Assembly (NCBI GenBank): GCA_003354005.1
Contig: PIWD01000001.1
Coordinates: forward strand, 19,489 to 83,488
Source of the DNA: Gammaproteobacteria bacterium
Lineage (GTDB): Bacteria > Pseudomonadota > Gammaproteobacteria > PIWD01
Length of the DNA stretch: 64,000 nucleotides
Direction: 5' to 3'
Part shown: one piece after another, positions 1 to 64,000 of the stretch
Position numbering within the stretch: the first letter of the stretch is position 1
Layout of the letters: the number at the start of each line of letters is the position of its first letter
Made by a program: the position numbers and the translations under genes
The notes under the pieces: generated by a model
Seen by the model: the letters and a program-made list of their open reading frames with translations, nothing else
The model's database searches: none
Told to the model about the DNA's origin: nothing

Positions 1-10415: not shown

Positions 10416-10919
10416 TTAAGCAGCTCTTTCAATTTCAATGTTGCGAGATTGTTGAGTATGCTCTGCCTTCTTTGGAACATCAATCCAAAGCATACCTTTT
10501 TTAAATGATGCTTTTGCTTTTCCGATATCTACTGAATCAGGTAAAGCAATATTTCGCTCATAGTTGCCATAACTAATTTCACGCATCATGTAATTTTTAC
10601 CTTTATCCTGTTTCGATGTAGTTTTTTCACCCTTGATAGTGAGTACACCATCATGGATAGATACAGCAACATCGTCTTCACCCATCCCCGCCATTTCAGC
10701 GATAATCTTGAAACAATCTTTGTTATCAACAATATCAATAGCAGGTTTGACTGAAAGATTCTCGAAGCAATCTGCTGGAAAATTAAAAGGCTCAAAATTA
10801 CCCTGCCCAATAAAACTACTCATGAGCTTATCAAGCTCTGTTCTAAGGGGAAAAAAAGGATTATCCTGATATTGCACCCTAATAGGAACAGATTTATTTG
10901 AATGTAGTAAGTTTCTCAT
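10416..10919 (-). CDS. Small heat-shock protein, Hsp20/alpha-crystallin family
   Basis: 167 aa; alpha-crystallin-domain pattern (..AEMAGMGEDDVAVSIHDGVLTIKGEK...ISYGNYERNIALP). Confidence 0.7.
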   Translation of the reverse strand: MRNLLHSNKSVPIRVQYQDNPFFPLRTELDKLMSSFIGQGNFEPFNFPADCFENLSVKPAIDIVDNKDCFKIIAEMAGMGEDDVAVSIHDGVLTIKGEKTTSKQDKGKNYMMREISYGNYERNIALPDSVDIGKAKASFKKGMLWIDVPKKAEHTQQSRNIEIERAA

Positions 10920-11047
10920 AGTTAAATCTCCTTTTAAACTAGTGGATCATTGACATCCTCCTCTCCATAAAGAAAGGGGATTGCTATTACTAAGCTGGTT
11001 ATTGGTCGCCCATCACCAGATGTTCCTGCTTCATCGAATCAGCTAAT

Positions 11048-11255
11048 GCCGTCTCTTCACAGGTTAACGCGACACGCCCTGTTGCTGGCCTGTCGCTGGA
11101 ATGAACTGTAACAGCTTAGTGTGAAATAGTCAAGAAATTAGAACAGGTCAGTGCTGTTCATTATGTTTACGTGCATTTATTCTTTGCTACAAAATATGTC
11201 GAAGATCACAAGAGACGCTCGACTAGAAGGGTGCATTGCATCCTCGACCTACCTT
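11048..11255. repeat. Dispersed intergenic repeat, copy B2 (between divergent hsp20 and nuoA)
   Basis: About 80% identical over about 200 bp to 42902-43085; inverted GCCGTCTCTTCACAGG ... CACAAGAGACGCTCG termini. Confidence 0.6.
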
Positions 11256-11325
11256 AACAACGAGCTTGATAAATAAGGTGTGTATAGTAGCTTGAATAAG
11301 TTGTAGAACCTTATATAATGCCCCT

Positions 11326-11685
11326 ATGTTGCTTAAAGAATATCTACCCATTGTTGTTTTTATTGCCCTGGGCATTGGTTTTGGTCTTGTGCCGTTACTC
11401 GCAGGTTTTTTAATCGCGCCTTCTCGACCCAATAAGGCGAAGGAGTCGCCGTATGAGTGCGGTTTTGAAGCCATAGAAACTGGGCGTGCGCCGTTTGATC
11501 TGCGCTTTTATTTGGTTGCTATTTTATTTATTTTATTTGACTTAGAGACGGCTTTTTTATTTCCTTGGGCAGTTTCCTTAAGAAAAATTTCTAGTCTAGG
11601 ATTCTTTAGCATGTTATTTTTTCTAGGCTTATTATTGATTGGCTTCCTTTACGAATGGTGTAAAGGTGCGTTAGAGTGGGAGTAG
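11326..11685 (+). CDS. nuoA: NADH-quinone oxidoreductase subunit A
   Basis: 119 aa, 3 TM, ECGFEA / LFILFD(L)E motifs; first gene of nuo cluster. Confidence 0.85.
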
Positions 11686-11694
11686 CGTGTCACT

Positions 11695-12216
11695 ATGCAA
11701 ACCAATCCGTTGCTGAATGCTGAAGATCAGGTATTTCCAACCAAGGGTGTATTTGTCACCTCGCTTGATTGGCTGATGAAATGGGCGCAGGGTTCTTCTA
11801 TGTGGCCTATGACCTTTGGGTTGTCTTGTTGTGCCGTTGAGATGATGCATGCTGGTGCATCACGTTATGACTTAGACCGCTTTGGACTCTTATTTCGGCC
11901 AAGTCCACGTCAATCAGATGTTATGATTGTTGCAGGCACTCTCTGCAACAAAATGGCACCAGCCTTGCGTAAAGTATATGACCAGATGGCGGAACCACGT
12001 TGGGTGATTTCGATGGGTTCATGTGCAAACGGTGGTGGTTACTATTATTATGCCTATTCCGTCACTCGCGGTTGTGATCGCATTGTACCAGTTGATATTT
12101 ATGTGCCAGGCTGCCCACCGACAGCGGAGGCTCTAGTGTATGGCATAATTCAATTGCAAAACAAAATAAGGCGAAAGTGTGTTATTCAGCGTTACCAGGC
12201 TACAGAAGATCGGTAA
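11695..12216 (+). CDS. nuoB: NADH-quinone oxidoreductase subunit B
   Basis: [24 protein letters not shown] Fe-S (N2) motifs. Confidence 0.9.
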
Positions 12217-12221
12217 ATATC

Positions 12222-12887
12222 ATGCAAAAGAAATTACAAGACTATTTAGGAAAATATTTAGGCAAGGAGATTAAAATAATCCCTGGTGTCCCTGGACAGT
12301 TAACGATTGAAATCCCAGCAGAAAAGATACGAGCTACCGCTTTAGTGCTGCGTGATGAAAAAGATTTAGACTTTGCTATGCTCATTGATCTCTGTGGGGT
12401 TGATTATTTGCATTATGGTGTTGCACAGTGGGATACAACTACGACGACAACCGAAGGGTTTAGTCGTGCCGTAACTGAGCCTAAGTTTGATGCAACAAAT
12501 GCGAGCAACCCACGCTTTGCTGTAGTTTACAATTTACTATCTCTTACACATAATTGGCGGTTGCGTCTACGTGTTTTTTTAGAAGCCTCCCAATTAAGCA
12601 TTGACTCAGTTGTTGCAGTTTGGCCAGCAGCAAATTGGTTTGAACGTGAGGCCTTTGACTTATTCGGTATTCAATTTAAGGGACATCCCGATTTACGGCG
12701 CATTTTAACGGACTATTGTTTTATCGGACATCCATTGAGGAAAGACTTCCCCCTAGTTGGACATAATGAAATGCGGTATGACGCAACTTTGGGAAGCTGT
12801 GTTTATGAAAAAAACTTAGTTAAAGAGCGGGTTGTTGTACCCAAGGTTATACGTGATGACAACCGTTATCGTTCCGAGACTGACTAA
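12222..12887 (+). CDS. nuoC: NADH-quinone oxidoreductase subunit C (not fused to D)
   Basis: 30-kDa-subunit pattern ([19 protein letters not shown]); separate ORF followed by nuoD with its own start. Confidence 0.85.
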
Positions 12888-12900
12888 AGAGAGTGGAAGT

Positions 12901-14154
12901 ATGACACAACTCAAACACTATACACTTAATTTTGGGCCACAGCATCCGGCGGCACATGGTGTTTTACGTCTTATTTTAGAGATGGACGGCGAAATTATTC
13001 GTGGCATTGATACCCATATTGGTCTCCTGCATCGTTCCACAGAAAAACTAGCTGAAAGCAAGCTGTATAACCAATCGATTAGCTATATGGATCGCCTTGA
13101 CTATGTATCGATGATGTGTAACGAACATGCTTATGTGATGGCAATTGAACAGCTCGCTAAAATAGATGTTCCGATTCGGGCACGTTATATACGCGTCATG
13201 TTCGATGAGATAACACGTATCCTGAATCATTTACTGTGGTTAGGTGCGCATGCGATTGATATTGGTGCAATGAGTGTATTTTTATATTGCTTCCGTGAGC
13301 GTGAGGACTTATTCGACTGTTATGAAGCTGTATCTGGAGCTAGAATGCATGCGACTTATTATCGACCAGGTGGTGTGTATCGTGACCTACCAGATAGTAT
13401 GCCACAGTACCGTCCATCACCTTATCGCAGTAAGAAATATTTAGCCTCACTAAATGAGGCTCGATCAGGATCATTGTTGGACTTTATTGAAGATTTTACT
13501 CGGCGTTTTCCAGCCTGTGTGGATCAATATGAAGGATTGTTGACCGATAATCGGATTTGGAAACAACGTACCGTTGATATCGGTGTCGTTTCACCTGATA
13601 AAGCTATTGCTTGGGGGTTCACTGGCCCAATGTTGCGTGGTTCGGGTGTAGCATGGGATTTACGTCGTAAACAGCCCTATGAAGTCTATAATCAACTCGA
13701 TTTTAAGATTCCACTTGGTAAAAATGGTGATTGCTATGATCGTTACCTGGTTCGTATTGCTGAAATGCGTGAATCAAATCGTATCATTCAGCAGTGTATA
13801 AGGTGGTTACGTGAAAATCCTGGATCAGTATTGGCAAATTCCCACAAAGTTGTACCACCAAAGCGTGCAGTGATGAAAGAAGATATGGAAGCCTTAATCC
13901 ATCACTTTAAATTATTTAGTGAAGGGTATTGTCTGCCAAAAGGGGAAGCCTATGTTGCCATTGAGCAGCCCAAGGGTGAATTTGGTATTTATCTTATCTC
14001 AGATGGGTCAAATAAACCCTATCGGTTGAAGATTCGTTCAGCTGGTTTTCCACATTTAGCCGCCTTAAATCAACTGTGTTGTGGTCATATGTTAGCAGAT
14101 GTCGTTGCAATTTTATCGAGCTTAGATATTGTATTTGGGGAGGTCGATCGCTGA
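12901..14154 (+). CDS. nuoD: NADH-quinone oxidoreductase subunit D
   Basis: [23 protein letters not shown]-like, C-terminal conserved motifs; start at the Met aligning with 49-kDa-subunit N-terminus. Confidence 0.85.
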
Positions 14155-14687
14155 TGTCAAGCGAAGAACAAATCATTCAACTCACTCCTGAGATTTGCCA
14201 AGCTATTGACCAGTGGGTTCTTAAATACCCTCCAGAACAAAAACGTTCGGCTGTCTTGGCGGGGCTGCGCATTATACAGCGTGCTTATGGTTGGTTAAGT
14301 GACGAGCGTATGCGTGCATTAGCCGAGTATCTTGATCTGCCACCTATGGACGTTTATGAAGTAGCAAGTTTTTACAGCATGTATGAAAGGAAGCCGATAG
14401 GCCGTTACAAGCTTGCGGTTTGTATGAATATTTCCTGTCATTTGTGTGGAAGTGATAATATTATCAAGCATCTCGAGTCACGTTTAGGTATTTGTATGGG
14501 TGAAACTACTAGTGACGGCTTATTTACTTTACGTCGTGCTGAATGTTTGGCGGCTTGTACTGATGCACCGATTTTGCAGGTTGATGATCGAGACTACTAT
14601 AAGCGTGTTACGCCAGAGATAATTGATCAGGTATTGGAACAGCTTCATCAAGCAGGGCGGAAAAAGGGGAGGGATGATGCAACATAA
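14154..14687 (+). CDS. nuoE: NADH-quinone oxidoreductase subunit E
   Basis: 24-kDa-subunit 2Fe-2S Cys pattern (CxxxxC...CxxxC); ATG overlaps nuoD stop (TGATG). Confidence 0.85.
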
Positions 14688-15960
14688 TATTGTTTGCTTT
14701 CGTACGCGACATTTAGATCAACCCTGGAGCTTAGAGAACTACCGTTCAGTTGGTGGTTACAAACAGCTTGAACGAATATTGAACGATAAAATACCGCCAG
14801 AACATATTCTTGAACGAATTAAGCAATCGGCTCTACGTGGTCGTGGTGGTGCTGGTTTTCCAACTGGTTTGAAATGGAGCTTCTTATCACGTGGGAAGCC
14901 TATACAAAAATATCTTATCTGTAATTCTGATGAGGGAGAACCTGGAACCTGTAAAGACCATGATATTTTAATGCTTAATCCCCATCAGCTTATTGAAGGA
15001 ATGATTATTGCTGCATACGTATTAGGTACAACTGTGGGTTACCATTACTTGCGTGGTGAATTTTGGCATGCTTTTCAACGCTGCGAACAGGCTATCAAGG
15101 AAGCCTACCAGGAGGGATATCTTGGAAAAAATATCTTAGGAAGTGGCGTAGATTTTGATTTATACAATACCTTAGGAGCTGGTGCTTATATTTGTGGTGA
15201 GGAGACAGCACTCATTGAATCCATAGAGGGTAAGCGTGGCTGGCCACGGTTTAAGCCACCTTTTCCAGCTAATTATGGCCTATATGGCCTACCAACAACT
15301 ATCAACAATACCGAAACCTTGGCTTCAGTTCCAGTTATTCTACAACATGGGGCTAAATGGTTCGCACATTTAGGTGGTAAAGAGAACGGTGGAAGTAAAA
15401 TTTTTAGCATCAGCGGTCATGTTAACCAACCAGGCAATTATGAAATACCACTCGGCACACCATTTTCCGAGCTTTTAAATATAGCTGGTGGTGTGTGGAA
15501 GAATGCAAGAATTAAGGCAGTCATTCCTGGTGGTAGCTCCATGCCTGTTTTACCTGGAGAGGTGATGAAGCGGACACGACTCGATTATGATAGTTTATCA
15601 AAAGCAGGGTCTATGTTGGGGACAGGCGCCATTATTGTTATGGATGAGCATACTTGCATGGTAAATGCACTGGCTTGTATCACAGAATTTTACTATGAAG
15701 AGTCTTGTGGTCAATGCACTCCTTGTCGTGAGGGTTCAGGTTGGGTCACACGACTTATCAAACGAATTGAAGCAGGGCAGGGGAAACCAGGTGACTTAGA
15801 TTGCCTGGAACAAATTGCTAAAGGCATTGAAGGGAGGACGATTTGTGCATTTGGTGAGGCGATTGCGTGGCCAGTGAGGAGTTTTTTAAAGCATTTTCGC
15901 GCTGAATTTGAATACCATATCGAACACGGCTGTTGTCAAGTGGCAGCGAGGGTCAGGTGA
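14674..15960 (+). CDS. nuoF: NADH-quinone oxidoreductase subunit F
   Basis: [10 protein letters not shown] (FMN/NADH site), [10 protein letters not shown] 4Fe-4S motif. Confidence 0.9.
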
Positions 15961-15980
15961 GTCAATATGAGTGAATCAAC

Positions 15981-18398
15981 ATGATAAAATTTGAGATTGA
16001 CGGAAAGAAAATACAAGCCAAGAGTGGAAGTACCATCATTGAAGCAGCCGACGCTGCTGGTGTGGATGTTTCACATATCCCCCGTTTTTGCTATCACTCC
16101 AAACTTTCGATTGCAGCAAGTTGTCGTATGTGTCTTGTTGAGGTTGAAAATGGGCGTAAGCCGTTGCCTGCCTGTGCAACGACCGTGACTGCTGGCATGA
16201 AGATTTACACCAAATCACACCAGGCCATGCAGGCACAAAAAGAAGTGATGTCATTTTTATTGATCAACCATCCACTGGATTGCCCGATTTGTGATCAAGG
16301 TGGTGAATGTGAACTACAAGATTTATCCATGGGATATGGCCGTACTAGTACATCCTTTATTGAAGGCAAGCGCAGCATCAAAGACAAAGATATAGGCCCA
16401 CTTATTGCAACCGAAATGACACGCTGTATTCATTGCACACGTTGCGTACGTTTTTGTTCTGAAATTGCAGGATTACGTGAATTAGGAATATTGGGACGTG
16501 GTGAACACAGCGAAATAAGCACCTATGTTGAGCATAGCATGCAATCTGAGTTAGCTGGAAACATAATTGACCTATGTCCCGTGGGAGCCTTGACCTCTAA
16601 GCCATTTCGTTTTAAGGCACGTGCTTGGGAATTACGGGCACGGGCTGGTATTGCAGGACATGATTGTTTAGGCAGCAACATTAACATCCATATCAAAAGG
16701 GAGAGCGACAGCCAACCTGAGCGCATCATGCGCGTTGTGTCCAGGACTAATGAAAAACTCAATGAAACCTGGCTGAGCGACCGTGATCGCTTTAGCTACA
16801 CGGGGTTGTATCATGCAGATCGCCTGGCTAGGCCTATGATCAAACAAATAGGTAAGTGGCAGGAAACAGATTGGGAGACGGCACTTACCGTTGCTACTCA
16901 AAAACTGCAGAATGTTATTGCTCAAAATGGCGCGCAAGCGGTTGGTGGTTTAATCTCACCAAATTCGACAGTAGAAGAATGCTATTTATTCCAGGCTTGG
17001 CTACGCTCACTTGGTGTGCCTCATATTGACCATCGTATAAGGCAAAGCGATTTTGATCATCAAATCCAATCCCCATTGGTATGGAGCACTTGTAAATGTG
17101 TACAGTCACTTGAAGAAACGACTTCATTCCTACTTATTGGTAGTTTTATACGTGAAGAACAGCCATTGATTACTAGTCGCATACGAAAAGCCACGCAAGG
17201 GGGTGCACGTGTGCATGTAATTAATCCTGTTGATTTTGATTTTCATTTGACACTTACAAACCGATGCATCGTTTCTCCTTGGGGCATGGTCTGTAGCCTG
17301 GCTGCTATTGCGCAGGTTTTATTTGGTAATGATAAGAAAAAATTAAACATCATGCCGAAGCCCATCGCTGAACTTATCAGACAACAGAAACCCAATACTG
17401 TTGAACATGACATTGCCCGAGACTTACAGCAGGATAAAGCACCACTTATCCTATTGGGTGCTCTGGCGCAGGCACATCCTTATTTTTCTTACCTGCGTGT
17501 GCTCAGTGAGACGATTGCAATAGAAATTGGGGCTAAAACCCTGCATCTCACCGATAGTGCTAACGAGGCTGGAGCTTGGTTGGCGACAGCACTACCACAT
17601 CGCCGTATTGATGGTGTTTCAATTAAAGAACCAGGCTACAATGCTAAAGCGATGCTAGCCAAGACATTAAAATCCTATTGCTTATTTGGCTTGGAACCAA
17701 CTTATGACAGTGCTTACCCAGAGCTGGCACGTACAGCCTTACAGCAAGCTGAGTGTGTAATCGTTTGTTCAGCATTTAAAAATAAAGCCATGTTAGAATA
17801 TGCTGATGTGCTATTGCCGATTGCCACCCATTTAGAGAATGAGGGTAGTTTTGTAAATATTGAAGGGACGCGTCAATCATTTCAGCGATCGGTTAACAAA
17901 CCATTTGCTGAAGCACGTTGTGGTTGGAAGGTCTTACGTGTACTAGCTAATTTTATGGGACGACCTGGTTTTGATTATCAAACTGTTCTTGAGCTTTCCT
18001 CTGAACTATCGCGTAATCTTGAAAATGATCTTCAATCTGAACATATACCACCTGTAGACTTCAAGCCATTGCCTACAGTGTCGGACAATACGGTCTGGCG
18101 TTGTGGTTATTGGCCAATTTACCGCAATGATTCGTTAGTACGTCGAGCCGAGCCTTTACAGGTATTGACGGTAGAACAGGATTTAGCTAAGCTGCGTTTA
18201 GGTGCTGCATTGGCTACACATCTCAAAGTCAACAATGGTGATCGGGTTTCAGTTTCCTCTGATCACCCAGATGCTAAACCAGTAACTTTACAAGTACTGA
18301 TCGACCAACGCATTGCTGATGCGACTGTATGTTTGCCCAGTGGCTTACCTGACATTGCTATAAACGGGCCCTTGTCCGTTGTTCGCATAACAACATGA
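15981..18398 (+). CDS. nuoG: NADH-quinone oxidoreductase subunit G
   Basis: N-terminal 2Fe-2S (CxxxxC..C) and 4Fe-4S (CPICDQGGEC, CIHCTRCVRFC) motifs; 805 aa. Confidence 0.9.
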   Translation: MIKFEIDGKKIQAKSGSTIIEAADAAGVDVSHIPRFCYHSKLSIAASCRMCLVEVENGRKPLPACATTVTAGMKIYTKSHQAMQAQKEVMSFLLINHPLDCPICDQGGECELQDLSMGYGRTSTSFIEGKRSIKDKDIGPLIATEMTRCIHCTRCVRFCSEIAGLRELGILGRGEHSEISTYVEHSMQSELAGNIIDLCPVGALTSKPFRFKARAWELRARAGIAGHDCLGSNINIHIKRESDSQPERIMRVVSRTNEKLNETWLSDRDRFSYTGLYHADRLARPMIKQIGKWQETDWETALTVATQKLQNVIAQNGAQAVGGLISPNSTVEECYLFQAWLRSLGVPHIDHRIRQSDFDHQIQSPLVWSTCKCVQSLEETTSFLLIGSFIREEQPLITSRIRKATQGGARVHVINPVDFDFHLTLTNRCIVSPWGMVCSLAAIAQVLFGNDKKKLNIMPKPIAELIRQQKPNTVEHDIARDLQQDKAPLILLGALAQAHPYFSYLRVLSETIAIEIGAKTLHLTDSANEAGAWLATALPHRRIDGVSIKEPGYNAKAMLAKTLKSYCLFGLEPTYDSAYPELARTALQQAECVIVCSAFKNKAMLEYADVLLPIATHLENEGSFVNIEGTRQSFQRSVNKPFAEARCGWKVLRVLANFMGRPGFDYQTVLELSSELSRNLENDLQSEHIPPVDFKPLPTVSDNTVWRCGYWPIYRNDSLVRRAEPLQVLTVEQDLAKLRLGAALATHLKVNNGDRVSVSSDHPDAKPVTLQVLIDQRIADATVCLPSGLPDIAINGPLSVVRITT

Positions 18399-18407
18399 GG
18401 TTTTAAA

Positions 18408-19433
18408 GTGTTAGAAGCATGGCTTACTTTAATTTGGATTGTGATCAAAATTTTGTTGATTATTTTACCCCTGATGGGTGCTGTAGCCTATCTGACTTTA
18501 GCAGAGCGCAAAATTATTGGACGTATGCAGGCGCGAATGGGGCCGAATCGGGCTGGTCTATTTGGAGTTCTGCAACCGCTTGCCGATGGACTTAAATTAC
18601 TGTGCAAAGAAATTATCTTGCCCAGTTCGGCGAATCGTTTCCTGTTCATTGTATCGCCTATACTTGTTTTAGCACCAGCACTTGCAGTATGGGCTGTAAT
18701 ACCATTTAGTGAAGGTCTAGTGCTTGCTAACATCAACGCAGGTGTCTTGTATCTTTTGGCCATGACTTCCCTTGGGGTATACGGTATTTTGATTGCTGGT
18801 TGGTCTTCCAACTCAAAATATGCTTTTTACGGCTCCATGCGTGCTGCAGCACAAGTTATTTCCTATGAAATCTCTATGGGATTTGCCTTAGCTGGTGTTT
18901 TATTAGCATCTGGTAGTATGAACTTATCGCAGATCGTCCTACGGCAAGCAGGAGGGGTTTGGCATTGGTTTGTAATTCCACTGTTTCCCTTATTCTTTGT
19001 TTACTGGGTATCAGCCATAGCAGAAACCAATCGTGCACCATTTGATGTTGCGGAAGGTGAATCAGAAATTGTTGCAGGCTTTCATGTTGAATACTCTGGT
19101 ATGGGTTTTGCGATTTTCTTTTTAGCTGAATATGCTAATATGATCTTTGTATCGACCTTAGCTGTCTTATTATTTTTTGGTGGTTGGCTCTCGCCGTTTG
19201 AAGGCATACCTATCTTAGGGAAATGGTTTGCCTGGATGCCAGGCATCATCTGGCTGTTAGCCAAGATTAGTTTATTTTTATTCTTGTATTTGTGGTTACG
19301 TGCAACATTTCCTAGGTATCGCTATGATCAGATTATGCGCTTGGGTTGGAAAATATTGATACCACTTTCCCTGTTGTGGGTGATTGTAGTGGCCTTATTT
19401 GTTTATTATCACGTTGGCATTTGGTTTGCCTAA
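18408..19433 (+). CDS. nuoH: NADH-quinone oxidoreductase subunit H
   Basis: LTLAERK..G.MQ.R.GPNR N-terminus typical of NuoH/ND1, 8 TM. Confidence 0.9.
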
Positions 19434-19448
19434 GTTATCGGAGTTAGT

Positions 19449-19937
19449 ATGAGCTTATCATTTGCTAAAAGACAGATTAATAGCTTGTTGCTGCTCGAGC
19501 TATTCCGTGGATTGTCCATTACGGGGCGCGTATTTTTAACACGGGCTATCACCATCCGTTACCCAGAAGAAGATACACCGATTTCACCGCGGTTTCGTGG
19601 CATGCTTGCCCTACGTCGCTATGCCAATGGTGAGGAGCGTTGTATAGGCTGTCGATTGTGCGAAGCTGCATGCCCAGCCTTAGCCATTACCATTGAAGCA
19701 GACGTACGTAGTGATGGTTCACGGCGCACAACCATCTATGATATCGACGCCTTTAAGTGTATGCACTGCGGTTTTTGTGAAGAAGCTTGTCCCGTTGATG
19801 CCATCGTATTAACCTCAGAAATGCATTACCATATGGAAGCACGTGGTGAGAATATATTTACCAAAGACAAATTGTTAGCAATTGGTGACTTATATGAAGA
19901 AAAAATTGCGCAAGATCGGGAAAAAGACAATGCCTAG
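19449..19937 (+). CDS. nuoI: NADH-quinone oxidoreductase subunit I
   Basis: Two CxxCxxCxxxCP ferredoxin motifs ([24 protein letters not shown]). Confidence 0.9.
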
Positions 19938-19964
19938 TGTTAATCAAATAACAGGCATACAAAC

Positions 19965-20573
19965 GTGATTAGTTTATTAGATTGTTTTTTTTATAGCATC
20001 TCCAGTATGCTGGTAGCCTCATCACTGGCAGTCATTTTAGTGCGACATCCAGTACGTGCAGCATTATTTTTAGTACTTTCTTTTGTCATGGCTGCTATGC
20101 TATGGATGCTATTAGAAGCTGAATTTTTATCACTGGTTCTGATTTTTGTATATGTTGGAGCCATCATGACCTTATTTTTATTTGTGATCATGATGCTGCC
20201 AGCCGAAGAAAGCCTAAGCTGGAAGAAATGGCGTGGTTTTCCTTTTGCATTACTGCTATTTGCCCTGTTGCTCAGCCTATTATTTTACATGCTAAAGCAT
20301 AGTTTATTACTGGGTGCGAGTGCATCACCAGCCGATACGACATCAACCTATACCAATACTCAAGCTATTGGTCATATTTTATATACACAATACGCCTTAC
20401 CATTTGAGATGATCGGCATCTTACTGCTGGTAGCCATGGTGGCAGCCATCATGTTAACCTTCCGTGGGCGTCGTGTTGATGCTAAGGGGCAGTGCATTAA
20501 TAAACAGGTACGTGCAAGCAAACAAGACCAGCTAAAATTAGTTAACATACCATCGGAGGGAGAAAAAGGATGA
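19965..20573 (+). CDS. nuoJ: NADH-quinone oxidoreductase subunit J
   Basis: Hydrophobic 5-TM protein in nuoJ position; start codon uncertain. Confidence 0.75.
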
Positions 20574-20875
20574 TCGGTTTAAGCCATTATTTGAGCGTCA
20601 GTGCGATCATATTCAGCATTAGCATTTTAGGTTTGATGATTAACCATCGTAACTTAATTACCTTACTCATGTGTATTGAACTCATGCTATTAGCGGTCAG
20701 CACCAATTTTATTGCATTTGCACGCTACCTTCATCAGCCCGCTGGAGAAGTTTTCGTATTTCTTATTTTAGCGGTTGCTGCTGCTGAGTCTGCGATTGGC
20801 TTAGCTATCTTAGTCTTATGGTTTCGTCAGCATCACTCTGTTGACGTTGAACAACTCAATCGCTTGAAGGGGTGA
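20570..20875 (+). CDS. nuoK: NADH-quinone oxidoreductase subunit K
   Basis: 101 aa, 3 TM, conserved E residues; overlaps nuoJ stop and nuoL start. Confidence 0.85.
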
Positions 20876-22851
20876 CAATGAATCTCTTACCATTCGCCTT
20901 ACTTGCTCTATCTGCTCCCTTATTGGGCAGCTTGCTTGCTGGATTTGGGGGGCGATTATTAGGGCGTTGTGCCTCACATTGTCTAGCCATTGGTTTACTT
21001 GCTGTTGCTTGGATGTGTAGCGTTACCTTGTTATATCAAATGTGGTATCAACATGCCCCAGCTCTTGACTGGATGGGCTACAATTGGTTAACTAGTGCTT
21101 CCTTACATATTGACTTCGGTTTATTAATCGATCGCCTGAGTGTTGCTATGATGATGATTGTCACAAGCATTTCCTTGTTGGTACATATCTATAGCATTGG
21201 CTACATGCATGATGATCCTGCTTATCAGCGATTTTTCAGCTATATGTCCTTATTCACCTTTGCCATGCTCATACTGGTGACGGCCAACAATGTCATACAA
21301 CTATTCTTTGGTTGGGAAGGGGTAGGTTTGGTCTCCTATTTATTAATTGGCTTCTGGTTTAAGAAGCCATCGGCAGCACTGGGGGCTTATAAAGCTTTTA
21401 TTGTAAACCGTGTCGGTGATTTTGGCTTACTACTAGGACTAGCCTTACTACTTTATTATGTTGGCAGCCTGAACTACCAGCCCATTTTTGCCAAAGCTGC
21501 CTGGATAGCGCAACAGCATATTATTTTTCTACACGGTCATTCAGTGCGCTTAGTAAGCTTAATCTGCATCTTACTTTTTATTGGTGCAATGGGGAAATCT
21601 GCGCAAATGCCTTTACACGTGTGGTTGCCTGAATCAATGGAAGGGCCGACACCGATTTCAGCCTTAATACATGCTGCAACCATGGTTACGGCTGGGGTTT
21701 ACCTTGTGGTACGCATGTCTCCCTTGTTCAGTGGCTCTCCAGTGGCACTAAGCGTAGTCTTAGTTGTGGGAGCTACGGGGGCATTACTATTGGGGCTTAT
21801 CGGTCTAGTACAGAATGACATCAAACGTATTATTGCCTATTCAACCATGTCACAACTCGGCTACATGATGGCAGCGGCGGGTGCGTCTGCCTTTTCGGCT
21901 GCTATTTTTCACCTCATCAGCCATGCTTTTTTCAAAGCCCTATTATTTTTGGGGGCTGGTTCGGTAATTCTTGCCATGCACCACCAGCAAGACATCAGAA
22001 AAATGGGTGGCTTACGTAGTTACCTGCCGATCACCTACATTACATTCTTAATCGGTTCCTGTGCCCTGGTTGCATTACCTCCTTTCTCTGGTTATTACTC
22101 CAAAGATGCTATAATTGAAGCTGTACATTTAGCACCAATTTGGGGAGGGCATTACGCTTACATTTGCTTACTACTGGGTGCGTTTGTTACGGCACTTTAC
22201 ACCTTTCGTCTTTTCTTTTTAACATTCCATGGTAGCCCACGCTTTGATATAGACAAGGAACATCTACCGCATGAATCACCTTGGGTGGTGTGGCTGCCCT
22301 TGGTTCTACTTGCTGTTCCCTCTGTCTTGTTTGGTATCGTTCATGTTCAGGAATTTATTTATACATCACCAGAGGGTTGGTTGGGGCAGGTTGTTTATGT
22401 GATGCCAGCCCTGCGTAATTACCTGAGTGATTGGATTTCGGAATTTCACGGTGTCTTTATTGCAACAGCTCAAGCAGTATTTGAATTACCCTTTTGGTTT
22501 ACAATTGCTGGTATTATGACGGCTTGGATACTTTATTTAGTCAAGCCCTCTTTACGTGCAAAATACATCAAGCCAGACAACTTAATTTCTCGTATCTTAC
22601 GTGCTAAATATGGCTTTGATTCCTTTAACGATAGTATTATTGTTCGTGGAGTACAGTCTCTAAGCCGTCTTTTCTACCATATTGGTGATATGCGCTTACT
22701 TGATGAGGGCATTGTCAATGGTTCAGCACATCGTATTAAACAGCTTGCACAATGGATGCGTTGCTTACAAACGGGCTACCTATCTTATTACCTCTTTGTG
22801 ATGGCATTGGCATGGGTTATTTTATTAGCTACCTGGGTCGGGTGGTTCTAG
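20872..22851 (+). CDS. nuoL: NADH-quinone oxidoreductase subunit L
   Basis: 659 aa antiporter-like subunit, WLP(E/D)(A/S)MEGPTP motif. Confidence 0.9.
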
Positions 22852-22868
22852 CATGGGTATAATGTGAC

Positions 22869-32937: not shown

Positions 32938-34239
32938 ATGATTGACTTACAACAACTACGTCAAAATATTGAAATGATTGCTGCACGTTTATACAAAGAG
33001 CGTGGTTTTAAGCTCGATGTTATCGAGATGCAGCGTCTGGAGGTGCAGCGTAAAACCCGCCAAATTATTGTGCAAGATTTACAACATAAGCGCAATAAAG
33101 CCGCAAAAGTGTTAGGGCAAGAAAAGGCAAAAGGTCTCGATATTCGCGACCAATCCAAGGCATTAAAACAAGATGGTGTCGCACTAAAAGTGGCACAAAC
33201 AGAATTACAAGCCTTGCAAAGTGAACTTGAAGCACTGTACTTAAGTATACCTAATTTATTGCACCCTAGCGTACCAAACGGTAAAAACAGTAATGACAAT
33301 CGTGTTGAGCGTCACTGGGGAACACCAAATATCTTTACATTTACTGCAAAAGATCACCTAAGTCTAGGTCGTGCACTTAAACAGCTTGATATGGAACGAG
33401 CAGCCAAACTTTCTGGTGCACGTTTTTCGGTTCTATATGGTGATTTGGCAAGGCTGCAGCGTGCATTGATTCAATTTATGCTCAATACACATACAGCTAA
33501 TCATGGTTATCAAGAGGTTTATGTGCCTTACCTAGTGAAAAAAACCTGCTTATATGGTACGGGACAGTTACCAAAGTTTAAGGAAGATGATGAAGAGTTT
33601 TCACTTGCTGGTGCATATTGTGATTTAACTTTGATTCCAACGGCTGAAGTACCAGTAACGAACCTAGTGTGTGGAGAGATTATTCCATTTGAACAATTGC
33701 CACTTAAATGGGTTGCCCATACACCTTGTTTCCGCAGTGAAGCAGGGTCTTATGGAAAAGATGTACACGGTTTATTGCGTATGCATCAGTTTGAGAAAGT
33801 TGAATTGGTACAAATCACACATCCCGATCAATCAGAGCACCTGTTGGAAGAAATTGTTGGGCATGCTGAATTTATTTTGCAGCAATTGGAACTACCTTAC
33901 CGTGTTGTAACCTTATGTTCAGGTGATACAGGTTTTAGCTCAGCTAAGACTTATGATCTAGAAGTCTGGATTCCATCGCAGAAAATTTACCGTGAAATCT
34001 CATCGTGTAGTAATTTCGAGGACTTTCAGGCTCGGCGTTTAAAAGCACGTTTTCGTGATCAAGCGACAGGAAAACCTCGTTTAGTTCATACCTTAAATGG
34101 CTCAGCTTTGGCGATTAGTCGTGCTTTGTTGGCGATTATGGAGAATCATCAGGATGAAAATGGTCGTATTTATATTCCAAGCGTCTTACAGCCTTACATG
34201 AATCAACAAAGCCATTTAGATAATCAAGGGAGCAAATAA
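32938..34239 (+). CDS. serS: Seryl-tRNA synthetase
   Basis: N-terminal coiled-coil, class II motifs (FRSE...G..G.R.HQFEKVE, ..GSALA..R). Confidence 0.9.
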   Translation: MIDLQQLRQNIEMIAARLYKERGFKLDVIEMQRLEVQRKTRQIIVQDLQHKRNKAAKVLGQEKAKGLDIRDQSKALKQDGVALKVAQTELQALQSELEALYLSIPNLLHPSVPNGKNSNDNRVERHWGTPNIFTFTAKDHLSLGRALKQLDMERAAKLSGARFSVLYGDLARLQRALIQFMLNTHTANHGYQEVYVPYLVKKTCLYGTGQLPKFKEDDEEFSLAGAYCDLTLIPTAEVPVTNLVCGEIIPFEQLPLKWVAHTPCFRSEAGSYGKDVHGLLRMHQFEKVELVQITHPDQSEHLLEEIVGHAEFILQQLELPYRVVTLCSGDTGFSSAKTYDLEVWIPSQKIYREISSCSNFEDFQARRLKARFRDQATGKPRLVHTLNGSALAISRALLAIMENHQDENGRIYIPSVLQPYMNQQSHLDNQGSK

Positions 34240-35687
34240 TGACTGATACACTAGCGATTGCACAACAAAGCTTACTGTCAAGTAGTGATATTGATCTTGG
34301 ACAGTTACAGCGTGTACTTACAAGCTTATGGAAACCAGGTGTCAATATTGCTGATATTTATTTGCAAAATACTTATCAAGAAACTTGGGGGATTGAAGAC
34401 CAACTGCTTAAAAGTGGCTCATTTGAAATTGATCGTGGTTTAAGTGTACGTGTTGTAATGGGTGAAAAAACAGGTTTTGCTTATAATGATTCCATTGACT
34501 TAGAAAGTCTACACAATTCTGCTGCCATGGCCTCACAAATCATAGATAGCAAACAAGCAGGCAAAGCCTGCCAGTTGCAAGGCAAAGCGATTGCGAACCC
34601 ATTGTATTCAGAACAAAACCCATTGAAGGCCTTTAATGATCGTAAGAAAATTGATTTGCTAAAGCAGATTGATCGCGTTGCTAGAGCACAAGACAAGCGT
34701 GTTATACGTGTGAATGCTCAGTTAAGTGCTTCCTATGATATCGTGGCGATTGCAAATTTAACTGGATTATGGATTGCTGATGTTCGGCCACTAGTTAGTG
34801 TACATGTCACCGTGATTGCTGAGGATAAGGGACGTATTGAGCGTGGGTTTTCTGGTTGTGGTGCACGTGCAGATTATCAGTATTTGATCGATGAGAATCG
34901 AGGCATTAATTGTGCAGAGCGTGCGGTGCGTCAAGCCTTATTGAATCTTGAAGCCATTGCCGCACCTGCTGGAGTCATGCCCGTTATACTCGGGCCAGGG
35001 TGGCCTGGAGTACTCTTACACGAAGCCATTGGACACGGATTAGAGGGAGATTTTAATCGTAAAGGTAGTTCCGCATTCAGTGGACGTATAGGTCAACATG
35101 TTGCCACTTCAGCTTGTACCATTGTGGATGATGGGCAGCTTGATGGGCGGCGCGGTTCACTAAGCATTGATGATGAAGGGACTGTCACACAACGTACGGT
35201 ATTGGTTGAGAATGGAATTTTAAAAGCTTATATGCATGATCGACTTAATGCTGATCTGATGAATCACATACCGACTGGTAATGGACGTCGTGAATCCTAT
35301 GCCTGCCTCCCGATGCCACGTATGACAAATACCTTTATGTTGCCAGGTCAGTGTACACAAGAAGAAATCATTGCTTCTGTGGATCGTGGACTATATGTTG
35401 CTGATATGTCTGGTGGGCAGGTCGATATTACATCAGGTCAATTTGTTTTCTCCACCAGTGAGGCTTATTTAGTTGAAAAAGGCAGGATCATACATCCTGT
35501 AAAGGATGCTACCTTAATTGGTCATGGTCCCGATGTTTTAACGAAAATAGCTTTAGTTGGTAATGATTTGCAGTTAGACTTAGGCATAGGTGTCTGTGGC
35601 AAGGATGGTCAAATGGTACCTGTTGGTGTTGGACAACCAAGTTTATTAATTAAGGAATTAGTGGTTGGTGGTACACAACTTAATTAA
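34239..35687 (+). CDS. tldD: Metalloprotease TldD
   Basis: 482 aa, HEAIGHGLEGD zinc motif, PmbA/TldD fold; ATG overlaps serS stop (TAATG). Confidence 0.8.
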   Translation: MTDTLAIAQQSLLSSSDIDLGQLQRVLTSLWKPGVNIADIYLQNTYQETWGIEDQLLKSGSFEIDRGLSVRVVMGEKTGFAYNDSIDLESLHNSAAMASQIIDSKQAGKACQLQGKAIANPLYSEQNPLKAFNDRKKIDLLKQIDRVARAQDKRVIRVNAQLSASYDIVAIANLTGLWIADVRPLVSVHVTVIAEDKGRIERGFSGCGARADYQYLIDENRGINCAERAVRQALLNLEAIAAPAGVMPVILGPGWPGVLLHEAIGHGLEGDFNRKGSSAFSGRIGQHVATSACTIVDDGQLDGRRGSLSIDDEGTVTQRTVLVENGILKAYMHDRLNADLMNHIPTGNGRRESYACLPMPRMTNTFMLPGQCTQEEIIASVDRGLYVADMSGGQVDITSGQFVFSTSEAYLVEKGRIIHPVKDATLIGHGPDVLTKIALVGNDLQLDLGIGVCGKDGQMVPVGVGQPSLLIKELVVGGTQLN

Positions 35688-35821
35688 TTTATCATGTAGT
35701 ACTTGCATTGTTCAACCACTGTTGTTATAAAGGAGTTCACTTTTGTAAATGGAGCGGTAGATACAATGCTTCCGCTCATTCATTGGTGAAATAAGTTAAT
35801 TGAATAAATAAGAGGATAATT

Positions 35822-36094
35822 ATGAATAAAGCAGAACTTGTTGAAAAAATTTCTGAGATGACAGGTGTTAGTAAAACCTTGGCAGGTGAGATGCTAAATG
35901 CGTTTTGTAGTGTTGTTACTGACACGCTTGCTAATGGCAGTTCCGTTGCTATCATGGGTTTCTGTTCCTTGGTTGTACAAATGCGCGCTGAACGTGTAGG
36001 TAGAGATTTGCGTACGGGTGATAAGATTGTCATTCCTGCACGACGTGTTGTTAAATTTAAAGCTGGTAAGACCTTGAAAGAGCGAGTTGAATAA
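35822..36094 (+). CDS. hupB: DNA-binding protein HU (beta-like)
   Basis: 90 aa, MNK.EL...I, RAER.GRNP.TG..I.IPA....F..GK.LK pattern; upstream of ppiD as in E. coli. Confidence 0.85.
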   Translation: MNKAELVEKISEMTGVSKTLAGEMLNAFCSVVTDTLANGSSVAIMGFCSLVVQMRAERVGRDLRTGDKIVIPARRVVKFKAGKTLKERVE

Positions 36095-36103
36095 GTCACC
36101 ACT

Positions 36104-36179
36104 GGGTGCTTAGCTCAGTTGGTAGAGCGTCGCCCTTACAAGGCGGATGTCGTGAGTTCGAGTCTCGCAGCACCCACCA
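36104..36179 (+). tRNA. tRNA-Val (anticodon TAC)
   Basis: Cloverleaf folded by hand: acceptor GGGTGCT/AGCACCC, D-arm GCTC..GAGC, anticodon loop CTTACAA, T-arm GTGAGTTCGAGTCTCGC, CCA end encoded. Confidence 0.85.
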
Positions 36180-36190
36180 AGTATGTAATA

Positions 36191-36267
36191 GGAGTGGTAG
36201 TTCAGCTGGTTAGAATGCCGGCCTGTCACGCCGGAGGTCGCGGGTTCGAGTCCCGTCCACTCCGCCA
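36191..36267 (+). tRNA. tRNA-Asp (anticodon GTC)
   Basis: Acceptor GGAGTGG/CCACTCC, anticodon loop CTGTCAC, T-arm GCGGGTTCGAGTCCCGT, near-identical to canonical gammaproteobacterial tRNA-Asp; CCA encoded. Confidence 0.9.
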
Positions 36268-36289
36268 GATTTATAGAAAGTAGTCAGTT

Positions 36290-38104
36290 ATGCTACAGAA
36301 GTTACGTAATCGTGCTAAGAGTTGGGTAGCAATTGTCATTATTTTCTTTTTGGCATTGTCATTTGCTTTGTGGGGTGTCCAGAGTTATCTTGGGCATCAT
36401 ACAGCAGATGCTAAAGTTGCTACCGTAAATGGTAAAGCAATTACTGGTAAACGGCTAAAGCGTGCATATAAGATTGCTGAGTACAAATGGCGTATTTCGC
36501 ATCGTCTTGCTTTGCCGTCTTCGAATGATCGTGCAATCTTAAAGGCGCGGGTGTTACAGATGCTCGTTGCAAATGAAATTTTGTCTGGTGCTGCACAGCG
36601 TGCACATCTGACAGTGAGCAAGCAACAGGCAGCTTTGTGGCTGCATGATTTTCCAATATTTCAACAAGATGGAAAATTTTCCTGGTCACGTTATCAGAAT
36701 TTTATCGATAATTTTGCTTCTGGTTCGGAAGTAACTCTACTGAAAAATGTACAAGAGGATCTGGTTAATGCACAATTTTATAGTGCTTTTTCAGACAGTG
36801 ACTTTATCTTGCCCCATGAAATCAAACGTATCGAGCAGATCGTTAATCAAAAGCGTAGTGTTGACTATCTACTATTAGAAAAAACTAGCAAACAACCACC
36901 TATATCCAAGCAACAAATTAGCGACTACTATCAGCAACATCAGGCAAAATTTATACAACCCGAACGCGTTAAAATTGCCTATATTATTTTATCTTCCGAA
37001 GAAGTTCAAAAACACGTTAATGTGACAGAACAAGATATAACCCAAGCATACTATCAACATACTAGTTTATTTACCAAACCAGCTCGCTATCAAGTGATAT
37101 ATTGGGATGATCAAGCATCAAAATGGACATCTCCTAAATGGATTGTTCTAAATCAGTTGGAAAAAATTGACCAACAGAATCTGCTGGAGTTATCGAGTGG
37201 AAAAACCTTTACCTTATCTGCCAAGCATCCTTACAAAAAGCTTAAACTATTAAAAATCAAATCTCAACAAGTCATTCCTCTGAAAAAAGCGCACCTTAAA
37301 GCTAAATTATTAGCAAAGCAGAAAAAATTACAGCAAAATTGGGATAATTTAAGTCAAAAACTAGCTGAGCTAACATACATGCACCCTAAAGAACTTAAAA
37401 CAGCAGCATCACAACTTGGTTTGAGACTACAAACTAGTGATTACTTCACCCGAGAGGGTAACAAGGACGGTATCACAGCCATAAAATCTGTCCTCCAAGC
37501 TTCCTTTGACCCAGAAACCCTGGATAAAGGAAATAATAGTGATGTCATCACCTTGCCTGACCAGCACTTATTAGTATTACGTATCCTAGCACATCAGAAA
37601 AGCAATATTCAGGCACAAAAACAGGTTCATGACATTATTCTCAAGCAACTACAAGCAACAAAGCAGCGAGAGCAGACACAAATATTGGCGAGACAAATCA
37701 TGTCGTCAAAATATAGCGCACTCAAAAAAATTTTAAAACAGCATAGATTGATTTGGCAGCATCGGCAACTAGAGCGTCAGGATACCTTCATGTCACCTGT
37801 TGTTGTTGAACAAATTTTTTCCTTAAGCCCGAGAAAACCTTGGCATGGAATGTGGTTGGATAATAACCGCTACCTCTTAGTGCGACTACGTCATATACAA
37901 ACTGCTAAAGCATCGATTGAACCAGGTAAAATCCCCAAATCGTTTAAAAGTAAATGGCATCTACCAACTGCCTATGGTGAAGTGGCTGCACTGCTTTATG
38001 AACGGAGACTATGGCAAAAAGCACGTATTGTAGTTGATCCTCTCTACCATAAACAACAAAGCCTGCAACTTTCTAACATGGATCAACAGAACAAACCAGA
38101 TTAA
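36290..38104 (+). CDS. ppiD: Periplasmic chaperone / peptidyl-prolyl isomerase PpiD
   Basis: 604 aa, N-terminal TM anchor, SurA-like organisation, conserved hupB-ppiD order. Confidence 0.75.
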   Translation: MLQKLRNRAKSWVAIVIIFFLALSFALWGVQSYLGHHTADAKVATVNGKAITGKRLKRAYKIAEYKWRISHRLALPSSNDRAILKARVLQMLVANEILSGAAQRAHLTVSKQQAALWLHDFPIFQQDGKFSWSRYQNFIDNFASGSEVTLLKNVQEDLVNAQFYSAFSDSDFILPHEIKRIEQIVNQKRSVDYLLLEKTSKQPPISKQQISDYYQQHQAKFIQPERVKIAYIILSSEEVQKHVNVTEQDITQAYYQHTSLFTKPARYQVIYWDDQASKWTSPKWIVLNQLEKIDQQNLLELSSGKTFTLSAKHPYKKLKLLKIKSQQVIPLKKAHLKAKLLAKQKKLQQNWDNLSQKLAELTYMHPKELKTAASQLGLRLQTSDYFTREGNKDGITAIKSVLQASFDPETLDKGNNSDVITLPDQHLLVLRILAHQKSNIQAQKQVHDIILKQLQATKQREQTQILARQIMSSKYSALKKILKQHRLIWQHRQLERQDTFMSPVVVEQIFSLSPRKPWHGMWLDNNRYLLVRLRHIQTAKASIEPGKIPKSFKSKWHLPTAYGEVAALLYERRLWQKARIVVDPLYHKQQSLQLSNMDQQNKPD

Positions 38105-38183
38105 TGCCAGCGAGGTCTTCGGCTGCCCGATATGAATTAGTGACTGGTTTCAAGTTGACCGCCACATATAGAATCAGAGCATA

Positions 38184-39146
38184 ATGATACTGATGAGAAG
38201 TAAGATACCAGCAAAAACTTATCATATCGAGGATGTGCAGGCAGGGCAGCGTATTGATAATTTTTTACTCCAGCAACTCAAGGGCTTGCCACGTAGTCGA
38301 ATTTACCATTTATTGCGAAAAAAACGCATTAAAGTTAATCATAAAAAAGCCAAAGCCTGTTATCGCCTGGAGTCTGGTGATAAAATTGACGTTCCAGCCT
38401 GGAGTAAACCTGAATCCTTCCATAAGCTACCCTCAACCTCTGATTGTGATTTTCTTGCAAACCGTATCCTTTTTGAAGATGAACATCTGATTGTAATTGA
38501 TAAACCAGCAGGTATGGCAGTGCATAAGGGAACTGGTGTACCTTATGGTGTAATTGAAATCATGAAAGCAGTTTACCCACAGTATGAAAACCTGAGTTTA
38601 GCGCATCGTTTAGATCGTGGTACATCAGGATGTTTATTATTAGCTAAAAATTATACTATTTTATCCAATTTGCATGATCTTTTTCGTAGACATGCCATTG
38701 ACAAACATTATCAAGCCCTACTGTGTGGTGTATGGGGAGAAAAAGGGGCACAGCGTGTACAGCAACCTTTATTGAGAGATCGTATTAGTACTGGAGAGGA
38801 CTCCATCTGCATTGATCAAGAGGGAAAAGTTGCTGATACACAATTTATACCACTACAGTGTTATCAGAATACAACCTTAGTTGATGTAATCACAACAACG
38901 GGTCGTATGCATCAAATTCGTGTTCATGCTCGATACTTAGGAATGCCTGTTGCGGGTGATTTAAAATACGGTGATAAGATAAAGAATGCAGACTTACGAA
39001 AACTTGGGTTAAAGCGTTTATTTCTGCATGCAAGTCATATAGGCTTTACACTTCCGCATTTTGGTATGACGCTAAATGTTAATTGCAGTTTACCAAATCA
39101 TTTAAATAGTGTCTTAGACCATCTTAAACTTAAAGAAGGAAAGTAA
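38184..39146 (+). CDS. rluC: 23S rRNA pseudouridine synthase, RluA family (RluC-like, N-terminal S4 domain)
   Basis: HRLDRGTSGCLLLAK catalytic Asp motif; 320 aa; followed by maf-like gene as rluC-yceF in E. coli. Confidence 0.65.
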   Translation: MILMRSKIPAKTYHIEDVQAGQRIDNFLLQQLKGLPRSRIYHLLRKKRIKVNHKKAKACYRLESGDKIDVPAWSKPESFHKLPSTSDCDFLANRILFEDEHLIVIDKPAGMAVHKGTGVPYGVIEIMKAVYPQYENLSLAHRLDRGTSGCLLLAKNYTILSNLHDLFRRHAIDKHYQALLCGVWGEKGAQRVQQPLLRDRISTGEDSICIDQEGKVADTQFIPLQCYQNTTLVDVITTTGRMHQIRVHARYLGMPVAGDLKYGDKIKNADLRKLGLKRLFLHASHIGFTLPHFGMTLNVNCSLPNHLNSVLDHLKLKEGK

Positions 39147-39149
39147 CAT

Positions 39150-39626
39150 ATGTTTGAAAAAAAATTAATCATCTTTGATTTGCAGGGCACACTATTACAG
39201 GATACAACGTTTTATGATAGAGAACTCCTATTGTTTCCAGGTGTACGTGAGATGCTAGAAAGCTTAAAAGCGCGTGATTATCAGCTCGCCATTGCAACTG
39301 CAGCAACTCGCTCTGCTTTAGAACATGTGCTTGAACGGCTTAACTTAACCCATTTATTCGATATAACGCGTTCCATAAGTGAAACCAAGCCCAAGCCCAA
39401 TCCTTTGATGCTGCAAGAAATTCTAAATGTCCAACAACTCAAAGTGGAACAAGCCTTATATGTCGGTGACAGCGTACAGGATTTTAAAATGGGTTATGAA
39501 TTGCATATGGATGTTGTAGCCGTTGCTTATGGCGAAACTTACTATACCCAGGATGATTTAGATACCTCTCACGTAAGGTATACCATCGATAAACCAGAGG
39601 CATTGCTGAATTTGCTGAAAACCTAG
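39150..39626 (+). CDS. HAD-superfamily hydrolase-like protein (motif I reads DLQ instead of DxD)
   Basis: IIFDLQGTLL motif I, downstream K and DD motifs (VGDSVQDFKMG). Confidence 0.55.
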   Translation: MFEKKLIIFDLQGTLLQDTTFYDRELLLFPGVREMLESLKARDYQLAIATAATRSALEHVLERLNLTHLFDITRSISETKPKPNPLMLQEILNVQQLKVEQALYVGDSVQDFKMGYELHMDVVAVAYGETYYTQDDLDTSHVRYTIDKPEALLNLLKT

Positions 39627-40207
39627 AAAACATGTATTCCATTTTTTTCTAATAAGTCGATTAATGTGATCATAGGCAAGCCTGTGATCGCGCTGTGATC
39701 AGTTGATTCAATTGATTTGAACAATGTAATACCTGTACCTTCAATTTTTGTGCTCCCAGAACAGTTAAAAGGTTGATCTCTATCTAAATACTTACCAATC
39801 ACCTGATCGGATAGGGTGCGAAATCGTACTTTTGTCACGACATACGTTGTTTCACATTGCTGTGTGTACGTATTCATAACACATAATCCCGTATAAGAAT
39901 AAACAGTACGTCCGCTGAATGCTTGTAGCTGCTGTATCGCAGTTTCTCGGTTCAATGGTTTCCCAAAGATTCTATGATCAAGTTCAGCAACTTGATCTCC
40001 CGCAATAATAACAGCTTTAGGATAGTGCTGATGAACAGCCTTAGCCTTATTTTCTGATAAACGGGTTACCAACACTTTGGCTAATTCATGTAGTCTCGCT
40101 GTCTCATCAATCTCAGGTGTTGCGCATCTAAAGGGTATGCCAAGCATTTGAAGCTGCTGGCTACGGTATACTGATGATGAAGCTAAGACGAGTTCTAACG
40201 AGATCAA
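39623..40207 (-). CDS. maf: Maf-like nucleoside triphosphate pyrophosphatase (YceF/Maf)
   Basis: 194 aa, LASSS..R..LL N-terminus, Maf fold; convergent with HAD gene. Confidence 0.75.
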   Translation of the reverse strand: MISLELVLASSSVYRSQQLQMLGIPFRCATPEIDETARLHELAKVLVTRLSENKAKAVHQHYPKAVIIAGDQVAELDHRIFGKPLNRETAIQQLQAFSGRTVYSYTGLCVMNTYTQQCETTYVVTKVRFRTLSDQVIGKYLDRDQPFNCSGSTKIEGTGITLFKSIESTDHSAITGLPMITLIDLLEKNGIHVF

Positions 40208-40208
40208 T

Positions 40209-42896
40209 TTATGCTAGCCCTTTTACGTTTACTGGCTCTATTCCGTTTCCAATGTTATTGTGCTGTATTTGTTGCATAGTGTCTTGACATAGTAGATTAC
40301 TAGCTGGCATGATTCCGTTTTGTGTGCCTTGTGCTTCTTTAGTTACTTCTTCAAAAATTTTCTGTATATTGTATCCCAATCTTCTGTTCAAAATAAATAT
40401 GTTAATGATTGTAAAAATAAGTATACCAATATTACAGCCTGCAACAAGTAGCGTTGGGGACATGCTTATACCCACTAAGATAAATATACCAGTAGAGCAT
40501 ATTAATTCAATGAGAAAGATAAGAAAAAGTAAATTCATAGTGATATTTTGAGTATTTCTAACACATTCTTCTGATCTGATAAGGGATAAGAGATCCTCTA
40601 ATCTTGGCAATTCAAACTCAGCACTACGCAATTTTGGGTTTCCGCCAATAGAGAAACCACATTCTGCCTCATGTATCATACTCTGGTCATTAGAACCATC
40701 ACCTACAGCCCAGACAGTGATAGCATCTTTTTTCAGATTCTTGACAAACTTTCCTTTCTCGGCAGGGGACTGTGAACATAAGGGACTTGGAAACCATAAT
40801 TTATGAAACTCACTAATATTACTATTTTTTTTAGCAGTACAGCTTTGAGGAAGTTTTTTGAAGACTGATCTAAAAAGTTTATTATATGGACTTTCTAGTG
40901 TAAGACTATCAGCACCACTTATTATCTGAACCTTTATGTTATTTTTTATACAATAAATAATGAGTTCTTCAGTAATAACTTTGGTATCTTCAGGGGTAAA
41001 GGAAAAGCTGGTATCTGCTAGTTGCTTAAAATTATCTTCACCTGTAATTTTTTTTGCGACATAGGATTGTTGTTTGTTGCTGTTTTTTGCGATGCAATCT
41101 ATACCATGGTTCCGCATATATTTTGAATTCCCAATAATTATCTCAGTGCCATCTTCGTACCTTCCGTGTACACCACTGCCATAACCTTCATTTTCTATTA
41201 TAGTTGCCTTTTGTTGCTTATACGTGAATTCCTTATCATTCATCTTCTTAAGTAACTCTTTGGAGATTGACATAGCATGTTGGCTTTCCTGTGTGCTTTC
41301 TAATGACAATATTTTTGACACGATGTCAGCATTTAATTTACTACCTATTTTAACATCCTCGGCATAAAGTGAGTTATTTTTTGCCAATGTGCCAGTCCAG
41401 TCAAAGCAGATAGTTTTTTTTCCAGTCCTATTTGTAATAGGAAGGTGTAAGGAATGTATCTCTCTAAACTTCAGGCCAAATTTTCGTAAGACGCTACTAG
41501 CATGGAAAATTGACGAATAAAAACCTACAAATATAGTTGTTGGACAGAAGGCATTAAGGCAAGTAATAATATGAACTAAGATAAAGAACGGCAAGTCTAG
41601 ACAAATACCAACTGTTACAACTATAGCTACCCCTATAAGCAAGGAAATACAAAAAAGATTTGGCCATATTTTTATCAATCCAGACCTTTTATCCTCAGTC
41701 TCAGCAAGTGATCTGTTTTGCTCATCTTTTTTGTTTTTTATGAGCTTATACCCGTTCTTCAATGCCTTGACTGTTATTGTGAAATTTGAGCAATTTTTAG
41801 CACCAAAATATAGTTCTCTACCCAATTGGCAAGCAAACTCCCCAGTTATCCCTGTAACATCTTTATTGTCAATATTACAGCTTATTGTTTCTTTTTCTTC
41901 AAACCTAATTATAGTGGATCTGATGGGAACTTTCTCACCAGGAGAAATATGAAGAATATCATCTTCCTTAATTTTTTTTACAGGTTTCCACATTACTGTT
42001 TTTTGCGAATTTTCTTTACATTCTACTTTTACAAACCGATTGTAATTGGTATATTCCATGTTAAATTTTTCTACTTTCTCTTTTGTACCTGGGTTACTAA
42101 GTGCTGCATCGATGACGAATCCAGCAAGTAGAGCAAAAAGACTGATAAGGGAAGGAATAAAGAAGGGAGTGGTAATGCCAGCTAATAAAAACGGAGTAGG
42201 ATATATGACTACAAAAATTGATACTATAAAAGGTATGAAGACTGTAAGTGCGCCAATGCAGTGAATGCCAGGAGGCTGGATGCCATTTTTTTTTCCTTGG
42301 AATATATTGAGTTCATTGCAAGCCTTTTTAAGGATTGGTAGAGATGTATAGAGGATGATAAGGCTCAAAGGTATCATGATCACAAAATAGCCTGGCATAC
42401 AAAAGAAGCTTGTTAGTAGGGACACCCAATTTAAAGATTCAGCTACTTTTAATAAGGCAATAGATGCGCCTACAAGAAAAGTACTTGTAAGGCTTGATTG
42501 TACTTTCCAATCCTCATAACAATGCAATGCTTCCGAAATTTCAATTTTGGCTTGATAATTATCAGTAGTAAGCAAGTGACCTCCCTTGAACTCAGGAATC
42601 TCACTCTCAGAGTCGATGCGGTAAACTTCTGGAAAGGGAAGCTTTTTTGAATAAGATGGCTTCTGATGTTCTCCAGTGAAATACTCTTTTATCCTGTTAA
42701 AAAAGCTTTTCTCTTCTTCCAATAAGCCGAGTCGTTGTATTTTGTAGTGGTAGCCATTGCCTAGAAAAGTATCTAGCTGAGTACTTACCTTTTTCTCCCC
42801 TATCTCCTTATATTCATACTTTTCATCCGTGGACATGCCACCTGCACCAGATTGGTGTTGAATACAAGAATAATAACTAAAGGTTTTTTGTGTCAT
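40209..42896 (-). CDS. Divergent P-type-ATPase-like membrane protein (TGE, D-W-TGTL, GDGSND motifs) with about 140-aa N-terminal extension
   Basis: 895 aa; TM pairs flanking actuator (ITGEF) and P-domain (CFDWTGTLA ... WAVGDGSNDQSM); CPT in a TM helix; lysine of DKTGT replaced by Trp. Confidence 0.6.
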   Translation of the reverse strand: MTQKTFSYYSCIQHQSGAGGMSTDEKYEYKEIGEKKVSTQLDTFLGNGYHYKIQRLGLLEEEKSFFNRIKEYFTGEHQKPSYSKKLPFPEVYRIDSESEIPEFKGGHLLTTDNYQAKIEISEALHCYEDWKVQSSLTSTFLVGASIALLKVAESLNWVSLLTSFFCMPGYFVIMIPLSLIILYTSLPILKKACNELNIFQGKKNGIQPPGIHCIGALTVFIPFIVSIFVVIYPTPFLLAGITTPFFIPSLISLFALLAGFVIDAALSNPGTKEKVEKFNMEYTNYNRFVKVECKENSQKTVMWKPVKKIKEDDILHISPGEKVPIRSTIIRFEEKETISCNIDNKDVTGITGEFACQLGRELYFGAKNCSNFTITVKALKNGYKLIKNKKDEQNRSLAETEDKRSGLIKIWPNLFCISLLIGVAIVVTVGICLDLPFFILVHIITCLNAFCPTTIFVGFYSSIFHASSVLRKFGLKFREIHSLHLPITNRTGKKTICFDWTGTLAKNNSLYAEDVKIGSKLNADIVSKILSLESTQESQHAMSISKELLKKMNDKEFTYKQQKATIIENEGYGSGVHGRYEDGTEIIIGNSKYMRNHGIDCIAKNSNKQQSYVAKKITGEDNFKQLADTSFSFTPEDTKVITEELIIYCIKNNIKVQIISGADSLTLESPYNKLFRSVFKKLPQSCTAKKNSNISEFHKLWFPSPLCSQSPAEKGKFVKNLKKDAITVWAVGDGSNDQSMIHEAECGFSIGGNPKLRSAEFELPRLEDLLSLIRSEECVRNTQNITMNLLFLIFLIELICSTGIFILVGISMSPTLLVAGCNIGILIFTIINIFILNRRLGYNIQKIFEEVTKEAQGTQNGIMPASNLLCQDTMQQIQHNNIGNGIEPVNVKGLA

Positions 42897-42901
42897 AAAC
42901 A

Positions 42902-43085
42902 GCCGTCCAAGTCTTGAATTAATCTACGAACGCTGAAGTGTACTGCTACTCTGTGAGAATGTCAAGAAATATTTGAACAGGCAGACACTGCTTATTAAAT
43001 ATGCACGTGCATTTGATACTTGTTACAAAATACCGAAGATTACAAGAGAGGCTCGACTGATGGGGTATCTCGTATCACCCACATC
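42902..43085. repeat. Dispersed intergenic repeat, copy B3 (between ATPase-like gene start and nadA end)
   Basis: About 80% identical to 11048-11255 including GTCAAGAAAT...GAACAGG and GATTACAAGAGAGGCTCGACT. Confidence 0.6.
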
Positions 43086-43187
43086 AAGGAAGTAGTTTTA
43101 CTACACATACGATAAAACTGACTTATTTCAGCCATAGCCTAAAGTTGGAAGTTTCGTTATTTGTGGTAAATGACACTAAAATCTTTG

Positions 43188-44213
43188 TTAAGCCTGTGTT
43201 GTGAAGTGTAGCATTCGCTCAATCGGTTTACGTGCTTTTTGGATAATGCCACCATCCAGTATAATTTCTCCCCATTCATTCTGCAAAGCATCATATAAAT
43301 TTTGTAAGTGGTTCATCGCCATCCATGGGCAGTGTCCGCAGCTCTTGCAGGTGGCACCATGTCCACTTGTGGGTGCCTCTAGCAGCAATTTATGTGGTGC
43401 AGCCTGCTGCATTTTGTAGAAAATACCACGATCTGTTGCGACGATAAAGGTTGTATGCGGTAGCTCGAAGGTTGCTTTAATCAATCGACTGGTTGAACCC
43501 ACCACATCTGCTAATGCAATAACTGCTTTAGGAGCCTCTGGATGCACCAATAGTCCTGCTTCTGGGTACTGCTGCTGAAGTTTCTGTATGCCATTGGCCT
43601 TAAATTCTTCATGTACCACACATGCACCACCCCACACAACCATATCAGCACCTGTTTGATTCTGAATGTAATGACCTAAATGACGATCAGGAGCCCAAAT
43701 TAGTTTCTCTCCATGTCGTGTTAAATGATCAACCACATCGCATGCAATGCTAGAGGTAACAACCCAATCAGCCCGTGCTTTAACGGCAGCGGCTGTATTG
43801 GCGTATACCACAACCGTACGTTCTGGGTGCTGGTCACAAAATGCTGAAAATTCTTTGATGGGGCATCCTAAATCAAGAGAACAAGTTGCGTCTAAGCTTG
43901 GCATTAGCACTTTTTTGTGGGGACTTAAAATTTTAGCTGTCTCACCCATAAAGCGTACACCAACAACAACCAATATATCTGCAGGATGCTGATGACCGAA
44001 TCGCGCCATTTCTAGTGAATCCGAAACAATACCGCCAGTTTCCTCAGTTAATGCTTGTAAAATAGGATCAGTATAATAATGTGTAATTAATACAGCATTT
44101 TTTTCACGCAGCATGACGTGGATACGCTGTATCAAATCAGATTGTTGTATCTCAGTTAGCTCTGGAACAAGCGTGGTGTCTGGCATTTCAAAGGTTGCAG
44201 ATGGTCTAAACAT
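43188..44213 (-). CDS. nadA: Quinolinate synthase NadA
   Basis: 341 aa; conserved Cys ligands (CxxC..., C..C.HC) and NadA triple-repeat fold pattern. Confidence 0.8.
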
Positions 44214-44437
44214 AAAAATATCTGTTATAAAAATATTCCATTAATTGTGATTTAAGGAACGACTGCACTTCCCGTGCCACGTATCTTTATCTTAGCACAT
44301 CTCTAAATATGTACAACTCCAAGTTTATCGAGCAGATCTATGAGATTATCCTATAATAGAAGGTATAGAAGCTATACAAGAGACTGAAGACATCAAAAAT
44401 TTCCTAGAATACAGCAGAAATAAAGGAATAGGTAAAT

Positions 44438-45376
44438 ATGAAAGGATGGATTTTATACCATAAACAGCAAGATGAACTCAGTCAAGAAGACTACGATATT
44501 CATCGATTACTAGAGGCGGCCAAGGCAAAGCATATACCCTTAAAGATTTATTCACCAAAAGAATTCGAGTTAATCGTTAGCCGTGATGATCAAAAAAGTG
44601 TCTTATTGAATGGTAAGATGATTGCATTACCTGATTTCTTAATACCGAGGATTGGTGCGAAAACGACTTATTTTGGATTGGCTGTAATTCGACAGTTAGA
44701 GCGATTAAATATTTATGTGTGCAATATGTCTTCAACTGTTGAGATCGTTAAAGATAAATTACGTATTCATCAAATCTTGGCAGAAAGTAATCTACCAACC
44801 CCCAAAACTATGTTACTGAAGTTCCCAGTTAATATTGAATTAGTTGAGGAAGAAATTAACTTTCCACTTATCATAAAAGATATTAACGGTACCGAGGGTC
44901 AAGGTATTTATCTGTGTGAGTCTTCCCTTAAATTTAAAGAATTAATGGAATTGCTAGATAGCTATAAAGAAAACATCCATATGATTATCCAAGAATTTAT
45001 ATCAGGGAGCAAAGGAACAGACCTACGAGTTATTGTGATAGGTGGTAAGGTTATTGGTTGTATTAAGCGTACAGCAACTGATGGCAGTTTTAAGGCAAAT
45101 TATTCCTTAGGTGCTAAAATTGAGCCTTTCCAACTAAACCCAGAAATTGAATCGCTAGCATTAGAAACAGCAAAATTGCTGAATTTAGAAACAGCAGGGA
45201 TTGACCTTTTATTTAATGAGGAGGGCTATAAGGTATTAGAGGCGAATTCATCTCCAGGATTTGAGGGTTTTGAAAAAGTGAATGGTAAATATGTTGCTGA
45301 GGAAATTCTATCGCATGTCTTGTTACAAACGTCTGAGTGTATAAAAAAAAGGGGGAATCAATGTGTCGATTTATAA
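44438..45376 (+). CDS. RimK-like ATP-grasp ligase
   Basis: 312 aa; ATP-grasp pattern (PLIIKDINGTEGQGIYL, DLRVIVIGGKVIG, AGIDLLF), pre-ATP-grasp N-domain. Confidence 0.65.
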   Translation: MKGWILYHKQQDELSQEDYDIHRLLEAAKAKHIPLKIYSPKEFELIVSRDDQKSVLLNGKMIALPDFLIPRIGAKTTYFGLAVIRQLERLNIYVCNMSSTVEIVKDKLRIHQILAESNLPTPKTMLLKFPVNIELVEEEINFPLIIKDINGTEGQGIYLCESSLKFKELMELLDSYKENIHMIIQEFISGSKGTDLRVIVIGGKVIGCIKRTATDGSFKANYSLGAKIEPFQLNPEIESLALETAKLLNLETAGIDLLFNEEGYKVLEANSSPGFEGFEKVNGKYVAEEILSHVLLQTSECIKKRGNQCVDL

Positions 45377-46218
45377 CTTATCTAGGTAAGAAACCAGTTT
45401 TAATCGGCGAAATTTTAGATAAGCCATCTAATTCACTCATCAATCAAAGCAGAAGGGCAAAAGAAAGTGCAACAGACTTAAATGCGGATGGTTTTGGTAT
45501 TGGGTGGTATAATTTTTCCATTGATGATAACCCTGGTATCTTTAAATCGATACAACCAGCTTGGAACAACAACAATCTGCAAAATTTGGCTGAAAAGATA
45601 CAATCTACTTGTTTTGTAGGACATGTTCGTGCATGTACCGTAGGGGATATCACCACCTTAAACTGTCACCCTTTTTTTTATAAGAATTATTTATTTGTGC
45701 ATAATGGTACAATCGATAACTTTTCTCGATTTAAACGGCCTATTTTGAATGAGCTTTCTGACACTTATTTTGATATAATCAAGGGGCAGAGTGACTCGGA
45801 ACATTTTTTTGCATTACTCATGGACTGTTTTTATAAAATAAAAGGTGATCACTTTTTAAATGATATGACACTCGCTTTTAAAGTAGCAATCCAAAAACTT
45901 CAAACCATACGAGATGCGATTGGCACTCACTCTTGCATAAAGTTAAACACTATGATCACAAATGGGCAAGAGCTACTTGCTTTGCGCTACACATACCCTT
46001 TAGAAAAAAAACATTTATCACTGTACTATGCATCAGCAGCTTACGTGAAGTATGATGGAAAGGTTCTTATGCAACGTATAAGAGATCAGGCAGCAACGGC
46101 CGTTGTAATTGCCTCAGAACCACTTACAGAGATATCAGAAACTTGGAAAAAAATTCCAGAAAACCATATCCTGAAAGTGGATAGGGGTTTTAACCTCAAT
46201 TTCGAGAAAAGCAACTAA
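45361..46218 (+). CDS. Class-II (Ntn) glutamine amidotransferase-like protein, YafJ/EgtC-type, Cys2 nucleophile
   Basis: Starts MCRF(I/L)(T/A)YLG as EgtC/YafJ; ATG at 45361 overlaps rimK-like stop by 16 nt; 285 aa. Confidence 0.6.
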   Translation: MCRFITYLGKKPVLIGEILDKPSNSLINQSRRAKESATDLNADGFGIGWYNFSIDDNPGIFKSIQPAWNNNNLQNLAEKIQSTCFVGHVRACTVGDITTLNCHPFFYKNYLFVHNGTIDNFSRFKRPILNELSDTYFDIIKGQSDSEHFFALLMDCFYKIKGDHFLNDMTLAFKVAIQKLQTIRDAIGTHSCIKLNTMITNGQELLALRYTYPLEKKHLSLYYASAAYVKYDGKVLMQRIRDQAATAVVIASEPLTEISETWKKIPENHILKVDRGFNLNFEKSN

Positions 46219-46410
46219 TAACATCGCGATTTCAAAGTAATTTCAAAAAAACATTGTTAAAAATAAAGAGCTTAAGAGCTACAAACTCCCTTACTTAACA
46301 AGAATAAATTTATTTACTTGGAACAGCTGGAATTTGGTTGACAGTCCCAGAATCGTTTGCCACACTGTTTAGCTGTTCTGCTCCTCTAAAAAGAGGACAG
46401 AGGGATTCTT

Positions 46411-47910
46411 GTGGTAAGACAAGAGGCTTTTTATTTCAGTTGTGGTAGTTGGGATGGTGTAATGGATATTAGTTATTTCTTTAGTAGGGTGTTTCTTGTA
46501 CTGAGGTCTGTAAGTGATGCGCTTGCTACTTTAGTTCGCATGATCATTTTTGCACTTCTTACTCTTGCGATTCCAGTAGGTTTTGGAGTCGTTCTTGGGT
46601 TGACAGTAGGGCTTGGCTTTAGTATGTTATTTTATGTGTTTGATGTGCTATTTATCTGGAAGCTATATAGAGTCAATAGACTCTTTCCTATTGTTCTTGG
46701 TTATCCTAGAGCCCTCTCTCTTATCTCTTTAGTGTTTTTACATTTTGCTAGAGCATTGGGGTTCTGCTCAGAAATAGCATTTGTTTTTGCCCTTCTATAT
46801 ACCTCCAAGCTAATCATTTTCTATCTACTATGCCTAGCCGTATCGGCATGTGTTGGTTTGTTTGTGGGCACATTTTTAGGTATAGTTGTTTTTGCTTGTA
46901 TTTATAGAGAATATAGTGCATTAACTTTGGTCATTCCTCTTGTCTTATTCGCAGTTTTCATTTTTTTAATTTTCTTGTCACTATACTTTTCCTTTACTGG
47001 TTCAATTTTTGCTGTGAAATTGTGTGTGGGTTTCTGCTTTATTGTGTTTATCATTGAATGTAAGAAGTGTAAAATGTATTTACGGCATGCGTTATCTCTT
47101 GATTTTTGGTATGTAATACGTGAAATTCTACTTGGTGCCAGGGCTATTGAGTTATGGGCCGAGTTCTTGGGTTCAGGTCTTGTAGTTAGTAATATAGGCA
47201 GTAATAATAACGTGTTGAAAAATCTGTTGCTGGTAATGGATTCAGATGAAGATTTACAGTCTCTTCAATTAGTTACTTCAGATCAATTAGAGCAATTAGA
47301 TCAATTAGATCGATTAGAGCAATTAGAGCAATTAGAGAAGGAAATTCGATGTGGAATTTTACATGAGTTGCCAGATGCTCCTGTTAGAACAGGAGCTATG
47401 GTAGCTGTGTGTGGTTTAGAGTCTCTTATTAGGTGGTGTAGAGAGAAGGTTGACAGTGATGCTGCCATTAATGCTCCCATTATGGGAGCTTCTTTAGCAC
47501 TGCAAAAAATATACGTAGGCTACGGAATGGAAACTGTCAACTCTTTTTTTGATATTATTGAGAGTGATCAGGAGATACGTGGTATTTTAGGCATTGGAGA
47601 AGGAGTGAATAAAAATACATTCTGTAATAACTACATTAAAAAACGAAATGCTGTACAAAGAAAGATTAATGCTATACAAGGGGAGTTAATGGATGATGAA
47701 CAGATTGAAGAGCAAGAGCAAGGAGTAATAGTTGAGATAGAAAGTGAATACTGCCTTAATTTTCTTCAACAACAGGATCTCGCCCAGGAGGGATTTCAGC
47801 CCATTGCTGTACGCCCCCAGCCAGACATTGTACAGCAGTTCATTGATGTGGAAGTGCCTGCTGGGGGGCTTCCTAGTTTGCATTTAGGTGCTAGCTCTTA
47901 TTGGAGCTAA
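46411..47910 (+). CDS. Hypothetical polytopic membrane protein with C-terminal coiled-coil/acidic soluble domain; contains in-frame 9-bp tandem repeat
   Basis: About 230 aa of TM helices, then LEQLDQLDRLEQLEQLEKE encoded by (CAATTAGAG/T)n at about 47285-47340; start codon uncertain. Confidence 0.5.
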   Translation: MVRQEAFYFSCGSWDGVMDISYFFSRVFLVLRSVSDALATLVRMIIFALLTLAIPVGFGVVLGLTVGLGFSMLFYVFDVLFIWKLYRVNRLFPIVLGYPRALSLISLVFLHFARALGFCSEIAFVFALLYTSKLIIFYLLCLAVSACVGLFVGTFLGIVVFACIYREYSALTLVIPLVLFAVFIFLIFLSLYFSFTGSIFAVKLCVGFCFIVFIIECKKCKMYLRHALSLDFWYVIREILLGARAIELWAEFLGSGLVVSNIGSNNNVLKNLLLVMDSDEDLQSLQLVTSDQLEQLDQLDRLEQLEQLEKEIRCGILHELPDAPVRTGAMVAVCGLESLIRWCREKVDSDAAINAPIMGASLALQKIYVGYGMETVNSFFDIIESDQEIRGILGIGEGVNKNTFCNNYIKKRNAVQRKINAIQGELMDDEQIEEQEQGVIVEIESEYCLNFLQQQDLAQEGFQPIAVRPQPDIVQQFIDVEVPAGGLPSLHLGASSYWS

Positions 47911-47941
47911 ACTAATTAAGCCAGCAGGTGAAGTACAGCGT

Positions 47942-48163
47942 ATGTCCCAGGTGTTGTCCATTATTGTAAATAAGCAGACCATAAATCTGTCATTGCCAAC
48001 TGGCAGCTTGTTGGTCGATGTTGTGGGAGCGTTAAAGATCTGCCAGGGGCAGCCCTTTGCTGTGCAAGTGAATCAGCACTTTGTACCACGTAGTGCCTAT
48101 ATTAAAACGCGTATTTATTCAAAGGATTGCTTAGATATTTTATTAGCAGCTCCAGGAGGGTAG
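47942..48163 (+). CDS. thiS: Sulfur carrier protein ThiS
   Basis: Small protein ending in Gly-Gly immediately upstream of thiG. Confidence 0.7.
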   Translation: MSQVLSIIVNKQTINLSLPTGSLLVDVVGALKICQGQPFAVQVNQHFVPRSAYIKTRIYSKDCLDILLAAPGG

Positions 48164-48166
48164 ATT

Positions 48167-48961
48167 ATGTTCTGGAAGATTGCAGATAAAAGTTTAAATC
48201 AACGTTTTATTTTGGGAACAGCACTTTATCCATCGCCACAGGTTATGCAGGATGCTATTCGTGTGGCTGATTGTCAGGTTATAACGGTTTCAATACGCCG
48301 GCAAATTGCTCATCAGTCACAGGAAGCATCTCATTCACAAACATTTTGGTCCTATATCAAACAGCTTGGTTGCCATATTTTACCGAATACAGCAGCTTGT
48401 AAAAGTGCTGATGAAGCGATACAGACAGCACATATGGCACGTGAGCTATTCCAGACGAATTGGATTAAACTAGAAGTTATAGGAGATGATTATAATCTTG
48501 CACCCAACCCATTTGAGTTATTAAAGGCATGCCAGCAGTTAATAAAAGATGGGTTTACCGTATTCCCCTACACCACGGATGATCTTATTGTTGCACAACA
48601 CTTAGTGGATTTAGGGTGTAAGATCATTATGCCAGGGGTTGCGCCCATTGGTTCTGGTCAAGGTGTGTGTAATCCGCAAGCACTCCGCACCTTGCGAAAA
48701 CGTCTGCCAGATACGACTTTAATTGTTGATGCAGGTATTGGCAAGCCTTCTGATGCCTGTCAGGTCATGGAGATGGGCTTTGATGCTGTTTTGCTCAACA
48801 GTGCTGTCGCATTAGCGCATGACCCCGTAATGATGGCGGGAGCCTTTCGTCAGTCCATTCAAGCAGGACATCAAGCTTATCAGGCTGGTTTAATGACAAA
48901 GCGTAATTTTGCTTCTCCCAGCACACCCTTATTGGGTGGTAAGGCTTTATGGCAGGAATAA
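48167..48961 (+). CDS. thiG: Thiazole synthase ThiG
   Basis: 264 aa, KLEVIGDD, LMPGVAPIGSGQG, DAGIG.PSDA motifs. Confidence 0.85.
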   Translation: MFWKIADKSLNQRFILGTALYPSPQVMQDAIRVADCQVITVSIRRQIAHQSQEASHSQTFWSYIKQLGCHILPNTAACKSADEAIQTAHMARELFQTNWIKLEVIGDDYNLAPNPFELLKACQQLIKDGFTVFPYTTDDLIVAQHLVDLGCKIIMPGVAPIGSGQGVCNPQALRTLRKRLPDTTLIVDAGIGKPSDACQVMEMGFDAVLLNSAVALAHDPVMMAGAFRQSIQAGHQAYQAGLMTKRNFASPSTPLLGGKALWQE

Positions 48962-50451
48962 TGTCAAAGAAACCGATCGTTTGGAGTATAGCAGGTTCTG
49001 ATTCAGGCGGTGGTGCTGGCATTCAAGCTGACTTATATACCTTTCATGACCTAGGGGTCTTTGGCTGCACAGCAATTACGGCAATTACAGCGCAAAATAG
49101 TCATAGTGTCCAACATATCCATTGGTGCGATGCAAAGACATTACGCAGTCAGTTACGAGCATTAGATGAAGACTTGCCAGCCAAGGTCATTAAACTGGGG
49201 ATGCTTGGTTCATTGGCGGCACTACAGGTTGTGGCTGAGTTCTTAAAGCATTATAACGGCTTAATCGTCTGCGACCCCGTCTTAGTAACCAGCAGTGGAA
49301 CCTGTTTAAATAAAAATCCCAAAACCATACCATATTTTATAGAGCATGTACTGCCCCAAATTGACTTATTGACCCCTAATCAATATGAGGTTCAAGCATT
49401 ATTACAAGAGAGACAAGAAAAACCGTATGCTGTGACAAAAGCAGGTCAAGCACTACTAGACTTGGGGGCAAAAAATGTCTTGATAAAAGGTGGGCCAGCA
49501 AATGCTAACATGCCCCATATACAGACTAGCTTTAAAACCAGGGAGCATCTCTCCCCTGATTATTGTCAAGATTACTGGTGCAGTGCACATCATAGTAAAT
49601 GGTTAACTTTACCACGTTATCCAAATGAGAATAATCACGGCTCGGGTTGTAGTTTATCCGCAGCAGTTGCTGCTTGCTTAGCACATGATTACTCCATGCT
49701 TGACGCGATTACTCTTGCTAAAGCTTACGTGACACAGGGTATCCGTACGGCTATCCGTTATGGAAAAGGCCCTGGGCCAGTTGTTCATAGGGGTTTTCCT
49801 GAACAGCTTATTGACCTTCCATGGATTACGGACACAGCGAGTAGGGGAGTGGCATCTCGCATACATTTTAAACACATGCCATCCCATTACAGAGGCATCT
49901 ACCCGATTGTACGTACCCGTACAGAAATTGAAACCTTATTACCACTAGGCATAAAACTTATTCAATTGCGTATAAAACAAGGCAAAATAACGCAAGCAAT
50001 GCGCAATGAGATTAAAACGAGTATCGCATTGGTGCGCCGTCACCAAGCCTGTTTAGTTATCAATGATCACTGGCAGTTAGCACTAGAATACAAGGCAGAT
50101 GCAGTTCATCTAGGTCAGGAAGACCTAGAGAAAGCTGATTTACATGCACTTGAGCAAGCTGGTATTTACTTAGGTATCAGTTGCCATTCACTAGCAGAAA
50201 TTGCGCAGGCACACACAATAAGGCCATCATACCTGGCATTTGGTCCGATCTTTGATACACGGAGCAAAGTTATGAAAGATGCACCACAGGGTCTCGCACG
50301 ATTGGAGACCATAAGGCGTTGGGTTGGAAATTATGACCAGCCCATACATTATCCATTGGTTGCTATCGGTGGTATCGATGCTTCATGTATATCTAAAGTC
50401 TTAGGGACTGGTATTCGGACGTGCGCTGTTTTGAGCAGTATTGCAGTTTGA
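48961..50451 (+). CDS. thiDE: Bifunctional hydroxymethylpyrimidine/phosphomethylpyrimidine kinase ThiD + thiamine-phosphate synthase ThiE fusion
   Basis: N-terminus IAGSDSGGGAGIQADL (ThiD), C-terminal half TMP-TENI fold (VINDHWQLA...HLGQEDL...); ATG overlaps thiG stop (TAATG). Confidence 0.75.
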   Translation: MSKKPIVWSIAGSDSGGGAGIQADLYTFHDLGVFGCTAITAITAQNSHSVQHIHWCDAKTLRSQLRALDEDLPAKVIKLGMLGSLAALQVVAEFLKHYNGLIVCDPVLVTSSGTCLNKNPKTIPYFIEHVLPQIDLLTPNQYEVQALLQERQEKPYAVTKAGQALLDLGAKNVLIKGGPANANMPHIQTSFKTREHLSPDYCQDYWCSAHHSKWLTLPRYPNENNHGSGCSLSAAVAACLAHDYSMLDAITLAKAYVTQGIRTAIRYGKGPGPVVHRGFPEQLIDLPWITDTASRGVASRIHFKHMPSHYRGIYPIVRTRTEIETLLPLGIKLIQLRIKQGKITQAMRNEIKTSIALVRRHQACLVINDHWQLALEYKADAVHLGQEDLEKADLHALEQAGIYLGISCHSLAEIAQAHTIRPSYLAFGPIFDTRSKVMKDAPQGLARLETIRRWVGNYDQPIHYPLVAIGGIDASCISKVLGTGIRTCAVLSSIAV

Positions 50452-50500
50452 TTTTTGTATTGCACCCTTGCAGTATCTATAGTCAATAAGTAAATTACTG

Positions 50501-50530
50501 GGAACAGCCAGCCTGTTCCAATATTTCTTG
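50501..50530 (+). terminator. Rho-independent terminator candidate after thiDE
   Basis: GGAACAG-CCAGC-CTGTTCC hairpin followed by AATATTTCTT. Confidence 0.5.
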
Positions 50531-50802
50531 ACATTCTCGTAGAGCAACAGTACACTCTAGATATGAGAATGAGGAAATCGTACGAATTTAGGATAAAGCC
50601 GAGTGCTGAGCAGGTCGCTCAACTAGGTCGGTTTTCGGTTTGTTGTCGCTTTGTTTGGAACAGGGTCACTTTAGTGGCTGGGCTACCGTGTTAGTCTGTG
50701 GAGAAGATGGTTGGCATCAGGTTTCCCTACAAACGAGTGATCTAGTAGTGACCTGAATCTCTATTCAGGAATCGCCTTCCTTTAGTGGGGGGGAGGATGT
50801 CA
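50527..50802 (+). mobile_element. Miniature IS200/IS605-family (TnpB-only type) derivative, copy 2
   Basis: TTGACA-N17-TACACT at 50528-50556; mini-ORF 50563-50694 MRMRKSYEFRIKPSAEQVAQLGRFSVCCRFVWNRV... = TnpB N-terminal HTH signature (YxFRxxPxxEQ...GxxRFVxN); 3' part conserved with copy 1. Confidence 0.65.
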
Positions 50803-50808
50803 ATTATC

Positions 50809-53694
50809 ATGGGAATACAAAGCGTGTCTGCTGATAATAACCAAAATTATAAAGAAACCTTAAATTTACCTGTCACCAATTTTCCGATGAAGGCTAATTT
50901 AGTACAGCGTGAACCTATACAGCTCAAACACTGGGAGAGCTGGAAGTTATATCAAAAGATGCAGCAAATAGAACCCAAAGAGCCTGTTTTTGTATTGCAT
51001 GATGGCCCTCCGTATGCCAATGGTGACATTCATATTGGTCATGCTTTGAATAAGATTCTAAAAGATACCATTATTAAATCCAAGCGGTTAGCTGGTTATG
51101 CAATTCATTATCGGCCAGGCTGGGATTGTCATGGTTTGCCAATTGAGCTTAATGTTGAAAAAAAAATTGGTCGTCCAGGCCAAAAATTGACAATAGAAGC
51201 TTTTCGTAAATATTGTCGGAAGTATGCTCAAACACAGCTCGAGAAGCAGCGTGATAGCTTTAAACGTCTTGGGGTTATAGGAGACTGGCAACATCCTTAT
51301 CGCACAATGGACTATGATTATGAGGCGAATACCATACGTGCTTTGGCAGATGTAGTAGAGGCAGGTTATTTATCGCGCAATTTTAAGCCAGTGTATTGGT
51401 GCTGTCAGTGTTGCTCGGCTTTAGCTGAGGCTGAAGTTGAATATATGCCTAAGACCTCGCAGGCGATCGATGTTGCTTTTACAGTTATAGACTCTTTAGC
51501 TCTCGCAGCTTGTTTTACCGATCAAGGCGCAGAACAATCAATAATGAGCTTATTGGAGGAGAGTCCCTTGGTATGGATTCCTATTTGGACAACAACACCG
51601 TGGACTCTATTATCGAATCAGGCGCTGGCTGTTCATCCCAATTATAAATACATCCTTCTGCAAGCTAGTTGGCGGGGGAAATCTATACGACTGATTATCG
51701 CTGAAAGTCGTCTTGATGCCCTGGTGTCACATTATCAACTTGAAAAATGCCAACTTTTAGGGAAGCTCCAGGGTAAGCAACTAGAGGGTCTTCTTGTGCA
51801 ACACCCATTGATTGAGAGGCAAGTTCCAGTAGTGCTGGCTGATTACGTGATGCTAGAAGATGGAACGGGTATAGTGCATACGGCACCCGCACACGGTGAA
51901 GATGATTATTGGACAGGCAAAAAATATGATTTGCCGATTACAACACGTCTTAAAGATAATGGCGTATTTGAAGATGAGGAGATTTTTGTGGGTGGTCAGC
52001 ATTTTAGTAAAGCTGATTACTTCATGATCAATCAATTGAAAGAAAAGGGGTGCTTGTTGCAACAAGCCGTAATTGAGCATCGTTACCCACACTGTTGGCG
52101 TCATAAGAAGCCCATTATCTTTAAGGCAACCCCGCAGTGGTTTATTCACCTTGATCATAAAGGACTACGAAAACGTGCCTTACAGGCAATTCAAACAATT
52201 GAATGGATACCTGGCTGGGGTCGTGAGCGTATGCAGAAGATGTTAACTGATCATCCTGATTGGTGTCTTTCACGACAGAATCGAGCTTGGGGGACACCCA
52301 TGGCTCTGTTGCGTCATAAAGAAACTGATGAATTGCATCCTGAAATGCCAAAAATTATGCGAAAAGTTGCCGATCAGGTAGCAGAGAAGGGGATTGATGC
52401 CTGGTCACACTTAAGACTTGAGGATTTGCTGGAACAGAATGAAGTAGCAAGTTATATTAAAGTCGATGATACGCTAGATGTATGGTTTGATTCTGGTGTC
52501 AGTCATACCTGTGTGTTGACAAAAGAAGAGGGCTTGACACTTCCCATTCAACTTTATTTGGAAGGTTCTGACCAATACCGTGGTTGGTTTCAATCCTCAC
52601 TACTGACCTCGCTCATGTTACAGCCACAAGTAGCTTATCGCTGTGTACTAACTCACGGTTTTACGGTGGATGCTACAGGACATAAAATGTCGAAGTCATT
52701 AGGTAATACTATTGCTCCACAAAAAATTGTTCAAAAATTTGGTGCAGATATACTACGCTTGTGGGTTGCATCTGCTGATTATCGTGCTGAGGTGGCAATA
52801 TCTGATGAAATTTTAAGTCGTCTTGTAGATATTTATCGACGCATACGGAATACGGTTCGCTTTTTATTTGCTAATACAGCAGATTTTGAAGTGGGTAAAC
52901 ACAAGATTGCAATTGATGATTGCCTTGAACTTGATCGTTGGATTATCCGTTATGCAGCTAATTTACAGAGCAAATTAGAAGAAGCTTATGCAGCTTATCA
53001 ATTTCACTTGGTTGTCAATGAAGTTCATCAATTTTGTAATCAGGTATTGGGACACTTTTATTTAGACATCATCAAAGACCGACAGTATACCTTGGCCAAA
53101 AATAGCCGAGCACGTCGCTCAGCCCAAATGACCATGTACCATGTCTTACAGGGATTAGTGCGTTGGATTGCTCCGATCTTAAGCTTTACAGCAGAAGAGA
53201 TTTGGAGTTATATGCCAGATGTACTGATGCAATCGGTCTTCTTATCCAACTGGTATAATTTTCCAAGCAGTAAACTCAAACCATCGATCAGTGATCAAAG
53301 CTGGGATTACTTTTTGATGGTCAAAGAATCTGTAAATCTAGCCTTAGAGTCCTTGCGTAGCAGTGGGGGAATCGGCTCTTCGCTACAGGCACGTGTAAAC
53401 CTATATGTTGATCAGGAAGGCTATGCACATTTAGAACAACTCCATGATGAATTACGTTTTCTGCTTATTACCTCAGAAGCACACTTAGAGAAAGACACAA
53501 AACGTCCCAAACAAGCAAGTGCAACAGCGCACAAGGGGCTTTTCTTAATGGTTGAGCCAGTTGCCCACAATAAATGTATACGTTGTTGGCATTATATTGC
53601 TGATGTTGGGCAGAACCAGAAGCATCCCCAGCTATGTCAGCGTTGCATCATGAATTTAAGCCTTAGCAATGAAGAATCGCGTTATTATGTCTAG
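50809..53694 (+). CDS. ileS: Isoleucyl-tRNA synthetase
   Basis: HIGH (PYANGDIHIGH) and KMSKS motifs, C-terminal Zn-binding Cys; start ambiguous (GTG 50785 / ATG 50797 / ATG 50809). Confidence 0.9.
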   Translation: MGIQSVSADNNQNYKETLNLPVTNFPMKANLVQREPIQLKHWESWKLYQKMQQIEPKEPVFVLHDGPPYANGDIHIGHALNKILKDTIIKSKRLAGYAIHYRPGWDCHGLPIELNVEKKIGRPGQKLTIEAFRKYCRKYAQTQLEKQRDSFKRLGVIGDWQHPYRTMDYDYEANTIRALADVVEAGYLSRNFKPVYWCCQCCSALAEAEVEYMPKTSQAIDVAFTVIDSLALAACFTDQGAEQSIMSLLEESPLVWIPIWTTTPWTLLSNQALAVHPNYKYILLQASWRGKSIRLIIAESRLDALVSHYQLEKCQLLGKLQGKQLEGLLVQHPLIERQVPVVLADYVMLEDGTGIVHTAPAHGEDDYWTGKKYDLPITTRLKDNGVFEDEEIFVGGQHFSKADYFMINQLKEKGCLLQQAVIEHRYPHCWRHKKPIIFKATPQWFIHLDHKGLRKRALQAIQTIEWIPGWGRERMQKMLTDHPDWCLSRQNRAWGTPMALLRHKETDELHPEMPKIMRKVADQVAEKGIDAWSHLRLEDLLEQNEVASYIKVDDTLDVWFDSGVSHTCVLTKEEGLTLPIQLYLEGSDQYRGWFQSSLLTSLMLQPQVAYRCVLTHGFTVDATGHKMSKSLGNTIAPQKIVQKFGADILRLWVASADYRAEVAISDEILSRLVDIYRRIRNTVRFLFANTADFEVGKHKIAIDDCLELDRWIIRYAANLQSKLEEAYAAYQFHLVVNEVHQFCNQVLGHFYLDIIKDRQYTLAKNSRARRSAQMTMYHVLQGLVRWIAPILSFTAEEIWSYMPDVLMQSVFLSNWYNFPSSKLKPSISDQSWDYFLMVKESVNLALESLRSSGGIGSSLQARVNLYVDQEGYAHLEQLHDELRFLLITSEAHLEKDTKRPKQASATAHKGLFLMVEPVAHNKCIRCWHYIADVGQNQKHPQLCQRCIMNLSLSNEESRYYV

Positions 53695-54172
53695 TTTGTT
53701 GCAACAAATTGACCAATCACGCGATGTCCGCCCTTATACCATTATCCTATTGGTAGGCTGTGATCAAATTACTAAATACTTAGCACAACTTTATTTAGTA
53801 GCGAAGCCACTGGTTTTGCTGCCAACCGTGAGCCTTATCCTAGCCCATAACCGTGGTGCAGCCTTTAGTCTGCTAGCTAGGGCGGGTGGTTGGAGTGAGA
53901 TTTTTTTCATTTCCTTATCCACTATTATCGCAAGTATTATCTTATACCTGTATTTTTACAAACCATTACAAAACCCTTGCACGCGTAGTGGTAGTGCCTT
54001 TATATTAGCTGGTATTTTTGGTAATTTTTATGATCGTTTGAACCACGGTTATGTCATTGATTTTATCGCTTTGCATTGGCATCAGTGGTACTGGCCAATT
54101 TTTAATCTAGCAGATACAGCCTTATGTCTCGGTGTTTTCTGTTTATGGCTAGCACAATTTTTTGATAAATAA
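53669..54172 (+). CDS. lspA: Lipoprotein signal peptidase II
   Basis: 167 aa, 4 TM, conserved ileS-lspA arrangement, NRGAAFS / FNLAD motifs. Confidence 0.8.
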   Translation: MKNRVIMSSLLQQIDQSRDVRPYTIILLVGCDQITKYLAQLYLVAKPLVLLPTVSLILAHNRGAAFSLLARAGGWSEIFFISLSTIIASIILYLYFYKPLQNPCTRSGSAFILAGIFGNFYDRLNHGYVIDFIALHWHQWYWPIFNLADTALCLGVFCLWLAQFFDK

Positions 54173-54253
54173 GCACCTATTCAAGCTCAAAGCACAACAC
54201 TCCCATTTATTTTAAACATAAACATAGGTTCAGCAAGCCTATTATATCGAAAG

Positions 54254-54330
54254 GTAGTTGTAATCAGACATCTACGGGTCGTAAGAGTCCATTACTAGAA
54301 CAATTAGCGACTGTTTATCGGAGGGGGGAG
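54254..54330. repeat. Dispersed intergenic repeat, copy B4 (Y-module)
   Basis: GTAGTTGTAATCAGACATCTACGGGTCGTAAGAG...CTAGAACA.TTAG matches the reverse complement of 10160-10234. Confidence 0.55.
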
Positions 54331-54436
54331 TACGTCACGATTGGTTAGCAGAAAGGTTGTAGTGTTTGACTACGGTATTGTGTGTAAGGTGTCAATCTTT
54401 ATGATAGTGACCTCAGTCTGAAGTAGTGGAGATAGC

Positions 54437-55948
54437 ATGGTACAATTGGCAACATTACAAACACGTGCTTTAGTCGGTTTGCAGGCACCTTTAGTTGTGG
54501 TGGAAGTACATATTTCTAACGGGTTGCCAGCTTTTTCTATGGTTGGATTGCCAGAGAAAGCTGTGCGTGAGAGTAAGGAGCGTGTGCGCAGTGCCTTATT
54601 AAATAGTGGCTTTAAGTTCCCTAATCGTCGTATTACCGTAAATTTAGCACCTGCAGAGTTCCCAAAACAGGGTAGTCGCTTTGATTTAGCGATTGCATTA
54701 GGGGTATTGATTGCAACACAGCAATTGAGGTGTGAGACGATCTGTGATTATGAATTTATCGGAGAATTGACTTTGTCGGGACATCTACAACCCGTTTATG
54801 GGGCATTATCTACTGCACTTGCGACTACCAAGTTAGCACGTTCATTAGTGTTGCCTAAAGAAAATGCTGAGATTGCTTCATTGGTCGTGGATGCCTGTAT
54901 TTTGCCAGCTAACCATTTATTGGAGGTTTGCCAACATTTGACAGAACAGAAAGCTCTAACAATTTTCAAAGCGGAGCAGGTAATTGATAAGCCTTCTGGT
55001 CAAGAAAATAAGCTTGATTTGGCTGATGTGCAGGGTCATGCACATGCGAAGCGAGTCCTCGAAATTGCTGCTGCTGGTCAACATAATTTGCTAATGGTAG
55101 GACCACCTGGAAGTGGCAAAACCATGTTGGCGCAGTGTCTGCCATCGATTTTGCCTGATTTAAGCTCCATACAAGCCTGTGAAGTATTGAGTATCTATGC
55201 CTTACGTCAGAAATTAACCAATCGACAAAAAGAGGTGCCATTCCGCCAGCCACATCATAGCAGTTCGATGCAGGCATTGGTAGGTGGTGGTTCACCACCA
55301 CAACCAGGTGAGATTTCTCTAGCACATCACGGTGTATTATTTCTGGATGAGCTAGGTGAATTCACAAGAAATGCGTTAGAAGCTTTACGTGAACCCATGG
55401 AGCAGCGCGAAATTAATATTGCACGCTGCGGATACCACACAACTTTCCCTTGCAATTTTCAACTGATTGCAGCAATGAATCCATGTGCTTGCGGATATAG
55501 TAATAGTTCCCAACCCTGTCGTTGTGGTATTGCTGCCCTTAGGCGTTATCAGCAAAAACTTTCTGGGCCACTGATTAATCGGTTTGATTTGCAGGTTGAT
55601 GTGCCCATCCCTGATTTAAAAAAATTACGCATGGCTTCGGTTTTATCGCATGAGAGTAGTCAAATTGTTAAACAGCGTGTTGTTGAAGCGCGTCAACGAC
55701 AAGAAAAGCGCCAAAAAATATTGAATGTAGCACTGAATAACCGTATGTTAAAAAAAATGATTCAATTGACTGATACAGGTGAGTCATTTATTGATCATAG
55801 CGTACAAAAATTAAATATTTCACCCAGACGATACTATAAAATGTTAAAAGTAGCACGCACAATCGCTGATCTTGACGATTGTACACAAATTAACCAACAG
55901 CATTTGAGTGAAGCACTTGGCTTGCAACCGATATGGCACGAGTTTTAA
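54437..55948 (+). CDS. comM: YifB/ComM family Mg-chelatase-like AAA+ ATPase
   Basis: 503 aa; Walker A GPPGSGKT, Walker B LFLDELGEF, C-terminal Mg-chelatase ChlI-like region. Confidence 0.8.
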   Translation: MVQLATLQTRALVGLQAPLVVVEVHISNGLPAFSMVGLPEKAVRESKERVRSALLNSGFKFPNRRITVNLAPAEFPKQGSRFDLAIALGVLIATQQLRCETICDYEFIGELTLSGHLQPVYGALSTALATTKLARSLVLPKENAEIASLVVDACILPANHLLEVCQHLTEQKALTIFKAEQVIDKPSGQENKLDLADVQGHAHAKRVLEIAAAGQHNLLMVGPPGSGKTMLAQCLPSILPDLSSIQACEVLSIYALRQKLTNRQKEVPFRQPHHSSSMQALVGGGSPPQPGEISLAHHGVLFLDELGEFTRNALEALREPMEQREINIARCGYHTTFPCNFQLIAAMNPCACGYSNSSQPCRCGIAALRRYQQKLSGPLINRFDLQVDVPIPDLKKLRMASVLSHESSQIVKQRVVEARQRQEKRQKILNVALNNRMLKKMIQLTDTGESFIDHSVQKLNISPRRYYKMLKVARTIADLDDCTQINQQHLSEALGLQPIWHEF

Positions 55949-56020
55949 AGTAATATTAGGTTGCTGATGGGTTAATAACAGGATTAAATAATCTATTATA
56001 AGCTGAGATAATCTATACTT

Positions 56021-56143
56021 ATGAGACGATTTGTCAAAATAGGTGAAGCAGCAAGGCTTTTGGGCTCAAATTCCTCGATATTCAGAAAGTGGGAGTCAAC
56101 AGGGGAGCTGCAACATGCAAAAAACAAGAAATTTCCCAGATAA
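56021..56143 (+). pseudogene. Truncated MerR/AlpA-type HTH (excisionase or IS607-TnpA N-terminus-like) ORF remnant
   Basis: 40-aa ORF MRRFVKIGEAARLLGSNSSIFRKWESTGELQHAKNKKFPR*: I.EAA.LLG.S...(I/L).RW...G.(L/F)P pattern of phage Xis/AlpA HTH; ends before the expected C-terminal wing. Confidence 0.4.
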
Positions 56144-56303
56144 TTAAAAAAATAGTAATGTGACAAAATATGGCGTGGAGTTAGCATGCATGGGGGACGA
56201 TGAACCTGTCGATTTTTATACGAACTGATTAATAGTTAGACTCCCTTCATTTAGTTTTTGAAATATGCCAAATTTTTCCTTGCAAAGTGTAAATTATTTG
56301 TAA

Positions 56304-56777
56304 TTGGGTGAGGGATGGGACTTCCTAGTGGTGTGTCTCACTATTTTGGCATTTATGTTTAATGAAGTTTATGCGGTATTTAAAAATATGTTTGGAAAGA
56401 AAAAGAATAATAATAAGAATAATAAGAATAATAAGAATAAGAAGGATGAGGTTGCTGAGGCTAATGCTAGGGCTAAGAAGGCTGAGGCTAAGGCTAATGT
56501 TGCTGCACCTAAGAGTAGTAAGACCTGGAAAGCAAGTATTCTTGGTATGCTTAGGACATTGTCACTTGGGGAATGGAGCGCATGGATACTAATGCATGTG
56601 CTTTACAAATCATCGGTGCTTATACTTATTGCAGTTACACTTATCATTGCTGCACTTTTTATGTCACCAGGGGCTGTGGTATTCATAGTACCGGCTTTCT
56701 TTGCTATAGTGGGTGGCGTTGTACTGCTCGTCTGGATAGGCAACTGTATGCACAATATTGTTGGGGGGGAAGGCTGA
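56304..56777 (+). CDS. Hypothetical small membrane protein with Lys/Asn-rich low-complexity N-terminal region
   Basis: 157 aa; KKKNNNKNNKNNKNKK encoded by (AATAATAAG)n-like repeat at about 56400-56440; KAEAKAN; two C-terminal TM helices. Confidence 0.4.
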   Translation: MGEGWDFLVVCLTILAFMFNEVYAVFKNMFGKKKNNNKNNKNNKNKKDEVAEANARAKKAEAKANVAAPKSSKTWKASILGMLRTLSLGEWSAWILMHVLYKSSVLILIAVTLIIAALFMSPGAVVFIVPAFFAIVGGVVLLVWIGNCMHNIVGGEG

Positions 56778-57324
56778 TTATGAGAACAAAAATTTAAAGG
56801 CTAGCCATCTGACAATTTTAGTGGCAGGTATACTTGTTATTTTGGGTATCATTCTTTTTGTTCTACAACCTTCGTTAGTGATAGTAGCTCTCATGTTTTT
56901 TGTTGTGTGCTTTCCAATTTTATTAACAAGCTTCTTTATGTCCTCCAAGCAGGATACGAGTTCTGAGATTAAGAATATCACCTGTATCAATATCAATGGG
57001 ACGCAGATTCTAGTAAATGGCGCTCCTATTGTTGTAGGTGGCGCTCCTATTGTTGTAGGTGGCACTCCTAAGGTTAAGGATAATAGTACCTCCTCCTTGG
57101 TAACAGAGCCTCGCCTTGTTCCGATCCCACAAAGTAAAGATGATATTTTCCCGCAGTTCTTTGCCCCCACCCCCATCGCCTTCGTGAACCAAAATAATGG
57201 CCAACAAAATCAAGCCGACGTTGCTCCCTTCAACTCGAACAAAAAAGGTGGTTGGGACTCCCACCCAGTGGAAACAGGTGGCGTAGCAAGTAAGGGGGAA
57301 AGTTTGTGGGAGGGCAACAAATAA
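56758..57324 (+). CDS. Hypothetical membrane-anchored protein with duplicated GAPIVVG motif
   Basis: 188 aa; N-terminal 2 TM; 21-bp tandem duplication GGCGCTCCTATTGTTGTAGGT x2 at 57018-57059; Gln/Asn/Gly-rich tail. Confidence 0.4.
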   Translation: MLGGKADYENKNLKASHLTILVAGILVILGIILFVLQPSLVIVALMFFVVCFPILLTSFFMSSKQDTSSEIKNITCININGTQILVNGAPIVVGGAPIVVGGTPKVKDNSTSSLVTEPRLVPIPQSKDDIFPQFFAPTPIAFVNQNNGQQNQADVAPFNSNKKGGWDSHPVETGGVASKGESLWEGNK

Positions 57325-57341
57325 TCATTCTGTAATTTTAT

Positions 57342-57371
57342 CCGACATTCAGTACTATATTTGAATGTCGG
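57342..57371 (+). terminator. Hairpin (10-bp stem) candidate terminator
   Basis: CCGACATTCA-gtactatatt-TGAATGTCGG. Confidence 0.4.
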
Positions 57372-57632
57372 GTAAGTTTGCCCTTGTTAACTAAGGGATA
57401 AGAATATATTCTAATTTTATTTTTCTCAACCAGTATAGATATCACTAATATTCTAAGATAATTCTTGCCCAACAGTTCAATAAGCTTCTTCTGTGGTGCT
57501 GAATGCCGTTTAATACATATTGTTTTAGCAATAAGAATCCTTTTTTGGAGAGTAGAGGATGTCAGCTAGACTAAGTCAAACTATTTAACTATAATACTGG
57601 TTTTGGTTTTTATGAACAATAAGGAGTCAGTT

Positions 57633-57887
57633 ATGTCTAGAACAGTTGAAGAACGTGTGTGTATGGTTGTTACCGAGCAACTTAATGTTAAAGAAGAGCA
57701 ACTTGCTAATAAAGATGTTTCTTTTATTAAAGATTTAGGTGCTGACTCACTTGATACGGTAGAGTTAGTGATGGCACTTGAAGAAGAGTTTAATACAGAA
57801 ATTCCTGATGAGGATGCTGGAGCAATTACAACACTTCGTGAAGCAATAGCTTATATCAAAGCAAATGTTAAACTTGACACTGACTAA
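57633..57887 (+). CDS. acpP: Acyl carrier protein
   Basis: [20 protein letters not shown] phosphopantetheine-attachment motif; start placed at MSRTVEERV. Confidence 0.9.
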
Positions 57888-57902
57888 GTGTACGGTCATT
57901 CA

Positions 57903-59135
57903 ATGAATAAACGGAGGGTTGTTGTAACGGGTTTGGGTCTTGTGACAGCCCTTGGATCTGATCCAGAGCTTGTGTGGCAGAAAGTGTTACGTGGTAAAAG
58001 TGGTGTCTGTGTATTTACGCATCTTCAGGTTGATCGTTTGCGTACACGTATTGCTGCCGTGGTGAATGATTTTTTTCCTGATCCTTATGTTACAAAAAAG
58101 GAGCAGCGCCAGTTCGATTTATTTATTCAATATGGCATCGTTGCAGCGATGAATGCTTTAAAAGATGCTAACTTTAGTATTGATGAAGACAATGCAACCC
58201 GTGTTGGCATTGCTATTGGTTCGGGCATCGGTGGTTTGACAACCATTGAAGCAAATCATAGTATTGCACTAAATAAGGGTGTGAATCGTATATTACCTTC
58301 CTTTATTCCAGGTACTATCGTAAATATGCTGCCTGGTTTGATTTCCATTAAAATAGGTGCACGTGGCCCTAATTTTTCGGTAGTCAGTGCTTGTGCTACA
58401 TCTAATCATAATATTGTTTGTGCTAAGAACCTTATTACATGTGGTGATGCAGACGTTATGATTGTTGGTGGTTCTGAGAAAGCTAGCACCTTATTGGGTA
58501 TTGGCGGATTTTCTGCCATGCGAGCTATGTCGACACGCAATGATCAACCAAAAAAAGCGAGTCGCCCTTGGGATAAAGATCGTGATGGCTTTGTATTAGG
58601 TGATGGTGCTGCTATTTTGGTGCTTGAAGAGTACGAACATGCAAAGTTACGTGATGCCTCCATCTATGCTGAACTTGTGGGTTCGGGTATGAGTTCAGAT
58701 GCCTATCACATCACTTCACCTAAGGCTGATGGTTCTACGTTAGCGATGAAACTTGCTTGTGAAAAAGCAGGTATCGTGCCTGAAGAAATCCAATACATTA
58801 ATGCGCACGCAACGTCAACGCAAGCTGGTGATATTGCGGAGGTCGCGGCTATCAAGCAAGTATTTGGTAATCATGCTGCCCGTTTAGCTGTGAGTTCGAC
58901 TAAATCAATGACGGGACATCTATTGGGTGCGGCAGGTGCATTGGAATCTATTTTTTCGATATTGGCACTGCGTGATCAAATCATACCACCCACCATTAAC
59001 TTAGATCATCCCGATGAGGGGTGTGATCTTGATTTTGTGCCTCATAAGGCTCAGAGGCGTGAATTATCCCATGTATTGACCAACTCATTTGGTTTTGGCG
59101 GGACAAATGTTAGCCTAATTTTCAAGCGTATTTAG
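57903..59135 (+). CDS. fabF: 3-oxoacyl-ACP synthase II
   Basis: [11 protein letters not shown]-terminus, active-site Cys (SACATS), His-His ([15 protein letters not shown]) motifs. Confidence 0.9.
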
Positions 59136-59143
59136 GGAAGCGT

Positions 59144-60187
59144 GTGTATCTTAAGCTTATCGAGTGGTTTCGTAAGCGATCTTTAAGTTGTTATTTGGCA
59201 GGAATCGTCGCATTATGCACAGTCTTAGTATTGGCTTTATTTTATTGCATGCCAGTACATAAAAATTTGTTGAAAGAAACCTGCTTTATCTTTCGACCAG
59301 GACAATCAGTTCGACAACTTGCTTTTGACTTAGAAAAGCGAGGCTTACTTGATCATCCTTATTTTTTCATTATTCTGGCACGCGTAACGGGTGTATCGCA
59401 TCATCTACAGGCTGGTCAGTATTGTGTACTACCTGGAATGCGTGTTTGGCAATTAAACAGCAATCTAGCTCATGGTCGAACGAAAATTTATACCATCACA
59501 TTTATTGAAGGATGGAACTTTAAGCAAATTCGAGAAGTACTTTCAGAGTCTCCAGCACTAAGACACCTTATCAAACATAAGTCTGAACCAGATGTAATGC
59601 AATTAATAGGCCATCCACAGAAACGGATTGAAGGATATCTTTTTCCGACGACATATTATTTTAATTGGCAAGCTAGCGACGTATCTATACTACGACGTGC
59701 TTACCAATATATGCAGCAATACCTTCTACATGTTTGGGAAAATCGTCAACCTGGACTTCCGTATCAATCTTCTTATCAAGCCCTAATTGTTGCATCATTA
59801 ATTGAGAAAGAGGCAAAAGTTGATGAAGATCGTGCAAAAATTGCTAGCGTGATAATCAACCGCTTAAACAAGGGTATGCGTTTGCAAATGGACAGCACTG
59901 TAATATACGCCTCAGGTAAACGAAACATTAAACAGATCACAAGGGCTGATTTTTTCAGTGTTTCGCCATATAATACATATCGGAAAAGAGGCTTGCCGAT
60001 AACACCCATTGCGATGCCAGGTGCTGCATCAATTTATGCAGCACTGCATCCTCTGCATACGGACTATCTTTATTATGCTCCAGATTATGCTCCAGAGGGG
60101 CACGGTCGTCATGTTTTTTCTCAGTACTTTTCAGAGCACATACGTCTCTTAAAGCATTATTACAGTCGCATACATCGTAAAAAATAA
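59144..60187 (+). CDS. mltG: Endolytic murein transglycosylase MltG (YceG-like)
   Basis: 347 aa, N-terminal TM, YceG-like domain, conserved fabF-(pabC)-mltG-tmk-holB order (no pabC here); GTG start inferred. Confidence 0.75.
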   Translation: MYLKLIEWFRKRSLSCYLAGIVALCTVLVLALFYCMPVHKNLLKETCFIFRPGQSVRQLAFDLEKRGLLDHPYFFIILARVTGVSHHLQAGQYCVLPGMRVWQLNSNLAHGRTKIYTITFIEGWNFKQIREVLSESPALRHLIKHKSEPDVMQLIGHPQKRIEGYLFPTTYYFNWQASDVSILRRAYQYMQQYLLHVWENRQPGLPYQSSYQALIVASLIEKEAKVDEDRAKIASVIINRLNKGMRLQMDSTVIYASGKRNIKQITRADFFSVSPYNTYRKRGLPITPIAMPGAASIYAALHPLHTDYLYYAPDYAPEGHGRHVFSQYFSEHIRLLKHYYSRIHRKK

Positions 60188-60196
60188 GGTATACAG

Positions 60197-60862
60197 ATGT
60201 CAGAATTACCAGACAGCCTTGCTGTACAGCAGGGCAAATTTATCAGCGTTGAGGGCATTGAAGGTGTTGGTAAAAGTACGGTTGTAGATTATTTGGTGGA
60301 TTATTTACAGGCTATTGGTTTTGACATAATAAGATCGCGTGAGCCAGGTGGTTGCATGATTGCAGAAGAGATTCGTCAATTACTCTTAAAAGAGCATCAT
60401 GAACCAATGCATCCACGTACTGAACTACTCTTAATGTTTGCGAGTCGTTCACAACACATGCAGCTAGTTATCTTGCCAGCCTTACAAAGGGGGGCTTGGG
60501 TGGTCTGTGATCGTTTTGTAGATGCGAGCTACGCCTATCAAGGCTTTGGGCATGGTATTGACCTGGAGTATATTGCAAAACTTGATTACTGTGTACTAAA
60601 TGGTTTTAAGTCGAACCTAACCTTATTACTAGACGCACCAGTTGAAGTCGGCTTTAAGCGACTCAATAAACGCGGTCAAGCAAAAGATCGTATTGAAAAT
60701 CAGAGTCTAGCATTCTTTGAGAGAGTACGTGCTGGATACCTAGAACGTGCAAAGCAAGATCCCGATCGTTTTTGTATCATTGATGCAGGGCAATCTTTAC
60801 TCAATGTTCAGAACCAAGTGCAACATATATTGGACTGCTACATAAAAGAACAAGTGCGATGA
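60197..60862 (+). CDS. tmk: Thymidylate kinase
   Basis: GKFISVEGIEGVGKST P-loop, DRF(V/I).S..AYQG, LLD lid pattern. Confidence 0.9.
   Translation: MSELPDSLAVQQGKFISVEGIEGVGKSTVVDYLVDYLQAIGFDIIRSREPGGCMIAEEIRQLLLKEHHEPMHPRTELLLMFASRSQHMQLVILPALQRGAWVVCDRFVDASYAYQGFGHGIDLEYIAKLDYCVLNGFKSNLTLLLDAPVEVGFKRLNKRGQAKDRIENQSLAFFERVRAGYLERAKQDPDRFCIIDAGQSLLNVQNQVQHILDCYIKEQVR

Positions 60863-64000: not shown

Follow-up and report, generated by a model that had tools for sequence, protein, structure and literature searches.

Intergenic repeats in a gammaproteobacterial contig, very probably the relics of an IS200/IS605-family insertion sequence, carry predicted tnpB promoters that face host genes

Two intergenic regions of the 64-kb window, by which we mean the whole stretch of DNA that was analysed, share a direct repeat: copy A lies between the divergent genes hsp20 and nuoA, and copy B precedes an ATPase-like open reading frame (Table 1). 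A first-pass annotation had described this repeat as about 200 bp long and about 80% identical. The similarity is significant, with a local alignment score of 86 compared to 18.6 ± 2.3 (maximum 29) in shuffles (n = 300) and, according to blastn, 75.5% identity over 110 columns (E = 3.5e-12), but the alignable core, which has the same plus-strand orientation in both copies, comprises only about 112 bp at 75-80% identity. The remainder of the intervals originally assigned is not homologous; their left parts (11048-11119 and 42902-42951) give no mutual alignment, and 11048-11119 in copy A is a fragment of a tnpB 3' end. Each of the shared blocks that had been listed, GTCAAGAAAT..GAACAGG, ACGTGCATTT, TACAAAATA and CGAAGAT.ACAAGAGA.GCTCGACT, was found in both copies. 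Further copies had been overlooked, namely a partial third one of the distal block at 10075-10115 and those of the promoter core at 50511-50556 and 29540-29569. These belong to copy C, which begins right after the stop codon of the gene at 8013-10076, to copy D, upstream of ileS, and to copy E, upstream of ftsK.

Table 1. Features of the repeat copies in the window, and right-end tips of the relics and of annotated elements
Feature	Position	Strand	Sequence or remark	Basis
Copy A, repeat core	11120..11231	.		Local alignment and blastn vs copy B
Copy B, repeat core	42952..43064	.		Local alignment and blastn vs copy A
Copy A, tnpA pseudogene fragment	11126..11276	+		DNA homology to copy B; frame analysis
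Copy B, tnpA pseudogene fragment	42959..43095	+		tblastn with Klebsiella and Vibrio casei TnpA; repaired-peptide alignment
Copy C, third tnpA fragment	10075..10150	+	ITRDAHPAVHLAPLST...	Repeat family D11; 21-nt pattern; nhmmer; translation
Copy D, tnpA 5' remnant, heavily decayed	50452..50534	-	MSRNIGTG... then diverged	Sequence reading; weak
Possible fourth tnpA fragment, heavily decayed, weak	27804..27861	-	RYCSFSVHAHLVFV	nhmmer with A/B model; tblastn
Copy A, predicted tnpB promoter	11105..11133	-	TTGACT-17-TACAGT; faces hsp20 (ATG 10919)	Promoter scan
Copy B, predicted tnpB promoter	42937..42965	-	TTGACA-17-TACACT (10/12); faces 895-aa ATPase-like ORF (ATG 42896)	Promoter scan
Copy D, predicted promoter	50528-50556	+	TTGACA-17-TACACT; before ileS	Sequence comparison
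Copy E, predicted promoter		+	TTGACG-17-TATACT; before ftsK	Sequence comparison
Copy A, tnpB 3'-end fragment and right end	10950..11079	-		nhmmer; Vibrio casei tnpB alignment; plasmid tip matches
Copy D, internally deleted tnpB element	50528..50803	+	Upstream of ileS	Pfam; NCBIfam; plasmid tblastn; right-end matches
Copy E, same deleted tnpB element	29541..29829	+	Upstream of ftsK	DNA identity to D; Pfam
Right-end tip, Klebsiella			GGAATCCCCGTCCTTTAGGGCGGGGAGGATGTCAAT	
Right-end tip, Methylobacter			GGAATCCCCATCCTTTAGGGTGGGGAGGATGTCAAT	
Right-end tip, Vibrio casei			GGAATCCCCCTGCGACTTAGCAGGGGGAGGATGTCAA	
Right-end tip, copy D			GGAATCGCCTTCCTTTAGTGGGGGGGAGGATGTCAA	
Right-end tip, copy E			GGAATCACCTTCCTTCAGGGAGGCGAGGATGTCAA	
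Right-end tip, copy A			GCAATCCCCTTTCTTTATGGAGAGGAGGATGTCAA	

Read on the plus strand, the block shared by copies A and B is a pseudogene fragment, broken by a stop codon and frameshifts, of the first 30-50 or so codons of the Y1 transposase gene tnpA. In copy B the reading frame starts at the ATG at 42959, encodes S-R-N-I after the initiator, meets an in-frame TGA at codon 6 (42974-42976), continues as TGRHCLLNMHVHLILVTKYRR and, after a frameshift near 43037, ends as KITREARLMGYLVSPTSRK*. Two independent annotated TnpA proteins, those of Klebsiella (starting with MELTYRAGRHCIFMLHCHLIFITKYRG) and Vibrio casei (starting with (V/M)SEEFNKGRHSCYSLHLHLVFVTKYRRK), were used as tblastn queries, and the best match of both in the whole window is copy B at 42980-43039 (63% of 19 amino acids, E = 2.4e-5, and 60% of 20 amino acids, E = 8e-5). 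With the stop repaired to Gly, as in copy D, the copy B peptide is 52% identical to residues 1-29 of the Vibrio TnpA (E = 1e-10, a pairwise E-value). Copy A has ATA in place of the ATG as well as several frameshifts, and reads ..TGQCC.. / ..VHLFFATKY.. and then KITRDARLEGCIASSTYLNNELDK*. Its direct match to TnpA is weak (residues 12-25, E = 0.004-4.6), and it is assigned to tnpA because its DNA is homologous to that of copy B. Past TKYR the two copies read KITR(D/E)ARL(E/M)G... only if a one-base frameshift is assumed; this second half of the fragment (KITRDARLEG...) would be TnpA by its collinearity with KVFGDLHLQS.. after the assumed frameshift, although it is too diverged for proof.

The other tnpA remnants are shorter or more decayed, and Pfam alone does not recognise the short tnpA fragments. 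The distal block of copy C matches a 21-nt degenerate pattern exactly, where 0 chance matches are expected, and the copy has an nhmmer E-value of 0.018. The remnant in copy D runs collinear with copy B over its first 8 codons and has weak support otherwise. A possible fourth fragment is suggested by nhmmer with the A/B model (E = 0.002) and by tblastn with the Vibrio TnpA (E = 0.34).

The minus strand of the same block carries a predicted sigma-70-like promoter of tnpB, TTGACW-17-TACASW (W = A or T, S = C or G), with predicted transcription starts near 11098 in copy A and near 42930 in copy B. Consensus matches are about as many in shuffled sequence, and a hit of the promoter scan is to be read as a pattern and not as proof of activity. 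Copies A, B, D and E differ in their spacer sequences but agree in spacer length (17 nt), in the -35 TTGAC and in positions T1, A2, A4 and T6 of the -10. According to a sensitive self-BLAST, 42937-42982 of copy B is 89% identical over 46 nt to 50556-50511 of copy D and 87% identical to 29569-29540 of copy E, and the pattern of the proximal block, GTCAAGAAAT-N4-GAACAGG, has an exact match on the opposite strand at 50512-50532. The -35 (TTGACAT) overlaps CAT, the reverse complement of the tnpA ATG, and the gap between tnpA and tnpB is therefore about 28 nt. In copies D and E the tnpB ATG follows the -10 by 6 nt, which implies a leaderless tnpB mRNA. Two other readings of this stretch were considered and rejected: GTCAAGAAAT as half of a GacA/LetA box, which consists of tnpA codons 1-4 plus the -35, and the block upstream of the -35 as the left end of an insertion sequence beside a TTGAT target motif, which is tnpA coding sequence.

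Copies D and E show what lay downstream of this promoter. Their DNA is 77% identical over 292 columns (50527-50803 and 29540-29829; self-BLAST E = 8.6e-58). Copy D encodes a TnpB N-terminus, MRMRKSYEFRIKPSAEQVAQLGRFSVCCRFVWN, from the ATG at 50563, followed by the deletion and by a right end that finishes at 50803; copy E encodes MKIRKVYKFRIRSGAEQVAQLG*FSGCCRFV from the ATG at 29576, with an internal stop, has a right end finishing at 29829 and lacks a tnpA side. The TnpB N-terminal domain HTH_OrfB_IS605 (Pfam PF12323, cut-off 21 bits) is recognised in copy D with 42.8 bits (E = 3.7e-11) and in copy E with 29 bits, and both peptides match NCBIfam IS200_TnpB. A tblastn search of plasmids with a 35-aa TnpB peptide matched 1213 records, and most of the 25 plasmid matches listed are annotated as TnpB or transposase; a protein search with a 40-aa TnpB peptide returned no candidates. 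The reading frame breaks after about 35 codons and gives way to sequence resembling the 3' end of annotated tnpB genes plus the right end, this 3' part matching tnpB 3' ends and right ends on plasmids of Klebsiella, Methylobacter, Xylella and Polaromonas. Copies D and E are therefore tnpB elements that have lost their interior. They had also been considered as a miniature inverted-repeat element (MITE) with the terminal repeats TTGACATTCTC and GAGGATGTCAA, of which the left one is the tnpB -35 and the right one the right-end tip.

The same right end is found in front of hsp20. The last 40 or so nucleotides of the D/E unit recur at 10945-10989, nhmmer with the D/E model detects the tnpB 3'-end fragment and right end of copy A with an E-value of 4.8e-7, and the right end finishes in ...GGAGGATGTCAA at 10950, 31 nt before the hsp20 ATG; its tip matches plasmid sequences. 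Positions 11022-11068 are 83% identical (39/47, z = 17 compared to shuffles) to the 3' end of the Vibrio casei tnpB, whose last codons, GHRLLACGESALAA*, have GRVALTCEETALAD as their counterpart in copy A. Followed along the minus strand from 11276 to 10950, copy A thus consists of an antisense tnpA fragment, the tnpB promoter, a junction of about 25 nt, the tnpB 3' block and the right end, an order and orientation collinear with annotated divergent tnpA-tnpB elements. The copies differ in what they keep: copy A has the 5' end of tnpA, the promoter, about 14 final tnpB codons and the right end; copy B has the 5' end of tnpA and the promoter, with no significant tnpB coding remnant; copies D and E have 35 codons of tnpB as well as the promoter and the right end. 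In intact elements the guide-RNA scaffold is encoded by the tnpB 3' end together with the right end.

In the annotated elements of Klebsiella, Vibrio casei and V. alginolyticus, tnpA and tnpB are divergent and 46-64 bp apart. The Vibrio casei plasmid NZ_AP018682.1 has tnpA at 10326-10736 on the minus strand and tnpB at 10801-11979 on the plus strand, and the Klebsiella pneumoniae plasmid NZ_CP084987.1 has them at 114399-114809 (minus) and 114856-115947 (plus). Given this arrangement, the DNA upstream of the tnpB promoter is expected to hold the start of tnpA on the opposite strand, and this is what was found. The relics share with the Vibrio casei and Klebsiella insertion sequences the gene order, the orientation and a short divergent spacer, recognisably similar N-termini of TnpA (MS...GRH....H.HL...TKYRRK) and TnpB (..RK.YKFR..P...Q...L......RFVWN), and the tnpB 3' end with the tip GGAATC....hairpin....GGAGGATGTCAA. 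On the other hand, the window copies are fragmentary: tnpA is cut after about 30-50 codons and contains stops and frameshifts, tnpB is reduced to 0-35 N-terminal and about 14 C-terminal codons, there is no left end and the right-end hairpin has decayed. Their spacer is also shorter, at about 28 nt, and the promoter sequence is dissimilar to the spacers of the annotated elements.

We consider it very likely that the repeat is a molecular fossil of the central control region between tnpA and tnpB of an insertion sequence that belonged to the IS200/IS605 family and had the IS605-type layout. The ancestral element would have been ordered as left end, tnpA pointing left, tnpB pointing right and right end, and each copy would have lost most of it. 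Of the hallmarks of the family, the Y1 (HUH) TnpA is present as a fragment only, the HUH and catalytic Tyr motifs lying beyond the truncation; tnpB with the OrfB_IS605 N-terminal domain is present in copies D and E; and a right end overlapping the tnpB 3' end is recognised by sequence similarity in copies A, D and E, with a decayed hairpin. Elements of this family are further marked by insertion beside a specific short motif without duplication of the target site. No hairpin-bearing left end was detected beside the tnpA fragments of copies A and B by nhmmer with the right-end and F-repeat models, and an end-like repeat (10150-10280) follows copy C only. The missing left end is consistent with truncated relics and not with complete elements.

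In four annotated insertion sequences the right-end hairpin has a perfect 9-bp stem with paired changes between elements and a folding energy (as DNA) of -6.0 to -10.9 kcal/mol, compared to -1.8 to -2.1 kcal/mol in copies A, D and E, which is no better than in shuffles. IS200/IS605 elements have subterminal palindromic left and right ends that form hairpins, and TnpA moves single strands (PMC8612924); the RNA that TnpB uses is about 150 nt long and stems from the right end and the 3' part of tnpB, with about 16 nt of flanking DNA serving as guide (PMC8612924). With no left end and with decayed right-end hairpins the copies are therefore immobile relics, and no intact tnpA or tnpB was found within the window. 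The proposal that they are mobile elements carrying a promoter holds as far as the IS200/IS605 origin and the outward-facing tnpB promoter before hsp20 and the ATPase-like gene are concerned; as for mobility, the copies are fossils. They resemble in part the palindrome-associated transposable elements (PATEs), gene-less IS200/IS605 derivatives that have both ends and are mobilised in trans (PMC10055086, PMC3119063), in that they are internally deleted, intergenic derivatives which kept the right end with its guide-RNA region. Unlike PATEs, which have functional left and right hairpins, copies A, B, D and E have no recognisable left end and degraded right-end hairpins, and we therefore regard them as relics and not as mobilisable PATEs.

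Relatives of this particular insertion sequence are distant. The 21-nt degenerate pattern of the distal block had 0 matches in genome contigs and a 23-nt pattern of the promoter core had 0 matches in metagenomes and viral contigs; these pattern scans and the protein search revealed no close full-length relative. The best right-end matches, in Klebsiella and Methylobacter, carry a differently worded TnpB N-terminus, which bears on the exact subgroup. The host lineage likewise has no close relatives in the collections searched: its proteins are singletons at 90% identity, the nearest NuoA is 65% identical with unrelated relatives, and hsp20 homologues reach at most 63% identity at loci that are not syntenic.

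How do other explanations of the repeat compare with that of an IS fossil? The first-pass annotation had pointed to imperfect inverted termini, and a still-mobile, non-autonomous MITE some 200 bp long, with terminal inverted repeats at its ends, would account for the dispersal of the copies in intergenic DNA. In copy A, however, the only exact inverted match has 8 bp (AAGAGACG, 11050-11057 on the minus and 11210-11217 on the plus strand), which is below the 9-nt threshold of our inverted-repeat scan, and the same scan (minimum 9 nt) found no such pair in copy B and no significant terminal inverted repeats at either copy. The supposed left terminus, GCCGTCTCTTCACA, corresponds in reverse complement to codons C-E-E-T-A of the copy A tnpB remnant, and the right one, CACAAGAGACGCTC, represents tnpA codons 27-31 or so and is unrelated to the tnpB-derived left arm. 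The match is a chance 8-mer, and its arms sit in remnants of two different genes, the C-terminus of tnpB and tnpA. Moreover, copies A and B show no homology next to the supposed left terminus, and the core has different flanks from copy to copy. The copies thus do not fit the definition of a MITE, whose terminal inverted repeats are flanked by target-site duplications and whose copies have the same boundaries. Since the ends of IS200/IS605 elements are hairpins and not terminal inverted repeats (PMC8612924), and the right-end hairpin has decayed with no left end detected, we regard a mobile MITE as exceedingly improbable. About equally improbable are two paralogous genes for small RNAs that would be read on the plus strand from TGNTACAAAATA, a conserved motif resembling an extended -10. 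Hairpins, differing in sequence, do follow the ACAAGAGASGCTC block in copies A, B and C, but the motif represents the TnpA codons (A/V)-Thr-Lys-Tyr. Past the block a terminator-like site on the plus strand is missing in copy B, and copy A offers only a hairpin internal to tnpA. Copy C has no such promoter at all and starts after a stop codon. At gathering thresholds Rfam 15 reports nothing but two tRNAs in the whole window, and searches of both repeat regions with E up to 10 gave chance-level matches only, with no family for the suggested sRNA module.

A cis-regulatory module for the joint control of hsp20/nuoA and the ATPase-like gene had been suggested as well. Such a dedicated module, which could be a region bound by a transcription factor, we judge unlikely, though somewhat less so than the two foregoing explanations. 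Both copies do lie in 5' regions, the promoter hexamers are conserved, and an inverted repeat, GAACAG-N7-CTGTTC, is placed just upstream of the -35 in copy A, with variants in copies B and D. This small inverted repeat, however, falls in tnpA codons 6-12, and tnpA coding sequence together with the tnpB promoter accounts for the whole block, whose 110 or so bp at 75-80% identity far exceed the needs of an operator. A co-regulatory module is made unlikely also by the presence of this promoter core before ileS and ftsK, which are functionally unrelated. Nor does the repeat serve nuoA, which has its own promoter candidate, TTGAAT-16-TATAAT (11292-11319, promoter scan), outside the relic; the repeat is therefore not a shared control element of hsp20 and nuoA.

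All four relic promoters of copies A, B, D and E face a host gene, namely hsp20, the ATPase-like ORF, ileS and ftsK. If still active, a relic tnpB promoter of the sigma-70 type would read into the adjacent gene. In front of hsp20 the 31 nt between the end of the relic and the ATG hold a ribosome-binding site only, and because the relic ends so close to the ATG and the upstream gene nuoA is divergent, transcription of hsp20 must start inside IS-derived DNA. The start would be at TTGACT-17-TACAGT, giving a leader of about 180 nt, or at another site within the relic. To judge from this arrangement, hsp20 probably depends on the relic promoter and would thus have a promoter of transposon origin. 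In copy B 40 nt separate the promoter from the annotated ATG of the ATPase-like ORF. Instead of using the relic promoter, ileS and ftsK could be transcribed by read-through from upstream genes of the same orientation.

Promoter donation by mobile DNA is known from the outward-facing promoters of insertion sequences and from the Correia elements of Neisseria. The relics are similar in that sequence from a mobile element puts a sigma-70-type promoter directly before host genes; they differ in that the promoter is an internal one, that of tnpB, which was bared by deletion and is neither hybrid nor terminal, and in that its use by the host is putative. Could the host have taken over more than the promoter? 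In such a takeover the tnpB promoter would drive hsp20, the ATPase-like gene, ileS and ftsK, and TnpB or a nuclease-dead TnpB-like protein, encoded elsewhere in the genome, would bind the guide-RNA scaffold remnants that are joined to the 5' leaders of hsp20, ileS and ftsK. We hold this to be very unlikely; if true, it would amount to RNA-guided control of housekeeping and stress genes.

The relics represent a known kind of object, remains of an IS200/IS605-family element, in a new lineage. With about five clear relics (copies A to E) and two possible ones in 64 kb, the findings point to a burst of one IS family in the past and to its later decay by deletion, in a lineage without close sequenced relatives. 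For annotation this means that several conspicuous intergenic repeats of the window, namely those of copies A and B, those before ileS and ftsK and that after the gene at 8013-10076, are debris of one IS200/IS605-type element, and that it would be an error to take such relics for sRNAs, riboswitch-like leaders or regulons. As nothing but IS-derived sequence precedes the ribosome-binding site of hsp20, this gene may represent a small example of promoter capture.

A potential hairpin, read by eye at approximately codons 35-41, is found in all three tnpA fragments: those of copies A and B, which are IS200/IS605 relics that include a tnpA 5' fragment and the tnpB promoter, and copy C, a tnpA fragment directly after the stop codon of gene 8013-10076. 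By the same reading, the stem sequences are not the same among the three.

Potential hairpins in the tnpA fragments, read by eye
Fragment	Coordinates	Stem
A	11227-11241	GGGTGC/GCATCC
B	43060-43086	GGGGTAT/ATCACCC
C	10096-10118	GTGCA/TGCAC

Fragment C is followed by one copy of a repeat pair, 10150-10280 (-) and 54209-54334 (+), with 72-82% identity and features like those of IS200/IS605 ends (AATCAG...CTAGAA...GGGGGGAG.ACGTCA). The second copy is located between lspA and a comM-like gene, and downstream of it, at approximately 54390-54400, lies AAGGTGTCAAT, which is similar to the tip of the IS200/IS605 right end. This copy and AAGGTGTCAAT may form a mini-element of a related IS. A possible fourth tnpA relic, at 27804-27861, adjoins a short upstream sequence (25802-25843 and 27863-27902) common to two tandem paralogues. 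The DNA identity of the two paralogues is approximately 70%; the first occupies 25915-27786, and the second appears to be split into 27901-28926 and 29047-29544.

Copy B is flanked by a 17-nt inverted repeat (42880-42896, AAGGTTTTTTGTGTCAT, and 43170-43186, ATGACACTAAAATCTTT; 82% complementary). One arm lies over the start position annotated for the ATPase-like ORF, and the second is found shortly before the end of nadA; this arrangement is possibly due to chance. The ORF itself (40209-42896 (-), 895 aa), a singleton when clustered at 90% identity, retains the P-type-ATPase-like motifs DWTGTL and GDGSND. The ATG given in its annotation adjoins the IS relic, and the true start may instead be an internal methionine, residue 21, which is placed downstream of AGGTGG.

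Another repeat pair in the window, 185 bp long with 86% identity, is present in opposite orientation at 56119-56299 and 62618-62801, immediately 5' of ORFs that start at 56304 (+) and 62600 (-). Both copies were without a match in Rfam. Within the pair are TAAGAAATTTCTCA / CAAGAAATTTCCCA, similar to the GacA/LetA-type box known 5' of Rsm-family sRNAs; a few GGA motifs come after them. Internal tandem repeats were seen in two ORFs: a 919-aa ORF (3055-5814 (-)) consists mostly of repeats of 117-129 nt, and the gene at 46411-47910 contains a row of TCAATTAGA-like 9-nt repeats at 47265-47336.

The right-end tip of copy E, an internally deleted tnpB element upstream of ftsK, contains the ATG of an 8-codon mini-ORF (MSNREFFQ*, 29821-29849). 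The mini-ORF ends in ATGA, overlapping the start codon of ftsK (29846), which is without an obvious Shine-Dalgarno sequence; translational coupling of the two is possible. For nuoA, a promoter near consensus (TTGAAT-16-TATAAT; 11292-11319) ends 6 nt upstream of the ATG (11326), and a Shine-Dalgarno sequence is missing, which together suggest a leaderless mRNA. In the relic elements, the tnpA start codon and the tnpB -35 overlap on opposite strands. Because the tnpB ATG is located 6 nt past the -10 hexamer (50551-50563 and 29564-29576), the ancestral tnpB mRNA would be leaderless.

What the first reader, a model, noticed from the sequence alone, without database searches (positions are those of the whole stretch)
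40209..42896. P-type-ATPase-like membrane protein with DWTGT in place of the invariant DKTGT, plus a novel N-terminal extension
The architecture fits a P-type ATPase: TM pair, actuator domain with ITGE, TM pair, a P-domain that starts CFDWTGTLA, a large N-domain, the hinge GDGSNDQSM, and C-terminal TM helices with FCPTT reminiscent of a CPx motif. The phosphorylated Asp is present, but the adjacent invariant Lys is Trp. About 140 N-terminal residues precede TM1. This is either a highly divergent transporter subfamily or a P-type ATPase scaffold repurposed for a non-pumping role. It is bracketed by dispersed repeat B3, which suggests horizontal or accessory origin.
Basis: partly seen in the sequence, partly recalled or inferred. 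Interest (0 to 1): 0.6.

Follow-up and report, generated by a model that had tools for sequence, protein, structure and literature searches.

The report
Degenerate heavy-metal-pump-like membrane ATPase homologue
This is an intact gene for a very divergent relative of bacterial heavy-metal pumps (P1B-type ATPases) that keeps the phosphorylated aspartate and the ATP pocket but has lost three residues thought essential for pumping, so it is probably a crippled or repurposed pump, and it has no close relative in any public dataset.

Summary
The 895-aa ORF at 40209-42896 (-) is real, and it is a P-type ATPase homologue of the P1B (CopA/ZntA-like) fold. Evidence: TIGR01525 E=6e-26, and Foldseek of an AlphaFold model to LpCopA at E=2e-28. 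DWTGT sits exactly on the DKTGT column.

Two details in the finding are wrong:
- FCPTT is the M4 CPx motif, just before the P-domain. It is not in the C-terminal helices.
- The "ITGE" string is three residues out of register. Every profile alignment puts T348-G349-Ile350 in the TGE slot.

TGD is also changed, to SGA-D. The canonical Cu/Zn ligands in M5 and M6 and the N-terminal metal-binding domain are absent.

The generic HAD phosphotransfer core is kept (Asp499, Thr501, Ser660, Lys714, Asp733, Asp737). So is the P1B ATP pocket (Glu533, His540, Gly573, Gly575).

Exhaustive HMMER over 1.84 billion representatives finds no relative above 70 bits. However, the source genome's housekeeping proteins are also singletons at 90% identity.

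An apparently undescribed Legionella family with DLNGT shows the same three losses (Lys, TGD Asp, TGE Glu). The pattern therefore recurs.

The claimed repeat bracket is not supported, and GC3 matches the host genes. Function is unproven. The most likely reading is a slow-cycling or non-pumping derivative.

The parts
40209..42896 (-). Whole ORF, 895 aa plus stop: divergent P1B-type P-type ATPase homologue
   Evidence: ORF; Pfam, NCBIfam, PDB sequence matches; AlphaFold pTM 0.72; Foldseek to 4bbj/3rfu/7r0g, E down to 2.4e-28
42522..42896 (-). N-terminal region, residues 1-125: orphan sequence replacing the usual HMA/CxxC metal-binding domain
   Evidence: No homologue covers it in the exhaustive search. 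There is no HMA hit in Pfam at E<=1. pLDDT is below 50 for residues 1-124. No CxxC is visible in the translation.
42096..42488 (-). Membrane helices MA, MB, M1 and M2 (about residues 137-267)
   Evidence: hydropathy; AlphaFold helices 121-153, 157-200, 211-238 and 246-267; alignment to P1B homologues
41685..42089 (-). Actuator (A) domain, residues 270-404
   Evidence: PF00122 match over 299-456 at 25.4 bits, below the 28.1 cut-off; beta-rich segment in the model
41838..41855 (-). T348-G349-I350-T351-G352-E353: the TGE slot holds TGI, and a TGE string lies 3 residues downstream, out of register
   Evidence: alignments; codons ACA GGG ATA ACT GGG GAG; strand starts at residue 353
41520..41684 (-). 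Membrane helices M3-M4, residues 405-459
41538..41546 (-). C451-P452-T453: CPx motif of M4. It is aligned to the CPC of CopA, with the second Cys replaced by Thr.
41388..41402 (-). D499-W500-T501-G502-T503: phosphorylation motif, with Trp in place of the Lys of DKTGT. It is followed by L-A instead of L-T.
40557..41429 (-). P and N domains, residues 490-780. The ATP-pocket residues E533, H540, G573 and G575 are kept. HP is changed to HA.
   Evidence: PF00702 match over 494-744 at 27 bits; column analysis
40908..40919 (-). S660-G661-A662-D663: the TGD(N) motif changed to SGAD
40686..40703 (-). G732-D733-G734-S735-N736-D737: hinge and Mg-binding motif GDGxND, intact
40383..40553 (-). Membrane helices M5-M6, residues 782-838. 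The YN motif (M5) and the MxxSS motif (M6) are absent. Glu797, Cys821 and Asn822 lie in the membrane.
40212..40382 (-). C-terminal tail, residues 839-895: a helical extension of M6 followed by a low-confidence tail
42937..42965 (-). Promoter-like site TTGACA-17 nt-TACACT, 41 nt upstream of the ATG, inside a dispersed intergenic repeat
   Evidence: scan; the number of sites in the region is no higher than in shuffles, so this is a lead only; the same piece lies upstream of ileS at 50511-50556, in the matching orientation
42937..43077 (.). Pieces of dispersed intergenic repeats in the nadA-ATPase spacer (upstream side only)
   Evidence: I4, D11; blastn to 11120-11224 and 50511-50556

Best explanation
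The gene encodes an inner-membrane protein built on the P1B (heavy-metal pump) P-type ATPase scaffold. The layout is eight membrane helices (MA, MB, M1-M6), an actuator domain, and a P domain with an inserted nucleotide-binding domain.

Shown by alignment:
- The generic HAD phosphotransfer core is intact. It comprises the Asp499 nucleophile, Thr501, Ser660 (motif II), Lys714 (motif III) and Asp733/Asn736/Asp737 (Mg site).
- The P1B ATP-pocket residues Glu533, His540, Gly573 and Gly575 are also kept.
- The residues that P-type pumps add to that core are lost: the Lys of DKTGT (now Trp500), the Asp of TGD (now Ala662, giving SGAD) and the in-register Glu of the TGE dephosphorylation loop (now Ile350).
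- The Cu/Zn ligands of M4-M6 are reduced to Cys451-Pro452, and there is no N-terminal metal-binding domain.

Inferred:
- The protein can probably still bind ATP-Mg and may still form an aspartyl phosphate.
- Phosphoryl transfer, and especially actuator-catalysed dephosphorylation, should be strongly slowed.
- It is therefore unlikely to run a normal fast E1-E2 pump cycle or to export Cu+/Zn2+ in the canonical way.
- It most likely acts as a slow-cycling or non-pumping derivative. This could be a nucleotide- or ligand-dependent membrane protein, or a pump for an unknown substrate with a remodelled site involving Cys451, Thr453, Glu797, Cys821 and Asn822.

Expression and substrate are unknown.
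For: Homology and fold:
- NCBIfam TIGR01525 scores 91 bits, E=5.9e-26.
- A profile built from the top homologues scores 171 bits over residues 134-837.
- The AlphaFold model has pTM 0.72. Its best Foldseek matches are all P1B pumps (4bbj, 7r0g, 3rfu, ATP7B, ZntA), with E down to 2.4e-28.

Kept and lost residues:
- Column-by-column analysis against 94 and 140 homologues shows D499, T501, G502, T503, K714, G732, D733, N736, D737, H540 and G575 kept.
- K500W, D662A, E350I, T505A, C453T and P460Y are changed, and YN and MxxSS are missing.
- Only 49% of 86 family-conserved columns are kept, against a median of 94% and a minimum of 57% in the other 94 sequences.
- Yet every HAD-core residue survives. 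That argues for selection on phospho-Asp chemistry rather than random decay.

Precedent:
- 33 cluster representatives of a Legionella family carry DLNGT. All keep D, K(III) and D/N/D. They have lost the Lys (33/33), the TGD Asp (32/33, mostly T-G-A-D) and the TGE Glu (29/33).
- The same triple loss is therefore conserved across many species elsewhere.

Known roles of the lost residues:
- SERCA Lys352 is listed under enzyme phosphorylation and Glu183 under dephosphorylation (table in PMC3350626).
- DKTGT is the signature motif of the superfamily (PMC10654040).

Intactness: the ORF is 895 codons long in about 35% GC DNA. GC falls from codon position 1 to 3, as in neighbouring genes.
Against: - There is no orthologue, so conservation and selection (dN/dS) cannot be measured.
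- There are no expression data.
Whether Glu353 can reach the phosphorylation site, or how Trp500 packs, was not tested.
- In HAD phosphatases the residue after the nucleophile is commonly hydrophobic (my own knowledge). Trp may therefore be tolerated and the enzyme could still turn over.
- The AlphaFold model was guided by an alignment of canonical pumps, so its fold agreement is not fully independent evidence.
- The neighbouring HAD gene also looks degenerate (DLQGT, no cap). That hints at relaxed selection in this genome.
Confidence: 0.5

Rival explanations
1. It is still a working ion pump of a new, very divergent P1B subgroup. Trp500 is tolerated, Asp663 (SGAD) substitutes for the TGD Asp by a one-residue shift, and Glu353 (TGITGE) substitutes for the TGE Glu on a remodelled loop. 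The substrate is bound by Cys451, Thr453, Glu797, Cys821 and Asn822.
For: - All HAD-core and ATP-pocket residues are kept.
- An Asp directly follows the altered TGD position. The same G-A-D arrangement is conserved in 24-27 of 33 Legionella DLNGT proteins, which suggests a functional shifted Asp.
- A literal TGE lies 3 residues from the canonical slot.
- The CP of the M4 CPx motif and Pro814 of M6 are kept.
- The full eight-helix pump architecture is retained.
Against: - No homologue among 140 has Glu at the position of E353 together with loss of the in-register Glu in a DKTGT-bearing protein.
- The spacing to conserved residues on both sides fits I350, not E353, as the TGE position.
- To my knowledge, even conservative changes of the DKTGT Lys in SERCA abolish transport (Maruyama and MacLennan 1988, recalled from memory, not checked here).
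- Three catalytic changes plus the loss of the metal ligands occur together.
Confidence: 0.28
2. It is a decaying relic: a former metal pump under relaxed selection in a genome undergoing reductive or fast evolution. The reading frame is still open, but there is no function.
For: - It is the most degenerate sequence in the alignment, keeping 49% of conserved columns.
- It scores below the Pfam PF00122, TIGR01494 and TIGR01525 cut-offs.
- It is a singleton.
- The neighbouring HAD-like ORF is truncated and has an altered motif I.
- Its amino-acid composition is shifted to K/N/I/S/F, as in the other orphan ORFs of the window.
Against: - A 2.7-kb frame without a stop at 35% GC is very unlikely to persist through the amount of divergence seen, about 20% identity.
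- The surviving residues are precisely the HAD core and the ATP pocket.
- The stop codon abuts the maf start, and a promoter-like site lies upstream. This is consistent with an expressed operon member.
Confidence: 0.12
3. It is an accessory or effector-like membrane protein of an intracellular, Legionellales-like bacterium. It would be delivered to, or act on, host membranes rather than serve bacterial metal homeostasis. This reading is not exclusive of the ones above.
For: - The window mixes core genes with low-GC orphan ORFs, repeat proteins and an LssY_C-domain protein.
- The only other proteins found with the same triple loss are from Legionella species.
- One such gene lies on a contig with fragmented urocanase genes.
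Against: - No secretion-system genes are present in the window.
- No secretion signal was tested.
- The organism is unidentified. NadA is at most 69% identical to diverse Gammaproteobacteria, none of them Legionella, among the best 80 hits.
- The profile of the Legionella family does not score the query clearly better than an unbiased canonical profile: 88.9 against 77.0 bits.
Confidence: 0.1

Closest known systems
P1B-1 Cu(I)-exporting P-type ATPases (CopA of Legionella pneumophila, PDB 3rfu/4bbj; Archaeoglobus CopA, 7r0g; human ATP7B)
   Same: - Best sequence and structure matches.
- The same eight-helix topology, with MA and MB before M1.
- An A domain, and a P domain with an inserted N domain.
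- Cys-Pro in M4.
- The His of the HP motif and the GxG of the N domain.
- The motif III Lys and GDGxND.
   Different: - DKTGT is DWTGT.
- The TGE slot holds TGI.
- TGDN is SGAD.
- HP is HA.
- CPC is CPT.
- The M5 YN and M6 MxxSS copper ligands are absent.
- There is no HMA/CxxC domain.
- Identity is about 20%, and the TIGR01525 score is 91 bits against a cut-off of 346.
Legionella 'DLNGT' P1B-like proteins. They are annotated only as heavy metal translocating or cation transport ATPases, for example in L. longbeachae, L. cherrii, L. worsleiensis and L. bononiensis. I found no paper describing the motif.
   Same: - Loss of the DKTGT Lys to a hydrophobic residue.
- Loss of the TGE Glu.
- TGDN replaced by (T/S)-G-A-D.
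- Retention of the nucleophile Asp, the motif III Lys and the D/N/D of the hinge.
   Different: - They have Asn, not Thr, at D+2 (DLNGT against DWTGT).
- They keep CPC and an HMA-like CxxC N-terminus.
- They keep the last Thr of the motif.
- They form a conserved multi-species family.
- Their profile gives the query 88.9 bits, close to the 77.0 bits of an unbiased canonical profile. Kinship is therefore unproven and the shared losses may be convergent.
P0003 / P0271: two metagenomic P1B-like proteins (Logan assemblies), of which P0003 is the best non-self hit
   Same: - No HMA domain.
- A non-canonical M4 motif (SPT).
- A similar M1-M2 stretch (VIYP...).
- M5/M6 without YN or MxxSS.
- Full-length alignment over about 700 residues.
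   Different: - P0003 keeps DKTGT, TGES and TGD; P0271's motifs were not inspected.
- Identity to the query is only 22%, at 70 bits.
- P0003 is itself closer to canonical pumps (173 bits) than to the query.
HAD-superfamily phosphatases (generic DxDx(T/V) enzymes)
   Same: All four HAD core motifs are present. The residue after the nucleophile is hydrophobic, as is usual in HAD phosphatases (my own knowledge; PF00702 match).
   Different: The query keeps Thr rather than Asp at D+2. It also keeps the whole pump architecture, with A and N domains and eight membrane helices.

Membership tests
P-type ATPase superfamily | Signature DKTGT[LIVM][TIS] around the phosphorylated Asp | tested here: not met
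   The sequence is DWTGTLA. The Asp, Thr, Gly and Thr are kept, while the Lys is Trp and the last Thr is Ala. Of 140 homologues, 132 have Lys here, 128 of them together with the T, D and E of the other motifs. The signature pattern is quoted from my own knowledge and from PMC10654040.
P-type ATPase superfamily | Curated profile cut-offs (Pfam PF00122 and PF00702; NCBIfam TIGR01494) | tested here: inconclusive
   PF00702 scores 27.0 against 26.4 (just passes). PF00122 scores 25.4 against 28.1 (fails). TIGR01494 scores 54.5 against 62.3 (fails).
P-type ATPase superfamily | A-domain TGE(S) loop with a catalytic Glu | tested here: not met
   The in-register residues are T348-G349-I350. E353 lies 3 residues later, on the column that is Pro in 20 of 22 canonical sequences. 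Whether E353 can compensate could not be tested without coordinates.
P-type ATPase superfamily | HAD core: nucleophile Asp, motif II Thr/Ser, motif III Lys, GDGxND | tested here: met
   D499, S660, K714 and G732-D733-G734-S735-N736-D737 are present.
P-type ATPase superfamily | TGD motif of the P domain | tested here: not met
   The motif is S660-G661-A662, followed by D663.
P-type ATPase superfamily | Overall A/P/N/M fold | tested here: met
   The AlphaFold model has pTM 0.72 and a confidently modelled core. Its top 50 Foldseek PDB matches are all P-type ATPases. The model was guided by a homologue alignment.
P-type ATPase superfamily | ATP-dependent aspartyl-phosphate formation and ion transport | not testable with these tools
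   This needs biochemistry.
P1B heavy-metal ATPases (TIGR01525) | Subfamily profile score at or above the cut-off | tested here: not met
   The score is 91.4 bits against a cut-off of 346.25. It is still the best-scoring NCBIfam model.
P1B heavy-metal ATPases (TIGR01525) | Eight membrane helices, with two extra N-terminal helices (MA, MB) | tested here: met
   Hydropathy and modelled helices. The best structural matches are P1B pumps.
P1B heavy-metal ATPases (TIGR01525) | CPx-type motif in M4 (CPC, CPH, SPC, ...) | tested here: inconclusive
   The motif is C451-P452-T453, aligned to CPC. Cys and Pro are kept, but Thr in the third position is found in only 1 of 22 comparison sequences.
P1B heavy-metal ATPases (TIGR01525) | Subgroup-specific metal ligands in M5/M6 (for example YN and MxxSS for P1B-1) | tested here: not met
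   YN falls in a gap, and MxxSS is replaced by C-N-I-G-I.
P1B heavy-metal ATPases (TIGR01525) | N-terminal HMA/CxxC or His-rich metal-binding domain | tested here: not met
   There is no PF00403 hit at E<=1 and no CxxC in residues 1-135. The region has no homologue.
P1B heavy-metal ATPases (TIGR01525) | N-domain SEHP and GxG nucleotide-binding motifs | tested here: inconclusive
   S538, H540, G573 and G575 are kept, while the Pro is replaced (SQHAMS).
Legionella DLNGT P1B-like group (undescribed) | D-L-N-G-T motif with CPC and an HMA-like N-terminus | tested here: not met
   The query has DWTGT and CPT and no CxxC.
Legionella DLNGT P1B-like group (undescribed) | Joint loss of the DKTGT Lys, the TGD Asp (giving G-A-D) and the TGE Glu | tested here: met
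Legionella DLNGT P1B-like group (undescribed) | Specific sequence kinship (the family profile scores clearly better than a generic P1B profile) | tested here: inconclusive
   The family profile scores 88.9 bits and an unbiased canonical profile 77.0 bits. Distances are saturated and the NJ placement is uninformative.

The most novel reading that the evidence does not exclude
This ORF and the Legionella DLNGT proteins may be two instances of a so far undescribed kind of P1B-derived membrane protein. Such proteins keep the HAD phospho-aspartate core and the ATP pocket, but have dropped the pump-specific Lys/Asp/Glu trio. They would no longer run the Post-Albers transport cycle and would use the scaffold for something else. 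Candidates include a long-lived phosphoenzyme switch, a nucleotide- or metal-sensing membrane protein, or a host-directed factor of intracellular bacteria.
Probability: 0.25. Interest if true: 0.7.

Novelty: new variant of a known kind. Interest (0 to 1): 0.45.

Why it matters
DKTGT is treated as the invariant signature of every P-type pump. Natural proteins that keep the whole pump architecture and the phosphorylated Asp, but replace the neighbouring Lys together with the TGD Asp and the TGE Glu, would show which parts of the catalytic site are dispensable. They could also define a class of pump-derived pseudoenzymes in bacteria.

The single ORF here cannot establish that on its own. It led, however, to a conserved Legionella family with the same pattern, and that family can be tested experimentally.

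For genome annotation, the case shows that "heavy metal translocating P-type ATPase" labels are being given to proteins that lack residues required for the canonical cycle.

Tried and rejected
- Looked for orthologues. The word-indexed search found only the protein itself plus one 22%-identical pump. The scan of 185,579 species genomes found none. Exhaustive HMMER found nothing above 70 bits.
- Tried to locate the source contig, without success. Neither the ATPase nor NadA is in the gene-position index.
- Tried to name the organism from NadA. The best hits are only 62-69% identical, to many gammaproteobacterial orders. Ten housekeeping proteins are all singletons at 90% identity and carry no names. 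The organism stays unidentified.
- Tested whether the ATPase was inserted into a conserved nadA-maf neighbourhood. None of 80 nadA loci has maf, rluC, ppiD or rimK nearby, so synteny is uninformative.
- Tested specific kinship with the Legionella DLNGT family. Distances are saturated, and the NJ sister is a single canonical sequence. Profile scores are not clearly different. The result is left open.
- Tested whether P0003 defines a family containing the query. P0003 has one 46%-identical relative and otherwise matches canonical pumps better than it matches the query. Rejected.
- Searched the literature for DWTGT and DLNGT motifs, for pseudo-P-type ATPases, for FUPA families and for a Legionella P-type ATPase effector. 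Nothing relevant was found.
- Searched for a documented Lys352-Asp627 contact in SERCA, which might explain the joint loss. It was not found in the held library, so that idea remains my conjecture.
- Considered a sequencing error for Trp. It was rejected because TGG is two changes away from AAA/AAG.
- Considered recent horizontal transfer. It is not supported by GC3, although low overall GC reflects amino-acid composition.
- Rfam found only the two tRNAs in the window.


Full report
**What is in the sequence.** The minus strand of 40209..42896 carries one uninterrupted ORF of 895 codons, starting with ATG. Its GC content is 35.2%. GC falls from codon position 1 (0.41) through position 2 (0.34) to position 3 (0.30), as in the neighbouring genes. 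At this base composition a stop-free run of 895 codons has a chance of about 1e-29 (my arithmetic).
- DWTGT at residues 499-503
- GDGSNDQS at 732-739
- FCPTT at 450-454
- ITGE at 350-353

Trp500 is encoded by TGG, two substitutions away from either Lys codon. It is therefore not a single-base error.

**It is a P-type ATPase homologue of the P1B kind.**
- Pfam gives weak matches: PF00702 (27.0 bits, cut-off 26.4) and PF00122 (25.4 bits, cut-off 28.1).
- The best NCBIfam model is the heavy-metal subfamily TIGR01525 (91 bits, E=5.9e-26), far below its cut-off of 346. The general model TIGR01494 scores 54.5 against a cut-off of 62.3.
- Against solved structures, the best sequence match is the copper pump CopA of Legionella pneumophila, 3rfu. 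In that alignment, query 'ticfDWTGTla' lies on 'tlvvDKTGTlt' and query 'nafCPTtif' lies on 'iiaCPCalg'.
- I built an AlphaFold2 model on an alignment of 95 sequences. It has pTM 0.72 and mean pLDDT 74.8, with a confident core and a disordered stretch at residues 1-124.
- The best Foldseek matches of that model are all P1B pumps: 4bbj, 7r0g, 3rfu, ATP7B and ZntA. E-values go down to 2.4e-28, and the TM-score normalised by target is about 0.6.
- Hydropathy and the modelled helices give eight membrane helices in the P1B order: MA, MB, M1, M2, A domain, M3, M4, P/N domains, M5, M6.

- FCPTT is not in the C-terminal helices. It lies in M4, directly before the P domain, and is the positional equivalent of the CPC motif.
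- ITGE is not an intact actuator motif. The HMMER alignment to 3rfu and three separate MAFFT alignments all put T348-G349-I350 on the T-G-E columns. Glu353 then falls on the column that is Pro in 20 of 22 canonical sequences. The spacing to conserved Asp343 upstream and Gly359 downstream fits this register without gaps. In the model, the beta strand that normally follows the TGES loop begins at residue 353. The sequence reads TGITGE, so a literal TGE exists three residues out of register. Whether it can act could not be tested, because model coordinates are not exposed.
- The N-terminal 120-135 residues are about as long as the usual metal-binding domain plus linker of P1B pumps. What is unusual is the content. 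There is no HMA match and no CxxC. No homologue covers this region in any search, and model confidence is low.

**How far the catalytic site deviates.** I compared the query with 94 homologues, using the 86 columns that are at least 80% conserved among them. The query keeps 42 of these columns, or 49%. The other sequences keep a median of 94% and a minimum of 57%.

Kept:
- Asp499, Thr501, Gly502 and Thr503
- Ser660-Gly661 (HAD motif II)
- Lys714 (HAD motif III)
- Gly732, Asp733, Gly734, Asn736 and Asp737
- In the N domain: Glu533, Ser538, His540, Gly573 and Gly575

Changed:
- Lys500 to Trp
- Thr505 to Ala
- in-register Glu350 to Ile
- Asp662 to Ala, so that TGDN reads SGAD
- the Pro of the HP motif
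- Cys453 to Thr
- Pro460 to Tyr
- the M5 'YN' and the M6 'MxxSS' copper ligands, which are absent

The generic HAD phosphotransfer machinery and the P1B ATP pocket therefore survive. The residues that P-type pumps add to the HAD core do not. The held literature lists SERCA Lys352 under enzyme phosphorylation and Glu183 under dephosphorylation (PMC3350626). It also calls DKTGT the signature motif of the superfamily (PMC10654040).

**Relatives.**
- The word-indexed search of 5.8 billion clusters returned only the protein itself, a singleton from an NCBI contig of 92,499 bp, and one 22%-identical pump.
- A scan of one genome for each of 185,579 species found nothing.
- Exhaustive HMMER over 1.84 billion representatives found 592 hits at E<=1e-3. 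The best non-self score was 70 bits (P0003).
- P0003 is an 829-aa metagenomic protein. It has an SPT motif in M4, no HMA domain, and intact DKTGT, TGES and TGD. It has one 46%-identical relative, and otherwise matches canonical pumps (173 bits) better than it matches the query. It therefore does not define a family that contains the query.
- The orphan status needs context. Ten housekeeping proteins of the window, including NuoB, NuoG, SerS, ThiG and NadA, are also singletons at 90% identity. NadA is at most 69% identical to any of the best 80 genomic matches, which are spread over many gammaproteobacterial orders.
- The source is thus an unsampled gammaproteobacterial lineage. Lack of orthologues says little about how old or how conserved the gene is.

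**A recurring pattern.**
- Eight of the 150 best hits lack the DKTGT Lys, carrying DLNGT or DVSGT instead. All eight also lack the TGD Asp, and six of the eight lack the TGE Glu.
- Searching with one of them (P0021) recovered the family. It has 33 cluster representatives, including annotated proteins of L. longbeachae, L. cherrii, L. worsleiensis and L. bononiensis. These are labelled only as heavy-metal or cation-transport ATPases.
- Across the 33, the nucleophile Asp, the motif III Lys and the hinge D/N/D are kept in 33/33, and CPC is kept in 33/33. The Lys is Leu in 32/33. The TGE Glu is lost in 29/33. TGDN reads T-G-A-D in most: Ala in 27/33, followed by Asp in 24/33.
- The query shares the hydrophobic replacement of Lys, the loss of the in-register Glu and the exact G-A-D arrangement.
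- I could not show specific kinship. Distances are saturated. The family profile scores the query 88.9 bits, against 77.0 bits for a canonical profile not selected for similarity to the query. The shared losses may be convergent.
- I found no paper mentioning DLNGT or DWTGT in this context.
- My conjecture is that the Lys, the TGD Asp and the TGE Glu form a functionally coupled set, lost together once pumping is abandoned. I found no supporting text in the held library.

**Genomic setting.**
- The gene order is ppiD, rluC and a short HAD-like ORF on the plus strand. Then come maf, the ATPase homologue and nadA on the minus strand, followed by rimK on the plus strand.
- The ATPase stop codon is 1 nt from the maf start. 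No terminator-like site was found in the whole scanned region 39400-43400, which includes this junction. Co-transcription with maf is therefore plausible.
- The 291-nt spacer upstream of the gene holds pieces of dispersed intergenic repeats at 42937-43077.
- One 46-nt piece recurs upstream of ileS at 50511-50556. In both places it carries TTGACA-17 nt-TACACT pointing at the downstream gene. The number of promoter-like sites in the region does not exceed that in shuffled sequence, so this is only a lead.
- Related repeat pieces also lie upstream of ftsK, the nuo operon and comM. They are genome-wide intergenic elements, not a bracket around this gene.
- The gene's overall GC (0.352) is 2.3 SD below that of the housekeeping genes (0.416 +/- 0.028). 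Its GC3 (0.304) lies within their range (0.347 +/- 0.042). The difference comes from codon position 1, that is, from a K/N/I/S/F-rich amino-acid composition like that of the other orphan ORFs. There is no sign of recent transfer.
- Synteny could not be used. None of 80 nadA loci in other Gammaproteobacteria has maf, rluC, ppiD or rimK nearby.

**Most likely mechanism.** Two things are shown: the P1B scaffold, and the pattern of kept and lost residues. The rest is inferred.
- ATP-Mg can probably still bind through Glu533, His540, Gly573 and Gly575.
- Asp499 may still be phosphorylated, with help from Thr501, Ser660, Lys714, Asp733 and Asp737.
- Without the DKTGT Lys, the TGD Asp and an in-register TGE Glu, both phosphoryl transfer and actuator-driven dephosphorylation should be slow.
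- The canonical Cu+/Zn2+ ligands and the metal-binding domain are gone. The membrane site is left with Cys451, Thr453, Glu797, Cys821 and Asn822.

I rate the readings as follows:
- a slow-cycling or non-pumping derivative: about 0.5
- a still-working pump with shifted substitutes (Asp663, Glu353): about 0.28
- a decaying relic: about 0.12
- a host-directed role: possible, not exclusive of the others, and weakly supported

**Verdict.** The protein is a new and extreme variant of a known kind. It fails several membership tests for canonical P-type and P1B ATPases while clearly sharing their fold and ancestry. Taken alone, as a single ORF in an unsampled lineage, it is of moderate interest. The link to a conserved Legionella family with the same catalytic losses is the more testable lead.

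Noticed in passing
Proteins P0021, P0027, P0057, P0103, P0109, P0119, P0130, P0141 and P0152-P0176; loci L084 (gene 6001-8469) and L085 (gene 2038-4437): A conserved Legionella family of P1B-like ATPases has DLNGT instead of DKTGT. T-G-A-D replaces TGDN, the TGE Glu is lost, and GD[AGS]xND replaces GDGxND. CPC and an HMA-like CxxC N-terminus are kept. Members are annotated only as heavy metal or cation transport ATPases, for example in L. longbeachae, L. cherrii, L. worsleiensis and L. bononiensis. I found no paper with this motif.
   Followed up: partly
window 39150-39626 (+): A short HAD-like ORF of 158 aa sits between rluC and maf. Its motif I reads DLQGT, with Gln where the second catalytic Asp is expected. 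The cap region seems to be missing: the Pfam HAD_2 match starts at profile position 75. It is possibly a degenerate phosphatase.
   Followed up: no
window 3055-5814 (-): A 919-aa ORF with no Pfam match is built largely from about 12 tandem copies of a 117-132-nt (39-44 aa) repeat.
   Followed up: no
window 25915-27786 (+) and 27901-28926 (+): Two adjacent low-GC (0.35) orphan ORFs share several similar segments, as do their upstream regions. They appear to be diverged paralogues, and neither has a Pfam match.
   Followed up: no
window 46411-47910 (+), repeat at 47265-47336: An orphan 499-aa ORF with no Pfam match contains a 9-nt tandem repeat (CAATTAGAT-like), which gives a short three-residue peptide repeat.
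   Followed up: no
window 10075-10271, 11120-11243, 29540-29790, 42937-43077, 50511-50764, 54216-54328, 56143-56299, 62618-62778: Families of dispersed intergenic repeats lie upstream of core genes (nuo, ftsK, ileS, comM) as well as the ATPase homologue. The piece shared by the ATPase and ileS upstream regions carries TTGACA-17-TACACT oriented toward the downstream gene in both places.
   Followed up: partly
whole window: All ten housekeeping proteins looked up (NuoB, NuoG, NuoM, SerS, TldD, NadA, ThiG, ThiDE, ComM, Hsp20) are singleton clusters at 90% identity in a collection of about 15 billion proteins. All come from one unnamed NCBI contig of 92,499 bp. The genome has no close sequenced relative. 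NadA is at most 69% identical to other Gammaproteobacteria.
   Followed up: partly
window 8013-10076 (+): A 687-aa fusion protein combines VTT (DedA-like), PAP2 phosphatase and LssY_C domains. The LssY_C domain is named after a Legionella secretion locus.
   Followed up: no
window 44438-46218 (+): A RimK-like ATP-grasp gene and an overlapping class-II glutamine amidotransferase-like gene both have low GC (0.35-0.36) compared with the flanking core genes.
   Followed up: no

What the first reader, a model, noticed from the sequence alone, without database searches (positions are those of the whole stretch)
44438..46218. Translationally coupled RimK-like ATP-grasp ligase + Cys2 Ntn amidotransferase (YafJ/EgtC-like) gene pair
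The amidotransferase must start at ATG 45361, so that Cys is residue 2 (MCRFITYLG), the obligatory N-terminal nucleophile. That start lies 16 nt inside the ligase's 3' end, giving a tight two-gene operon. An ATP-dependent carboxylate-amine ligase paired with a glutamine amidohydrolase is the logic of small-peptide or amino-acid-derivative biosynthesis. Examples are ergothioneine EgtC, glutathione-like compounds and ribosomal-protein or peptide tail modification by RimK. No third gene that would define the pathway is adjacent.
Basis: partly seen in the sequence, partly recalled or inferred. Interest (0 to 1): 0.5.

Follow-up and report, generated by a model that had tools for sequence, protein, structure and literature searches.

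The report
Glutamate ligase plus glutamine-type amidohydrolase pair
Two overlapping genes, one for an ATP-driven glutamate-adding enzyme and one for a cysteine-nucleophile enzyme that cuts glutamine-type amide bonds, form a real pair that recurs in many mostly host-associated bacteria, but its product is unknown and each gene also occurs alone elsewhere.

Summary
A 312-aa RimK-family ATP-grasp ligase (44438-45376) overlaps by 16 nt a 285-aa class-II (Ntn) amidohydrolase that starts at ATG 45361 (MCRF...), behind an AGGGGG ribosome-binding site.

Both proteins look catalytically intact and give confident models (pLDDT about 91). The pair recurs in at least 24 other sequence clusters and at least 6 different genomic contexts. 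In a Bacteroidales genome it occurs in the reverse gene order, with a GATase from a different clade. No third gene is conserved.

The labels need correction:
- The hydrolase is a sister of EgtC, not EgtC. It scores below the curated cut-off, and there is no egtB or egtD in the window.
- The ligase is not canonical RimK. It belongs to a separate sub-clade that also holds the "phage RimK" of marine cyanophages.
- Either gene often occurs alone: the ligase in Legionella hackeliae, a Chlamydiales MAG, Pseudoalteromonas and 80 of 80 viral loci; the hydrolase on Legionella plasmids.

My best model is inference, not demonstration. An autonomous glutamate ligase acting on a universal acceptor has recruited a glutaminase or gamma-glutamyl hydrolase that supplies or recycles its glutamate. 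The rivals are an ammonia-donor subunit, a tail-trimming "eraser", and a gamma-glutamyl handle pathway. This is an uncharacterised variant of the known pattern of a RimK ligase with a hydrolase partner, of moderate interest.

The parts
44214..44437 (+). Intergenic region between divergent nadA and the ligase; presumed promoter and 5' UTR of the pair
   Evidence: nadA (PF02445, 2.4e-99) ends at 44213 on the minus strand. There is no plus-strand ORF of 20 aa or more lying inside it (one 43-aa ORF, 44113..44244, overlaps its 5' end), no Rfam match, and no consensus promoter was called on the plus strand here. The promoter is inferred, not shown.
44438..45376 (+). RimK-family ATP-grasp alpha-L-glutamate ligase (312 aa), a member of the 'phage-type RimK' sub-clade
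   Evidence: PF08443 2.8e-46, PF18030 3.6e-16, TIGR00768 216.5 bits against a 143.4 cut-off. AF2 pLDDT 90.7, with TM 0.82-0.93 to RimK structures 5zct, 7qys and 5zk6. ATP/Mg motifs are conserved: K107, G151/G154/G156, D256, E268, N270. Nearest relatives are 55-62% identical.
45350..45355 (+). Shine-Dalgarno-like AGGGGG for the second gene, lying inside the ligase coding sequence
   Evidence: Read directly from the sequence; 5 nt upstream of ATG 45361.
45361..45376 (+). 16-nt overlap between the ligase 3' end and the hydrolase 5' end (possible translational coupling)
   Evidence: Homologous pairs have gaps of +6 to +21 nt, and the reversed Bacteroidales pair overlaps by 23 nt.
45361..46218 (+). 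Stand-alone class-II (Ntn, Cys2) glutamine-type amidohydrolase (285 aa), sister to EgtC
   Evidence: PF13230 1.2e-24. TIGR03442 (EgtC) scores 186.9, below the 218.65 cut-off. C2, R3, R90, N101, H103, N115, G116, D145 and E147 are invariant. AF2 pLDDT 90.9, with best folds 3mdn, EgtC (4zfk/4zfj/4zfl) and the GlmS glutaminase domain. The GlmS alignment places R90, N115-G116 and D145 on R73, N98-G99 and D123.

Best explanation
This is a co-transcribed, self-contained two-gene module.

Gene 1 is an intact RimK-family ATP-grasp enzyme. Like all characterised members of that family, it should activate a carboxylate as an acyl phosphate and join it to the amino group of L-glutamate. The same ligase sub-clade works alone in cyanophages, Pseudoalteromonas, Legionella hackeliae and a Chlamydiales MAG. 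Its acceptor must therefore be something universal: free glutamate (giving poly-alpha-glutamate) or the acidic C-terminus of a conserved protein such as ribosomal protein S6.

Gene 2 is a stand-alone Cys-Ntn amidohydrolase. After removal of Met1, Cys2 attacks the gamma-amide of a substrate that carries a free L-glutamyl head group, either glutamine or a gamma-glutamyl-X compound, and releases glutamate.

My working model is that one clade of mostly host-associated bacteria recruited the hydrolase as an accessory. It makes or recycles the glutamate used by the ligase, from glutamine or gamma-glutamyl compounds.

Shown: the gene structure, intact catalytic residues, the folds, recurrent pairing, and the autonomy of each gene. 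Inferred: the substrates, the direction of flow, and any physical complex.
For: Anatomy and start codon.

Families and folds.

The glutamine-binding and oxyanion residues are invariant and align with GlmS.

The pair is conserved:
- 24 of the other 119 top GATase hits share an exact contig length with a top ligase hit, as do 15 of the top 40 ligases.
- Loci with DNA in hand: L081, L091, L094, L095, L096, L002 and L029.
- There are at least 6 unrelated flanking contexts and no constant third gene.
- Spacing is always tight, from -23 to +21 nt.
- The Bacteroidales pair has the reverse order, and its GATase lies outside the main paired clade, so the pairing probably arose twice.
- Distances in the two proteins are weakly but significantly correlated (r = 0.36; Mantel test, 4 of 2000 permutations).

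The ligase is autonomous. It stands alone in L. hackeliae, a Chlamydiales MAG and Pseudoalteromonas, and in 80 of 80 viral loci and the cyanophages.

The hydrolase is autonomous. It is alone in 78 of 80 genome loci and on Legionella plasmids flanked by IS elements or a group II intron.

Precedent: canonical rimK operons also carry hydrolases (PMC11957791).
Against: No substrate or product has been identified.

Glutamate is normally abundant in bacteria, so a dedicated supply enzyme is not obviously needed.

The chemistry of the two enzymes does not connect in an obvious way. RimK products are N-acyl (alpha-linked) glutamates, whereas the Ntn pocket expects a free alpha-amino gamma-glutamyl group.

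I could only examine loci, not whole genomes. The 'alone' cases may have the partner elsewhere in the genome.

The window ligase deviates from its own family consensus in the FKANYS[R]G[G] motif: it has L and A there. The meaning of this is unknown.

The co-location frequency is a lower bound, drawn from truncated hit lists.
Confidence: 0.4

Rival explanations
1. Two-subunit glutamine-dependent amidoligase. The Ntn protein is a true amidotransferase subunit that hydrolyses glutamine and passes ammonia to the ATP-grasp partner. The partner then amidates an acyl-phosphate intermediate. Ligase-only organisms would use free ammonia, as happens with NH3-dependent versus glutamine-dependent forms of other synthetases.
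For: - The glutamine-binding residues are fully conserved.
- Tight or overlapping gene spacing in every pair suggests stoichiometric co-production.
- No fusion was seen among the top hits: all are 236-311 aa or 298-345 aa long. For the usual ligase-then-GATase order, this fits the need for a free N-terminal Cys.
- Facultative pairing, enriched in intracellular lineages, resembles other switches between ammonia-dependent and glutamine-dependent enzymes.
Against: - Every characterised RimK-family enzyme uses the amino group of an amino acid, usually glutamate, as the nucleophile, not ammonia (established knowledge).
- The nearest characterised relative, EgtC, is an autonomous hydrolase.
- The same GATase clade has members with no ligase within 2-6 kb (L004, L005, L011). 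Related GATases sit alone on Legionella plasmids.
- Separately encoded class-II glutaminase subunits are rare (recall).
Confidence: 0.17
2. Writer and eraser pair. The ligase adds glutamyl residues to a protein or peptide tail, or makes oligoglutamate. The Ntn hydrolase trims them. This would be analogous to RimK with the RimB protease.
For: - Canonical rimK is followed by an AstE/AspA-family hydrolase and a RimB-like gene in Vibrio.
- RimB removes glutamates from polyglutamylated RpsF and stimulates RimK. Among the 37% of genomes that carry any rim gene, 44% have separate rimK and rimB (PMC11957791).
- That facultative pairing pattern matches what is seen here.
Against: - The Ntn pocket keeps the Arg and Asp that bind a free alpha-carboxylate and alpha-amino group. 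This fits gamma-glutamyl substrates, not alpha-linked polyglutamate.
- Hydrolase-only loci and plasmid copies would have no substrate unless a ligase is encoded elsewhere.
Confidence: 0.15
3. Two steps of a longer small-molecule pathway in which glutamate serves as a transient handle, as in ergothioneine (EgtA/EgtC) or butirosin. The other enzymes would be encoded elsewhere. This is closest to the first reader's idea.
For: - The hydrolase clade is sister to genuine EgtC genes, which sit next to EgtB and EgtD.
- Other relatives sit next to haem-oxygenase-like or TenA-like enzymes.
- Nearby genes in some pair loci: MscS (overlapping the GATase by 4 nt in L094 and 14 nt downstream in L096), glutaredoxin, and in L096 GNAT, MFS and a glutamate-type transporter further downstream.
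Against: - No third gene is conserved across at least 6 contexts.
- The two MscS-linked loci represent one lineage: their MscS proteins are 78% identical.
- The window has no egtB, egtD or MscS.
- The pair is found in reduced-genome intracellular bacteria, and the ligase is carried by phages.
Confidence: 0.18
4. Adjacency without functional coupling: two independent housekeeping enzymes that happen to be neighbours.
For: Each gene is often found alone.
Against: The pair recurs in at least 24 clusters, at least 6 contexts and two gene orders, with tight spacing and probably two independent origins.
Confidence: 0.08

Closest known systems
RimK (ribosomal protein S6--L-glutamate ligase / poly-alpha-glutamate synthetase) with its RimB or AstE-like hydrolase partners
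   Same: The fold is the same (TM 0.82-0.93 to RimK chains of 5zct, 7qys, 7qyr, 5zk6 and 4iwx). The pre-ATP-grasp and ATP-grasp domains are the same, and the ATP/Mg residues are conserved. The operon logic of a ligase plus a facultative hydrolase partner also matches.
   Different: Identity to canonical RimK is only about 32-35%. The protein scores below the RimK equivalog cut-off, 157 against 331. It has a different motif, FKANYSxG instead of FRSNLHRGG, and an N-terminal insertion. Its partner is a Cys-Ntn amidohydrolase, not a retropepsin-like or Zn hydrolase. S6 as substrate is untested.
'Phage RimK' of marine T4-like cyanophages (S-RIM8, S-RIM12, S-RIM32, S-CAM8; Monier et al. 2008, PMC2530865)
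   Same: It belongs to the same RimK sub-clade: 43-49% identity over the full length, shared family-specific motifs, and one clade in the NJ tree.
   Different: The phage genes are always alone. None of 80 viral loci has the GATase, and the GATase is absent from the phage collections. Their function is also unknown.
EgtC (ergothioneine gamma-glutamyl amidohydrolase, PDB 4zfj/4zfk/4zfl)
   Same: It is a stand-alone Cys2 Ntn fold of the same Pfam family with no synthase domain. It is a sister clade and a top structural match.
   Different: It scores below the EgtC cut-off. Sequence similarity is largely confined to the N-terminal 120 residues. There is no EgtB or EgtD neighbour. It is closer to the uncharacterised 3mdn protein (2.1e-36 against 4.4e-13).
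NAGGN osmolyte system (Ngg GNAT/ATP-grasp plus AsnO amidotransferase)
   Same: An ATP-grasp peptide ligase is paired with a class-II glutamine amidotransferase. An MscS channel lies next to the pair in one lineage.
   Different: The Ngg model scores 29 bits against a 569 cut-off. AsnO carries an asparagine-synthetase domain that is absent here. No GNAT is conserved with the pair.

Membership tests
RimK family alpha-L-glutamate ligases (TIGR00768 / PF08443) | Score above the curated cut-off; pre-ATP-grasp plus ATP-grasp domains | tested here: met
   216.5 bits against 143.4; PF18030 and PF08443.
RimK family alpha-L-glutamate ligases (TIGR00768 / PF08443) | Conserved ATP/Mg-binding residues and RimK-like fold | tested here: met
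   K107, G151/G154/G156, D256, E268 and N270 are invariant. TM 0.82-0.93 to RimK chains in the PDB.
RimK proper (30S ribosomal protein S6--L-glutamate ligase, NF007764) | Equivalog score above the cut-off | tested here: not met
   157 bits against a 331 cut-off. A separate clade in the NJ tree.
RimK proper (30S ribosomal protein S6--L-glutamate ligase, NF007764) | [quoted passage not shown] | not testable with these tools
   rpsF is not in the window. Needs biochemistry or mass spectrometry.
Class-II (Ntn) glutamine amidotransferase / amidohydrolase domain | N-terminal nucleophile Cys directly after Met1 | tested here: met
   MCRF; C2 is invariant in 38 sequences.
Class-II (Ntn) glutamine amidotransferase / amidohydrolase domain | Asn-Gly oxyanion hole, and the Arg and Asp that bind the glutamine alpha-carboxylate and alpha-amino groups | tested here: met
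   N115-G116, R90 and D145 are invariant and align with GlmS N98-G99, R73 and D123.
Class-II (Ntn) glutamine amidotransferase / amidohydrolase domain | Ntn hydrolase fold | tested here: met
   pLDDT 90.9. Matches 3mdn, EgtC, GlmS and PurF glutaminase domains.
Amidotransferase in the strict sense (ammonia transfer to a synthase) | Fused or complexed synthase domain with an ammonia channel | not testable with these tools
   There is no fused domain (285 aa, one Pfam domain). A complex with the ligase could not be modelled.
EgtC (TIGR03442) | Equivalog score above the cut-off | tested here: not met
   186.9 against 218.65.
EgtC (TIGR03442) | Genomic association with egtB and egtD | tested here: not met
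   No EgtB or EgtD homologue in the window. True EgtC-context genes form a separate clade.
Glutathione synthetase GshB; CofF; MptN; LysX; cyanophycin synthetase; Ngg | Equivalog score above the cut-off | tested here: not met
   All are far below their cut-offs: 56.6/272, 107.8/300, 153.5/350, 131.8/275.6, 59.1/850 and 29.2/569.
Known anti-phage defence systems (PADLOC) | Match to any PADLOC model | tested here: not met
   No hits for either protein.

The most novel reading that the evidence does not exclude
The pair is a previously unrecognised glutamylation system of host-associated bacteria, built on the same ligase clade that marine cyanophages carry. One possibility is a glutamine-driven two-subunit ATP-grasp amidoligase. 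The other is a ribosome or proteome polyglutamylation switch whose eraser or feeder is a Cys-Ntn hydrolase in place of RimB. Either would give a function to 'phage RimK' and to a widespread EgtC-like protein clade.
Probability: 0.2. Interest if true: 0.65.

Novelty: new variant of a known kind. Interest (0 to 1): 0.4.

Why it matters
Both families are well known, but this sub-clade of RimK-like ligases and this clade of EgtC-like hydrolases have no assigned function. The ligase clade is found in Legionellales, Francisellaceae, Chlamydiales, alphaproteobacterial MAGs, Pseudoalteromonas and hundreds of marine phage contigs.

The recurrent, probably twice-evolved pairing is the only functional clue available. 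It defines a small experiment with two proteins, using glutamine, glutamate and ATP. That experiment could reveal what phage and intracellular-bacterial RimK-like enzymes do.

If the pair only handles glutamate and glutamine, the finding is ordinary.

Tried and rejected
1. Ergothioneine pathway: rejected. The score is below the cut-off, the window has no egtB or egtD, and the clade is separate.

2. Osmolyte (NAGGN-like) idea, prompted by MscS next to the pair in L094 and L096: downgraded. The two MscS proteins are 78% identical, so this is one lineage. MscS is absent from the window and from the other contexts.

3. Small acidic ORFs upstream of the ligase in L081 and L091 as a possible substrate peptide: not conserved. 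There is none in the window, L094, L095 or L096.

4. Glutaredoxin and SodB upstream (L002, L094): this is local synteny of one lineage.

5. Fusion proteins as Rosetta-stone evidence: none among the top 120 hits of either protein.

6. Exact-sequence look-ups of the window proteins found no contig, and no accession was available. The organism is known only as a deep Legionellales-like lineage: its NuoG is at most about 52% identical to anything else, and about 48% to Legionella.

7. The metagenome scan with the single ligase gave only 3 loci.

8. Literature: no paper on this pair was found. Iyer et al. 2009 (PMC3268129), which may mention it, is not held.

9. Defence-system models: no hit.

10. 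Promoter and terminator scans were uninformative.
Full report
**1. What is in the sequence**

The plus strand carries an ORF from ATG 44438 to TAA 45374-45376 (312 aa). A second ORF has its mechanical start at GTG 45337. Within the second ORF, ATG 45361 gives MCRFITYLG. AGGGGG at 45350-45355 lies 5 nt upstream of that ATG. The two coding sequences overlap by 16 nt (45361-45376).

In an alignment of 38 homologues, 35 begin directly with MC and one with LC. Two carry predicted N-terminal extensions ahead of the same MCRF. Cys2 is invariant. The database copy of this protein is 285 aa. Methionine aminopeptidase removes Met before Cys (established knowledge), so a free N-terminal Cys is expected.

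**2. What the two proteins are**

The ligase:
- It matches RimK (PF08443, 2.8e-46), the RimK pre-ATP-grasp domain, and TIGR00768 above its cut-off.
- It falls far below the equivalog cut-offs for RimK proper, MptN, LysX, CofF, GshB, cyanophycin synthetase and Ngg.
- Its AF2 model (pLDDT 90.7) superposes on RimK crystal structures with TM 0.82-0.93.
- The ATP/Mg residues are invariant in the family.
- It differs from canonical RimK by a short N-terminal insertion and by FKANYSxG in place of FRSNLHRGG.

The second protein:
- It is a single-domain GATase_4 protein.
- It scores 186.9 on the EgtC model, below the 218.65 cut-off.
- By sequence, its best solved relative is the uncharacterised 3mdn (2.1e-36), ahead of EgtC (4.4e-13) and far ahead of the YafJ-like 1te5 (7.6e-4).
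- The AF2 model (pLDDT 90.9) matches 3mdn, EgtC and the GlmS and PurF glutaminase domains.
- C2, R90, N115-G116 and D145 are invariant.
- The pocket for a free L-glutamyl head group and the oxyanion hole are therefore intact.

**3. Is the pair conserved?**

Yes, in a clade.
- Among the top 120 hits of each protein, 24 GATase clusters besides the window's own share an exact longest-contig length with a ligase cluster. So do 15 of the top 40 ligases. This is a lower bound.
- DNA-level confirmation comes from L081-83, L091-93, L094, L095, L096, L002 and L029.
- The flanks differ widely:
  - nadA and thiS in the window.
  - An integrase and an MFS transporter.
  - Branched-chain amino-acid transporters.
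  - sodB-grx on one side and an aminotransferase plus uvrB on the other.
  - mla, murA and zapE.
  - pheT and mgsA.
- Only the pair is constant.
- Spacing is always tight: -16, +14, +21, +11, +6 and +13 nt. The reversed Bacteroidales pair overlaps by 23 nt.
- Rough NJ trees place the paired GATases in one clade, sister to genuine EgtC genes. The Bacteroidales GATase lies outside that clade, so the association probably arose twice.
- Pairwise distances of the two proteins correlate weakly (r = 0.36; Mantel test, 4 of 2000 permutations).

**4. Each gene also lives alone**

The GATase family:
- 78 of 80 genome loci with a (more distant) GATase lack the ligase.
- In those loci the family sits next to EgtB and EgtD in cyanobacteria and other lineages. 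In Bacteroidota and Ignavibacteria it sits next to a TenA-like or haem-oxygenase-like gene. In the rest no partner recurs.
- Legionella anisa and L. adelaidensis plasmids carry it alone, flanked by IS elements or a group II intron. L. lytica also has a plasmid copy, whose context I did not examine.

The ligase:
- At 51-57% identity it is alone in L. hackeliae, a Chlamydiales MAG and the Pseudoalteromonas megaplasmid.
- The same sub-clade is abundant in viral contigs. There are 248 stretches at 43-49% identity that share the family-specific motifs.
- It is present in the cyanophages S-RIM8, S-RIM12, S-RIM32 and S-CAM8.
- None of 80 viral loci carries the GATase, and the GATase is absent from the phage collections.
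- Phage rimK was first noted by Monier et al. 2008 (PMC2530865).

The ligase therefore works on something universal and does not need the hydrolase.

**5. Mechanism**

Shown: two intact enzymes that are co-oriented, tightly spaced and recurrently linked.

Inferred:
- The ligase forms an acyl phosphate and adds L-glutamate, which is the chemistry of the RimK family.
- The Ntn enzyme hydrolyses the gamma-amide of glutamine or a gamma-glutamyl compound, as EgtC and GlmS do.

I favour a model in which the hydrolase is an accessory that supplies or recycles glutamate for an autonomous ligase (confidence 0.4 including the general framing). It lets each enzyme do what its family does, and it tolerates either gene occurring alone.

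The rivals are:
- A glutamine-dependent two-subunit amidoligase (0.17).
- A writer and eraser pair analogous to RimK and RimB (0.15). Canonical rimK operons do carry hydrolases. RimB trims polyglutamate tails (PMC11957791).
- Two steps of a longer gamma-glutamyl-handle pathway (0.18).
- Coincidental adjacency (0.08).

**6. Context**

NuoG in the window is at most about 52% identical to any other database protein and about 48% identical to Legionella. The source is therefore a deep Legionellales-like lineage, on an NCBI contig of 92,499 bp. The pair has 35-36% GC, against about 44% for core genes. No rpsF, egtB, egtD, MscS, RimB-like or AstE-like gene lies in the window.

**7. Verdict**

It is an uncharacterised variant of the pattern of a RimK-type ligase with a hydrolase partner. 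No paper on it was found. Iyer et al. 2009 could not be read. Interest is moderate (0.4).

Noticed in passing
window 44438-45376; L102-L181; L182-L184: The window ligase belongs to the same RimK sub-clade as the 'phage RimK' of marine T4-like cyanophages. There are 248 IMG/VR stretches, plus S-RIM8, S-RIM12, S-RIM32 and S-CAM8, at 43-49% identity. The phage genes are always without the GATase, and their function is unknown.
   Followed up: partly
window 46411-47910 (+): A 499-aa ORF directly downstream of the pair has no Pfam match. It has a hydrophobic N-terminal half and an EQLDQLDRLEQLEQLE repeat. It is not conserved next to the pair elsewhere and could be a lineage-specific membrane or effector-like protein.
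   Followed up: no
window 40209-42896 (-): An 895-aa low-GC (35%) ORF gives only marginal E1-E2 ATPase (25.4 bits, below the cut-off) and HAD hydrolase hits. It looks like a highly divergent P-type-ATPase-like protein.
   Followed up: no
window 44001-48000: The pair and its neighbours have 35-38% GC, against about 44% for nadA, thiG, thiDE and nuoG. This may reflect horizontal acquisition or relaxed composition.
   Followed up: partly
L002 5074-5986: In a Francisellaceae MAG the ligase of the pair is split into two frames, from a frameshift or an assembly error. A paper lists the rimK-related gene FTT0178c as disrupted in Francisella tularensis type B strains (PMC2682660).
   Followed up: no
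L094 6813-7688; L096 6843-8114: An MscS-family mechanosensitive channel gene follows the pair. In L094 it overlaps the GATase stop by 4 nt. In L096 it is followed by GNAT, MFS and SDF transporter genes. The two MscS proteins are 78% identical, so this is one lineage.
   Followed up: partly
L098 6001-6864; L099 6001-6855: Legionella anisa and L. adelaidensis plasmids carry a lone copy of the related GATase, flanked by IS elements or a group II intron. This suggests the gene is mobile.
   Followed up: partly
L081 4896-5027; L091 5841-5975: Short, very acidic ORFs (43-44 aa, ending DDVFY and ENDF) lie just upstream of the ligase in two pair loci. They are not conserved in the window or in other pair loci.
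   Followed up: partly
L087 6001-9060: In Legionella hackeliae the lone ligase sits next to efp and a radical-SAM (EpmB-like) gene. This is probably coincidental.
   Followed up: no
window 36104-36267: Adjacent tRNA-Val(TAC) and tRNA-Asp(GTC) genes. A nuo operon occupies roughly 11.7-28 kb. Both are ordinary.
   Followed up: no

Follow-up and report, generated by a model that had tools for sequence, protein, structure and literature searches.

Two essential genes, ileS and ftsK, each lie directly downstream of a copy of the same TnpB-derived element, in the same orientation, in a 64-kb stretch of gammaproteobacterial DNA (64,000 nt, below called the window). The first-pass annotation had recorded this arrangement correctly and read it as a portable expression cassette, fused to ileS. 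Is the element a module that serves these genes, or debris that was left in front of them? We put the probability at about 80% that ileS is preceded by an IS605 fossil which was passively left there, and that the ATG which the fossil brings in frame with the gene is in frame by chance.

The features of the ileS locus and the copies of the element are given in Table 1. All sequence features listed earlier for this locus (promoter, mini-ORF, tail, in-frame ATG 50797 and GTG 50785) are present. Judging from its sequence, the region ~50452-50803, copy 2, is almost certainly a non-autonomous fossil of an IS605-type element of the IS200/IS605 family, in which tnpA, encoding the Y1 transposase, is divergent from tnpB.

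Table 1. Coordinates of the element copies and of the features surrounding the ileS start (positions in the window)
Feature	Position	Strand	Remarks
Copy 4 (newly found)	10950..11250	-	tnpA 5' remnant, hairpin, TTGACT-N17-TACAGT, omega-RNA/right-end module
Copy 1	29511..29829	+	Upstream of ftsK (ATG 29846); tnpB internal deletion junction shared with copy 2
Copy 3 (newly found)	42937..43077	-	Only tnpA 5' remnant and promoter TTGACA-N17-TACACT left
Copy 2, left decayed part	50452..50500	+	Probably 5' end of divergent tnpA (read on - strand)
Copy 2, hairpin GGAACAG-CCAGC-CTGTTCC, then AATATTTCTT	50501..50519	+	Flagged by terminator scan; weak
Copy 2, sigma-70-like promoter TTGACA-N17-TACACT	50528..50556	+	Toward ileS; presumed tnpB promoter
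Copy 2, mini-ORF, 43 codons, MRMRKSYEFRIKPSAEQVAQLGRFSVCCRFVWNRVTLVAGLPC*	50563..50694	+	~35 N-terminal codons correspond to TnpB HTH
Copy 2, tnpB 3' end, omega-RNA (reRNA) scaffold and right-end module	50680..50803	+	Covariance model R1
ATG inside right-end terminus	50797..50799	+	In frame with ileS; read from sequence
ileS	50809..53694	+	Likeliest start ATG 50809; further candidate GTG 50824

In brief, copy 2 retains the tnpA/tnpB intergenic region with the promoter, ~35 N-terminal and ~12 C-terminal codons of tnpB, and a scaffold of ~125 nt formed by the tnpB 3' end and the omega-RNA; most of tnpA is gone. The mini-ORF matches Pfam PF12323 (HTH_OrfB_IS605; E=3.7e-11, 42.8 bits, cut-off 21), confirming its proposed derivation from TnpB, and it is 45-47% identical to the annotated TnpB of Vibrio and Salmonella plasmids in a tblastn search of 626 plasmid records. 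After the HTH codons an internal deletion leads to an out-of-frame junction with the last tnpB codons, and the mini-ORF is non-functional. The +3 frame reads GWATVLVCGE, the counterpart of the TnpB C-terminal ...AGHAVLACGE, and the RuvC and zinc-finger parts are missing. The promoter (TTGACA at 50528-50533, TACACT at 50551-50556) agrees with the consensus at 10 of 12 positions and, by consensus match, is the sole promoter-like site on the + strand within 50300-50900. Its -10 element ends 6 nt ahead of the ATG of the tnpB remnant.

The tail, GGGGGGGAGGATGTCAA, closes with ...GGAGGATGTCAA and has its last base at 50803. It contains a terminal hairpin, CCTTCC-TTTAGT-GGGGGG, followed by GGATGTCAA, and the terminus is of the form GGAGGATG-TCAA, with TCAA located ~9-10 nt 3' of the hairpin foot. 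This geometry is like that of IS608, whose TCAA site is 10 nt away from the right-end hairpin on its 3' side (PMC3201880). On the left side, the element extends beyond position 50527, where it was first thought to start: the hairpin at 50501-50519 and the tnpA-side remnant continue toward 50449-50451, the thiD/thiE stop codon, which lies within ~10 nt of the left boundary. Copy 4 has this hairpin too (GAACAG-N7-CTGTTC); copies 1 and 3 have degenerate versions. At copy 2 tnpA is seen as faint DNA similarity only; nucleotides 50452-50500 weakly resemble the better kept tnpA remnants by copies 3 and 4 (CTTATT...TACAAAAT). We did not find a canonical left-end hairpin at copy 2.

The right end was modelled with a covariance model, R1, of 132 positions, built from 17 full-length elements from elsewhere and no window sequence; 5 of its 13 base pairs show compensatory changes in the seed. 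R1 has exactly three matches in the 64 kb, each over model positions 1-132: copy 1 (29695-29829, 63.4 bits, E=3.8e-16), copy 4 (11078-10950 on the - strand, 60.4 bits, E=2.6e-15) and, with the lowest score, copy 2 (40.7 bits, E=8e-10). The similarity of copies 1 and 2 noted before is thus far beyond chance. Relative to copy 1, ~11-13 nt of the first stem region are missing from copy 2. No Rfam 15 family matched the tail, whether at the gathering threshold or with E relaxed to 10, and in a blastn search of E. coli genomes the tail was matched over its last 38 nt only, on one plasmid. Folding each whole leader as a single sequence told little (z-scores -1.1 and -2.2).

The window holds four copies and not two. 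Copies 1 (29540-29829) and 2 are 80% identical over an alignment of ~300 nt, uniformly along the element. Copy 4 has lost the tnpB N-terminus, and 30 nt beyond its right end an hsp20-family gene (Pfam HSP20) starts at ATG 10919. The promoter part of copy 3 (42982-42937, - strand) is 89% identical to copy 2 over 46 nt, with a P-type ATPase gene, also on the - strand, starting at ATG 42896, 40 nt beyond the end of its -10 element. Both copies are accompanied by probable tnpA HUH/KYR remnants on the opposite strand, placed divergently as in the full-length Vibrio and Salmonella elements L002 and L003. The remnant by copy 4 translates to ...YVYVHLFFATKY. The one by copy 3 (+ strand, 42983-43048) translates to GRHCLLNMHVHLILVTKYRRLQE, which is 63% identical to residues 10-28 of the Salmonella TnpA, with weak tblastn matches (E=0.002 and 8e-4, the window being the whole database) and a Pfam Y1_Tnp match at E=0.1. 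The flanks of copies 1, 2 and 4 are mutually unrelated. In a repeat search of the window, none of the copies was bracketed by inverted or direct repeats. When hairpins similar to that of the right end were searched for by pattern, only the three right ends matched and no left end, and the copies are apparently left-truncated.

IS605/IS608/ISDra2-type elements, for example those of Vibrio alginolyticus NZ_CP046807 and Salmonella NZ_CP022492, likewise have a TnpB N-terminal HTH, a coding sequence with the C-terminal ...LACGE and a divergent tnpA (here a probable remnant), an omega-RNA scaffold with a CCUGU/GCAGG long-range helix and terminal hairpin, and a GGAGGATG-TCAA terminus without terminal inverted repeats. 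The 3' ends of the full-length tnpA/tnpB elements L002 and L003 are arranged ...TTAGCCTGTGGAG...GGGAATCCC-hairpin-GGGGAGGATGTCAA, which is the layout of the window tail. Unlike these elements, the window copies lack ~95% of tnpB, most of tnpA and a recognisable left-end hairpin or target motif; they are ~20% diverged and probably immobile. Only the last ~40 nt of the window element reach a DNA identity of at least 85% to any retrieved element.

PATEs and MITE-like derivatives of the IS200/IS605 family, described from Haloquadratum walsbyi and Geobacillus stearothermophilus (Meers et al., PMC10055086), are similar protein-less miniatures with an end sequence and an omega-RNA module, and the internal deletion common to copies 1 and 2 implies that here too the miniature form multiplied. 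Canonical PATEs keep both ends, whereas the window copies have no detectable left end. The shared deletion junction points to a common ancestor of copies 1 and 2, a PATE/MITE-like element that was miniaturised already and would have multiplied and then diverged to ~80% identity. Copies 3 and 4 carry deletions unlike those of copies 1 and 2, indicating that part of the family arose by independent decay and not by amplification of a single PATE. As no canonical left end or target motif could be made out in any copy, this history of insertion followed by deletion is reconstructed and not observed.

Element-specific DNA patterns gave no relatives of this lineage in genome contigs or metagenome contigs, and retrieval of IleS-based loci from genome contigs gave a single unrelated match of 26% identity. 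Looking up the ThiD/E protein and the deposited IleS by exact sequence yielded no entry. A word-indexed search with a chimeric query of the N-terminal and C-terminal remnants gave no candidate for a full-length parent TnpB, and searching exhaustively with HMMER for relatives of the 43-aa ORF gave only 11 weak matches, mostly other truncated TnpB N-termini. Some other candidates were dropped. The D10 repeat, considered as a true left end, is likelier a tnpA 5' remnant. TTGAT occurs left of copies 2, 3 and the D10 fragment and is suggestive of a target motif, but its distances vary and a three-copy element, L025, has a different left junction. The I1 repeat (54216-54328) was considered as a second tail family and has no R1 match; the 56021 ORF, considered as an IS607 MerR-like remnant, has no Pfam match.

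Copy 2 very probably forms the 5' leader of ileS. With the right boundary at 50803, ATG 50809, 5 nt past the element end, belongs to host DNA; the insertion would thus have displaced the native leader and SD, leaving ileS with a 5' UTR made of transposon sequence. The deposited 961-aa IleS (P0001), 100% identical, starts at ATG 50809, the start favoured before, and the description of the element as fused to ileS was therefore overstated. ATG 50797 lies 12 nt upstream in the same frame with no intervening stop, and the open frame reaches back as far as GTG 50785. There are 13 residues before the YK.TLNLP motif here versus 2-8 in IleS homologues; the closest IleS relative is only 54% identical. 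The right-end GGAGG directly abuts ATG 50797 (zero spacing) and is 11-12 nt upstream of ATG 50809, a wider spacing than the 3-9 nt of most window genes. Its SD binding is strong (-10.9 kcal/mol versus a window median of -4.3), and its purine tract doubles as the 3' arm of the terminal hairpin. Translation would most likely start at ATG 50809 via this GGAGG. It should be noted for annotation that the extended ileS starts GTG 50785 and ATG 50797 are not to be called.

The GGAGGATGTCAA terminus, consisting of the subterminal hairpin and the TCAA cleavage site, belongs to a very large IS200/IS605 tnpB family and is the same in L002 and L003 and in more than 120 viral-contig loci; the hairpin arms covary, and the ATG is found in every family member. 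Being invariant across more than 120 unrelated elements, the terminus is not a local adaptation. The ATG frame is open for at least 80 codons at 16 of 109 independent insertion sites; the other two frames reach this length at 18 and 17 sites. This control rejected a family-wide preferential fusion of the ATG frame to ORFs, and without such an excess the ileS "fusion" is consistent with chance. The shared tail and in-frame ATG consequently lend no support to a portable expression cassette. That ATG 50797 is in frame with ileS is, in all likelihood, a one-in-three accident and, as an ATG of this kind is a standard feature of the transposon end, the finding is essentially ordinary.

Transcription of ileS could start from the promoter at 50528-50556, could reach the gene by read-through from thiG-thiD/E past the hairpin at 50501-50519, or both. 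The promoter is consensus-like, as had been described, and a scan gave no terminator-like site between 50557 and 50809, and likewise none on the path from copy 1 to its gene. The hairpin, terminator-like and just 5' of the promoter, could block read-through from thiD/thiE. Copy 2 may therefore, as far as its sequence tells, supply both the promoter and the SD of ileS, and we regard a material contribution of the element promoter to ileS transcription as an even bet. In Amoebophilus asiaticus, decaying IS elements and the genes behind them share contiguous IS-gene transcripts (PMC3196728). As here, those decaying elements lie less than 50 bp upstream of the host gene and are co-oriented with it; the start codon is too near the IS for signals of its own, which makes an IS-borne promoter a plausible driver. 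Such gene-driving elements use an end-located outward (or hybrid) promoter, whereas the candidate in copy 2 would be an internal tnpB promoter reading through the remnant. Copy 2 is thus of a known kind, a remnant IS or PATE-like element that may be transcribed together with the gene behind it.

We suggest that the insertion before ileS persisted through tolerance, in effect a survivorship filter, and not as a dedicated cassette: in this orientation it would not have abolished expression of the essential gene. An alternative is that selection keeps the promoter and the right-end SD/ATG as an exapted module, with IleS made from ATG 50797 (MSIIMG...) and ftsK coupled through a short upstream ORF. 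The promoters speak for this to some degree. All four copies retain consensus-like hexamers 17 nt apart (TTGACG/TATACT in copy 1, TTGACA/TACACT in copy 3, TTGACT/TACAGT in copy 4); copies 4 and 2 match at 10 of 12 hexamer positions and at 4 of 17 spacer positions; copy 3 is stripped to the promoter, beside the tnpA remnant, 40 nt before a gene start; and the hairpin 5' of the copy 2 promoter could make ileS promoter-dependent. At ftsK, whose own SD is weak (-2.9 kcal/mol), a strong SD is spaced 4 nt from the right-end ATG 29823, which opens an 8-codon ORF with a TGA overlapping the ftsK ATG (ATGA). However, the special promoter conservation that a module would suggest is not seen, as the promoters of copies 1 and 2 are 83% identical versus 80% over the full element. 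The SD-ATG terminus does not vary across the family and was hence not shaped locally, the 109 sites show no frame enrichment, the zero spacing at ATG 50797 and the deposited start at 50809 do not favour translation from within the element, and the gene next to copy 4 has a good SD of its own (AAGGAG) in a divergent intergenic region. We therefore regard an exapted module as unlikely, though it is the more serious of the alternatives. A more general version, in which the right-end terminus (hairpin-GGAGG-ATG-TCAA) is a portable translation-initiation region that together with the tnpB promoter renders insertions non-polar, and was co-opted for ileS (as start 50797 or as SD for 50809) and for ftsK (by ATGA coupling), seems to us improbable.

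Orientation bears on the same question. Retention under selection had been proposed from the shared orientation of the copies. With an insertion 5 nt from the start of an essential gene, tolerance or selection is plausible; the orientation, however, is also predicted by the lagging-strand-template insertion bias known for the IS200/IS605 family (PMC5027513), and copies 1 and 2 are co-oriented with leading-strand genes as this bias predicts. Copies 3 and 4 track gene orientation and not replication direction, which favours a module. In tandem-gene contexts all three copies are co-oriented with the downstream gene, one of them against replication, but with only three informative copies this is mildly above the neutral expectation. 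Should ileS and ftsK indeed be driven by the element promoter and SD, they would add a further case of essential genes relying on transposon debris; dependence of genes on such debris is already documented for other IS families, and the conceptual gain is thus modest. The region explains the odd upstream sequences of ileS and ftsK, which is of value mainly for annotation, and four IS605-family fossils are now marked in a deeply branching gammaproteobacterial lineage.

Two further readings assign a role to the RNA. The reRNA spans the 3' end of tnpB and the right end and runs ~16 nt into the flank (PMC8612924), and PATEs often encode omega-RNAs (PMC10055086). Copy 2 could accordingly be a functional PATE, whose promoter-omega-RNA unit yields a guide RNA with the ~16-20 nt past 50803 (TTATCATGGGAATACAAAGC) as guide, with a TnpB encoded elsewhere homing and a TnpA acting in trans to mobilise it. 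Promoter and scaffold were kept while the coding sequence was deleted, and the shared deletion junction shows past multiplication of the miniature form, but the copies are ~20% diverged from one another, no left-end hairpin was found in any of them, the 64-kb window contains no intact tnpA or tnpB, and copy 2, with the lowest R1 score, lacks part of the conserved first stem as well as the GAAGCAGGAAC motif. We find a functional PATE improbable, slightly more so than the portable initiation region. Regulation by a nuclease-dead TnpB relative (TldR-like), with orphan omega-RNAs tuning transcription of ileS and ftsK at their start regions, is far less probable still. Circumstantially, the would-be guides span the start codons of two essential genes. 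Against this, the window has no TnpB or TldR gene, the scaffold of copy 2 is damaged, and at the resident locus the would-be target is preceded by the right end itself (…GTCAA) and not by a target-adjacent motif; a guide lying over the flank is, moreover, the default layout for every insertion of this family.

Copy 2, which lies immediately upstream of ileS, is PATE-like or a remnant of an IS200/IS605 element (IS605 type), a PATE being a protein-less derivative of that family. It retains a promoter and an omega-RNA/right-end module, the right end being the 3' terminus of the element. Sister copies precede ftsK (copy 1), a P-type ATPase gene (copy 3) and an hsp20-family gene (copy 4). The features that the first-pass annotation had read in copy 2 were recovered. 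A promoter scan of 50300-50900 found no plus strand site other than this promoter-like one, which agrees with the consensus at 10 of 12 positions. The 43-codon ORF, described as resembling the TnpB HTH, matches Pfam HTH_OrfB_IS605 (E=3.7e-11), and the conserved tail ...GTGGGGGGGAGGATGTCAA has its last nucleotide at 50803. The copy upstream of ftsK is indeed of the same family, with 80% identity between copies 1 and 2 over approximately 300 aligned nt. Pfam searches identified a complete class-I IleRS as the product of the ORF downstream of copy 2, and a ThiD-ThiE fusion as that of the upstream ORF. In relatives, ribF or murJ precedes ileS; here thiG-thiD/E do.

A repeat search and low-stringency within-window blastn, followed by reading of the flagged regions, gave the two extra copies, 3 and 4. 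Searches of genome and metagenome contigs and protein look-ups gave no more copies or relatives of this lineage outside the window.

Positions of the element copies and of features associated with them
Feature	Position	Strand	Description
Copy 1, match to covariance model R1	29695-29829	+	63.4 bits, E=3.8e-16
Copy 2, upstream ThiD-ThiE ORF	48949-50451		
Copy 2, terminator-like hairpin	50501-50519		just upstream of the promoter
Copy 2, promoter-like site	50528-50533 and 50551-50556	+	TTGACA-N17-TACACT
Copy 2, 43-codon ORF	50563-50694	+	
Copy 2, match to R1	50680-50803	+	40.7 bits, E=8.3e-10
Copy 3	42982 to 42937	-	promoter region alone kept; TTGACA-N17-TACACT; 89% identical to copy 2
Copy 3, -10 element	end 40 nt before ATG 42896	-	P-type ATPase gene downstream
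Copy 4	about 11250 to 10950	-	hairpin, TTGACT-N17-TACAGT promoter and whole tail; without tnpB N-terminus
Copy 4, GGAGGATGTCAA	ends 30 nt before ATG 10919	-	HSP20-family gene with its own AAGGAG
Copy 4, match to R1	11078-10950	-	60.4 bits, E=2.6e-15

A tblastn search matched the remnant to 626 plasmid records with an annotated "RNA-guided endonuclease TnpB". Two of the elements, L002 on Vibrio alginolyticus plasmid NZ_CP046807 and L003 on Salmonella plasmid NZ_CP022492, are full-length and carry divergent tnpA and tnpB. Their tnpB C-termini read ...AGH(A/R)(V/L)LACG(E/G), and the DNA 3' of the tnpB ends reads ...GAAGCAGGAAC...GGGAATCCC-hairpin-GGGGAGGATGTCAA. The window tail has the matching block order: GTTAGTCTGTGGAG (L-V-C-G-E codons), ATCAGG, AGGAATCGCC, a hairpin and GGGGAGGATGTCAA. 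Scanning viral contigs with the pattern GGAATCNCC-N(8-38)-GAGGATGTCAA gave at least 120 loci. Among the matches listed there are 115 distinct tails, all with GAGGATGTCAA at the end, and their hairpin arms vary while complementarity persists. Seventeen diverse full-length tails, none of them from the window, were aligned (A3), and their consensus has a long-range helix, CCUGU/GCAGG, showing C-G to U-A compensation in three sequences, and a terminal hairpin with compensatory changes. The covariance model built from A3, R1, had exactly three matches in the 64-kb window, each to model positions 1-132. In brief, the TnpB guide RNA is approximately 150 nt and consists of the tnpB 3' end and the right end, plus approximately 16 nt of flank (PMC8612924), and in IS608 the right-end hairpin is followed by a TCAA cleavage site 10 nt 3' (PMC3201880). 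The tail fits both this definition and this geometry, and we therefore identify it as an IS200/IS605 omega-RNA/right-end module, whose invariant terminus includes the "SD-like GGAGG + ATG".

When the window was searched by tblastn with the TnpA proteins of L002 and L003, a match appeared on the strand opposite to the copy-3 promoter, just upstream of it, and a weaker one at copy 4. The translation of 42983-43039, LLNMHVHLILVTKYRRLQE, shares 63% identity with residues 10-28 of the Salmonella TnpA (E=0.002), and its sole Pfam match is Y1_Tnp (E=0.1). From these matches we assign the peptide to a Y1 transposase, in its HUH/KYR region; it is placed divergently, as is tnpA in L002 and L003. The repeat D10 is most likely this tnpA remnant. 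Given the divergent tnpA remnant beside copies 3 and 4, the ancestor was of the IS605 type. One tnpB deletion junction, codon ~36 joined to ...ILAAG-AVLACGE, is common to copies 1 and 2 and points to a single miniaturised ancestor that multiplied, in the manner of a PATE (PMC10055086); the deletions in copies 3 and 4 differ from it. The 64-kb window holds no intact tnpA or tnpB, and the copies are fossils. A hairpin search of the 64 kb found no right-end-like hairpin outside the right ends themselves, nor could a left boundary or a target motif be defined consistently across the copies. A solo D10 fragment at 10075-10115 consists of a tnpA 5' remnant, AGATTACAAGAGACGCTC..., and a small hairpin. 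Its neighbors are a 113-nt repeat and, directly adjoining, the stop codon of gene 8013-10076.

Copy 2 had been described as fused to ileS. ATG 50797 does share its frame with ATG 50809 and with a 969-codon open frame starting at GTG 50785, but the deposited IleS, P0001, the sole recorded protein with 100% identity, is 961 aa long and therefore starts at 50809. IleS homologues have 2-8 residues ahead of the conserved YK.TLNLP motif; here there are 13 from 50809, 17 from 50797 and 8 from GTG 50824. The right-end purine tract, which doubles as the 3' arm of the terminal hairpin, pairs with the anti-SD at -10.9 kcal/mol (window median -4.3 kcal/mol at 3-9 nt spacing), a canonical 16S tail being assumed as the window holds no 16S gene. 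Its spacing is 11 nt to ATG 50809 and 0 nt to ATG 50797. Judged from the sequence, ATG 50809 is most likely the ileS start. As the family has an invariant right-end ATG, the one informative property is the frame of this ATG with respect to ileS. Of the 109 distinct insertion sites in the retrieved loci, 16 have an open stretch of at least 80 codons in the frame of this ATG, and 18 and 17 have one in the other two frames. The proposal that the shared tail and in-frame ATG are traits of an expression cassette is thus not upheld: no frame preference exists at these sites, and both are family-wide transposon features, not adaptations. A HMMER search with the 43-aa ORF gave several hits (among P0123-P0131) that are truncated TnpB N-termini of 69-151 aa. 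Another hit, P0127 (564 aa, another organism), begins with approximately 110 residues of TnpB N-terminus, to which a GGDEF-EAL protein is fused, so TnpB-remnant fusions to downstream genes do occur elsewhere.

The right end lies 5 nt before ATG 50809, and therefore the native ileS leader is gone. All four copies have a consensus-like promoter, and a terminator scan found no terminator-like site between the copy-2 promoter and ileS, whereas it flagged the hairpin at 50501-50519 ahead of that promoter. The closest IleS relative, at 54% identity, has the gene order murJ-ileS-lspA with an 8-nt overlap between ileS and the gene before it; ileS normally depends on transcription from upstream. Co-transcription of decaying IS elements with downstream genes is documented (PMC3196728). 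These features make it plausible that the element is a promoter and SD donor for ileS, and we give the putative promoter-donor role roughly even odds.

It could further be argued that the remnant was kept by selection to express downstream genes. Copies 1 and 2 are, however, evenly alike along their length (83% identity in the promoter, 81% in the HTH region, 83-84% in the tail and 80% overall), and nearness to start codons is a trivial result of insertion into very short intergenic spacers. As for orientation, GC skew marks the plus strand as leading over 12-64 kb, and only three copies are informative, because copy 4 is in a divergent intergenic region. One feature, noticed post hoc, speaks for functional use: at the right-end ATG of copy 1 (29823) begins an 8-codon ORF, MSNREFFQ*, preceded at a good spacing of 4 nt by a strong SD (AGGGAGGC), and the TGA that closes this ORF forms an ATGA overlap with the start codon of ftsK (29823-29849). 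The SD of ftsK itself is weak, and ftsK translation is possibly coupled to this right-end ORF. TGTCAA of the right end and TTGACA of ftsK (codons 2-4) are also predicted to pair in a hairpin (z=-2.4).

Other repeats are present in the window. The 113-nt intergenic family (I1, 82% identity) is found at 10159-10271 (+) and, in opposite orientation, at 54216-54328. One copy lies between lspA and a comM-like gene and ends ...CGGAGGGGGGAGTACGTCAC, the other follows gene 8013-10076, and R1 matches neither. An inverted repeat pair of approximately 160 nt (56143-56299 and 62618-62778, 88-91% identity) surrounds a 6.3-kb gene block, and a 40-codon ORF at 56021, just upstream of the first arm, looks HTH-like without a Pfam match. 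The 919-aa ORF 3055-5814 (-) consists almost entirely of tandem repeats of approximately 39-43 aa (117-129-nt periods, at least 12 units) and has no convincing Pfam match. ORF 46411-47910, without a Pfam match, holds a 9-nt tandem repeat in perfect register at 47265-47336 (TCAATTAGA-like, approximately 8 units). The adjacent ORFs 25915-27786 and 27901-28926, probably tandem paralogues, both lack a Pfam match and have several diverged repeat blocks in common (71-79% identity). The organism, at 40.7% GC, seems to represent an isolated lineage of Gammaproteobacteria. In a set of 5.8 billion clustered proteins, the IleS match ranking next after the identical entry has 54% identity.

Follow-up and report, generated by a model that had tools for sequence, protein, structure and literature searches.

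The 1.65 kb interval between comM (54437-55948; Mg_chelatase, E 2e-85) and acpP (57633-57887; PP-binding match) is a patch of ordinary accessory DNA with no demonstrable integrated island. In the 64-kb stretch of DNA that was analyzed (the window), the gene order runs comM, interval, acpP, fabF, mltG/YceG, tmk, and holB. The interval would be a composite of four parts sited where gene order is broken, with a discrete inserted island disfavored: the stub of a transposase gene, a 181-bp block, a single split membrane-protein gene, and a terminator followed by an acpP promoter. Taken as a whole, this explanation is given a somewhat better than even chance, and the order of events within the interval is one that we infer. 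All of the sequence features listed in a preliminary description of this DNA were found in the interval. A single frameshifted gene may underlie the two annotated “hypothetical proteins,” and an unannotated IS607 relic would mark where the usual fabD-fabG-acpP linkage broke, in a lineage that has no close sequenced relative and is apparently rich in orphan genes.

Putative IS607 transposase remnant after comM

A 40-codon ORF (56021-56143, +) is, judged by homology, a relic of the N-terminal MerR-type helix-turn-helix (HTH) of an IS607-family serine transposase, and thus a dead 5′ stub of tnpA. The homology spans positions 56024-56122. When plasmids were searched by tblastn, the stub aligned N-terminus to N-terminus with a 201-aa protein of Paraburkholderia sp. 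PGU19 (21/33 identities, 64%; E 8e-5), and that protein scores 213 bits on the model NF033518 (IS607 family transposase; cutoff 110) and has TnpB as its next neighbor. The reverse search, with the full TnpA against the window, recovered residues 3-35 only (tblastn, E 2e-7), and no serine-recombinase catalytic domain was found in the window by this search. No TnpB-like match was present among the whole-window matches at E < 2 or among all matches in 55.9-57.7 kb and 61.8-63.2 kb. The stub itself has neither a coding signal nor a Shine-Dalgarno (SD) sequence, is missing from the protein collection, and has no CDS annotation in the source record.

The preliminary description had seen in this ORF the HTH remnant of a mobile-element gene. 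That much stands; it had named phage Xis/AlpA and IS607 TnpA as candidate families, and of these two the evidence favors IS607 TnpA. The IS607 transposase carries an N-terminal DNA-binding domain of the MerR family (PMC4058570), and the Pfam model MerR_1 reaches the stub at E 0.013, under its gathering cutoff and with the wing missing. Neither AlpA nor HTH_17 was detected in Pfam at E <= 1. The PHROGs matches, to a transposase (phrog_6620, E 0.044) and to excisionase families that score no better (E 0.055 and 0.26), are all sub-threshold, and the weak phage matches of the stub are likewise to IS607 transposases. A sequence search against PDB chains gave no match.

In the proposed reading, ~34 codons of the transposase gene, covering the MerR-type HTH, would remain directly after comM, and the serine-recombinase domain and tnpB would have been lost. 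The locus resembles the IS607 family in that the 40-aa ORF aligns over its first 33 residues with a bona fide TnpA. IS607 elements have neither terminal inverted repeats nor target duplications (PMC6188088), and the lack of repeats flanking the interval is compatible with this but uninformative. Unlike IS607 elements, the locus retains ~100 nt with no catalytic domain, tnpB, or definable ends, and is better termed a relic than an element.

A repeated block upstream of two orphan genes

A block of 181 bp (56119-56299, +) starts where the TnpA homology ends and itself ends 29 nt short of the ORF1 start, such that the transposase homology would stop exactly at the start of the block. A second copy lies inverted at 62618-62801 (-), ~70 nt upstream of an orphan gene (61902-62546, -). 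The two copies align with 86% identity over 185 columns (56119-56299 vs 62801-62618; E 1e-56, blastn of the interval against the window), are ~6 kb apart, and bracket acpP-fabF-mltG-tmk-holB; two is the copy number within the 64-kb window. This repeat was absent from the preliminary description. Attempts to prolong the repeat homology in either direction, into another HTH remnant on the upstream side or as far as the start codon on the downstream side, yielded gappy alignments on which the methods disagree, and no claim is made for either. Block DNA had no match in plasmids or phages, a 20-mer of the block had none in a viral scan, and in metagenomes the 20-mer met three chance seeds, none of which extended. 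No promoter consensus common to both copies was found, nor was a significant transposase remnant upstream of copy 2.

Each copy stands just upstream of an orphan gene that encodes two transmembrane hairpins. The orphan behind copy 2, P0125 (214 aa), belongs to no family in Pfam or PADLOC and shares with the in-silico fusion of ORF1 and ORF2 (see below) the architecture of two hydrophobic hairpins, although in a BLASTP comparison the two proteins were alike in hydrophobic stretches only (E 0.10). The block would be either a small repeated element or an upstream stretch, promoter or leader, common to both genes, and it would have moved through duplication or recombination.

ORF1 and ORF2 as a probable single split gene

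ORF1 (56328-56777, +) encodes 149 aa from the annotated GTG at 56328 (P0004) and 157 aa in its longest form, from 56304. ORF2 (56758-57324, +) encodes 188 aa from a TTG at 56758 and is annotated as 167 aa from a GTG at 56821 (P0001). ORF1 opens with a hydrophobic helix at its N-terminus and closes with a transmembrane hairpin, the region between them being rich in K/N and in A/K. In ORF2 the transmembrane hairpin comes first, and a tail of 120 aa, modeled at low confidence and probably disordered, comes after it. AF2 models ORF1 as all-helical, with helices at 80-110 and 114-145, and ORF2 with helices at 2-41 (pLDDT ~90) and the remainder below 50.

Both ORFs are strict orphans as far as sequence searches can tell. 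A word-indexed search of 5.8 billion proteins returned the self match only for each, a full HMMER scan of ORF2 against 1.84 billion representatives returned itself and P0124, and in protein clusters all are singletons. P0124, a 2733-aa repeat protein with 13 matching stretches at 26% identity, was rejected as a homologue of ORF2 on the grounds that the likeness is compositional. No family came near its cutoff for ORF1 or ORF2 (Pfam, NCBIfam, PHROGs, and PADLOC) or for the fused protein (Pfam and NCBIfam), and a lead to TIGR01620/YcjF (E 0.0012) was rejected because a scan of the fused protein did not lengthen the match. Two further ORFs, one antisense of 132 aa (56778-57176) and one of 63 aa (55996-56187), were rejected as genes, having neither a coding signal nor a family match. 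In Rfam, a CrcZ match (22 bits vs a cutoff of 95) was an artefact of A-rich repeats, and nothing else there was real.

ORF1 and ORF2 are probably one species-specific membrane-protein gene of ~338 aa, split by one G too many in the seven-G run at their junction (G7; 56763-56769, +). When the run was edited in silico, removal of one G (G6) or addition of two (G9) fused the two into a continuous ORF of 338/339 aa. Both frames are open over only 36 nt (56740-56775), and the G7 run lies inside this stretch. The geometry of the run, the orphan status, and the hairpins are direct results, unlike the single-gene status, which we infer. The preliminary description had proposed two overlapping small membrane proteins; the ORFs and their transmembrane hairpins are indeed present, but given the G7 run, the 36-nt shared open stretch, and an ORF2 with no SD, one split gene is the probable source of both.

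The alternative with the most in its favor, though still an unlikely one, takes the annotation at face value: an operon of two small membrane-protein genes that are independent of each other, in which the G7 run is incidental. The source record has both as CDS (P0004 and P0001), which counts against a single gene; the annotated genes are 43 nt apart, and in their longest forms the ORFs share 20 nt. Both ORFs also carry an in-frame coding signal (log-likelihood per codon +0.12 for ORF1 and +0.17 for ORF2), as the two halves of one gene would too, and one or two such runs per 64 kb are expected by chance: the window holds two G/C runs of seven or more, G7 among them, against the ~1.5 estimated from base composition. 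The G7 run is absent from the preliminary description. Against two genes, the run falls exactly within the 36 nt in which a change of one base joins the two frames, the fused architecture mirrors that of P0125, and none of the candidate starts of ORF2 is preceded by an SD (-2.0, +0.7, and -2.3 kcal/mol vs a null mean of -2.2), as opposed to the strong SD of the ORF1 GTG at 56328 (-8.1 kcal/mol). The missing SD is weak evidence, because several bona fide genes of the window also have no recognizable SD, and the many window genes of this sort can be cited for the two-gene operon. The ORF1 and ORF2 searches (5.8 and 1.84 billion proteins) found no homologue displaying the fused architecture.

Read as one lineage-specific gene of ~338 codons, the sequence would encode a protein that starts with a helix, continues through a segment rich in Lys, Asn, and Ala into two transmembrane hairpins, and ends in a disordered tail. 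The seven G's of the assembly would shift the second half of the gene out of frame, and therefore translation of ORF1 (149 aa) would start at a good ribosome-binding site, whereas ORF2 would have none of its own. One G fewer would restore the full-length protein, and slippage at the run could toggle the gene. The state of the run may represent phase variation, a fixed pseudogene, or a sequencing error. The last of these, a sub-case of the single-gene reading in which the ~338-aa gene is intact and the frameshift was introduced by assembly or sequencing of the homopolymer, is improbable: homopolymer indels are a common class of error and the genome is a draft, with a contig of 92.5 kb here, but seven G's are generally short for such errors on short-read platforms.

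The same candidate gene contains two in-frame repeats, both of which the preliminary description had recognized. The Lys/Asn-rich stretch of ORF1 comes, as described, from a microsatellite, an imperfect 9-bp repeat of AAGAATAAT in 5.3 copies (56397-56444, +; 87% matches) that encodes KKKNNNKNNKNNKNKK. In ORF2, the 21-bp tandem duplication was confirmed as exact at 57019-57039 and 57040-57060, with a partial third copy that extends the in-frame array to 57070 (57019-57070, +) and an encoded sequence of APIVVGG APIVVGG TPKV. Since both repeat units are multiples of three, changes in their copy number can alter length and cannot switch a gene on or off, and they would alter loop length only; among the repeats, a frameshift could come from the G7 run alone. 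Thus, of the contingency-type genes suggested earlier, the simple repeats in membrane-protein ORFs hold up, but the 9-bp and 21-bp repeats could not act as on/off switches.

Integrated element or accessory DNA

The preliminary description had regarded the whole 1.65 kb as the scar of an integrated phage or island with contingency-type membrane-protein genes as its cargo, a reading that fares poorly here and that we rate as a shade less probable still than a sequencing error in the homopolymer. A fragment of a mobile-element gene is present, the ORFs are orphans with simple repeats within the coding sequence, their GC3 is slightly elevated, and their codon fit is weaker than that of core genes. 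However, the fragment comes from an insertion sequence whose cargo is limited to tnpA and tnpB (PMC6188088), and the interval holds no tyrosine or large serine integrase remnant, the IS HTH stub being the only trace of a recombinase gene. A check for attL/attR direct repeats, which an integrated element was expected to leave, turned up none around the interval above chance-level short matches. No tRNA target lies near the interval, the nearest tRNAs being at 36.1-36.3 kb, and phage and plasmid DNA gave no match. The 181-bp block also precedes another orphan with no adjacent transposase remnant.

Base composition does not clearly set the interval apart either. Described earlier as atypical, it is mildly unusual but no outlier, with a GC content of 38.4% vs 40.7% for the window and a trinucleotide distance at the 87th percentile of equal-size windows. 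Nor is orphan status a mark of an island, because such ORFs are common across the window; six of the other ORFs scanned have no Pfam family. For comparison with relatives, the nearest ComM (66% identical, from metagenomes) is in a non-syntenic locus with other neighbors; its contig stops 80 bp past comM, and these 80 bp are unrelated to the interval. Among GTDB representatives, ComM identity is at most 50%, and no close relative with a comparable locus was found in the collections searched.

Likeness to variable and inclusion membrane proteins

A more ambitious reading of the 181-bp block, and a decidedly speculative one that we hold at low probability, is that it forms an expression cassette common to a lineage-specific, variable family of two-hairpin membrane proteins, with bodies that are wholly different, lengths varied by in-frame repeats, and at least one member toggled by poly-G slippage; the inverted copies could also invert acpP-fabF-mltG-tmk-holB. 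Were the G7 run polymorphic and the block multi-copy, the lineage would have a small variable family of membrane proteins; otherwise this is ordinary accessory DNA. Least probable of all is that block and stub together are an internally deleted IS607 relic with the guide-RNA (omega RNA)/right-end region as its 3′ part. In its favor, block and tnpA stub adjoin and point the same way, and IS607 elements encode TnpB with a right-end RNA. Against it, the block has no stable RNA fold and folds as shuffled sequence does (z +1.0 to +1.1), no remnant of the TnpB C-terminal coding sequence was found, Rfam has no match, and nothing significant of a transposase lies upstream of copy 2.

The candidate gene has several of the properties of the homopolymer-tract phase-variable genes of host-adapted bacteria, namely a poly-G tract within a membrane-protein coding sequence where a one-base change switches between truncated and full-length products and, as in phase-variable contingency genes, additional in-frame tandem repeats. 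It differs from those contingency genes in that seven G's are at the short end for efficient slippage. The Mycoplasma vlp/vsa-type families of variable membrane proteins and lipoproteins are conserved in their 5′ region and divergent in their repetitive bodies. Similarly, the two genes here have an 86% identical upstream block and bodies that are unrelated or unrecognizably diverged, with in-frame repeats in one. In contrast to the vlp/vsa type, two copies are seen, the conserved part is non-coding, and there is neither a shared signal peptide nor a promoter homopolymer.

Additionally, the close pairs of transmembrane helices, very short loops, and low-complexity flanking tails recall the Inc-type bilobed hydrophobic proteins of intracellular bacteria. 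The hydropathy segments of the fused protein (92-150 and 163-215), modeled as helical hairpins by AF2, fit the bilobed hydrophobic domain of 40-60 residues, and the chlamydial inclusion membrane protein GarD (NCBIfam) matches at E 0.063, far under cutoff and through hydrophobicity alone. This likeness is one of hydrophobic architecture, and the window contains no secretion genes.

The boundary with acpP

Thirteen nt past the ORF2 stop lies a strong hairpin (57337-57376, +; -28.2 kcal/mol, z -6.7) that was as stable in 0/200 shuffles. The preliminary description had reported a hairpin with a 10-bp stem after the ORFs, and the structure proves stronger than claimed, with a stem of 16 bp. It is likely a transcription terminator, though it has no clean U-tract, and would end the unit formed by the split gene. 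Beyond it, acpP appears to have its own putative promoter, a site of the form TAGACT-17-TATAAT (57567-57595, +; 10/12) that lies 38 nt upstream of the acpP ATG and from which acpP would start independently. The acpP SD is strong (-8.8 kcal/mol).

Organization of the interval between comM and acpP

The ~1.65-kb interval between comM and acpP is best read as a rearrangement junction, composed of an IS607 transposase stub, a duplicated 181-bp upstream block, and a single split gene for a lineage-specific membrane protein. The gene order is ileS (50785–53694), lspA, comM (54437–55948), the interval, acpP (57633–57887), fabF, mltG/yceG, tmk, and holB. In gamma-proteobacteria the usual linkage is fabD-fabG-acpP, and, as a preliminary description of this DNA noted, it is broken here at acpP, because neither fabD nor fabG is encoded by the ORFs scanned for them (0/10) or by any other scanned ORF of the window. 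The "atypical sequence" of that description was overstated: the interval is mildly but not strongly off in composition, with a GC content of 38.4% (40.7% for the window) and a trinucleotide distance at the 87th percentile among windows of equal size. A ComEC-type competence channel gene (Competence and Lactamase_B domains) is also present at 425–2923 (+), and since the window holds both this gene and comM (+), the organism may be naturally transformable.

A relic of an IS607 transposase

A 40-codon ORF occurs at 56021–56143, as previously described. Profile scans of this stub, taken alone, are weak, with a Pfam MerR_1 match below the cutoff (E 0.013) and PHROG matches at E 0.04–0.26 to families of transposases or excisionases. 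A tblastn search of plasmid records (7.3 Gb) matched it significantly (21/33 identities, E 8e-5) to the extreme N-terminus of an ORF of Paraburkholderia sp. PGU19 that encodes 201 aa. This ORF reaches 213 bits against NCBIfam NF033518 (IS607 family transposase; cutoff 110), and a TnpB gene lies behind it; the weak phage matches are likewise IS607 transposases. In the reverse search of the window with the PGU19 TnpA and TnpB, only TnpA residues 3–35 matched (56024–56122, E 2e-7), and neither the catalytic domain nor any trace of TnpB was recovered. The stub also lacks a coding signal, an SD, and a CDS annotation, and is therefore a relic of an IS607 transposase. IS607 elements lack terminal inverted repeats and do not duplicate their target site (PMC6188088). 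No att-like repeats were found at the interval, a result that is uninformative about the stub either way. Near-identical intact IS607-family elements (tnpA and tnpB) are located on the PGU19 replicons NZ_AP023181.1 (2995–4805) and NZ_AP023182.1 (2947–4805), where the PLSDB tables list no gene at either element.

ORF1 and ORF2 as a probable single split gene

The two small membrane proteins of the preliminary description are present as ORF1 (56304–56777, 157 aa; annotated by NCBI as 149 aa from GTG 56328) and ORF2 (56758–57324, 188 aa; annotated as 167 aa from GTG 56821), and together they probably form a single gene. Taking the frame of ORF1 as reference, ORF2 is read in +1, and both frames are open only at 56740–56775. 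This segment contains a G7 run (56763–56769); the 64 kb has just one other G/C run of at least seven. Removal of one G or addition of two creates a continuous 338/339-aa ORF, the fused product of which has hydrophobic segments at 6–27, 92–150, and 163–215. AlphaFold single-sequence models predict helical hairpins with high or moderate confidence and a 120-residue tail with low confidence. A strong SD (−8.1 kcal/mol), in the top 5% of positions, precedes GTG 56328 of ORF1, and none was detected at the candidate starts of ORF2 (−2.0, +0.7, and −2.3; the null mean is −2.2). In-frame codon scores are positive for both halves, at +0.12 per codon for ORF1 and +0.17 for ORF2 (core genes: mean +0.24, minimum +0.146). 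Two separate genes, as annotated in the source record, a 92,499-bp NCBI contig, would be the alternative; several real genes of the window likewise lack an SD, and no homologue backs the fusion. For the single split gene, the G7 run may be a site of phase variation, a frameshift that has become fixed, or an error of assembly. The other G7 run (50787–50793) falls in the longest ileS ORF at its very 5′ end (GTG 50785); the true start of ileS is probably a downstream ATG.

The coding sequence does carry the repeats previously described, an imperfect 9-bp microsatellite (AAGAATAAT, 5.3 units, 56397–56444) encoding the Lys/Asn stretch of ORF1 and a 21-bp tandem repeat in ORF2 (57019–57070) with two exact copies and a partial third, but these are in frame, and the frame-shifting G7 run had been missed. 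The hairpin that follows is stronger than described (16-bp stem, −28.2 kcal/mol, z −6.7). Between it and a promoter-like site of acpP are two 29-nt direct repeats (57406–57434 and 57448–57476; 72% identical, 42 nt apart), which may be operator sites or chance.

A duplicated 181-bp block

A block repeat overlooked in the preliminary description links 56119–56299 to 62801–62618 in inverted orientation (86% identity over 185 columns, E 1e-56). Copy 1 starts exactly at the end of the TnpA homology and ends 29 nt before the start of ORF1, while copy 2 is ~70 nt upstream of the orphan gene P0125 (61902–62546 (−), 214 aa), such that the copies flank ORF1/ORF2, acpP, fabF, mltG, tmk, holB, and P0125. 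The P0125 and ORF1+ORF2 products are alike in having two pairs of transmembrane helices set close together, with no detectable protein similarity to each other (E 0.10). The copies have no RNA fold (z +1.0 and +1.1) and no promoter consensus kept in both; the block matched no Rfam family, phage, or plasmid, and was absent from a metagenome collection to the reach of one 20-mer seed. We infer that the block may be an upstream region common to both genes or a small repetitive element.

At the block ends, inspection by eye picked out an imperfect inverted repeat of 13 nt (10/13; 56124–56136 with 56289–56301, and 62796–62784 with 62630–62618), which may be chance in such AT-rich sequence. A single position differs between the copies, and does so at the two ends jointly (ACAA...TTGT in copy 1, ATAA...TTAT in copy 2). 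Copy 2 occupies the intergenic region between P0125 and a divergent open frame running off the window end (63051–64000 (+)), which has a metzincin-type zinc-binding motif (HEIGHVLGLKHP) and a weak Matrixin match (E 0.003, below the cutoff).

Interpretation and lineage-specific proteins

The preliminary description interpreted the interval as the scar of an integrated element carrying contingency genes. A mobile-element HTH remnant and a membrane-protein gene with repeats are indeed present, but the integrated element is unsupported, because the remnant derives from an insertion sequence of a kind that carries no cargo, hallmarks of an island are absent, and the repeats described are in frame. 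On the best reading, the rearrangement junction would be closed by the hairpin acting as a terminator, and acpP would be transcribed from its own promoter. The interval is a fresh instance of familiar things, and would be more interesting only if the block and poly-G run marked out a family of variable genes.

Among 5.8 billion proteins, ORF1 and ORF2 each hit only their own entries, and family libraries gave them no near-threshold match. Scanned with HMMER in full against 1.84 billion representatives, ORF2 likewise returned only itself, apart from a giant repeat protein set aside as compositional. The looked-up proteins of the contig are all singleton clusters; the nearest ComM (66% identical) is on a 9-kb contig that has different neighbours and ends 80 bp after the gene, and ComM identity among GTDB representatives reaches 50%. 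Orphan status does not set the interval apart, because ORFs lacking a Pfam family are common in the window (919, 895, 623, 499, 341, and 214 aa). The 895-, 623-, and 341-aa ORFs (40209–42896 (−), 25915–27786 (+), and 27901–28926 (+)) match no Pfam family at E 1e-6, and 40.3–42.9 kb is among the most compositionally deviant stretches of the window. The genome appears to abound in lineage-specific proteins. The 919-aa ORF (3055–5814 (−)) consists mostly of tandem repeats with periods of 114–129 bp (~38–43 aa) and copies up to 96% identical. The NCBI-annotated 499-aa orphan (46411–47910 (+)), a singleton cluster, contains a 9-bp in-frame repeat (AGAGCAATT, 6.4 units, 47280–47337), a microsatellite of the type also present in frame in ORF1.
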